Shown in pieces: positions 1 through 64,000 of a stretch of 64,000 bases of DNA (its first letter is position 1; every line of letters starts with the position of its first letter). The stretch covers positions 60,016,001 through 60,080,000 of the forward strand of contig NC_083282.1 of assembly GCF_963506605.1 (NCBI RefSeq), read 5' to 3'. The DNA is from Zootoca vivipara. Its lineage: Eukaryota. The translations under genes were made by a program, and so were the position numbers. The notes below the pieces were generated by a model, which was given only the letters and a program-made list of their open reading frames with translations, was not told the DNA's origin and made no database searches.

Positions 1-12446: not shown

Positions 12447-13000
12447 ACATGGAATGTTACGCTGGCAGAATGTACAGCCCATTACAATCTTGTTCCTTGG
12501 GAGCAAACATGTTAGCTGGCACAAGCTGTCATCTGCAGCTCGAAGCAGCGTAAGGAATTATTGGGTTGGAAGCAAGGGGAAGCAGTCCTTGCCCTACATG
12601 CTACTAAAGGAAAACTCAGCCGTACACAAACCTTGCATGATGACTACCAGGCTGCCCGCCCTCCTGCCCAATGCATTCAGGTTTTATAAGTCATAACATT
12701 GCCTTTGGAAACAACTACTTCTAGGAATGTAAAAAGAGCTTTGCTAGATCACACCAAGGATACATTTAGACCAGCATTATATTTCCAACAGTGGACAGAC
12801 AGATGCTTTGGGAAACATACAAGCAGAGCATCAAGACAACCTCCCTCCCCACAAAGGTAAATTTGTGTTTTAACATTTAGCTGTCTACTTCCTTTTTAAA
12901 AGTCATGCAAGCTAGCATTTACCACATCTAGTGGCAATGGATTTCTCTTCTTTCACAATCTCCTTTACCTCAGCTGTTTCCAGTCTGCTTCACTCAAAGA

Positions 13001-13441
13001 GATGGAAGGTGTGCAGAAGAGGGAAGCCAAGATGATCAAGGGCCTGAAAACCAAGCCTTATGAGTAATGGTTGAGCGAGTTGGAGAAGAGGAGACTCAGA
13101 GGAGACATGACGGCCATTTTCAGATAGCTGAAGGGCTTCTCACATAGAAGAGGGAGCAAGCTTGTTTTCGCCTGCTCTGGAAGCTAGAACTCAAACCAGT
13201 GGATTCAAATGGCAAGAAAAGAAGAACTTTTATTAGGAAGAACTTTCTGAGGGCAAGAGCCATTTGACAAGGACTCCCTTGGAAGGTGGGGGGACTCTCC
13301 TTTCTTGATGGTTTTTAACCAGATGCTGGGTAGTCACCTGTCAGAGATTCTTTAGCTGTGGTTCCTGCATTGCAGGGGGTTGGACTAGATGGCCTTTAGG
13401 GGGAACCTTCCAACTTAACAATCCTATTAATCCTATGATTC
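13001..13441 (+). mobile_element. Degraded CR1 LINE 3' fragment
   Basis: Homologous to the 3' part of the CR1 at 61.2-62.5 kb (gtgcagaagagg..aagatgatcaagggcctgaaaacc; aggaagaactttctga); ends in an atcctatgatt-type tail. Confidence 0.85.
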
Positions 13442-14053
13442 CTAAGAGCAGACTTTGGAGATCCTAAGCATTAAGGCTCTAAGAAGTTTCTTCCTTAGTG
13501 TGAATCCTTTCTTTCCTCCTGTACCTCTTTTTTTGCCCCTTCACCATAATAACTACTAGGTTATGGGGACCTCTCTCATAGACTCAGTTCAAGGCATTAG
13601 TAGTAGCATATAAAGACCAAAATGACTTTCAATCCAAGCACCTTAAGGCGCAAATCCCTCAATATCAGCTATTTTGGGCTCCATGATCAGCAGGGGACCC
13701 TCTATTGGTGGTACCACCGCTGGGTGCTGCCTGGTTGGTGGTGGTGACCCGTGACAGGGCCTACTTGGTGGTGGTTCTCTGATTATGGAATGCTCCCTGA
13801 TGGGATGTGTCTCATTATTAACATGGGGGGGGGGAGAAATTGAGCATTCCTGTTCACCCAGGCATTTAGTGGCTGAATGACAATGTTCCTGGCAACCTTG
13901 AAATTATTAGCCATGAGGTTATGTGTCTATTTTTTACGATGTATTTAGTATTTTAGGTTTTTAAATAAAATATAAATATAGTTAAAACATCTAATTTTTA
14001 GTTGCATTGTTTTTTGTTATTTGATGCCCTGGTCTCCTTCTGGTTTGAAATGC

Positions 14054-14093
<40 letters not shown>

Positions 14094-14739
14094 ATGGCAT
14101 GACCCAGAATGGATTTTTTTAAAAGTATTGCTACAAGCATTGCTGCTGAATGAGACTGCTGGCATTCCAACCATATAAGCAGAAGCCAATTGGAATGTAG
14201 GATGGAGAGCAGTGAAAAGAAGCAAGGAACTTGCTATGGCAAGAGTTAAACTCTGATGAAGTCCTACTTCTTTATATGCCAGAGAGCATGCAAAGCAAAT
14301 TAATGGAATTGCTCAGTCTGGTGTAGTGCATGAATCCATTCTCCGCTAATGCATAAAGTAAAAAATAAAAAGGAGGGAATAGTACATGGCGTGCCAGAGG
14401 GGATGGGCTGTGCTTTACTGATCCTAAAAAGACATCTGAGAACTCATGAGCATGAGCTTGCTCCAGAGCAAGAACTCAAAGAAGAATAAATAAATAAAAG
14501 AAATGAAACGAAACCTTTTAGTGTCCCTGTGTCTGTGCAGATGCCGATGGAGATAATGGAGCAACCTCAGCCGAAAGAAGTAAAAAGCCACAGAAGCATT
14601 AAAAATCTCCATCTTGCAAATTGCTGGCTTCTTAAAAATGAGTTTAATGTAGTGCAGGCAATCCTGGATTTTGCCCACAGTGGCACCATGAACACCCTCT
14701 CCTGTGCAGTCCAAGAGGCATCAACTGTGACATGTTTTA

Positions 14740-14984
14740 AAGGTAAGGTAAAGGGACCCCTGACCATTAGGTCCAGTCATAACTGACTCTGGGGTTGCGA
14801 CACTCATCTCGCTCTATTGGCCGAGGGAGCCGGCGTACAGCTTCCGGGTCGTGTGGCCAGCATGACAAAGCCGCTTCTGGCGAACCAGAGCAGCACACGG
14901 AAACGCCGTTAACCTTCCTGCTGTAGCGGTACCTATTTATCTACTTGCACTTTGACGTGCTTTCAAACTGCTAGGTTGGCAGGA
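14740..14984 (-). mobile_element. Sauria SINE, 5'-truncated
   Basis: Reverse complement of the SINE body at 5.8-6.4 kb; perfect 13-bp TSD GTGACATGTTTTA (14727-14739, 14985-14997). Confidence 0.92.
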
Positions 14985-17900
14985 GTGACATGTTTTAGAT
15001 GCTATTTAAAAAACTTGTTTCTTCATTCAAATATCTTAATGGTTCGATTGCACTACTCAGAATTTTGGTTTCTGGATTTTTACTGTGATGTCGGCAGTGT
15101 GTATTTTATTTATATGCTTTTTTTACTTCACAAGCAGCTTGTTTTTTTTAAAAAAAGTAGTCTATCAGTTAATTAAATAAGTAATAAAGTAATATTGCCT
15201 GCTAATACAGACACTGCTGTTTGTACACACATACTTGCACACCCCTCTCTATCTTCCATCCAGAGGCAAGCAAGAAGCACTTTTTGGGGGGGGCGGGCAG
15301 GCTGTGCTCTCATGTGAGAGCACGGTGCCCAAAAATGCGCACTTTGGGGCACTGCACTTGCAGCCCCCCCCCAGGTGCTTTTTCAGTGTGGGATTGCGGC
15401 ACCCAAAATAACCCCCATGCTCTTGCATGAAGAAACAGGGTGCCCCGGTTGAGGGGTATGGAGGTACTAGACAGTACTGTGGCAGCTGCATTCAGCCAGC
15501 CCTCAGCAACCCTATCGTTTTGTTTTGCCAGAAATGACATTTTACCATTAAACCCACCTGCGCCTGTCGAATTGGGTGAGTTTTTGTCCTCCCTTGTTCA
15601 CTGTTGCTGATGACCAGTTCTGCCATTGCCTCTGTAACAGAATATAGCTCCTTCCGATCCAGATGTTGATCATCTGCCCTGAGAGTAAATGGGAAGGTGT
15701 CAGAGTTAATAAGGCAAAAAGGCAAATCAGGACAGAACTGCCAAGCCTTTTAAGTTCACATTTTGCTAGCCTTTGACTCAAGGGGAAATCCCCAAGAGGG
15801 CACTGTGTCACCTGAGAAGACCTCTCAGTTTGCTTAAGTGCCTCCGACTAACCATTAAAGTCAATGCAGCATTGCGTAAAAGCAAAGTGCTGGCCTTGTG
15901 TGACCTGTGAAGGAAAAGCAAGAAGCCATGCCAGGCTGGTAATTAATGCATTTTATTGACTTGAAAAAAAGATAAAAAGGTCTGATTGAATGAGGCTTCC
16001 ATTGTCTCACAATGTTACCCATAAAAATTGAACAAGCAGGAATAAGCACAATTTCCCCTTTCCTTCAGCCAGAGTTTGCTTGAGGAGTTCCATTACAGTG
16101 CAAGAAAAAGAATTTTGTGTGAAATTGATTTGCAGGTTACTATTTTTTTTTTTAATGTTATAATCCCAAGTCTTCAGGAGACCATCTGTCTTAACATCAG
16201 ATTCTGGATATTGGAGGAGCCTCTAGCGTCATTGGGATCAGTATGGAAAATAAAGAGACTTTTGTGTCCAACATGCCCTGTAAGAAACACATTCTCTCAG
16301 ACCTTGTGTGTGGAACATCAGATATGCCAGCTGAACCCACCTGCCTCCTCCATTCCCCCTATACTTGAGTGAAGCAGAAAAGCAGAGCTGCCCTCTCTTT
16401 TTCTGATTAGCTCTATCATGCCCACATTGCAATTGCTAAGAGAAGCCATTCACATTCACAAGTCTCCCAGGCACATTGTGCAGTTCAATTCAATGGCCAG
16501 CACTGTGCAGTTAAGTAGCTAGGCTGGGAAGAAATGTAATGTGGTAATAAGCATATTTCATTTCTTCCCCACTTCTCAGTTTGAAATGCCTCCAGCTGTG
16601 GAAGAGCTAGGTTCCAGGATTTGTGGACAGGTTCCAAGATTTGCCTTGTAGCTGGTATTTTTGGGGGTGGGGTGGGGGGTCTGATCTGTTTCTGTCCACT
16701 TTGATCTGTGTGATTTGGTTTCTGAGCCACTTTGTATAAAATTAAACCTTGTTCCCACCCCACACCCCACATTCACTCTTATTGGGAATAAAACAGTTAT
16801 AGCTTTTCCCCTTTTGCTAGAAGTAGCTGAAATTTGCAGGCATGGGAGACTTTTCAGAGTGGATTAAGCCTACAAAATTGTAAGTTGAGGAGCTTCTTGG
16901 GGTGAGCCGAGGGAGCAATGGGAATCACTTTCCTCCAAAACCCATAGTTAGGGCAATATCTCCATTAGACAAATGAAAAATTATAAATCCATATTAGTAT
17001 CATGCATTTGAATGGAGAGAAGTAGATATTTCTTGTTTGCTCTTTCTTCCCTTAAAATAAGTCGCATACCGATGAGGCATTTCTGTGAGTTCAATCTATA
17101 TTATCAACCCCATTATAACCCACATGCATCACTTACGCTCTGGCCCCCAGTAACATGGGCTTAGCAGACTCACGCAACAGCAGCTATTGCAACGTGTGGT
17201 GCTCTTTTATATATAAAAGAGCATCACAGTTTTCACTGAAATGAAATATATAAAGTTTTATATGACTGATTCCTCCATCACCCTCACATCACTTTGCCTA
17301 TAATTCAGCATGTTGTCTCTTCCTGGAGCAGAGCAATGTTCAACATATATTTGCTGGAGCTTTTGTTTCCATTTGAAACCAAATCAAATAGTGTCGCAGC
17401 TGTAGTTGCACTGCATTACTCCGGTGTGCAAAATTCACTGCAAATGCAGCCACCACTCCTGCCTGGCATCTTCATGCTCACATGTGTTCTATGACAGAAG
17501 ATGCAACGTTTCATCATGAACAGCAGAAATGGCTTAGATGGCATTTATTCTGATTCGCATCTTCTAATTCTGGCGAGAGGTTATGAGAGTAAAATGATGG
17601 GCTTGTAAAACTATGGCCAGCTGGCAATCCTACAAGGAGATATAAATTAAATTAATGAGAGGTGGCTCATGGGCCATACATTGCCTCTATTTGGCAATAT
17701 CTGTGAAGCACTATATTTATCATTGTCACACAGAATCTCCATTTTGCACAAGTAAAACGGCAGCGCTCTTCTCTCTGCCCCCTGCAAAAAAATTCCTAGG
17801 GCTTTATGTATCTGGGGAACCTGACTATCGACGTTCTAGTCGCCAGCTGCAAAGCCTCCTTCTTGCTATCTTGAGACTGAGTCACAGCAGAGCTGTTGAT

Positions 17901-18341
17901 CCTTGAGGCGTAATCCAGAGGGAAGGCCTACAGAAGCTGCCCATATAGTTACTATAATAGGACTGCTTCCAAGGCAACTCCCAGCACTGATGTTTCTCCA
18001 TGGCTGATACAGCTGAAGAAAGGAGAAGAAATATTTACTTCTGGCATGCACTTTAGCTTACAGTGTTAGGTTCAGATATGGTAAACCCAGGTACAAATCT
18101 CCACTGGTGCATCCAAGGTTGGGTAAATCACTATCTCTAAGTCTACGTTACCTTGCACAGCTGTTGTGAGGAGAAATAAGATAAGAACTGGAAAGATATG
18201 TGCCTACCAATGACTGGTCCATCCTAAAAGTCAATTGACGAGTCAAAACCACAGCAGCTGGCTCTGGATTTCTGAAGGGTGGAATATGATGACAAGAAAT
18301 GACAGTCTAGAAGGGGTGAATTTTGATGAAAAGAGATAGTA

Positions 18342-18563
18342 CAGTCATACCTCGGGTTATAGACGCTTCAGGTTGCATTTTTTCAGATTGTGTCCCGTGC
18401 TGAACCCGGAAGTACCCGAACGGGTTACTTCCAGGTTTCGGCACTCGTGCATGTGCAGAAGTGTTAAATCGTGCTTTGAGCATGCACAGAAGCGCCAAAT
18501 TGCAACCCGCGCATGCACAGACGTGGTGCTGCGGGTTGCGAACGTACTTCCCACACGGATCAC
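18342..18563. mobile_element. Tc1/mariner (Tigger/pogo-like) MITE, one end missing
   Basis: TA|CAGTCATACCTCGG terminus, shared with the copy at 40823. Confidence 0.75.
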
Positions 18564-18789
18564 GTAAAAGAGTAGTATTTCATTAGAAGCTCCCGGAGAC
18601 TGAATTCAAATCCAGTGCTCCCCCCACCTTCTGCCGCCTGCCTCAGGATAAATAGATGGCCCCGGGCTGATTGATTAATATCGTGTTCCTCCAACTGCAG
18701 AGTTGACAGGACAGAAAGCTGGTGATGTCACAGTCACTGTGCTAGGACAATTCCAGGCCACATGGATGGATTACTCCTGGCATTTATAT

Positions 18790-18960
18790 AAATGTATACC
18801 CCACCTTTTATCAATATCTATCCCATCTTGATCCAAGGAGGTTAAGGTGTCATGCATAACCCTGTGAAGTGGGCTAGGATGAGAGGTAATAACTGGCTCA
18901 AGGCCACCAAGTGAGTGGGGATTTGAACTTTGGTCTTTATACTACGGCACTATAAACCAT
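18790..18960 (-). mobile_element. Old tRNA-derived SINE (MIR/Squam3-like)
   Basis: aaccctgtgaagtgggct..gagagg..actggctcaaggccacc..gggatttgaact, similar to the SINE at 44.8 kb. Confidence 0.55.
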
Positions 18961-21900
18961 GAAATGACCCTGGTGTGATAGAAAAGGGGCAAAAAGTCCT
19001 CTGGATGATCCCTTCATCCAGAGTATGCTGAACCCATTCACGCAACCAGATTGCATGCGGAGAAAATGTTTAGCAATTCCTGACTCTATCTGCTTATGCA
19101 TCATTTGGTGTGCATGCACCTCTGTGAAGTGTGCCTTGTTCACTCTTGCAGTCTGATTGTGGCACACTGTGCTTGGGATTATATGTGTTCATTTGAAGGC
19201 AGCTATTGTGTGGCAGGGGGTGTCAGTTTTGGGAGAGGTTCATTATGTTTTTTCTGGGCCCCTGTAATCCTGCGACCCTAGAATTTTGTTTGGGTGGGCA
19301 CCATCAATATTAAAGGGACATTAAAGCTCTTTTTATCATTTGTTCCAGTGGCAGCAAAAATGGGGGGATTCTAATACACCCGGAGGCCTGAGATTCATTT
19401 ATTATTCCTCACATAAACTGCGTGAAATAAGCCGGGGGGGGGTGGGGGGATGTGCTGTAATTAACGGGGTGGGGTGAGAGGTAATGGTGCTATTGTGTCG
19501 TGTGCTTTGCATTTACAAATCCTAACCAAGATGCAGGAATCTGATGGTGCCTCATTAAATACTTCTGTCAGGCTAATTAGGCACGTTCCTTCCCCAACAA
19601 TGCAAAATCATTTTATGGAAATAACATCAGGCAAGGGAAAAGCCCTTTATTATTATTTCAGGGAAAGCCACGAAGGCAGTGAGACAGCAATTAATGATGC
19701 TTTCAAAATATTAAATAGGGGGCCCCCCAGCCGAAATCGATCAAGACGGTCTGTGAGTTGAGATTAGATGGAATTTGCAGCCAAGCTTGTGCTTTCACAT
19801 TGCTCCCTCTTCCTCGTTTGTCTCTCATTCTGCACAACATTGTCAGTACTGACTCCCCTCTTGCAAGGCTTCTGCCAACTGTCTGACCCAGACTCTGCCA
19901 AAAACTATAGCTGTGACTCACAAGTAATTCCTCCAGTATAAGCTCCATTTATTTCAGCAGTGCTTAGCCCTTCTTTTAGCGTGAGTTACTGTATTAGATT
20001 CCATCTCAAATTGTGATTCCCATCAATTTCAGGCTTGATTTTTGTGACCCCCAAAATTGGACTTGAGCATGTGGCAAATTTAAAGGGTGTTACAGCAGCC
20101 CATCTCCGATTCCAGCCAGTTCAATTTTCTACGTGGGATGAGGTTAGAGGGGGAAATTCTTAAAATCCTTATAACAGACTTTTCTTGGCCCTGTAGTGAA
20201 GCAGACAGATGGCTGCTTCGGTTCACGACTGTGAAGTCGCACCTTTTTGGGGTGTTCGTGTGAATTGGCTGTAGTTTGACCAATTAAGAGGAGAGCTGTG
20301 CTCAGGTAAAAGTGACGTCTGGAATTGCTACTTACTTCTGTCCTAAATTCTGTGCAGCAATACCCTTCCACCTTCCCTTCATTGTGTCACTGCCCAAGAT
20401 ACTTTGCTTCCTGAAGTGAAGCCCAAGATCGTGCCTCTCCCCATTCCAAGTACAGAATACAACCTGGCTGGCAGCTGAATCTTTCCTCAGTCCTGGTGAA
20501 CAGACATTCTCCACTGTACCCGAGGGCCACACGGCATGTGTGGCAGGACACATGGTGTACTAAATTCTAGCTTCTGACAGAAAGAAGCAGCGAGGGAGCT
20601 CCGGAGGATGGCTAGGGGGGCTGCTGCTGCCCCCATTTCCCCACACACCTGCTGCCTGAGGCAGCTGCCTCATTTTACCTAATGTTAGGGCAGGCGCTAT
20701 CGCCAGCTGTCCCTTGAGAACTAGTAGGGGGGAAAGGAAATGCTTCACTCAAGGATTGTGGGAAATGCTTCACTCAAGGATTGTGTCGTGTACGATGTTC
20801 ATGGTGCAAGGTCTTGGGTAGAATACTAGAATGGGCACAATACACAGGCGAGTGCACACCTCAGAAAATTATGACTCTAGTCTAGACCACAGTGAGCCTC
20901 GAGTCCCATCAGATTAAAGCAGACCACCAAGAAACTTCAGACAGTCCTGGTTAATAGGAGTTACCCAGTCAACAGCTGCAGGAGCTGTACAGTATCAAGG
21001 GAACAGACGTTCTGTACAGTGTTGGAGCCGACCTGCGGGACGCTTGTGAACTTCTTCCCTCACAAGCTTTTAATATCTTCCCATAACCAGGGGAAATGTA
21101 ATCAATATGGCTGTCTGAGGGTCTCTCAACTGCAACCTGGCGCAGGCTAGAGTTTCCATTGGCAATCTTTTCTCTCTCTTATATTCCCCCCTCCCGTGGC
21201 CCCAATATCACATAAAAGGGAGAGTGTTCTGATGCTTTTCGTGCAGCTGTCAGGGAAAGGCAGGAGAGGCCAAAGGTCTCTTTCTCAGGAGGAGTTCCAG
21301 TTGGCTTCCTTGTCAGACAGGAGGGAAACAGCGCTTGCTGACAGCTGTTGTTATGGGGGATTTTGCCATTTGCGAGGAACCACGTGGCACGGCAAAATCG
21401 GCTCACATTACCTTATTTATAAACCCTGAAGCTGCAGGGCCTGCGTGGAGTTCTGTTGGCTGTGTGTGAGCAAGCAGGCAAGGCAGTGGAGTTTACAATC
21501 GTGAGAGACAATGACAGAAAGCTGTTTTACATGGCATGGGAGTGGCTCCCCATTTTCTTCACGTTCCATGTAATGCTCTGGAGGTTTCATCCTCTTATAT
21601 ACAAGGACCCCTTGTCCATAAATGTTGCTTACATCAGACTTCCCTAACCTGGTGTCCTCTGGTCAGTTGTTGGACTCCAGTACCCATCAGTTCCACCCAC
21701 AACTGCCAATGATGGAAGCTGTATTTCAACATCATCTTAAGGCCACCAGCCTAGGGAAGGTTGCTTCAGTATGTTTCTCAAAGTCCATGAGTTCTGTATG
21801 GCGACACACAGCCTCCAACTGTCAAGTATCTTTCCTGCTCACTTTATATCAGGGATGGGGAACCAATAGCCCCCCCCCCAGGGGTTGTTGGATTACAACT

Positions 21901-22294
21901 CCCATCATTGACTTTTAGTTATGCTGGCTGAGAGTCCAGGAACATCTGCAGAGCCATAGGTTCCCTGTCTCTGCTTTCTAAACTGCTTGCAGGGTCCGAC
22001 TACTTGAATCTCCTGGAATTTCACAAAGGCCACCATTTTTTATTTATATCACCATTATGCCTGCATTTTGGTCTTTTATTGGGACAGGCTCTGCAGTGAG
22101 GATTTGCCCCCTCAACACGTCTACTTTTGTCCTTCCTTCCTAGCCTTTATAAAGCGGTTGAGGACATTCATATACTCCATGTTTCAATAGATCTACGTCT
22201 GGATCATCTTCTCTTCTGACTTGTATCTCTTCTCTTCCGATTTTAAGATGGCGTGGGACACAAAGTTCACCAATGCTCCATGGATTTATATTGT

Positions 22295-22960
22295 TGCTGC
22301 TGGGCTGACATCCATCTGTCTCAAGAGACAAACCACTGTGAAAGCACAGAAATGGCCTCCCTGGGTTGCAAGCCTGGGCAGTGTATATGGAGGCCCTGGC
22401 TGCCCAGATGACAGGACCACCTCCCCTCCCCCCGGCCTTGCAGATGTGGTCCAAGAGAAAGCAGAGCAATACATGACTGCAAGTTGCTGGAAGGAGGCAT
22501 ACAAGGCACCATCCAACCACCTTAGGGACTCTACTTCAGATTTGTGTAGGGTTTACTCCTGAGCCTTTTCTTCTCCTGCTGAAGATACCCCGCAAGGTAG
22601 CGGAGGTTTAGGACCAGAGTTTTCCTTCTCCTACATAGGCTCCCTTCCCAGGCTGATGAGCTCCACCTGCCCCTCACTTCCCTCTACAGCAGGCATGTCA
22701 AACCTGCGGCCCTCCAGATGTTTTGGCCTACAACTCCCATGATCCCTAGCTAGCAGGACCAGTGGTTGGGGTAGATGGGAATTGTAGTCCAAAACATCTG
22801 GAGGGCCGCAGGTTTGACATGCCTGCTCTACAGCATATGCAGAAACCTCCTTCTTGACCATTGGACCCACTATTGGTCTCATCCACTCAATCCACCAGAG
22901 TCTGTCTTTGCATGCAGGGGAAGTTCCTAACTCACCAAGGGTTTGAAATCCATTAGCTAG
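22295..22960 (-). mobile_element. Non-autonomous bipartite RTE-derived element (5'-UTR-like part joined to RTE 3' end), interrupted by a MITE
   Basis: Minus-strand 3' end ttgtctcttgagacagatggatgtcagc matches the RTE end at 30112-30139; upstream part resembles an RTE 5' UTR (taggagaaggaaaactctg..cctaaacctccgct); no RT coding sequence. Confidence 0.6.
22690..22825. mobile_element. Palindromic 136-bp hAT MITE (copy 2, variant TIR)
   Basis: TIR CAGGCATGTCAAACCTGCGGCCCTCCAGATGTTTTGG at both ends; perfect TSD CTCTACAG. Confidence 0.92.
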
Positions 22961-25602
22961 TCAAAGCTGTTCCTGGGGTGTGGCAGCTGTCGCATGGGCA
23001 GTTTCTAGGAGCCACAAGTGAGAGCTGAGTGCAGGGTGGGGACCAAAGGTGGACAAACTACCCCAGAAGGAGCACAATGTGTCCCCCACCAGTGGTACTA
23101 CTACCCCCTCCCCTAACTGCTCATACACTCCCGATTATATACACCCTGAATTTATATAATCTTTGCTTAAAGCCACAACACTCAAATTATGCACCATGCA
23201 GATTTCTGTGATTCTTTCTGCCAGTTTAGGGTTCAAAAAACAAAAAGACCGGGCTGCTTCCCCCCCCCCCCCCGCACCTCACAGGACTCCCTGTGTCTTC
23301 TCCCCATGGATGAAAACACAGGTTGCTGAGTTTGAACGGGAAAATGACCAGAGGAGACAAAGTTCAGCAAACTTCTTCCCTTCCCGTCTCCTATTCAGAC
23401 CTGCAGCCAGTTCAGCCTCCTTTGGGCTGAGGACAGAGAGTGGAAAAAAGAATCATGGCACTTCTGCCAGACATGCATGTTGTGCCTGAGCTAGCAGTCA
23501 TCCACTTACATTGACCTTAATGCAGCTGGGCATTTCCTTATGAAGTACTTGTACGTAGTAAGAAGACAGTAGGTAGTCTGTTATTATCAGCATATGGTTA
23601 TTAACTATTTGGGGCATATCATGCATTATATATAATATAACAAAATGATGTCCATTCAATCGGGAAAGGAAAGAATGAGAAAGGGTTACAGTTGTTGGAA
23701 AAATTGAAAGTGTATCGTGCCTGTGTGCCCATAGTAGATCCTTCACCAGCTTTTGATTCCTTGTAAGGGCAAAAAATAGTGCTAGTCTTGTGCCTATGTT
23801 TAATTCATTTGTAAGGGGGGGACGGACGGGAATGGGAAGACTCAGTTATAGTATCCTGGTGGCTCCTCCAACTTGACTGTTTGTCTTAGTGGAACTGAAA
23901 CAGGAACGTAATTTTATTAGACAGCACTGACATTATTATTTTTTATAAAAAACCAACAAAACACGTTTCTGGCCCTCTCATTGCTTAGCAAAGTTGAAAG
24001 GAGTACATTAACTGCACAGTACTGTTTGGTTAAAATAAAATCAAGATTAGAACAACTCAACATGTAGATGTAAGTTCTGGCACAAACTTCCAGGTTGTAT
24101 GAGTCAAACTGACCCCTATTATAATCTTAGAAAGAAAAGAAACTTTGGTATACCCATTCAGCTTCCCAGGGTGTTGTTATGCCTTCATTCTTAAACAGAA
24201 CCTGCGTTCTGTTTAAGGCAGCTACTCTTCATTTTACAGATGGGGAATGCACGGCCTAAGAAGACCGCCCAAGTGTTAAGCAGTGGAGTTTTGGAGTTCA
24301 GGGCCAGTCCCAACACCAAGTGAAACCACCACCACAGACCTACCGCCCACTGTCACTTTAAAGATGCTTCAGGGGAGCGGTGAGTAGTTAAGTGCTGAGT
24401 AACCACATAATGATCAAGTGATGTGTGCCATAGCTGTGACTAAAGAACAAGGTACAAAGCGGGGAATAGACAAGAATGATGACAAGAATATCCAGAGTAA
24501 TATAGCCAAGAAGAAAGGCCTCCTCGAGGTTAAAGTCAAGAGATTTGCCAACAACATATCCATTATGGAGGTCTTTTCCCGTTTTTTTTCTGAACCCTCA
24601 ACTTCCTGCCATCAAGGGTCATGCAATTTCTTCTCTGCCTACAGAACCGAACTTGTTCCACAAGTTTCTCACAATGCACAAACAGCCCCACCAAGCCATA
24701 CGTGGAGAGAGGAACATCGCTTTATTAATAACAAACTCTTGAAGAGCTGACCGCCGGAGAACTAATTTCTCACAAGACTAAACTCGTACAGAATAGGAAA
24801 TGCAAAATGAAACAATAAAGTCAAGGAAAGGTCTATTGCAACTTGGGACCTCAGTGTGGCATCAGAGTTTAAGGCTTTGAGGGCAAAATGAAGAGGTGAA
24901 GCATGTTTGGTAACCCTAAAGTTGCAGCGATGGGTTGTCTACTCACTACATAGCACTCCTTAGACACATTCTAGTACAGTACAGATCATGAGGGGTGAGC
25001 CAGAAAAAACGTTTTAGAAAAAGAACAGACAAAACGCAATGTGGTTGTACAAACTTCACTCAAATCATGTCCCACAGCCTCTCTTCTTCTTACAAATCCA
25101 ACCCTCATTCTTAATTTAATTATCAAGTGCTTATTCATTTGCCCGGAGTATGATCCAGGATTTAGTGCATACAGGGAAAAAGCAGAGTTAAATTGTAAAG
25201 ACACACAAACACCAGCTCGCACACACACACACATACTGAGACGTAACATTCTCTTGCTACCTGAATCAGAGATGAACTGAAAATGTTTGGCAACCTTGAA
25301 GCCTATGAAAGTGGGAGTGTAGAGGAACAGCTAATTAAGACCCTGCTGTGCCCCCTCCTTCCCCAAACTGTGAAAGATTCTCTTAAGCATTAGCTTGGGG
25401 AGTTTCTGCATACAAACTGACTCCCTTTATCAAACAGATGTTAGTTGGGAAGTGATTTGTGTCAATGTATGGAGATCAACTCCTCCCTTTCCTCACCCCA
25501 GTCCATGCATGCCAAATCTCTTTTTCTTTCACCTTTCTCGCTGTTTTATCTCCTGATTGGGGCAGAACGGTGGAGGCAAAGGAGATGACAAGTTCGGGGA
25601 GT

Positions 25603-26649
25603 TCAGACCCATACAGCTGTGTTAAAATCAAACCCTGACTGGGTGTGTTCTATTGTGTTGTGGATCTTCTTGGTGCAGTGTTTGGCCTTGGCCTTGCCTG
25701 CTTCCTTCTTTTGGCACCTTTCTGCTTTGTCGTGTGAGTTTGCTATGTTCCCATGGACCGGGAAGTAAAAGGTTCCCTTCTGTTTGCTTGCCTTTTTGGG
25801 CCTCTTTAAGATTTCGGCCTCTTTATCTTCTGTTGGCAGCCAGCAAGGCTTCTCCTTGAGCAACCTGTCTCTATCTGGCCTGACGCTCCTTAAGAACTTC
25901 TTAAAGATATTGGCCGTGAGGGAGAACTTTCTGCAAAACTCCTGGGACTTGCTGCTCGACAGGGTCGTCTCGTTCTTCTCCACCTTTTTGTCTATCTCAG
26001 GCAAATCCAACCAGTTTCCAACCAAATCAGCAAAGATGTTGTCGCCCAAGACGAGAGGCTGTCGATTCCTGCTCTGAGACATTAGCGAGGAAGTCCAGTC
26101 GTTGGTCTCATCAGAGAATTGACATTCCCTGCACCCCGATCTACTCTCGGACCAGCTGTTTGTGTCTTGGGAAAACCAGCTTCTCGTCATGTGCTCATTG
26201 GACGACTCAAACGTCCTCGGAGAATGGTACTCTGCCGTGCTCACTGTTGATGAATGTCCGCTCGCATGATAGTAGTCCTCACTACTTATGCTGTTAAGGG
26301 AAGAAGCCATGTATCCATGGCTACTGTCTGGCAAAGTAATGTGGTGAAGCTGGCTGGCGGATTGTGACCCCTGAGTAGAGCATGAAAAGGCTGAGGAACT
26401 GCAGTCCTGCAAGTAGCTCCTTCCCAGCAGCTTCTCGCCCTGTCTGCTGGCTTCACACCTTGCCCTGGGTGCCTCCAAATTGTTTTGACAATATTGGTGC
26501 TGGCCAATTCCTGGAACCTGGCTTGGATTGCTTGAGATCTCCAGCTGTTCCAAAGCTGTCTGGACCTGGAGGAGTTTCAGCTCCTGCAGAGCACCCATCA
26601 TGCAGTTCATCTGTTCATGTAGCCCGTCCCCAACCTCCTTCATGGAAAG
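25603..26649 (-). CDS. INKA2: INKA2 (FAM212B) coding exon 2 (terminal coding exon), PAK4-inhibitor Inka2
   Basis: Reads LSMKEVGDGLHEQMNCMMGALQELKLLQVQTALEQLEIS..., Inka box DWTSSLMSQSRNRQPLVLGDNIFADLVGNWLDLPE (25996-26100), LTANIFKKFLRSVRPDRDRLLKEKP, C-terminus SGFDFNTAVWV*, all matching recalled vertebrate INKA2. Acceptor ...tctcctaacAG|CTT TCC ATG with polypyrimidine tract at 26650 onward. Confidence 0.97.
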   Translation of the reverse strand, partial: LSMKEVGDGLHEQMNCMMGALQELKLLQVQTALEQLEISSNPSQVPGIGQHQYCQNNLEAPRARCEASRQGEKLLGRSYLQDCSSSAFSCSTQGSQSASQLHHITLPDSSHGYMASSLNSISSEDYYHASGHSSTVSTAEYHSPRTFESSNEHMTRSWFSQDTNSWSESRSGCRECQFSDETNDWTSSLMSQSRNRQPLVLGDNIFADLVGNWLDLPEIDKKVEKNETTLSSSKSQEFCRKFSLTANIFKKFLRSVRPDRDRLLKEKPCWLPTEDKEAEILKRPKKASKQKGTFYFPVHGNIANSHDKAERCQKKEAGKAKAKHCTKKIHNTIEHTQSGFDFNTAVWV

Positions 26650-26894
26650 CTGTTAGGAGAGGGGGAGGGGAGAAAAAGAGGATTTCAAATTAGTGCTGAA
26701 GAAGCCAAATGACAACAGCAGGTCTCACTGAGACAACAGAGAAAGAGAAGTGAACTCTGTTCTCTTCTACTTGTCTGGCCTTATATAGAGAGCTATAAAT
26801 ATCATGCATTACTAGGCTAGATTCTTTCTATGTTTTCAGCAGGACACAGAACTGCAAAGAATTTAAAAGCTGTACAGTATAATCTGATCTGGTT

Positions 26895-27032
26895 NNNNNN
26901 NNNNNNNNNNNNNNNNNNNNNNNNNNNNNNNNNNNNNNNNNNNNNNNNNNNNNNNNNNNNNNNNNNNNNNNNNNNNNNNNNNNNNNNNNNNNNNNNNNNN
27001 NNNNNNNNNNNNNNNNNNNNNNNNNNNNNNNN
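26895..27032. other. Assembly gap (138 N)
   Basis: Run of n. Confidence 1.
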
Positions 27033-27094
27033 GCATATGATTGCATTTCATCAGTTTCATTCTTCTTCAGTGTGCACAACAAACTACTCCACTA

Positions 27095-27339
27095 CAGTGG
27101 TACCTCTGGTTAAGAACTTAATTCGTTCTGGAGGTCTGTTCTTAACCTGAAACTGTTCTTAACCTGAAGCACCACTTTAACTAATAGGGCCTCCTGCTGC
27201 TGTTGCTGCGCTGCCGGAGCACGATTTCTGTTCTCAACCTGAAGCAAAGTTCTTAACCCGAGGTACTATTTCTGGGTTAGCGGAGTCTGTAACTTGAAGC
27301 GTTTGTAACCTGAAGCATTTGTAACCCGAGGTACCACTG
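27095..27339. mobile_element. Tc1/mariner (Tigger-like) MITE
   Basis: TIR CAGTGGTACCTC / GAGGTACCACTG flanked by TA on both sides. Confidence 0.9.
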
Positions 27340-29934
27340 TATTACAAGTCAGCTCCCTGGGCATTTCCCAGATAGTGAGTAGGTAGCACATAGTCCTCCA
27401 CAGAGGTATGCCCACAATTATTATTATTTTTTGCAGAACTGTGATCTTTCGTTTTCTTTTTTTCTACGCTGCCCCGGGCTCCTTTCAGAGGAAGCACAGT
27501 ATATAAATTCAGTTGTGTTGGTTTTTTTTTTTTTTTTTTAAAAATCATATCATGCATGCAACCAAGCATGAAGATTCCTTATAAAAAATTAACCCTATTA
27601 CCCCGAGAAAGTGGCCTAGTTCTGGCTATGGGTAGTACCATTTCAAACTGTGGGCAGGGGCTCACATGATTATATACTCCATACAAAAAATCCCATGCAC
27701 AAAAAAAGGCTAGTATGTCAGGAGGGAGACATGATGTGCAAAGTTCTGCATCTGCAGGGGATGTTTTTGTATGGAAGAACCTTCCGTGATCTGAGCCTGT
27801 ACCTTAAATGTGAAATGGTGCAGTCCAAATGCAGACTTACCACCTTATCTGCTGTTTGCAAAAACACAAGTCATAGCTTCATATACTTCTGACTAAGAAA
27901 TGACAAAAATATATTATCAATGACAGTGATTATTATGACCATCATCAGTAAAGATTATTGCTTTAAATACGCACACAAGTTTATAAACTTAAACAAGAAA
28001 AAGAGGGGTGGTGGTTTCGCCCCCCCCCCCATTTGCTTCCAGACTAGACCTATCATTAGCACGGATTTCTTGCTACCTTCCTGCCATGCTAAACACGCCG
28101 GCTATTTTCTGCAGCTTCTAAATTCTCCACTCTGCCCTTTCGCTGCACGCTTTCCCTTACAGAGGAATCAGATCTGATTCCCAACACGGCATCATAAAAC
28201 AAATGGGCCGTACTTCCTAACAGCTGCCTGCCACTACACCCTCTTTTTCTCTCTTGCACAGAGCTGCAGGAGAGAAGCGGGAACTCTTTGATGTGCTTAG
28301 CTTTTCAACCCGTTTCATGGCTGAGCCTGTGTCTACATGTCTTGTTATCACCATGCATTGTTCAAAACCTCACTGCATTCTCTTTAAGCGGGGGTTTGGG
28401 GGGGGGAGGGCTCTCTTGCTCTGCATCTGCACCCATGCGCAAGGCCGGCAGCTACATTGCCAGGCATTATCTGCCATCATTTCACTACATTAGCTCTGCT
28501 GCCTGCCAGTTCGGCCGTTTCCTTGGGAGCAGAGAACGCAAGATCTCGTCAGGATCAGAGGGGCTTGTACCGTGCTGAAACCGCTAAATGCACCCAGGAG
28601 CATGCAAGTTCCTCTCCAATAACGAAGGCTCAAAACCGGACATACAGAGGCAGCTGAAGCAGGAGCAAGAAACCCAGCTGCCTGCCAGCATATCAGAGCA
28701 AGGAGCTGCCAGGCTTAAAGAGAGGATGCTTCTCTTAACTTCTGATTAAATTTTAAAAGCCCTCTGCTTCTTGGCTAGCTCGTAGCCAAAGCTGCAAAAA
28801 GCTCTGCCGACTTTCTGCAGAAGTGATAAGCGTGTTCCTAGAAAAGAAACAGCTCTTTCTGTTACCCACATGCAGAACCTCCTGGGAGCCCATCTGTTCT
28901 CTAAGCCTCGGAGAAAACTATCACCTTACCTCTTCCCAGATCTGCTGTAATGCCTCTCGTCCTAACCTTTCCCTGCCTTATTAAGGGAAGCCCCCTTTTA
29001 TCTGGGGCTTTGCAAAGCTGACTTTGGAAACAGCTTGGCCCCTCATTGGACACTTCCCATCAAATCCCCTCGCAGGCCAAGTGGTGTAATCAAGCAACGA
29101 GGAGTGACAATGGGTCCTGCAGTAATGACTGGGGCTGACAGGGGAAGCCGGCATATGCTGGATGGCTGTGCTGTTCACTTCATTGATTCAATTAACTCCC
29201 CCATTTTGGGGAGGGGGGGAAGGAAGGAGGGGTATCATCACAAAGCACGCCTCATGTGACAAGGACCTATTAGGAATTATTAATATTTCAGGCGTGCTGA
29301 TTCTCAGCGTCTGTCTCAAGAGAGGGAGATGATAACAAAGGAGCACAAGGGTTGAGTCCAATGGTCCAGATTTCGCACTCTCCCTACTATGGCCTGAGCT
29401 TAATTCCTAGCCAGGAAACATTTCTCTCCTTTCATTTTTACGAATTCCAGTGGCAGAATATATACCCAAATTTTACTTCTACCCCATTCAGCTAAAATAT
29501 CTTAAGTAACCAGGCTGGGAACGAGGCCTTTCATTGGAGGTCTTGGGCAACCATTGTCAGTCACGCCAAATGGTCCTGAGCATGACTGATTGGGCTCCGC
29601 AGAAAGAAGTCGTCCAAGAACTATTTGGGTTTTCTTTTATGGGCACACTGAGATGGATATACACACACAGTGTTGTTGTTTTTCAGGGGGTTCTCAAGGG
29701 TATGCAGTACCGGCACCTGTTTTTCGTTTTCCAAGTGTGGCATTTACTATAACTGCATGGTGAGTACCAGCACCTATTTTTCGGGGGGGGGAGCACAGTG
29801 TGTGTGTATACACACACACACACACACACACAAACACAGACTGGATCTAGCAGTGCCAAACGAGGGCACTGAGTTTTGCAAACATTTTCACACACACACC
29901 CTTCCAGACGAAGTGCATTATTTTTGTGTAACTG

Positions 29935-30140
29935 TGCAAAGGATGCTCAGAGAGAAGACACGTCATGGTGCACCTGCAGCAGGACAGCTGGATGCCTTCA
30001 TCTGCCCCAGCTGCAACAAAACATGCCTCTCCTGTATCGGTCTCTACAGCCACAGGAGGTGCTATAACCTTCCAACAGTTTGACTTCACCCCCCAAAGGC
30101 GCAAACCTTTATTGTCTCCCGAGGCAGACGGATGCCAGCT
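29935..30140 (+). mobile_element. RTE-clade LINE 3' fragment (non-BovB)
   Basis: Encodes FICPSCNKTCLSCIGLYSHRRC, the C-terminal zinc-finger-like motif typical of RTE ORFs, then attgtctcccgaggcagacggatgcca. Confidence 0.75.
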
Positions 30141-30749
30141 TTATAGTTCCACTCTGATGTTATGATTTTTATTTTATTTTTTTTTAAAAAAAACTAACTT
30201 CAAACTTCACTTGCATTTTGGCATAAAACCTCAGAGAACGAGCCCGAAGCTGCTGGAGGTGCTTTTAGCAGAAGTTACGCAAGGCTTGTTACATAAGGCA
30301 TCCCGCAGCAAAATGTCTTAAAGCACTAGAGATTCTGTGTGCCATTTCGAGGCGGGGTGTGCTGTGAAGTGAGCTAAAGCATCTCAGTAAAAGCTGCAAG
30401 GGAACTCAAAATAATGGCTAATTAACAACGGGTCCCTAAACATGTCTTATTCATTGTTATGCACTTTTAACTAGCTGACTCCAGGAGTAATGGCTTCCAG
30501 CTGTTAAGATGAGACATTTAGGACCAGGGTTTTTGGAAGCTCATCTCTTCGCCACAATCCTCCCTGCTTCTCACCCTCTCATAAAGCGCAAGGAATGCGG
30601 AAGTTACTGCTCCTTTTCCTCGCTCTTCTCACTGCTTATTTGCAAATCTGTCCATGTCAGCTTCTTTCCATTTCTCTTTTCTCCCCGTCTTAAGTTCAGT
30701 TCCCCACATTCCAACATCAGTGTGTGGATTTTTTTGAAACAAAAACCCT

Positions 30750-30840
30750 CATAAGTTCAGAAGAGCCTGCTGGATCAGGCCAATGGCCCATCTAGTCCAA
30801 CAACCTCACAGCGACCAACCAAATGCCTTTGGGAAGCCTG
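30750..30840 (-). mobile_element. Old CR1-like 3' end fragment
   Basis: agaagagcctgctggatcaggccaatggcccatctagtcca, shared with 55495-55560. Confidence 0.6.
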
Positions 30841-31642
30841 TTCACAGTGCGAATGCAGCCCTGAGAAGATTGAGTCCAAGTGTTGGTTTTTTTGTGTGTG
30901 AGTTGGGATTTGGATGCTAGAAACAGTCCATGGCCTTTTTGCTCTCTTGTTTTGCCCCTTGCTGCCCTGATCTGACCCTATTGCACAGCCTGATAGTGAG
31001 ATCCATGGACATTGGGGTGCAGATAGAAACTGAAAGCCCTGGGACCGTTTCTTCTACAACATCTTAGGATCCATACTTGTGTTGTTTTCACCACAAGTGA
31101 AACTTCTGCAGCCCAGGCCTGAATGCAAAGGTCATAATTAATTGGAGAGCTGGCATTTTTTATTTAGGTGAGCTTTATATAATCAGACACAATAGTTACA
31201 TAAAGTGCCCGGAAGATAAACTTCTCATCAAGCAAACTGACAGGTATATATAGTGGCATCTCCTGAAAAATTTAACGGATTTACTAAAGGAATTTTCCTG
31301 CGCTACTTGCTCTGAAGGTCTTACACATGGGAAATGTAAGAACCCCGTATTCCATATGCTAGCTAAGTATCTTTTGCAGGAACAAAACAGAGTCATAAAA
31401 GCAAAGACGCAGAATATTCAGTTCTATACTCCTAAGGTCTATGCTAGTTTTAGGTGAGTCCTGGCCCATTTTGTTCTCATTTTGTTCCCAGTTGTGTAAT
31501 TTTCTGAGGATGAGACCTGCAGCTACACAAACTGCAGAATGGCAACGGACTTAGATTTTTGTGTATATAGCAAGAAAGTAGTTCCTACTTAAAAGTTTCT
31601 TTTCAGTTGACAAGACGGGTTCTCCATTGCAGAGAGCACGAT

Positions 31643-32414
31643 TTGCGGTGGGGGCTGGAAAACCACGCCTATGGTAAAGGTGGGGGCATGAGTGGCCACC
31701 GTTTTATTGGTTAAGGGGCTGTTGTTGGGCATATTTGTATGTTGCAAGTTGTAAATCAAATACTGGGGGTATATAAGCTTAAACGTTGGGTTTTTTCTTT
31801 ACCCTTCTCTTTGGCTGCGTTTCTGATCCCCACCCTCCCTCCCTGTTTTTAGGCCTCTGTGTTGACATTGCTTTGACTTTTCTTGGTCGCCTGTATTCAG
31901 GGGCCGGTAGGAATTTTTCCCATCTGGCTGATTGGCTGGTGCCATTTGGGTTTTCGCCTACTGCATAGCAAATAGTCACAACTTGTAAGGTTGGCGGTTA
32001 GGCATTGGTTATGTTGTTTGTATTAAGGGTCTTAAAGATTAGTTGGTCCCAAGTTTATGCCTGAGTGGTGGGGAAATCCTGGTCAGGAATACAGTGGCTC
32101 TATGCTGTGTCCGTAACCCCTAAGTAGGGGCCAGGACCGCATATTGAAGCCTCTGGGAGCCTGAAGGGAGAGGGGAGAGTTCTGTACACCCGGTCCCCGT
32201 CTCTCCCTGTGGGGATTTCCCCGTGTTGACAAGGCAAGTTTTATTTTATTAATAGTTCTGTCCTTAGGTGACAGTTGGGAACCAATGCCTACGCAACCAC
32301 TCACATGGTTTGGATTTAATAAAGTTGTGGCCAAATTCATGCCAAAAACCATTAAACTTAATACTGTCTACATTGTGATTTATTTAAGGGTGGTTTGGGG
32401 ACCTCCACACGCAA
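31643..32414 (+). mobile_element. LTR-like / DIRS-Ngaro-like terminal sequence, copy 1
   Basis: Shares gccatttgggttt..tagcaaat.gtcacaacttgtaaggttg and aataaagttgtggcc...acacgcaa with 47270-47828. Left boundary and class uncertain. Confidence 0.5.
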
Positions 32415-32973
32415 AAAAACCCCAAAACATTTTTCTTGCCTGTTGTTAGCTCTATTGTTTTTTTGTTTACTTTCAGCTAAAAAACCAGAGAAAAGGTACA
32501 CAAATATGCTAAGCATAGACAAGTTATAGGCTGAGATGAATTCAGGCTCTGGTTTTGAAGTTCCAACGACAAATGGCTGTATCTAAACTGCTGTGCAAAT
32601 CAATTCCATGAATTTTATGCTGTGTATATTTACAAATCAAACAGGCTGTATCCAAAGCAATTGCATTTTTGCACGATTGTAGCAATGGATTCTGCTTTGT
32701 GCAATCTAACCTAAGAAGAAATGGGAATGGCAGGACATGCAAAGGGAATAATATGGGAAGAGCTCAAGAGCGTGCCATAGTGGAATTAGATGTCAGAGGC
32801 ACAAGGTAGCCAATACGGTGCCCTTCAAATGTTGTTGGACCGCTCCCATCATCCATGAAGATCAGCCATATTTGCTGGGGCTGATGGGTGTTTGAAGTCA
32901 AACAACATCTGGAGGACACCAGGTTGGTTAGCCCGGCAGAGCCGGCACTTGAATATGCAGATACTATCCCATG

Positions 32974-34295
32974 CATAGGTGCCAGGGTGGATTTGATTTA
33001 AATCAAACTGATTTAAATCACGATTTAAATCACGATTTAAATCACTAGTCAGTAAGGCTTGATTTAAATCATAGTTTTCTACATAAAGACTAATTCTTGC
33101 TGGTATAACTTTAAAATGCAAGTAGATGAAGATTTTTAGAATAACAACTTTTCATATTAGTTTTTTATCCCCAGTTTAATAGGTTAATCATTCATATTCG
33201 GACAACTTTACTGTTGTACTTAGGAAGGAGAAAAATAATCATTACCTTAATAATAATAATTTAAATAGATTTATTCAACTGAAACAATAACATTACAGCA
33301 TATGTTATTTGCTTAAACAAACATCCATGTTTGTTAACTAATTTGGCTAAACAAAAACAAAATATATATATTTTAAGAAACTTAGACTGTCAACCCAGCC
33401 TACACATGAAAAACATAAATACTGTCCACTCCAAACAATCAGAAAAATATTGTTTCTATTCTATTCACTGAACTTCTTGAAACTTAGCACTGAAGGGCTT
33501 GTTTCTGTATTCATAGGTTTGTAGAACAATAGGATTAAGGTCTTTTTCTCAACTCTGTTCATGTTATAACATTTTTGCTGTGAAGAAGAGGCATGTGATC
33601 TCTGCTGAGTCAAATTCAGTTTTGAGAACTGCAAAAGTAAACCAAGCATCTGTGATAATATCTTGTAGGCAGAGAAACTGCCCAATAATCTTACAAAAAC
33701 CTCTGGAAGAGCATGACATTGTGAATAGATTAATGGAATTTATTTACCCCCAAAATTAAACATATACAACCTTATTCTACATAATTAAAAAACTAATATT
33801 TATTTCATGATGGAATAACCTTTGGATGGTAATATATTTTCCTCAAAAAGCATTTTATTTTAAAAAATCCAATTTAAATCAAAAAAATTGATTTAAATAA
33901 AAAAATCTGATTTAAATCAAAAAAATCCGATTTTTTTGATTTTTTTTAAAAAAAATCATTGATTTTTATCCACCCTGATAGGTGCCAACTCCCAGATTGA
34001 AAAATCCGGGATAGGCAGCAGCGCGGCACCGGAAGTCGCACTGCGGCCATTTTGGAACTGGGCAGAGCAGCACTGGAAGTCGCTTCTACGCATGCTCTGC
34101 CCATTTCCAAAATGGCCGCAGCGCCAGAAATCGCTTCCGCGCATGTCCAGAGACTCCAGACATGCACAGAAGGAACCTCCCCGGGCTGGTAAGAATCCGG
34201 GGGATTTGCGGGTTTTTTTTTCAATCCGGGCTGCCAGCGGGAAATGGCTGGAAAAACGGGGTTTCCCGGGAAATACGGGAGACTTGGCAGCTATG
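32974..34295. mobile_element. CATAGCTGCC-family hAT MITE split by a nested element
   Basis: Internal similarity to 2318-2597; right TIR CGGGAGACTTGGCAGCTATG; TSD ATCCCATG / ATCCCACG. Confidence 0.85.
32983..33977. mobile_element. 995-bp AT-rich non-autonomous hAT element with GATTTAAATC subterminal repeats
   Basis: TIR CAGGGTGGAT / ATCCACCCTG; perfect 8-bp TSD ATAGGTGC; arrays of GATTTAAATC at both ends. Confidence 0.88.
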
Positions 34296-34318
34296 ATCCC
34301 ACGCCTTCAGAATCAGGT

Positions 34319-34422
34319 AAAAAGGTAAAGGTAAAGGGACCCCTGACCGTTAGGTCCAGTCGCGGACGATTCTGGGGTTGCGGCGCTCATCTCGCTTTAC
34401 TGGCTGAGGGAGCCGGCGTACA
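34319..34422 (-). mobile_element. Sauria SINE 3' fragment
   Basis: aaaggtaaaggtaaagggacccctgaccgttaggtccagtc... as at 14740. Confidence 0.85.
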
Positions 34423-36141
34423 GGTAGGCCTATATTAATCTCAATGTAATATTTATTTAATCAAAACAAAACATGTCCTTTCTGAGGACATAAACCCAAT
34501 TAAGGTTAACATCTTGGTCTACTCCATTTGTCTTTTCCCACCTTAACCAACCATTTCAAGTCTCTGGAAATGAGCATAAAAGGGAACCTCATTTTAAACT
34601 CTTGGTGTCTTATCTCTCTGTCGATCTATTTGTTTTTGTGAGAGAGCCAGCGTTTGCAATGCTTCCCTGGAATTCAGTGTCAGTCGATCCCCTTGAGACA
34701 AATTTGTTTTTGTTTCCAGCTTGTCACCACATCTGTGCTGCCCGGGACCCTGGTAATATTTTGGTACAGATGGAGGAAAAGAGGGATAACATGGCCCAGC
34801 TGAACTAGAAGCCAGAAGAAGCTTCTCATAATTGGAAGGAAGACAGATGTCCAGCCCCTGGATGAAAGAGGTGTTGTGAGAGGAAGTTATTGTTAAGTGA
34901 AACCCTGGGAACAGGAAACGGGGGATTGCTATGGCAGCTTTTAATAAAGAGGGGGAGGAAACACAACTCTCAACGAACAATATTTGGATGATTCAAAAAG
35001 GATGCTATAATCAGCACAAAAGGATTTTACAGAAATGACATCAATTCCATGCGGGTGATTTTTTTTGGCAGTGGCGGGGTGGTGAAGAAGTATGTATATT
35101 GGAGTTTGCTAGTAGGAGACAAAAATTAAGAAAACAAAACGGACAATCCACTGAGACGTATTTCTGTGTCAGCCCCTTTGAAATGAAAAAAACTGAAGAG
35201 AAACGTGTCTGAGGACCACCTTGATGTTGAGCCTACCCACTCTCTGCGCTGGTTTGGTACCAGTAAATGCCTTGTAAATGCAAATGCAATATCAACAAAA
35301 GCATGGACATCAGACTTGAAGCTGGGTGTTCTCAGCTCTGACCACTCATCATCTCAGGTTCATTCTAGATGTCATGGACAGACTATGCTTTGACCATCGT
35401 GACTATGCTATGGACCCACTCACATCCTCCTTCCCCACGTGTTTGGATTCCCTCTCGCTTCCTGGATTGTTATAACTATAGCTTGTAGCTGCATTTAAAT
35501 CAGGCAATCTTTGATTAATCTATGATTAATTAGGCTCCAGGCCAGAATTGGACTAGACAGCCCTACAAATTGAGGACTGCCTTTATACAATAGGAATGAC
35601 CACCCTACTAGGGTTTTAGAATTACATGCATTGAAAATTGTACACGTTTTTAAAATAAAAAAATGTACGATTCCTGATGCACATTTTTATCAATTGAAAG
35701 TGTTTTATTGAACTAACCGATGAAGTGCTGCAGCTATTTTAGTTCATTTCTAAACCTGCATTAGTTCATTTCTAAACCTAACATGCACACTTACACTCCT
35801 GGGTACAGATCTGCACATATCCGGAGGTGTTAAAGTCAGTGATGCTCTCACCCTGCAGCAAGGGTACCTCCTCATTATGTGTGATTACGCTGATGAGTTG
35901 CTTCTGGTGCTAGCTAGAAAGTCAGAACTCCCCCCCCCTCACCTAAATTAATCCTACAATTAAGCTAAAAAATTGTGATGCAGCTCTATGCAGTCCCAGT
36001 TTTACATTTCCCCTGGCGTGGATTTACTGAGAAGTTCTATGTTGCATGATTTGTGGAGTGCGTCTCTGGAGTGACTCAGAGCTAACAACTAGTTTCAAAC
36101 TGTTTGGGACTAAGTGAGCCTTGGGTAATTCTCTGTAGCTT

Positions 36142-37094
36142 TGTAACAGACCAAAGGGAATTTAGCCAAAGGGTGCTAATCCCATTTCCCTGCATGGTAA
36201 TCCACCAAAGCTTTTACCTTTTAGCCATATGAGTCAAAGGTAGTTTAAGGTTGGCGCCACATGGATAAGCTACAAGCTGCATTTCCATGACCTACGGAGG
36301 AATGGCGAAGGCAGGGTAGCTGACTCAGCTTTCTTCCTGGCCTTATCCAGACCTTATCTGACTAAGTATGCAAAGCTACTCCCTCTCAACCCTTCGCAAT
36401 GTCTGATACAATTGCCCCTAAGCATACACTAACAAGCAACAATTATCGACTTGTCTAAGTTTCCTGTTCATGGTTTCCAGTCTGATATTGCGTTCTCCTT
36501 CCTGTCTCTCTTTCCAGGGTTGCCTCAGAAGAGGAGGAGTATCAGCACATGGCTATCTGAATTTCATGAATAACAAGTAGCGTGGAGTACTTCTGTTAAG
36601 AGTTCCAGGTAGCCATGCCCTTTCCAGTATCCTTCATTCCATTTCCTCTCCCCATCAATTTTTTTCATTCCATCCGAAGCAGTCAGCATTCCATTCAACT
36701 GAGCATGCTCAGTTAGTAAGCTGCGTTGGGACCTTCTCGTAACCTCCCCGCTGGTGTTCCTGAAGGTTTTCTGGGCGTGGGGTGGTATGTCTACTTCTGC
36801 AAACCTGGGTCTGCCGATCAGTTTCTATTGTGAGCTGATGGCAGCATTTTGGCTACATATTTGGCCACATTTGGGAAATGAATTATCTGTTAGTATATAG
36901 CAGGCATCCCCAAACTGCGGCCCTCCAGATGTTTTGGCCTACAACTCCCATGATCCCTAGCTAACAGGACCAGTGGTCGGGGAAGATGGGAATTGTAGTC
37001 CAAAACATCTGGAGGGCAAAAGTTTGGGGATGCCTGTTATATAGGATGCCAATAAAGGAGGGTCAACTGGAAGGGAGAAAGAGTTAACTTTACA
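36142..37094. mobile_element. Candidate solo LTR carrying a MITE insertion
   Basis: TGTAA...TTACA termini; flanks AGCTT / AGGTT (4 of 5 match). Confidence 0.4.
36901..37036. mobile_element. Palindromic 136-bp hAT MITE (copy 3)
   Basis: TIR CAGGCATCCCCAAACT; TSD GTATATAG / TTATATAG. Confidence 0.92.
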
Positions 37095-38149
37095 AGGTTG
37101 GTGGTCTAGAACAGAGAGCTAGGGGTGCTGGGAGCCCCAATATCTCCCTAAGGTAGAAGAATGCTGACCATACAGTTTAAATAATCAGGTTGTGGCCAAT
37201 GGCCAAGAATTATGCCTGAGACCTTTGGACTGAACCTTCCTTGTCTATACAAATTCTGAAAATAGAAATAAAGCGATGGCAAACCATATAAAAATGTAAA
37301 AGCTGAAATTAAACCAGGCATGGTTTTGGGTGCTCTGAATAAGCCCCATCCCCTTGTGATCTCTAGATGGTGAAAGGGCTAAAACATCCCTAGGGTGTCT
37401 CTAGAGATGGTCCAACAAACATTTCTGATGTGCCGCTTCATAATCTAACACTACCCAAGCATAAAAATAAGTAATGGCGTATTTATGAACGGTAGCAAAC
37501 CATTTCTTGCTGAGAGAGACATTAATCCAAGTGTTTTCAAGAGCAAAGGTCTTTGTGTGTATTACGTGAGGCTGCATCCACAAGGAAAGAAGCCATTGCC
37601 TCTCACTGATCCCATTCTGGGCTGTCAACTTGTGAACCCAATTGCTCTTCAGCTGTGAATTCTGCCAGCAGAGGCAGAGATGGTAATGGGAGGTCAATAG
37701 GATAATGCACATTACTATAGCTGCATTTACACACTATTGCCTCGGTGGCTAATTGAGTTAACATCTAAATCTTACTGGAACGCCACCCAGACAGCCTCTC
37801 CTCAGGAAGTGTATTTTGCGAGCATGTGAAGTGTACGTACAAATTGCTACATGGAAGCCAGTGAGTGTCACAGAAGCCAGGAGGAGACAGCTGGCATACA
37901 AATAAAGGAGCTGCACTTTCTCCATCACAAGGAATGTTCTGTTGTACTGTGATCAGGACAGGACAGGGGTGGGTAGAACACTGCCAAGCTCATGTTCATG
38001 GCAGTTCTTGGAGATAAGTTAACCTGTCCTCTCCCCCCAAATGTGAGGGATAATAGCCTGGTGCTTAGCAAAACTTCCCCCCTCCCCTGTATACCACACT
38101 CCACTTCAGAAAGGAACTGGTCTCAAATTCCCATCAGCATGTGTGGCAC

Positions 38150-38255
38150 CAACCCATTCCTGTCTCAGATGCTTTAGTTGAGATTCCTGCATTGCAGGGA
38201 GTTGGGCTATATGACTTTTGGGGGTTCCTTTCAACTCTATAATTCTATGATTCCT
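38150..38255 (+). mobile_element. CR1 3' tail fragment
   Basis: gattcctgcattgcagggagttgg...ttcaactctataattctatgattc. Confidence 0.7.
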
Positions 38256-38393
38256 TTGTATCCTTTGAAACCACGTGAGCTAAATCACTAAAAATGCTTT
38301 GCAAAAGAATTAACAATCTCTCAGATCAACTTTTTGGCAAAAACAAAGAACAAAACAAAAACAAAAACAAAAACAAAGACACATCCTCTAAAC

Positions 38394-38529
38394 CAGGCAT
38401 CCCCAAACTGCAGCCCTCCAGATGTTTTGGCCTACAACTCCCATGATCCCTAGCTAACAGGACCAGTGGTCGGGGAAGATGGGAATTGTAGTCCAAAACA
38501 TCTGGAGGGCCGAAGTTTGGGGATACCTG
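38394..38529. mobile_element. Palindromic 136-bp hAT MITE (copy 4)
   Basis: Near-identical to copy 3; flanks CTCTAAAC / GCCTAGGT do not match. Confidence 0.9.
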
Positions 38530-38554
38530 GCCTAGGTCTTGAGATATCCTAAAG

Positions 38555-38903
38555 CAGGGGCAAGGAAAGGTTTTCAGACTTGAGGGCCACGTTCCCTTCT
38601 AACAACCTCCTGGGGGCCACATGACATTGGTGGGTGGTGCCAGAGATAAAAGTGAACAAAGCAATGCATGTAAATTTCACTTTTGCAAACCTCTCTATCC
38701 TTCATTTAGGGAAGCAAGATGCATTTTTGAACTTCAAGAACACATTTCACCCGGCCAAAACTCTTGAGGAGGGTTCAAAGCAGGGTTAGTGAGGGGTGTG
38801 ATGGGGAAGGGTGTGCGGTCTGGGGCGAGTGACTTGGAGGGACCCAGATAGGGTGACTTGGAGGGCCACATTGAATCCCTAGGCCTGAAGTTCCCTTCCC
38901 CTA
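38555..38903. mobile_element. Old hAT/Charlie-like MITE
   Basis: cagggg..gagggccac at the left and gagggccac..ggcctgaagttcccttcccct at the right; degenerate. Confidence 0.45.
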
Positions 38904-39761
38904 CCCTTGCCTTAGTTTCTCCCTGAATTCTATGGGCTGGATTGACCTAACCAGCCCTGTGCTGTGCAAGGACTTCCAATTGTACCATGGAGCTTCCTCT
39001 CCTCCCTCAAAATTCACTGGGCATGGGGTGGGGTGGAGAATCACCAGAACAGAACGCAGGGGGGGGTATTGTTCCATCTCTGAAGCTGCGATACATGCAG
39101 AGATATAACGTTTGGAAGAGAGCGATGTTGACTTCCGTCCTAGGTGACCTCCGCCTACCACTTCCAACACCCACACTTGCTCCCATCTAATCTTCCACTA
39201 GACCACTCCTTCCCATTTATTAACACCACAACTAGAGACATTGGCATACCCATCTCAGATTCTGCCTCTGTACTAAACAGACAATGGCTGCTAACCGTGG
39301 CATATTCATGATCTTGTCTTTGGCTACAATTTTCAGAAGGGACTCCTAGGCTGTTGATGTCCGGATTGCACCTTATTCCTGCTCTGCGGTGTTGTATCAA
39401 CAACAGATGGTGGGCCAACCGGTTATGAGCCAACCGACTTCTACAAGTCATAACCAAAAGTATATATAAAAATCATGTACAAGAAATGCATAGTTTAGGA
39501 TAATGTATAACATGAAAACTTTAGGTTTTTCAGTGCCTATTTGTGAAGGGGAAATATTTCTAATTTTGGTGTGGTTTGAAGTGGGGTGGAATCAGATTGA
39601 TGTGGAAATGGCTGCAGAACACTCTGAATGAATACCTGTGAAACTGAGTTGGATTAGAAACAGAGTGATCTGTCTATCCCTACACCTGTGACCAAGAATA
39701 GCAATAAGCACAAGATAGAGGCTACCTGTGTCTGAGTGCTTGACCTAGTTCAGAAAGATAA

Positions 39762-41376
39762 TTACTCAGAAATCCTAGACCTGGAAGGTTGGAATAACCA
39801 TTATGGGTGGTATGCGTACTTGCTGTATGAAAAAGTGGCTGTGCATAAAGACTTCCTGAACCACATAGTCAGGAAGTCAATATATAAAATATGGATAAAA
39901 TATAGATGGCTCCTTGGACCTAAGATGCCTAAGTGGGTATTGCCCATGGAGGTTATGGCAGTGAAAAAAAGGAATACAGAAACAGTATGGCCCATGTACC
40001 AACAACTAGTAACAGAAGGAGATGGAGATAAACCTATGAGGAGATCAGCAATTATTGTAATAGTTGGCTACAATGCCATCAAATAGCACATAGATTTAAC
40101 CAGGGTAGAAAGAAAGGTTTTGAACAAAAAGTGTCAAAACTACAAAGTGAATTATTACAGCCTAGGAAGAAGACCATCTCTAGGACAATCTGTTGTTAGA
40201 GTGGGAACTGAAGGATTAAACAACCAAAGAAGTAATGATAAAATGGGCGAAGGATTTTGGTCGTACAGTACAAATGGAAAGCTGGGAAAAGTTGTGGAAG
40301 GTTGATATGAACTTCACGGCCTGTTATGTGATAAAAGAGAATATGATGAAGATGTTTTATTGCTGGTATCTCACCCCGGGAAAAATGACTAAGATTTATA
40401 AAAAGCAATCAAATATATGCTGGAGATGCAAGAGGGAGGTGGGAACTTTTTATCATATATGGTGGGGTTGCAAAATTATAAAACTATTCTGGAATGAGTT
40501 ATATGACGAGCTGAAAAAATTATTTAAGACTCCGTTTACAAAAATACCAGAGGTTTTTTTGTTAGGATTAATAGCCAATGACATCCCCAGAGATGAGAGA
40601 AGTGTATTCCTTTATGCAACTGCAGCGGCCAGAATATTAATTGCAAAGAACTGGAAGGGGGAGAAAATCTCATCAGTGTCAGAATGGCAAAATAAATTCT
40701 GCGAGTTTGTAGAAATGGCAAAATTGACAGCAATTATTAGAGGCCATACAAATCAGAAAATAATCAAAGAATGGGACAGAGTGAAGGAATACATGAAAAA
40801 ATATTGTTCCGGAATTGAAATACAGTCATACCTCGGATTTCGTACTTTCGGGTTGCATACTCGGCAGACACTTCCGGGTTCCGCCACACGCACATGCGCA
40901 GAAGCGTTCTGCGCGCTTCGCGCATGTACAGAAGCGCTCTATCGGCGCTTCGCGCATGCACTAAAGCGCCGCTCGGGTTGAGTACTTTTCGGGGTGCAAA
41001 CGGCACCCTGGAACGGATTGGGTACTCAACCCGAAGTACCACTGTAATAATAGATAATGTGTAAAGCGCACAGGGGTACGTAAGAAAAGAATAATAGAAT
41101 TAACTGGACAATTACTAAATCGAATTAACACAAGATGGAAGAAGTAAAACTTTGAGATCACACACAGGTGAGGGGGAGTGGGGGGGTTGTGGGAAATTAT
41201 AATATTATTTTCTAACTGCATTCATATATAGTAAAGAGAAGTTTAGAGTAATGATCCACATTTTTATTTCAATAGAGGCAATTTATGTAATAGACTTATG
41301 TTAGAAAATGATCTCGATGTTTGTATTTTTTAATTTAAAGTTTATATTATTATTTTTCTGGTTTTGAAATAAATAA
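39762..41376 (+). mobile_element. L1-clade LINE, 5'-truncated ORF2 C-terminus plus 3' UTR (antisense to INKA2)
   Basis: Frameshifted ORF2 pieces 39736-40086 and 40235-40820 with Cys-rich motif CWRCKREVGTFYHIWWGC and AARILIAKNWK; AATAAA-rich end; long flanking duplication. Confidence 0.88.
40823..41044. mobile_element. Tc1/mariner MITE inserted at the end of L1 ORF2
   Basis: TA|CAGTCATACCTCGG ... CCGAAGTACCACTG|TA. Confidence 0.88.
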
Positions 41377-42813
41377 AAGAATAGCAATAAGCACAAGATA
41401 GAGGCTACCTGTGCTTGACCTAGTTCAGAAAGATAACCATTGCATTTCCATGCCTTTCCTTCACTTGGAAGAGATGTGCCTTCAGTAAAAGGAATACACA
41501 TGAGATAGCACTATGTGTGTGGCATATTCCAAACCTTTCCCTTGCATGAACAGCCTTTTGTCCCTGAAAGATCATTTTTTATGCATGCTCCTTGCAAGTA
41601 AGTGATACCATCTTTTTCAGAGCCCGTAGATTTATATCAATGCACAGCTGTGTTCTGAGGATGCTGGCAGGCTAACAGCACAAAATCATGAAAGATTACC
41701 AGTTGCAAAAGCTGCTCTGGGTTATGCATCCATGGGTACCTGTGTCTCCAGGTCTCTCCCAGGCCTATGCCGGTGTAGCTCTGTGGCATTTCAAGTTGAA
41801 CTGATGAACAGGAAATTGGAAAGATACTGTCTCCGTCTCCCTCCTGGTCATTTGTTTTCTTTATCTGTAAGGCTGAAGAGCGATTTATTCCCTTCAGAGA
41901 TTTTTAATTCCATGGCAAAATTTATGAGCCGGAAATTAGATGAGCAGGATTTTATGTTTGACTATACACAGTTCTGCCCTGGTGCTATTGTCAGACGAGT
42001 GTCAAATGGGATTCTTATATGACGTGAGTGCATGTTATTGCGGCACTGACTAGGGCAATGGGTTAGGGAAGGGATGGAGGATCTGCGCCTCTTCAGATGC
42101 TTATTATGTCCATTTTTATTATTTTTATTTAAACAAATGTAATCCGCCAGTTAATCAAAGAATCCTTAAGGTGCACATAAAGCAATTTAAATCAATTACC
42201 AATATAAAAATATTACCAGCAGAATTGAAACCTGGTGATTGCAGATGTTGTTGGACGCCCAACTCCAATGACCAGCATGGTCAATGATCAGGCATGGCGG
42301 AAAGTGGGGTCAAACATTTGGGGAGGGAGGTGTCCCACGCTGTCGCTCCCTGCCCTTTGCTTCAGAGCTCACTTTCCCCAGCCTCCACCCCTTTATATGC
42401 TCAATTCTCGCAAAAACACAATCTAAGCAGAATGGAACCATATTGAAGAACAGCACAGTTATCTCCCTATAACAGAGTGCCTGTCATTTTGTGAACTCAT
42501 CAATAAAGTATGGCACTGTGTGGAAAAGTTACTTTTTTAGCTCTCCAATTTCTTAGGCCCTTAATAAACAATGTGTTTATCTGGAGAGAATCTATTCTAC
42601 GGTTTATTTATCTGCTTTTAATATACATTTTAGAGGTATGGCCCCTGATCCATTTCTGATTAAAATAACTCCCCTGCGCACAACCTGCTAGTTGCTTCCA
42701 AAGGCCTTTGGGCTATAAGCGTTCTGGATTTTTCCTTTGGGCCATCCTATACATGTCTACTCAGAACTAAGCCCCACTGAGTTCAAAGGGACTGACTCCC
42801 AAGTAAGTGAGTA

Positions 42814-43029
42814 CAGTCTTACATTGGAAGTTGAACAGACTAGTTCTCGAGCGTTCTGGCTCCCGAATGATCGAAACCCGGAAGTGACTGTTTTCAAACG
42901 TTCTTTTGGAAACTGAACATCTGATGGGGCTTCCTGCAGCCAATCAGAAGCCATGCTTTGGTTTTGGAACGTTTTGGAAGTCGAACGGATTTCCGGAACA
43001 GATTCCGTTTGACTTCCAGGGTACAACTG
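42814..43029. mobile_element. Tc1/mariner MITE inserted in an older short repeat
   Basis: TA|CAGTCTTACATTGGAAGT ... ACTTCCAGGGTACAACTG|TA; internal cttcctgcagccaatcagaagcc. Confidence 0.85.
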
Positions 43030-43071
43030 TATAGGCTTGTATCATGTCAAAGAGAAAAACAGCTACCAGAT

Positions 43072-43202
43072 TTTTAGAAGACATCTGAAGGCAGCCCTGT
43101 TTAGGGATGCTTTTAATGTTTAATTGATTATTTTATTTTATTTTTCTGTTGGAAGCTGCCCTGAATGGCTGAGGAAACCCAGCCAGATGGGCGGGGTATA
43201 AA

Positions 43203-43252
<50 letters not shown>
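43072..43252 (+). mobile_element. L2-like LINE 3' end with (ATT)n tail
   Basis: gacatctgaaggcagccctgtttaggga..ttctgttggaagctgccc..ccagccagatgggcggggtataaat + (ATT)n. Confidence 0.7.
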
Positions 43253-43253
<1 letters not shown>

Positions 43254-44791
43254 TGGTTTTTAACCTGCTTAAAGCTATCTTAATTAAAGTAGCTTGGGTA
43301 GCTGTTTTTACCTCCTCCCCCCCCCCCCTTTACAGTATTTTGGTTTTATTTGTTATTATTATTTTAAAATACTTATAAGAAGTGTTTATGATTAATGCTT
43401 ACTTGAGGTGACTTACAGAAGAACAGATAAAGAGATAATTCCAAGCAATAATAAAATGGGTGGCAAGGGCAAAACCTCCCATAAATCTCAGTCATAAAGC
43501 CAGCACTAATAGACAGCAGCGTATGGCTAGGTGGGACAACGGCACTCACCCGACCTCGCAACAACAGAGTCACTGCTGCTTCCTAGCAAGGCAGAGGGGG
43601 CAAGATAGTGGGGAGGTCAGAGCAGTGCAAATGCACCCGTAGGAGTGCCAGACTGACTCTGCCAATGTGTTTGCATCACCCCTCCCAGTAAGCAGCAGCA
43701 CCCCAGGTGTCAGGAGGTCAGGTGAGTGTTGCTACCCTACCACGTTGCCTGCTATCGGTAATAAATACACATCCAACCACACATAATAGGTTTTATTTTA
43801 TTTTTTGCAAGACTGTGTCCGAAAGAACTCACAGCAGAATGCAGAATGACTTGCGAATACGCCTGTGAAAATAAGATTTTTTTATTTTAAAAAAACTTAT
43901 GTAATCTACACTTGCTCATTGGTCTATCTCCAAGCACACGTTGAGCCAGATTTTTTTGAATGCGGCAAACAGTATAGCACAGCTATTAATCTGCAGCAGT
44001 GTTATTCTGCCCCTCCTGCCCCAGGAAGAATATAGCATCCAGCTGGGAAACTGCAGGATTGCCAATGGAAAGTCACTTATGGGAACCTGGTGCAGTGGCT
44101 AAAATGGACTGGTTGTCCATCCATTGGACTCTGCTGTTGATCTAGCTGTGCCCTTCCCTTTCTAATGAATGAAGGTGCCAGCTGAGAGGATCACAAGTTT
44201 CAAGCGCTTGTATTTGGGCAATTCAAATTATCTGAATGAAAGCCATCTGGAAAGAAATCTGAGTGCACCAGCGGTTATCGGCTTCCATGGGAAAACCCCC
44301 TACCCAGACACAAAAAGGTATTCCATTCATTCAGTTCACATTTATTTTAGAGTAGCTGTGATCATGCAGACGTTTGGCCAGGCTTTGACCGTGAGTTGAT
44401 AGGAAGCCCAGTTCCAGCATATTTATATTCAGAGTGTATTTATACAAGCAATATTTCACACAGCTCAGCACATGTTGGCAAAACTGCGTATCAACAGATG
44501 TTGCCTCTCAGCCACTGATCTGCATAGACAATGACTGCTCATGGGACACTCAAAGATGCTGAACACATTGCAAAGACGTCAGATCGCAATGTACCAGACT
44601 TTGTTCAGGTAATTATGTTGCTCGAGAACAGCAACAGCAAAAGTGGAGTAAACTTAGGGACACTCACACATGCAGTTTGCTACTCCAGAGCACTGCTCCT
44701 CAAAAGCCGCAGGTATGCGATCACATGGGTAAAAGACAATGTGTGACCCAGTAGCATAAATGCACAGAAAGAATTCCTATGGTTGCAGTAG

Positions 44792-45039
44792 AAGAAGAAG
44801 AGTTTGGATTTGATATCCTGCTTTATCACTACCCGAAGGAGTCTCAAAGCGGCTAACAATCTCCTATTCCCTTGCTCCCCACAACAAACACCCTGTGAGG
44901 TGAGTGGGGCTGAGAGACTTCAAAGAAGTATGTCTAGCCCAAGGTCACCCAGCAGCTGCATGTGGAGGAGCGGAGACCTGAACCAGGTTCCCCAGATTAC
45001 GAGTCTACCGTTCTTAACCACTACACCACACTGGCTCTC
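44792..45039 (-). mobile_element. Full-length tRNA-derived SINE (Squam3-type) with (TTC)n tail
   Basis: Minus strand gagagccagtgtggtgtagtggttaaga (A box)..ggttcaggtctcc (B-box-like)..caaactcttcttcttc; short CAGTAG repeat at both flanks. Confidence 0.85.
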
Positions 45040-46139
45040 AGTAGCACTTCTGGAGTTACCGCATTAGTGGAAAGTGCTTGCAGGTGCATATCTGCACATG
45101 GCTAGATCATGCGCTATGTTTCTGCATGCTTTCTCATGCATGGGGATTCTTGCATGGGGCAGCAAACAGGTACCAAGATGCATGTATGTTTCATAGCATG
45201 TTTATACAGTTAGTGATAAGAACATGTCCCAGCATTTGAGGTACGGAAGGCCTGTTTTACTCTTAGCATGTCTCACTCAATAGGATAGCCGTTCCTTGGC
45301 CCGCCCACCCACCCCCGCCGTGTGCATCAGCAGAACACGTATATGGTAAGTACGCTTTCCCCTGTTCCACCCCATCCTTTTAGTGATGTGTTTAGTGACG
45401 TTTTCAGGTCACTTCTGGGTTCGGTACCGTGCACGATCACATATCATTCAGATGTGCGTTAATCAGTTGTTGCCTGCACATAATTCTGTGCTCTAAACCA
45501 GCAGTTCCTCACAGGGGTGTGAGCTGTTGTTGTTATGAAGGTGTTTATATTTATTTCATTTTGTTTATGAATCGCTTCCTATGAGGCATCCCCTGAAGTG
45601 ATTTATAATATAACAACATATATAAAAGTTACAGTATATAAAACAGGATAAACAATTGCATACAGTATATAAAAACATGTAAAAGCTTGCACCTAGAGTA
45701 AGAAGTCTGTTCTACAGGGTGCTTAGAGATCAGACGTTCTAAACCACCACCAGTATGTGATGGAGCAAAGATTTGTGAGTCTCTCTGTGTCTGCTTATAC
45801 ATATGTGCAGGGTATGGTTTGCACCTCAAAAAGTTCTAGTTCAGATGCTGAAATCCTATTTCTTTTTTTGTTTCTTCTTTTTTTGACGTTTAAATTTGTT
45901 CAGCACCAGATTTAGGGCAGTGGGCGATTCCCCCACAAGGGCACTGAACAAAGGGGGTGCAAAATTGAGAAGACCCAGAACTGAGAAGATCCATTTTGGG
46001 GCGCCAAATTTTGGCCTCACACATGCTGCCATATCACAACAGATTACCCAAGTCCGCCCCTGTATTATTTCATTTATATCCCATCTTTCTTCCAAGGAGC
46101 TCAAGTTCATGGATCTCCTCTGAAACTCCTCCCAGCAAC

Positions 46140-46140
<1 letters not shown>

Positions 46141-46177
<37 letters not shown>

Positions 46178-46281
46178 TATTTGTACCCCGCCCATCTGGC
46201 TGAGTCTCCCCAGCCACTCTGGGCGGCTCCCAATCGAGTATTAAAACAGTACAGCATTAAATATTAAAAGCTTCCCTAAAC
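46141..46281 (-). mobile_element. L2-like LINE 3' end with (ATT)n tail
   Basis: Reverse complement of the 43.1 kb element. Confidence 0.7.
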
Positions 46282-47269
46282 CATGCCAAGGTACGTTAGT
46301 CTGTGAGACAATGATGGTCCCAAAATCATCCCTGCTCTTAGTGGTGATTTGAACTCCAATCTCCCAGATCCTAGTCCAAAACAGTTCCCCATACTATGAT
46401 GAACCCGACAAGATAAAGGAAGGAAGGAAAGCTTAAGATGATGAGGCACCGACCGCCTTTTTGACAGAATTAATCTCTCACATTAAGCCCTAACAAAATG
46501 TACGTTGTCACGATTACCAGCATCTATAAAGCAAAAGGTTGAAACAGTCCTCAAACAAAGCCAAGCTAAATTCCTATCCTGCTGGCTGTCATTATCTTTC
46601 CCCTCCCTTACATTGCCAACCATTAACAAGATTTGCTTCCTTAAGTGGGCCAGCCTTACAAGACCTCGCTGCAATCTGACATTTATTCTGCTCCTCTTGA
46701 CACAGAAAACAAGTGCTTGTTGTGTCTGCATACTGCAGATCAGCATTTTACTCAATGCAAGCTGGGAGCGTAAAAGTGAACTCCTACTTAAACTGTGAAA
46801 AATACCATGTTTATTGTCCTTATCTGGGGATATAAAAAAGGCATGACCTGGCTGGTAATGAAGTAAGTGGTGGAAAAAGTCAGGGTCAACAGATTCAGTT
46901 CCCAGCCCCAATGCGCCCAGATGGTTCCAGCTATCTGTTAAATTGCTTGCCTTTTGGAAAAATGAAATTTCATCTATTTTAATTCAAGAGAGTATTGATT
47001 TGAAATATTTCACATCAGGAGAATGTAGGATGGCTTCTGTTAGCGTAGTTCTCTTGTCCTGGCAAATTTACTTTATTGCTCAGTTAGATGGTATATGAGA
47101 TGTGAGCCCAAATCAATGCAGCACCTAAATCAAAGACCAAATCTAAAACCATTTACACATGGGCTAAGGCTGGAGAATATGCCTGCAAGCCTTCATTAGG
47201 ATGCTCAACTTATAGCACATGGCTGGGTCAGACTTCCAGAGCTCTGGCTTCATCGGAGAGCAAGACTTT

Positions 47270-47828
47270 TGTCAAGTTTATGCCATAAATCGTATGCCAT
47301 AAAACTTTTGGGGCATTTTATGATTGACCTTGCTATGTCGTCGTCTGTCACTGGGACAGGGGCACGGCAGGAATTTTCCCCACTTGGCTTTTGCCATTTG
47401 GGTTTCACCTGCCGTGTAGCAAATCGTCACAACTTGTAAGGTTGCAGATAGGCACTGGTTCAGGTGATAGGGATGGGAGAACAGTCTCGCCATCCCTATG
47501 TGAAGGGTATTCCGTTAAAGGAATCCAGGGACTCAACTTGAGGGGGTTGTGCCCTGCCTGAGTTCAGGGGAGCATCTGGGGAGTGAACAGAGTCTGTTCC
47601 TGGGCTTTTCACCTACCTCAGGTGTTCACCCTTGGCTGACCTATGACAGAGCTCTGGGTCAGCGCTACCTGCAAAGGTGCAGGGAGCTAGTCGAACCAGA
47701 GCCTATGCAACCACTCATTTTTCTGGAATCAATAAAGTTGTGGCCTAAATTCTGCCAAGAACCAAAACTAAAATTTGAGTCAAATGTGTGTTTATTTAGG
47801 GGGGAGTTCTCTGGGTCTGAACACGCAA
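47270..47828 (+). mobile_element. LTR-like / DIRS-Ngaro-like terminal sequence, copy 2
   Basis: Homologous blocks and the same 3' terminus (acacgcaa) as 31643-32414. Confidence 0.5.
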
Positions 47829-47941
47829 GTATATTTAAATAGCAACCCCCCCCCCAGGTTACATGCATTCTCCTTACGTGTGACCGCCTGTTCATGAGGC
47901 ACTGGGAAATAAATGAACAAATAAACAGAATCATACCAAGA

Positions 47942-48047
47942 AATAGAATCACTGAATTGCAGAGTTGGAAGAGATCACAAGGGCCAACTAGTCCAACCCC
48001 CTGCAATACAGGGATCTCAGCTAAAGCAGATGGCCACCCAACCTGTG
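47942..48047 (-). mobile_element. CR1-type 3' tail fragment
   Basis: agagttggaagagatcacaagggccaactagtccaaccccctgc, as at 61234-61280. Confidence 0.7.
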
Positions 48048-49366
48048 CAGGAGAGAGATGAAGAGTCCTTGTGACTCATGAGAAGACCCTCTCCAGAGCC
48101 CAAAGAAGACGTCAGCAAGGGCAGAGGAAGCCCTGAAGAGGCCAGAGGCATAGTGGGGCTTTGTTTAGGCCGCTCAGCCTCCCCGCTTAGCAGCTGACAT
48201 GTGGGGTAGCTCAGCTGCTACCACTTTCCCATGCATCCTCCATCCTCCATCTGGCTCCAGAGCTTCAACTGCAGATATTTTGGTCTGGATTGGGGAGAAA
48301 GCGGGAGAGAGAGCTGGGAAAATAGGCATTTAGAGGCTTTTTGGAGGGTGCTCCCCACTGTACATGATTTCACTTATGAACACGGTGTCCCGGAACATAA
48401 CCCCCATGTAAATGGGGAGGTGCCTTTATATAGGGGGGGGGAAACTGTTTTGGAGCTGGAGCCTGCAAAATCATATGCTGATTAACCCTGCTGCTCAGGG
48501 ATTGATCTTGCACTTTTGAAAATCAATCCAGTTCTAGAAAAAATTACTTCCAAGTCAATGTGCTTTTGATTCTGTGGTAAGAGTGTCATTCAGTTTCCAT
48601 TAAAACTATGGCAAAACTCCCACGGAATGTAATGATTCTGGCTTGCACTCTATGCAAGGCTGCCAATTTTTTCCTTTTCTTTCTTGGCAGTACTGGGTAC
48701 AATTTTAGCATTGCATAACAGGTAAAAAGTCATTTAGGGACGCTTTTCTTATCGCTGCATCTCCAAGCTTCTTGTCTAGCCCTCCTGTCTAGCCTTATAA
48801 TAGTGGTAATCCCATTCTCCAAGCTGCATCTGCCACACTTGAGTACTTCTGTGCTTAATGGACGCATGCGGATATGACTCCAACCTGCACCCTCTGAACC
48901 ATGCCAGGATCCCACGGCTCATGCTCTTGCACTTTGGGGCCAAGGCCTCAGGGTTGGGTGTGGTGCTGCCAGACAGTTATATTGCAGCAGATTTTATCTT
49001 TTCAAACGGGCACACGTTTTTCTCCTGTCAATCACAGGGAAATTGAACATAAGCACAGACAGAACCTGAGCAAGTATCCACAAGCCGCTTCAGAATCTTA
49101 TTTAAATCCTGATAAAAACCATGGAAAAAAGCCAGAATTAATTGTGGAGAGCAGGGTCTGTTTCATTTTTTTTTAAAAAAAAGCTATTTACTTTCCTTGA
49201 GTTGTTGGATAATCTAGCCATGTATACTTTGAAAACATGCTCTATATGTTTATTAATATACTGTGTGTGGCAGGGGGTTATTGTTTTGTTCTAACTATTT
49301 ATTTGTGCTTTTATGTTGTATTTTTATCTTGTGAACTACCCTGAGATCTTCAGACGAAGGGCAGTA

Positions 49367-49612
49367 CAGTCGTACCTTGGAAGTCGAACGGAATCCATTC
49401 CGGTAGTCCGTTTGATTTCCAAAACTTTCAGAAACCAAATCACAGCTTCTGATTGGCTGCAGGAAGCTCCTGCAGCCAATCAGAAGCCACGGAAGCCCCG
49501 TCGGACATTCGGGTTCCAAAAGAACGTTCACAAACTGGAACAATCACTTCCAGGTTTGTGGGCGTTTGGACGTCCAAGTTCCAGGGCGTTCGACAACCAA
49601 GGTATACAACTG
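49367..49612. mobile_element. Tc1/mariner MITE
   Basis: TA|CAGTCGTACCTTGGAAGTCGAACGG ... CCAAGGTATACAACTG|TA. Confidence 0.88.
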
Positions 49613-49639
49613 TATATAAATATTATTATCCCCAGCAAT

Positions 49640-49925
49640 TCCAGGTAGAGAGTGGAAAGACCTGCCTGAAACCCTGAAGAGCTGCTGACAATCAGTGTTG
49701 ACAATACTAGGCCAGATGGACTAATCATCCGACCTGATATCAGGCATCTTCCCATGTTCCATATAAAAGTGTTTAAGAGAAGTGTTGCGGCCGTGGGCTA
49801 GAGCACAGGCTTTACATGCCAAAGTTCAATCCCTGGAGGACTGGGACTGTCCCTTGCCTGAACCCCAGCAGAGCAGCTGAAACTCAGGGTCAACAATACA
49901 GAACTAGATGGACCCACTCCGTAAA
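49640..49925 (+). mobile_element. Two adjacent old SINE fragments
   Basis: Repeated cctgcctgaa.ccc..agagc.gctg..a.tcag.gt..acaatac...ctagatggac motif; also seen at ~29.5 and ~59.8 kb. Confidence 0.55.
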
Positions 49926-50246
49926 TGGATTTTGGAAGTGGGGAAAGCAGCATGTCGTCTAGCAAATCAAGAGACGCATTATATAGAAATGCATCGTCTT
50001 TCTAGCCTGGCCAATACAAAGCAACTGGGAGTCTCTTTGGGTACAGCTGAGCCCCTCCCACCTTTCTCTTCTCCCATGATGTGGAACACAGAGCCTTTGT
50101 CCATCCGACTCCCTTGAAGTCAGCAGTGGCTGTTGTCTACTTGCATGGCTTGCTCATATTAAGGAGAACACTGTACTCAACAGAGAAGCTATTCACAGGT
50201 TATCCAAGGTAGTTTTACTAAAATCAACTGAACTGCTACAGAGTAC

Positions 50247-50709
50247 AGATGGGGTGAATTTGTCCCTTTTGTTTTTTCTCATCCCCTCAGTTTTCCATTC
50301 TCAAATTGAGTTCACATTTCCCCAACAGTTTGCAAAAAATTAAATTAAATGAATGACTAATAAATAACAACCTCATGAAAATCCACCAGCATTTTAGTGT
50401 GAATTTCTCCCACGAGACACATATTTGTATGCAATTTTGCCTAATATAAACATTTTTGCAAAGCAATTTTCCATGAAACAATGCATTCTTGTATATCATT
50501 TTCACTCACATATGTATTCTTATGGCTGCTTTACATTAGTGTATGTGTTTTTGTACACATCCGTTGGCTGGAGAACTGCATTGCAAAATTCAGAGAAGTG
50601 CGAATTCTGAAGGAAGGCAGTGCTTCAGTTCTCATAATGTGTCAGAAAGTGCAAACTAGGTAGCTTCACCTTTAAATGCAAACTCAATCAAATTTCTCCC
50701 CCATCCCTA
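50247..50709. mobile_element. Old DNA-transposon-like element with imperfect TIRs
   Basis: gatggggtgaatttg at the left versus caaatttctcccccatcc at the right. Confidence 0.4.
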
Positions 50710-51919
50710 CTCTAGTGAGCATCAACCTGAAACTCATTGATGTGCCAATTAATTCCCATGCCAATTGTTCTTTACAATAGTTAGTAACATCTATGTCACC
50801 CTTCCTGATCCTGATGTTTGGGACAACTCCCTCCAACTACAGCTGTGCCTGCAAGGTAACTTGTAAGAGTACTCAGGTTCAAGTGTATCTATAGGATTCT
50901 CATGAGATTGCTCCCAGGGCACAGATCCGGAAAAAAGAGCACCCACCCTCCTTGAAATTCAAATTTCAGAAGCCCCTTCAACAAGTTGTAAGATCTTTTT
51001 TTATTTTAAATAAAGTGTAAAGTTCATTTCACTGAAGCAGGCACTTAGTGATTAGGCATAAGGACGCATTTCTTTTATGGTCTGCAAGGCATTAAATTTA
51101 GATGATTAAAGTGCTTTGAGTGTTTGTGTGTGTTTGTTTTGCATTATTTATACTTTGGATGGTTGTTATGCGCCATGTGCCAAATACAGATAGAACTTTG
51201 AAAATCTAAGTGAATAAAATATAAGCAGTTCTGGAATTAATACTTTTGGTGGTGGAGGAGGGAATCTATATTTCAGGGTCTGCTTACAAAGGCACAATCC
51301 TTAAGTGAAGAGTTTCAAGACTCAGGAGGTCTGGGGTACTGGTGCCTGAGGGCCTGTAGGGTTCAGCAGAAGCCCCACTATGCTGATGGAAGGCAAGATA
51401 CAGCACAAAAACACGCTGGCAGAACACCATGGGTTCTCAGGATGAAGAGCCAAACCAAAAGGACCGTTTGGTCCATGCAGGGGCCTTACTATTGGTCCAT
51501 GCTGCCCTCCTTCTGATTGGCACAGGTGTGCCTACATGTAGGGTGCCATTTGCCACCTTTTCTAATGCAGGATTGTACCGTGGATTCAAACCTGGGTTCC
51601 CTTGCATATATAGAATGAATTGTTCATTCCTGTCCAATGTTGTGGCTAAGTAGTTAGGAAACTGCTCTATAGAGCTTCAGGTCCTGGGAGCCCTTTCTCT
51701 TTTGAACCTGACATATTTCTTGCCAGGCATGCGAGAGGAGAGCCAGGCTGTATTTATTCCCTTCCCCCTGGTGAGGCTCGGTCTCCAATCTCCTGCTTCC
51801 TAACCCCTTGCCCTTTGCAGGGAGACCACAGAGGCGCCTATCCTGCAGCCACTCTCATTGCATATTCCAGCCCATCTTCTTGACTGCTTGTCCCATAAAG
51901 CCTTTTTCTACCATGGGTA

Positions 51920-52020
51920 GCTTCCTGCAGCCAATCGGAAGCCGTGCTTTGGTTTTTGAACGTTTTGGAAGTCAAACAGACTTCTGGAACGGATTCCGTT
52001 CGACTTCCAAGGTACGGCTG
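51920..52020. mobile_element. Tc1/mariner MITE half
   Basis: cttcctgcagccaatcggaagcc...gacttccaaggtacggctg|TA. Confidence 0.8.
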
Positions 52021-52562
52021 TACAGGATTGTAATCCTAAAAATTCCTACTTGGGGCTTCTATTTGGATAAATATGCCTAGGACTGGGCTGTAAACGGGAC
52101 TCTGGCACTTTTGCACACCTCCACTGAAGCCTCAATCTCATGCGCATGACACTTGAGCAACATTCTGGCACTTAAAGAGCTCTGCTTTTATGGTTCCAGT
52201 TAGAATTAAATCCCTGGCAGATAATGGTCTTAAGACACTGGAACGCATTATGAATTCCAGTTTGGGCTGGCCCCACTTGGATTTTATTCACTAGTGTTGG
52301 TGGTAGTCATCTTTTGGATGTAAAGAAAGCTTTTGTATCCCGAAGCTCTTCATACCATTTTGACTCTTCCATGACCTCTCTCTATCTCACACACAGAGAA
52401 CTGCAGTTGCTATTATTTATTCACGTGTGACATGAACTTTCTTCTTCTTCTTTTCATAGCCCTGTTGAACAATTCCAGCGCTTTATTTAAAGACATCCCA
52501 ATGCTTCATTACTAATCCATTAGAACAAAAAACTAGGGCATCTGATAGAAGCATCTGCTGGT

Positions 52563-52582
52563 GGGCAAGCCCAAGCATGTCA
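52563..52582. promoter_or_regulatory. Candidate p53 response element in INKA2 intron 1
   Basis: GGGCAAGCCC AAGCATGTCA: two abutting RRRCWWGYYY half-sites, zero spacer, 19/20 consensus. Confidence 0.7.
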
Positions 52583-54763
52583 CGGCAAGAAACACTTGTG
52601 CCTGAGCCGTGGGGTGGAGGAAGGGCAGAATGTCAGTATGAGGTGCTCAGTATCACACTCGTCAATCTCTGCTCAAAGGGCCGTTTACATCTAAGAGGTA
52701 ACAACTCTGATCTCTTCTCTTTTTTGGAAGCAGTGCAGTCTAGTAATTAAGGTATTATATGTGGATCTGGGAGATAGGAACTTAAGCCACAGCTCCGCCC
52801 CACTTTATCACTAGGTGACAACATTTGTTTAGTCTGTTAGGTGGTAATATGCTGCCGGGCGGGGGGGGGGGGGGGAGGCGTGCTACCTTACAGGATAGCT
52901 GCGAAAGTGGCTAAGAAAAGGGGGTTGTAAAACAATACGCAGATTAGAAGAGTTGCAGAAGTAACATTCTTCTTACATTTCTAAAGAAAATGTGCAGGAT
53001 TTTGCAAAGCAGCTTGGCTATGTCCTTAAGGGGAAAGTCTGGGTAGAAAAAAAAACCTCTAGCTGACTGGCCTCCCTCCAGCACCATAAATTAGATTAAG
53101 TGTCTGTGGATGGAACAGGCAGTGACAAGACAGGGAAGGAACTGGAAATGATTGGATGGGAGTCAGAATGTGCTCCGAGGTATAGCGATGGGTCTCCACT
53201 GCCAAGGTAGAAGGAGGGATACATGACAAAGCTCTTTGCATCTCATCCCTTGAGCATCATCACCTTTACACTGAATTTTACCAGGATTCCAGTTTTCTTT
53301 TATTTGAACGCACAAATACGGGCCTGTGCAAATCTTTCAGAGTCAGTAATGGAGGGATTCGGCTGTAAAATGGAAACACGGTCTAGTTGCACAGTTGGGG
53401 AGACTCAGGTTCGAATTGTGTGAACTTTGCTATGGGTTCTCAGTTTTCAGTCTGTAAAATGGGAACGACAATAATGGCAGCAGCTATCTGGCGTAGCTGG
53501 TGTAGCTGGTGGGATGGGTAATGGACCTCAGATATTTCCAGAATGCCAGGCTCACATTCTATAGATAGAAATTTTATGTGAGGCTCAGCATTTCCTTTTA
53601 GGACACTGAACAAGTGGCGTTCGGCATCTTCCAGAACTAGATGTCGCTACTTTGCATGAAAATTAAAACGCTCCAGCAGGGCTATTAGCAAAACTGTACA
53701 ATACTGTACCAAATACTGTACCAAACAAAAACGGAAGCTTAGGAGAGAAAGCCAATGGGAAATGATTGCCTTGTGGTATGCGTCTGTCTCTGAAGATTTG
53801 TAGGCACTCCTATAATTAAAAGAAGTGGCAGGCAACCAGAATGCCTGGAGAGATGATACAGCCACATCTGTGCTCTGGGGGGGGGGGATGTTTCAGAGCA
53901 GGGCTACCAGAGGAGAAAAATTGATGAGTTAGTAGGGAAGGAGCCCCTGGGTAAACCTGCCTGACAGGTCCAGGTTAGGAAGGAGAAAATGAATGGAGGT
54001 ACACAGTTAGGTCTTGGGAGAATGCAGTTTTGATGTGGATGTGTGAGGCTTTCTATCCAGTTAGATGCTCACACTAACAGTGCAAGAACGTGGGGAAGGA
54101 AGACAGTAACAGGTTGTGATGCGATGCCAGTTTATAATCCCTTTCAGGGCTCATGATAAAGGGCTCGGTGTCTGAACTGATTACAAAGTTCACCGCTCCC
54201 TGTCACAGTTAAACAAACAGAAGGCGATGCCTTTGCAGGAAGAGCGAAGGAGTGAGGGGGGTGGGCTGTCGGTGCCAGCGCTCCCAGCCAGAAAAGAGAA
54301 GAGGTTCCTTCTTTCGTGCTGAGCGTAAGACACAAACACACATAGAGGGAAGGGTTAAACACACATTGCTGCCAATGGGATTTAGCCAGCGTGTCAGCGG
54401 GAAAAGCTAAACTGTGCAAACAGATTTGGAAACCACTTTCCGTGATGGAGTCGTGGGGGGTGGGAGAGGACTAAGGAGTCTTCCTCTTTATCCCATCTCA
54501 TCCCAGGGGCTTGGAAGGAAACAAAAAAATCCCCCACGGGGAAATTGGAGGCCACACAGCTGCAAAGGAAGGACACGGCGAGAGCTCTAAACAAAGCCCG
54601 GGAAATAAGCGCTCTGCAGGAAGGAGAGCGAGAGAGAGGCAACATTCATTGACTGACACCCCCTAGCTGGGAAGTTGCAAACGGAGCAGGAGACCGAGCT
54701 TGCAACGCATGGATTTCCTCCTACCCAATCCCCCAGTCCCTTCTTTTCCCGGGCATTCCTTAC

Positions 54764-54832
54764 CAACTCCTGCTTCAGACGGCGTAGGTAATGATCCATG
54801 TTTTTCTTTTCCATTCTCACATCCAAGTCCAT
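54764..54832 (-). CDS. INKA2: INKA2 coding exon 1 (MDLDVRMEKKNMDHYLRRLKQEL); the real start may be the second ATG at 54814
   Basis: Matches recalled human N-terminus M..ESREMDCYLRRLKQEL. Donor TTG|GTAAGG at 54763. Phase 0 joins exon 2 in frame, giving 371 aa (365 aa from ATG 54814). Confidence 0.93.
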
Positions 54833-54889
54833 CGGGTAGCTCCGGAGTAATTCAGCTGCTGCAGGGATTCCGGGTCTTCCACCATCCAA

Positions 54890-55490
54890 GTCCGGCCAGG
54901 CAATCTTGAGAGGTGTTTTCCTCGCCAGCGCCAACTAATCCAGTGGCTCCTTTAAATGCCCATTTGTCACTTCAGCTCTGGATAAGAATATCGCTCTCTC
55001 CAAAAGAAGAAGGTTGGAAGTTTGCCTTCTCTTGTTGTTCACTTCTCCTAGGGCGCCAAGGAAAACCAGAAGCCCGATCTCCGCTTAGGAAAGAGATAAA
55101 ATGTTGAAATGGCACATGCACAGGCTTGCAGCGCGCGGAAAGCCTGCAAACGGGCTGCAAACAGGCGTGCGCCCCGCGCGCAGTTACTCTTTGCAGAAGC
55201 TGGCAAGAGAACGTGCTCGGTGCGCGAGCAGCGGAGAAGCAGCAGCAAACTGTAGAGGCAGGAGAGATCTCGACGTTGCTGGTGATTGGCAGCTCGGAGC
55301 AGCTTCAGCAGCAGGCGGCAGAGGCGAGGCTTAAGGAGAGAGCCGGCTCCCAAGTTCGCGAGGGTGTCTTCTCTGTCTGCGCACCGGTAGGGAGGTCCCG
55401 CCCCAGGGGGGTGGGCCTGGCTTCTCAAGTCAGCGCAACGACAGACCCTCTGAGCTGCCTGCTTTGCTCCAGTGCGTTCCCGCTCTGCAT
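54890..55490 (-). promoter_or_regulatory. CpG-rich promoter / 5' UTR region of INKA2
   Basis: Marked local CpG enrichment (55120-55490) in a CpG-poor window. GC box GGGGCGGG (55397-55404, minus) and CCAAT (55285-55289, minus) upstream of exon 1. Confidence 0.7.
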
Positions 55491-55492
55491 GT

Positions 55493-56394
55493 CAGAACGT
55501 AAGAAGAGCCTGCTGGATCATCAGGCCAAGCAATGGGCCATTTAGTTCAGCATCCTGTTCTCCCCTTCTCTCACCTAGCAGATGTTTGCCTTGTCCTCCA
55601 TTCATTTGTCTAAACCTCTTTTGAAGCCACCCAAATTGGTGGCCATCCCTGCCTCCTGTGGGAGAGAGTTCCATTGTTCCTCTGTGCGCTGTCTGGCGAG
55701 AACCTTCCATTATCCCGCTTTGTTGGATAAAACAAGTTCTAGTTTTATGAGAAAGGGAGAAAAACTTTTCTCTATTCACTTTATCTAATGTTGAGCATTA
55801 TTTTGTAATCTATCATGTCACCTCTTTGTCGCCTTTTCTCTAAACCAGGGGTCAGCAAACTTTTTCAGCAGGGGAACGGTCCACTGTCCCTCAGACCTTG
55901 TGGGGGGCCGGACTATATTTTGAAAAAAATATATGAATGAATTCCTATGCCCCACAAATAAATCAGAGATGCATTTTAAATAAAAGGAGACATTCCACTC
56001 ATGTAAAAACACCAGACAGGCCCCACAAATAACCCAGAGATGCATTTTAAATAAAAGAACACATTCTACTCATGTAAAAACATGCTGATTCCCGGACCGT
56101 CCGCGGGCTGGATTTAGAAGGCGACTGGGCTGCATCTGGCCCCCGGGCCTCGAACGCCACAACCTTTCTTCATAGGGAAATTTATTGTTTATTTGATTAT
56201 TTACATGCTACTTTTGAGGCAGACCTCACAAAGCAGTTTACATAAGATTATTGCAACAGTAAGCACCACTTTTTTTAAAAAAAGTTACAATAAAACAGAT
56301 AAGACAACTTGTTTGTTTAGAAAAAGCCACTACCGTAGTGCTGATTCTCCCCTCCCCTCAGGGCAGGTCTTTCAAGACACCCTACTGGTGGCAG

Positions 56395-56428
<34 letters not shown>

Positions 56429-56590
56429 TGCAATGGGAGGTGGATGGACGGTGACAGTCCCTCAAGCTTCTTTCTTCTCTCCGTGATCTTTTTAGTGGCC
56501 CTTTTATGAACCTTTTCCAACTCTATGTTATCCTATTTGAGGTGAGATGACCAGAACCGTACACAGTATCCCTAATGTGGTTGCACCATA
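55493..56590 (-). mobile_element. Old CR1 LINE fragment interrupted by younger inserts
   Basis: Minus-strand remnant reads GYCVRFWSSHLK*DNIELEKVHKRATK (56480-56590); CR1-like 3' end near 55495. Confidence 0.7.
55846..56150. mobile_element. OposCharlie1-like hAT MITE, one end lost, with an internal ~65-70-bp tandem duplication
   Basis: Homologous to 5913-6162; gccccacaaataa..cagagatgcattttaaataaaag..cattc.actcatgtaaaaaca occurs twice. Confidence 0.85.
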
Positions 56591-56691
56591 TATTCGTTTG
56601 TCTGTGTCTCTTCCTTTCTGTTAAAAAGCTATTTAATGTTAGATAGTTAAACTTAAAACTATTTATTTAACAAACCAACAAAGGGGGGGAC

Positions 56692-56693
<2 letters not shown>

Positions 56694-56748
<55 letters not shown>
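56694..56748 (+). repeat. (TA)n microsatellite
   Basis: Direct tandem repeat. Confidence 0.95.
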
Positions 56749-56752
<4 letters not shown>

Positions 56753-56811
56753 TATATCATGCAGTACATTATACTTTCAGATTTGACAGAGATCATAGAA
56801 TAATGTCTGTA

Positions 56812-56995
56812 CAGTGGTACCTCGGAAGTTGAATGGAATCCATTATGGAAGTTCATTAACTTCCAAAACATTCGAAAACCAAGATGCGGCTTCTGATTGG
56901 CTGCAGGAAGCTCCGGAACACTCACTTCCGGGTTTGCGGCGTTTGGGAGCCAAAACGTTCGACTCTCAAGGCGTTCGGGATCCAAGTTACAACTG
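56812..56995. mobile_element. Tc1/mariner MITE
   Basis: TA|CAGTGGTACCTCGGAAGT ... CCAAGTTACAACTG|TA. Confidence 0.85.
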
Positions 56996-59501
56996 TATAA
57001 AACTTTCTTCTTCGTCACCCCATCAGGTCATTGCCACAGTGAGACATGGTATGTGTGGAGAGAGCTACCTATCATAGCCGCATATGTCTGTTCACCCATT
57101 AACTAAATCCACACTGTTGGCCCACAAAATCACCCCCATAGTCTGCCATCTCAGTGCTCGAACTTGCTTGGTGGGCTTCTCGGCTAGTGCATAATTCCAA
57201 GCATAGTTGCACCACTATTGCATCATGAATCCATCCTTCCAATATTTTGTTATTAGCCCACTTGCTTCTCTATTCCACATGGAACAAGGTTGGGTGCCTT
57301 ACATAGGCAGGGCCAACACTTGGCATGCACTGCAGCTTCAAGTGACGACTTGTGCATGTGTTAGGAGAACCAGGTTGCAGGACAGGCCTACCCATGTTAG
57401 GGCATCTGCAACACCTTAAAGCTGAACTGAAAATAGGAACACTCTTGGGTGTTTGTGTTCCTTCGTTGGTGGAAAAAATAAAAAAGTACCAGAGGGCAGA
57501 ACCAAGGGGATAGAACATATTTTGGTTTGGTTTGGGAGACTGAGTTAATTAGTGGCTATCTTCCACTAGTTATTAGCAGGGCTGTATGTACTTTGCACAC
57601 AAACACACACACACACACACACACACTCCAAACTTTGAGCCAAACAATCAAAAATTCCTTCCTTCTGCTTCCAAGTGGTTTTCAAACACTTGGATTGTGG
57701 GACTGGAAGAGCAAAGGGTAATAGGAGCACGGGTCTTGGTAAAACAGCAGTGGGAGACAGGCAAATACCAGCCTGTGGCTATGGGAGCCCTGCTTAGGTA
57801 CCGGAGTTGTCATAACACGCACCATCCTCGTGTTCTCAAGTTTTGTTGTTCCTATTGAGAAGACTTGATTTTAAAAATATATCTATAAATAGGTTTGGAC
57901 ATGCATGGGCACCATGTAATTCCTCATCACTCAGTTGATCAGCCTTTCATGGATCTGATGAAGTGCACTTGAGCCCATCAAAGCTTATGTCATAACAAAT
58001 CTGTTAGTCTTTAAGGTGCCACAATATTTTTTTGTTTTTTAAGCTGCAAAGGACAAACAGGGCTACTTTTCTGGAAATTGCTCGACCCTTGCTCACTTGT
58101 AGCTTAACGCATGAGCAGGCAACTGTTGATCTGGCAGAAGGAAGAAAAACAGGCCACTGTTTGAGGCAACATGAAGTGATTAGGTGCAAGGCCTGTGTAA
58201 TCTACAGTAGCTGATCACAGAGCAGCCCAGATTACTATTTTACCAAGACATTTTTACTTAGAATTTTACTTAGACATTTTTACATAGAATTTTCTCTGGG
58301 AATTTCCCATTCCCCTCACTGCAACTCTTATTCAAGTTTGCACTCCACATACCCCAAGGGCTGGAGACATTTTTTTGAGAGGTCTGCCTTTTTATGATCT
58401 GTTAAGTGAGGGAGAGAAGCACACACACACCACGCCGCCCGCCCGCCCAACCACCCTTCTAGCAAGTGTTTTCTTTACCAGCTGCTTCCAAACAGGAGCA
58501 TGCTGAGTGAAAGCCTTCTCTCCCTGGGTCATGGAAAAATAGATTTTGATATCCAAGCTGTCTCTTTGGCCCTTTCCTCTTAAATCTTAACAGCAACGAT
58601 AACTCATTGATTTACAGCATGATATACTCTGCAGAGACTGTTGCCACAGTTGAACAATATTCAATCATTGGTGCTTCAGTGGAAGGTAATATTTGTTTTC
58701 GGGTACTCTGTAAATCTCTCCCCCCCCCCGATATATGGAGTTCATTGCAAGATGGATAGGGCAGAACAAGAGAACAGTTGCAATTTCATAAATCACAAGG
58801 CGTGTGATCCAGTGGAAAACAACCTTTAATCATTTTTTGTTGAAATAGTTTTAAAACATCACGAGCCAGATGCAAGATTCCATATGTGAAAATTAACACA
58901 CATGAATCATTGCAGCCATAATCTAATGTTTAACTTTGCCCATAAATCTCTCCAGTGTCCCTTTTGGTGGGAAGAAACCCAGTGATGATTAACATACAAA
59001 AGGAAAAGTTCAGTACTACCGGTAGTAGGCAAGCTAATAGGCACTGCTCTTGAGAAGGTCTACCTTTGAGAAGCAGCACCTGGGAATTTTCATACATGGT
59101 TTTATTTCTCAAGGGCATGCAATTTCTTTCATTGCCTTCATCTGGCCAACATATGGATTATGTTCCTGCTAATATTACCGTGTTTCAAAGAAGCAGCTGC
59201 TCTTTGAAACAGCTCTGTAGTTTATAGAGGGGATAAGAGAGAATGCTGGCACAGACACCACCAAGAGATGGTATAAAAGGGTAAATTTCCCACCTTTCAG
59301 AGTAGTGAGCTTTTTACGCATGCAAGTTCTGTAATAGCATGTTTACACGAGGGACATGCACTGAAAGATTCTGAAAATGTTTTAACCAGTAACATTTCCA
59401 AGCCTCTGAGTAATATATGTTTAAATTTGTGCTGGGTGAAGTCATATCTTGCATAAAGGGCAGTCTGCAGAAAAGTGTGCTAGCCTCCATGCATGTGAAT
59501 T

Positions 59502-59543
<42 letters not shown>

Positions 59544-59559
59544 GATAGATAGATAGATA
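59502..59559 (+). repeat. (GATA)n microsatellite
   Basis: Direct tandem repeat. Confidence 0.95.
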
Positions 59560-61215
59560 ATGTTACTATGAATGCTTTTCATGAGTCTGTACCTTTTTGT
59601 CTCTTAACTTGAACTTGTGAATATGATACTGTGTAAGCTTGCGAGCTCTGCAAGTAAGAAAGCAACACATATATAAATATTAAAAGGATTGACTCAATGC
59701 CTTCCTATATTTGCTGCTGGTGCGTTACGATAGCTTACAAATTGGTGGAATGGGGAACATTTAAACTGGCAAAGACTCAATGCATGCAGAATGTCCCAGG
59801 TTCAATTCTTAGCATCTCCAGGAAGGGCTGGGAAAGAATCTTGTCTGTAACCCTTGGAAGCCTCTCTCTCTGGCTGTTATATTTTGCTTGGAGCAAAGAG
59901 TTACATATTCCACATAGAAGACAGCCCTGTCCTAACCTTCCAGTATATTAACATATGATTTCTTATCATTTATTAATTCCAAAAATATACCTTCCGTGCT
60001 AGTGATGTATAAAAATCTGGAGAGAGTTTTAAGGAAACCTCACCATTGTGCTATTCATGAACTGCCCAAGAAGCAATATATAAGCACCAGTTTCCAAATT
60101 CAAGCAATAAGCCTTTATTATAGGAATGTGGCTATTTAATAAATAAATGGCGCTCCAGTGTTTTCCAGTTTCTGTTAACAGATGCAGCCTGAAACATGGA
60201 AGTTTTCCCAATGAACTCAGTGACACCTACTTGCAATTACATGTACAGTACTTGGCCTGATACCTTCATTGTGACACTATTTAAAATGGAGTCCAAACTC
60301 CAAAACCTTATACCGACACTTCCCCTTGGCTCCTGCTTAATTCATCACTAATCTTTTCACACCACCCCTTTATCTCATTTTTTTAGCCATCTTGCTGTTC
60401 TTTTTATTTATTTTTAGAATTTCCATTGTCTAATCGATTAAAAAGAAGGCAAGAAACCAAATCTCTTGATTGCAGAAGACTTTGTATAACTCTGAGCTGT
60501 AAGCTTCATATATCACTGAAAGGATCTTTTTTTAAAAAAAAACAAAAAACAAAAAGTCCCCTAGGGTTCCTTCCACCTTGCAAGTGGGAGATTTGCCAGT
60601 CTCAACTGTTGTCTAAAAATCTAAGCCAAGAAGCCACGGCCTCACTGCACACTTTTATCGTGAAATCTGTCTGCGTCTTCTTGGCCAGCTGGACTCTCCC
60701 TATAGACTGTACAGATTAGGATATATATTTTCCTGGCTTTGCAAGGCTATCAAATGTCACATGGTAGCTTTGAAAAGCCACTTGCTTTCAGAAGACGTGC
60801 ACACATCATGGCATTATATTAAGTAGATGAATGGAAAAATCTGTTTTCTGGCAGTTAATCATGGTACAGGTTTCCAAGACTGAAACCAATAGTGTTAAAA
60901 AGACTGAAGCCACCATCGTACCAATATTTTGTGTCGGAGGGTGACTTTGTATGCATGCATGCATGCATGGCTATGTGTTCTATTTTACAGACCTCAGTTT
61001 GAAGGCATCTCTATATCTGAAGGGCTGTTTGGTCAAAGGCCAGTTTAAAGATAAAGAACTAGAGAACTATCAAGCAGGGGCCACATGGTTACCCATAAAC
61101 CTGGACAGCAAAGGAGCTAAAGTCACTCTGCCACTATGTTGGAGATGCATTGTGTTTCTATTTAAATAATGGCATATCTACATCCTCTTTTGTCCTATTT
61201 TTTGGTGATACTGTT

Positions 61216-62478
61216 ATAGAATCATAGAATCATAGAGTTGGAAGAGACCACAAGGGCCATCCAGTCCAACCCCCTGCCAAGCAGGAAACACCATCAAAGC
61301 ATTCTTGACATATGGCTGTCAACCCTCTGCTTAAAGACCTCCAAAGAAGGAGACTCCACCACGCTCCTTGGTAGCAAATTCCACTGCCGAACAGCTCTTA
61401 CTGTCAGGAAGTTCTTCCTAATGTTTTGGTGGAATCTTCTTTCTTGAAGTTTGAATCCATTGCTCCGTGTCCGCTTCTCTGGAGCAGCAGAAAACAATCT
61501 TTCTCCCTCCTCCATATGACATCCTTTCATATATTTGAACATGGCTATCATATCACCCCTTAACCTTCTCTTCTCCAGGCTAAACATACCCAGCTCCCTA
61601 AGCCGTTCCTCATAAGGCATCGTTTCCAGGACTTTGACCATTTTGGTTGCCCTCTTCTGGACACGTTCCAGCTTGTCAGTATCCTTCTTGAACTGTGGTG
61701 CCCAGAACTGGACACAGTACTCCAGGTGAGGTCTGACCAGAGCAGAAAACAGTGGTACTATTACTTCCCTAGATCTAGATGCTATACTCCTATTGATGCA
61801 GCCCAGAATTGCATTGGCTTTTTTAGCTGCTGCATCACACTGCTGACTCATGTCAAGTCTGTGGTCTACCAAGACTCCTAGGTCCTTTTCACATGTACTG
61901 CTCTCAAGCCAGGTGTCACCCATCCTGTATTTGTGCCTTTCATTTTTTTTGCCCAAGTGTAGTACCTTACATTTCTCCTTGTTAAAATTCATCTTGTTTG
62001 CTTTGGCCCAGTTGTCTAATCTATTAAGGTCATTCTGAAGTGTGATCCTGTCCTCTGGGGTATTAGCCACCCCTCCCAATTTGGTGTCGTCTGCAAACTT
62101 GCTCAGGATGCCCTCAAGCCCATCATCCAAGTCATTGATAAAGATGTTGAATAAGACTGGGCCCAAGACAGAACCCTGTGGCACCCCACTAGTCACTACT
62201 CTCCAGGATGAGGAGGAGCCATTGATGAGCACCCTTTGGGTTCGGTCAGTAAGCCAGTTACAAATCCACTGAATGGTAGCATTGTCTAGCCTGCATTTTA
62301 CCAGCTTATTTACAAGAATATCATGGGGCACCTTGTCAAAGGCCTTGCTGAAATCAAGATAGGCTACATCCACAGCGTTCCCTTCATCTACCAGGCTTGT
62401 AATTCTATCAAAAAATGAGATCAGATTAGTCTGACATGACTTATTTTTCAGAAACCCATGCTGATTTTTAGTGATCAC
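61216..62478 (-). mobile_element. Young CR1 LINE, 5'-truncated, open RT ORF
   Basis: 394-aa uninterrupted ORF 61294-62478 with [28 protein letters not shown]; (ATTCTATG)n tail. Confidence 0.96.
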
Positions 62479-64000
62479 AAACTATTACGTGCCTCCACCT
62501 TAATAGTTTGTGCTCCAGGCTTTACAGAGCAGCCAACATGGAAGGTTGGAGGCAACTGAATGTTAACCTCCAAGCCAAAGGGTTACCCTTTCAAGAGTCT
62601 TCACTGTTCAGAAAGGGGGTGGAGCCTAGGAGGGGTTAGTCTGTCCAAAGAGGGATAAAAAAAGCTTCATTTGAGGATTCATACACACTTCCACTTGAGT
62701 CATCCCTAGAAAGCACAGGTCTGAGAGGTTTTCTGTTTGTCCCCAACTTTTTGCCTTTGCTCTGCTGCTTTCCCTCAGAAAACCCACTCTTTAGTGCTAA
62801 ATTGGAACAAACAGCAATCCACAGAAAATCCGATTGCTATTTGCTCTGATTCACTGCTAAACCGTGGTCTTCTCCTGGGGGGAGTAGGAAGCGGTGGGGC
62901 AAATGGGGGTGTGGATAAGCCCCGAGTTACAGACTAGAATGGAAAAAGCTATCTGCTTGGAGCTCTCCAAGGTCCAGCAACTTCAACTCAATCCAACCCA
63001 CCTGACAAAAACCACCCTCACCTGTCCATGGATAGGAAAAGACATCGAGAGATCATTGACTTCTGTGTATCCTGAGGATCCATCAGCCATGACCACAAGT
63101 AGCAAGTGTGAGAGTATGATTTCCAAAATGGCTCACAGCTCAAAAAAGTATCCTAGCAGTGAGCAAGAGGGAGACCATCTTGTCTTTTAAGTTGCCCCAA
63201 TAAATGTGTTTATAAAGCACAGCAGCCTTCTTTTTAAAAATAAAAATCAGATGCTTTAAAAACTATGTGTGTTCTTTCAAGTGTTAAAATCTCCATTGAG
63301 CCAATATTAAGCTGTCCAGCATGTTCACAAATGCCCACAGGAAATGGCTTCACCTGGCAACTGGCAAGAGCATCGTTCTGAGGCCCTCATGCATAATTTG
63401 CAGAACCAGTGAGCTGTGTGATCCATGAGCAGGAAAAACATTTTCCTCCTTTGCTTTTGTTTGATTTGGTTTGGGACACAGACGCTGGGTTTAGCGTTGA
63501 TTCAACCCAGATCACGCCTGCTAGAACTGCAGAGAGGAAAGAGCTATCTTTGTGTCAATTCATAACAGCTGCTGTCCCTCAACCCCAAATTATCGTAGTA
63601 CTTTTTAGCACCACTTCCTTTCATCTGGTATCCTTTAGCACATCTCCAGTGTCCTCAGCTGCAGCAGACCCTGAGTCATCAGATGAACACTGATTATACA
63701 ATGCTCTTCATAAACCTATCCATCTCAGTTTTAAAACTTGTGAGAATGACTATTCCTGGGAGACAATGCCACCATTTTTCAAAGTGTTCTTTTCACCTAG
63801 CACGACTCAGCTATTTCTATCGGAATAAACTGCATCTCTCAGCTGCTAGAAGTGTTGTTTTGCATTTTTGTGCCTTCTGATTCATTGCACGGCCTTCCCA
63901 GGGCCCTCATTTGTCAAGTTGCCAGCAGTTAAGTTGCCAGCACTCTGTGTGTGTGTGTGTCCAGGATAGATCGTGGGTACACAAATTAAAACTTTTAATG

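What the first reader, a model, noticed from the sequence alone, without database searches (positions are those of the whole stretch)
52563..52601. Near-perfect p53 response element 2.2 kb into INKA2 intron 1
Seen: GGGCAAGCCC (10/10) + AAGCATGTCA (9/10) with no spacer, followed by two weaker cores (CGGCAAGAAA, ACACTTGTGC), in unique non-TE sequence. Established: consensus is RRRCWWGYYY x2, and human INKA2 has been reported as a direct p53 target that restrains PAK4. Inference: the p53 -> INKA2 -| PAK4 link may be conserved across amniotes, or re-evolved in lizards; I know of no description in reptiles.
Basis: partly seen in the sequence, partly recalled or inferred. Interest (0 to 1): 0.7.

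Follow-up and report, generated by a model that had tools for sequence, protein, structure and literature searches.

The report
Likely p53 switch in lizard INKA2
A wall-lizard gene, INKA2, carries a near-perfect match to the binding motif of the tumour suppressor p53 in its first intron, and this site likely lets p53 switch the gene on after DNA damage, as is already reported for this gene in humans, mice and (in a gene list) chickens, so it would extend a known link rather than reveal a new one.

Summary
The motif is real: 52563-52582 matches RRRCWWGYYY x2 at 19 of 20 positions, with no spacer and intact cores, 2.18 kb into intron 1 of an intact INKA2 gene of a Podarcis-like lizard, in single-copy DNA. 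The two extra 'cores' are weak; the fourth is out of register. Motif quality alone proves little: the genome holds 4,218 sites with at most one mismatch against about 3,850 expected. Position carries the case: the chance of such a site in 10 kb around this exon is about 0.3-1.4%, and INKA2 is a top-ranked p53 target in mouse and human and is listed among chicken p53 targets. Lizard p53 keeps its DNA-contact residues. In two close relatives the site survives (one consensus-keeping change; one 19-bp deletion allele that rebuilds a 19/20 site), a weak test. It differs in place and sequence from the mammalian site, so site turnover is more likely than descent. No binding or expression data exist here. 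Verdict: likely functional p53-family element (about 0.7); new member of a known kind; modest interest. The scan's earlier notes held nothing on this locus.

The parts
52563..52582 (.). p53-family response element, two half-sites, no spacer, 19/20 to consensus, both CWWG cores intact
   Evidence: genome background
52583..52592 (.). weak third half-site in register (6/10, CAAG core); likely dispensable
   Evidence: removed in one allele of organism B
52592..52601 (.). weak fourth half-site (8/10), one base out of register; its right half supplies the rebuilt half-site in the deletion allele of organism B
54764..54832 (-). INKA2 coding part of exon 1 (23 codons), followed by donor GTAAGG
   Evidence: 23/23 identical to P0001
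26650..54763 (-). INKA2 intron 1 (28.1 kb)
   Evidence: splice sites; spliced product 371 aa as P0001
25603..26649 (-). INKA2 coding exon 2 with FAM212 (iBox) domain
   Evidence: Pfam PF15342 E 2.3e-26; homologues
55001..55500 (.). CpG island, probable INKA2 promoter (start site not mapped)
   Evidence: GC 0.59, CpG o/e 0.77; promoter role inferred

Best explanation
The 20 bases at 52563-52582 match the p53 consensus at 19 of 20 positions inside INKA2 intron 1 and likely act as a promoter-proximal enhancer that p53 would bind after stress to raise INKA2, which would then likely inhibit PAK4 as in mammals. Shown: the motif, the gene, single-copy context, a lizard p53 with the human DNA-contact residues. 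Inferred: binding, induction, and the PAK4 step. The regulatory link is probably old in amniotes, while this particular site probably arose or was replaced separately from the mammalian one (binding-site turnover).
For: (1) Motif 19/20, spacer 0, mismatch only at the outermost base; functional sites are described as two half-sites without spacer, mostly promoter-proximal (PMC5511239 passages). (2) Chance of such a site in 10 kb around exon 1: 0.3% for the strict class (about 400 sites per 1.44 Gb, scaled from the 80 listed C1 rows), 1.3% for any core-intact <=1-mismatch site (Markov). (3) Independent prior on the gene: direct target in human and mouse by reporter (PMC6521941 section 21); top-scoring mouse target; log2 fold 3.2 and 5.3 after irradiation in p53+/+ but not p53-/- mouse embryos (PMC12145846 supplement rows); induced and bound in chicken cells. 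(4) The C13 gene, TP53 by elimination, keeps equivalents of K120, S241, R248, R273, A276, C277, R280, R283 (S241 and R248 numbered from the match to 6xre, the others recalled). (5) Positive control: lizard CDKN1A has a site of the same strict class about 2.3 kb upstream of its CpG island, like the human p21 site (position recalled). (6) Relatives: organism C differs in the site by one G>A at an R position; organism B has one intact allele and one 19-bp deletion allele that still gives two abutting half-sites with one mismatch.
Against: No binding, chromatin, reporter or expression data. Genome-wide such sites are barely above chance (4,218 seen vs 3,846 expected; end-mismatch class about 160 estimated vs 215 expected), and predicted p53REs alone are not sufficient for binding (PMC6755996 passage). 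In the paralogue control, <=1-mismatch sites were in 2 of 5 known-target orthologues (180 kb) and also in 2 of 8 control genes (220 kb), so the loose class does not separate targets from controls. Relatives are only about 3-5% diverged; one consensus-keeping change is worth about a twofold likelihood; flanks are not significantly more conserved (11/391 vs 47/924, p=0.08); the deletion re-forms the site through a 3-base microhomology that would do so with or without selection. 2 of 4 relatives gave no verdict. The site is probably 2.5-2.9 kb from the start site, at the edge of the 2.5-kb zone. The chicken list rests on overexpressed p53 with 15,108 genes called bound.
Confidence: 0.7

Rival explanations
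1. Chance match in neutral intronic DNA; p53 may reach INKA2 through another, weaker site (as in mammals, where one half-site is imperfect) or not at all.
For: About 2,000 core-intact <=1-mismatch sites expected per genome by composition alone, no excess for the end-mismatch class; controls also carry such sites; no conserved block around it; an allele with a deletion through it segregates in a relative.
Against: Only 0.3-1.3% chance within 10 kb of a gene picked beforehand as a strong p53 target; both observed changes leave a 19/20 site; no better candidate nearer the promoter at <=2 mismatches.
Confidence: 0.17
2. A functional site used mainly by p63 or p73 (for example in skin or neurons) rather than by stress-induced p53.
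For: All three family genes are present with the same DNA-contact residues; they share the motif (own knowledge).
Against: In mammals and chicken INKA2 responds to p53 itself. Not exclusive of p53 use.
Confidence: 0.08
3. The site is the direct descendant of the same ancestral element as the mammalian intron-1 site, pushed away from exon 1 by insertions.
For: On the gene's sense strand it matches the human 18-mer at 12 of 14 positions over its 3' part, and a human cloning primer from the same amplicon matches 13 of 20 at 52566.
Against: Both sequences must fit the consensus; 9 of 11 free positions has p=0.033 per orientation before correcting for two orientations and five motifs tried; 12/18 or better occurs 18 times and 13/20 occurs 13 times in the intron; position differs (2.2 kb vs about 0.6 kb). 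This is a variant of the best explanation, not an alternative to function.
Confidence: 0.15
4. The site was delivered by a transposable element.
For: Repeats do carry perfect p53 sites in this genome.
Against: No similarity to those three repeat groups, single genomic match, single-copy depth in relatives at 80% likeness. A very old decayed element cannot be excluded.
Confidence: 0.03

Closest known systems
Human/mouse INKA2 (FAM212B) intron-1 p53 binding site (Liu et al. 2019, PMC6521941; abstract, section 21, passages and part 1 of 3 of the supplement read)
   Same: Same gene, first intron, abutting half-sites, within a few kb of the promoter.
   Different: Mammalian site is about 600 bp from exon 1, has an imperfect first half-site (JASPAR 9.2/10.9 vs 22-23 for p21) and is tested by reporter; lizard site is 2.18 kb in, closer to consensus, untested; 12/18 identity; their conservation figure covers mammals only.
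Chicken p53 target FAM212B (Chen et al. 2022, PMC9513273; sections 18-19, passages and supplement rows read)
   Same: Sauropsid INKA2 induced by p53 and bound within 10 kb of the start; same motif found de novo.
   Different: Gene-list entry only, from overexpressed p53; no site position in what I saw.
Species-specific p53REs at shared target genes (Fischer 2019, PMC6755996; passages and supplement rows read)
   Same: Shared target gene with possibly non-overlapping sites; turnover of p53REs is described as common.
   Different: Described for mouse versus human; here mammal versus squamate, and only predicted.
CDKN1A (p21) 5' p53 response element
   Same: 19/20 site with end mismatch about 2.3 kb from the promoter; an equivalent is present in this lizard.
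   Different: Upstream rather than intronic; experimentally established in mammals.

Membership tests
Canonical p53 response element | Two RRRCWWGYYY half-sites | tested here: met
   10/10 + 9/10
Canonical p53 response element | No spacer, C and G cores intact in both halves | tested here: met
   criterion from PMC5511239 passages
Canonical p53 response element | Within about 2.5 kb of a start site or in intron 1 | tested here: inconclusive
   In intron 1, 2.18 kb from the donor; start site not mapped, CpG island 2.4-2.9 kb away
Canonical p53 response element | Host p53 with conserved DNA-contact residues | tested here: met
Canonical p53 response element | Occupied by p53 in cells | not testable with these tools
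   no ChIP data for this species reachable
Canonical p53 response element | p53-dependent, core-dependent activation of the gene | not testable with these tools
   needs reporter or induction experiment
Canonical p53 response element | Selective constraint on the motif | tested here: inconclusive
   2 of 4 relatives readable, both keep a 19/20 site; low power
Orthologue of the mammalian INKA2 intron-1 site | Same position (about 600 bp after exon 1) | tested here: not met
   2.18 kb; no core-intact <=2-mismatch site near 600 bp
Orthologue of the mammalian INKA2 intron-1 site | Sequence identity beyond what the consensus forces | tested here: inconclusive
   12/18; p about 0.03-0.07 uncorrected
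Orthologue of the mammalian INKA2 intron-1 site | Alignable flanks | not testable with these tools
   no mammalian or bird genome DNA held
Four-half-site (double) p53 element | Four half-sites in 10-bp register | tested here: not met
   third 6/10, fourth shifted by one base; both lost in one allele of organism B
Transposon-derived p53 element | Lies within a repeat copy | tested here: not met

The most novel reading that the evidence does not exclude
p53 control of the PAK4 inhibitor INKA2 is a pan-amniote circuit kept for over 300 million years while its binding site was replaced: lizards use their own, stronger element in intron 1, and selection keeps it intact even through a deletion that splices two half-sites into a new one.
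Probability: 0.45. Interest if true: 0.45.

Novelty: new member of a known kind. Interest (0 to 1): 0.3.

Why it matters
Few p53 targets are shared even between mouse and human (14-21%, PMC6755996 passage). A working lizard site would put INKA2 in the small, old core of the p53 programme and give a ready reporter for p53 activity in squamates, where my searches found no mapped p53 element. It would not change how p53 or INKA2 are thought to work.

Tried and rejected
RNA: no RNA holder listed; one RNA run laid on the 391-base intronic stretch gave 0 reads from 6% of the run, which is no test. Organism D: covered but the table was cut (70 rows hidden) and no contig was laid, so no verdict. Organism E: no cover over the site, no verdict. 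Distant squamates, birds and mammals could not be aligned: the genome tool has no relatives here. Search for the mammalian site and primers in the intron gave only chance-level hits. Zebrafish: inka2/fam212b appeared in 2 of 11 supplement files of PMC12145846, both mouse tables, so no fish support. The tool's reversed-pattern control (826 vs 4,218) was rejected as a background because its dinucleotides differ; an order-3 Markov model from 564 kb was used instead (this sample is gene-rich and includes the sites under test). MDM2, BTG2 and SESN1 orthologues showed no <=1-mismatch site in the 30-40 kb fetched; gene names there are inferred from peptides and chromosome context, and first exons may lie outside the fetched DNA. 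The earlier-findings look-ups gave nothing on this locus.

Full report
Observation. The window reads GGGCAAGCCC AAGCATGTCA at 52563-52582: 10/10 and 9/10 to RRRCWWGYYY, no spacer, both cores intact. At spacer 0 it is the only core-intact site with at most one mismatch in the window and in 144 kb from 30 kb left to 50 kb right of it.

Gene context. A minus-strand gene has a 23-codon exon at 54832-54764 with a GTAAGG donor and a 348-codon exon at 26649-25603. Exon 2 carries the FAM212 domain; the best homologue is named INKA2 of Podarcis muralis (98%) and the spliced product matches it at 363 of 371 residues. The only other FAM212 gene in the genome is on C2, taken as INKA1. DEAD-box exons that I recall as DDX20 lie head-to-head about 26 kb upstream. 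The site is 2.18 kb from the donor; a CpG island at 55.0-55.5 kb is the probable promoter. The DNA around the site is single-copy; repeats lie at 51.9-52.0 kb and 50.3-50.8 kb.

Chance. The 1.44-Gb genome has 4,218 sites with at most one mismatch against 3,846 from an order-3 Markov model; about half are core-intact. The 19-base pattern with the outer base free gives 327 + 317 strand matches; the 80 listed C1 rows reduce to 50 sites (30 perfect, 20 end-mismatch), which scales to about 400 sites, about 240 perfect (136 expected) and about 160 end-mismatch (215 expected). So only perfect sites are in excess, partly through repeats; this site's class is not. Per 64-kb window the chance is 2-8%; per 10 kb around a chosen exon 0.3-1.3%. 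The argument for function therefore rests on the gene.

Prior on the gene. Liu et al. show by reporter that human and mouse INKA2 are direct p53 targets through a site about 600 bp into intron 1 (PMC6521941). FAM212B is in the human census table (PMC5511239 passage) and the core programme (PMC5630028 passage). In Fischer's mouse-human tables mouse Fam212b has the top scores, 15/15 and 9/9; irradiated mouse embryos induce it 9- to 40-fold only with p53. In chicken LMH cells FAM212B is among 809 induced genes and 675 induced-and-bound genes (column inferred from the row number), with the caveat of overexpression and 15,108 bound genes. It was not in the zebrafish tables searched. With a prior of about 0.6 that the lizard gene has a p53 site near its promoter and about 0.25 that such a site is this good, against about 0.01 by chance, the odds favour a bound site; I discount to 0.7 for post-hoc choice, distance and the untested step to induction (inference).

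Trans factor. Three p53-family genes are present. C5 and C6 look like TP63 and TP73; C13 is TP53 by elimination and keeps the equivalents of K120, S241, R248, R273, A276, C277, R280 and R283 (numbering partly recalled). Chicken p53 has the human motif.

Controls. Of 5 orthologues of known targets (CDKN1A, MDM2, BTG2, SESN1, SESN2; 180 kb), 2 had a <=1-mismatch site; of 8 control genes (220 kb), 2 did (CDKN1B; a third BTG-like gene with a repeat-borne perfect site). The loose class thus does not discriminate. The CDKN1A site is of the same strict class as the INKA2 site and lies 2.3 kb upstream of its CpG island.

Relatives. Four related organisms (coded B-E, about 3-5% diverged) were laid. C has one change in the 20-mer, G>A at 52575, an R position. 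B is heterozygous: one allele unchanged in the site, one lacking 52578-52596; through a 3-base microhomology this joins the left half of half-site 2 to the right half of half-site 4 and leaves two abutting half-sites with one mismatch, now at position 9. This shows the extra cores are dispensable in at least one allele and that no observed change destroys the site, but power is low, and local conservation is not significant (p=0.08). D and E gave no verdict.

Homology to the mammalian site. The human 18-mer matches the lizard sense strand at 12 of 18 (12 of 14 in the 3' part), and one human primer at 13 of 20. Given the shared consensus this is p about 0.03-0.07 before multiple testing, and equal scores occur elsewhere in the intron. 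Position differs. Turnover is the simpler reading and is common for p53; descent is not excluded.

Literature. Searches for INKA2 + lizard gave 0 papers; p53 + response element + lizard + transposable element gave 7 and p53 + reptile/squamate terms 137, none of the listed ones on such a site by title or abstract start (listings only).

Verdict. A real, well-formed p53-family element in a sensible place in a known p53 target; likely functional, untested; a new member of a known kind. Interest 0.3.

Noticed in passing
L011-L015; G000 genome-wide: An interspersed repeat of about 630-700 bp (77-93% alike between copies, TG...CA ends and a possible 5-bp target duplication in L013, so likely a solo LTR) carries a perfect p53 20-mer: 20 exact and 18 one-mismatch copies in the genome. 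Two further repeat groups carry 19/20 sites (L016-L018, L019-L020). Resembles transposon-spread p53 sites in human and zebrafish; I found no report for squamates.
   Followed up: partly
G000:C2:49,721,193 (L076), BTG-like gene at C2:49,716,077-49,716,304: One copy of that repeat places a 20/20 site, plus an 18/20 site 42 bp away, 4.9 kb upstream of the BTG-domain exon of a third BTG1/2-like gene.
   Followed up: partly
G000:C7:50,422,509 (L039): Lizard CDKN1A has a 19/20 p53 site about 2.3 kb upstream of its CpG island and an 18/20 site inside it.
   Followed up: partly
G000:C5:94,375,130; C6:34,384,995; C10:27,913,242: 19/20 sites downstream of the first coding exon of CDKN1B and 11.5 kb upstream of a sestrin exon; an 18/20 site in a CpG island in MDM2.
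   Followed up: no
L007 (G000:C13:50,737,260-50,737,373): Lizard TP53 has glutamine at the position of human M243 in the L3 loop (p63/p73 have valine).
   Followed up: no
window 28930-28971, minus strand: Possible alternative first coding exon of INKA2, 2.3 kb before exon 2, resembling the N-terminus of the Sceloporus X2 isoform (9 of 14, E 4e-4).
   Followed up: no
window 11613-12371, 40220-40978, 61297-62481, 51919-52024: LINE-like reverse-transcriptase fragments (named from recall of the peptides) and a very high-copy 105-bp repeat; ordinary for a lizard genome.
   Followed up: no
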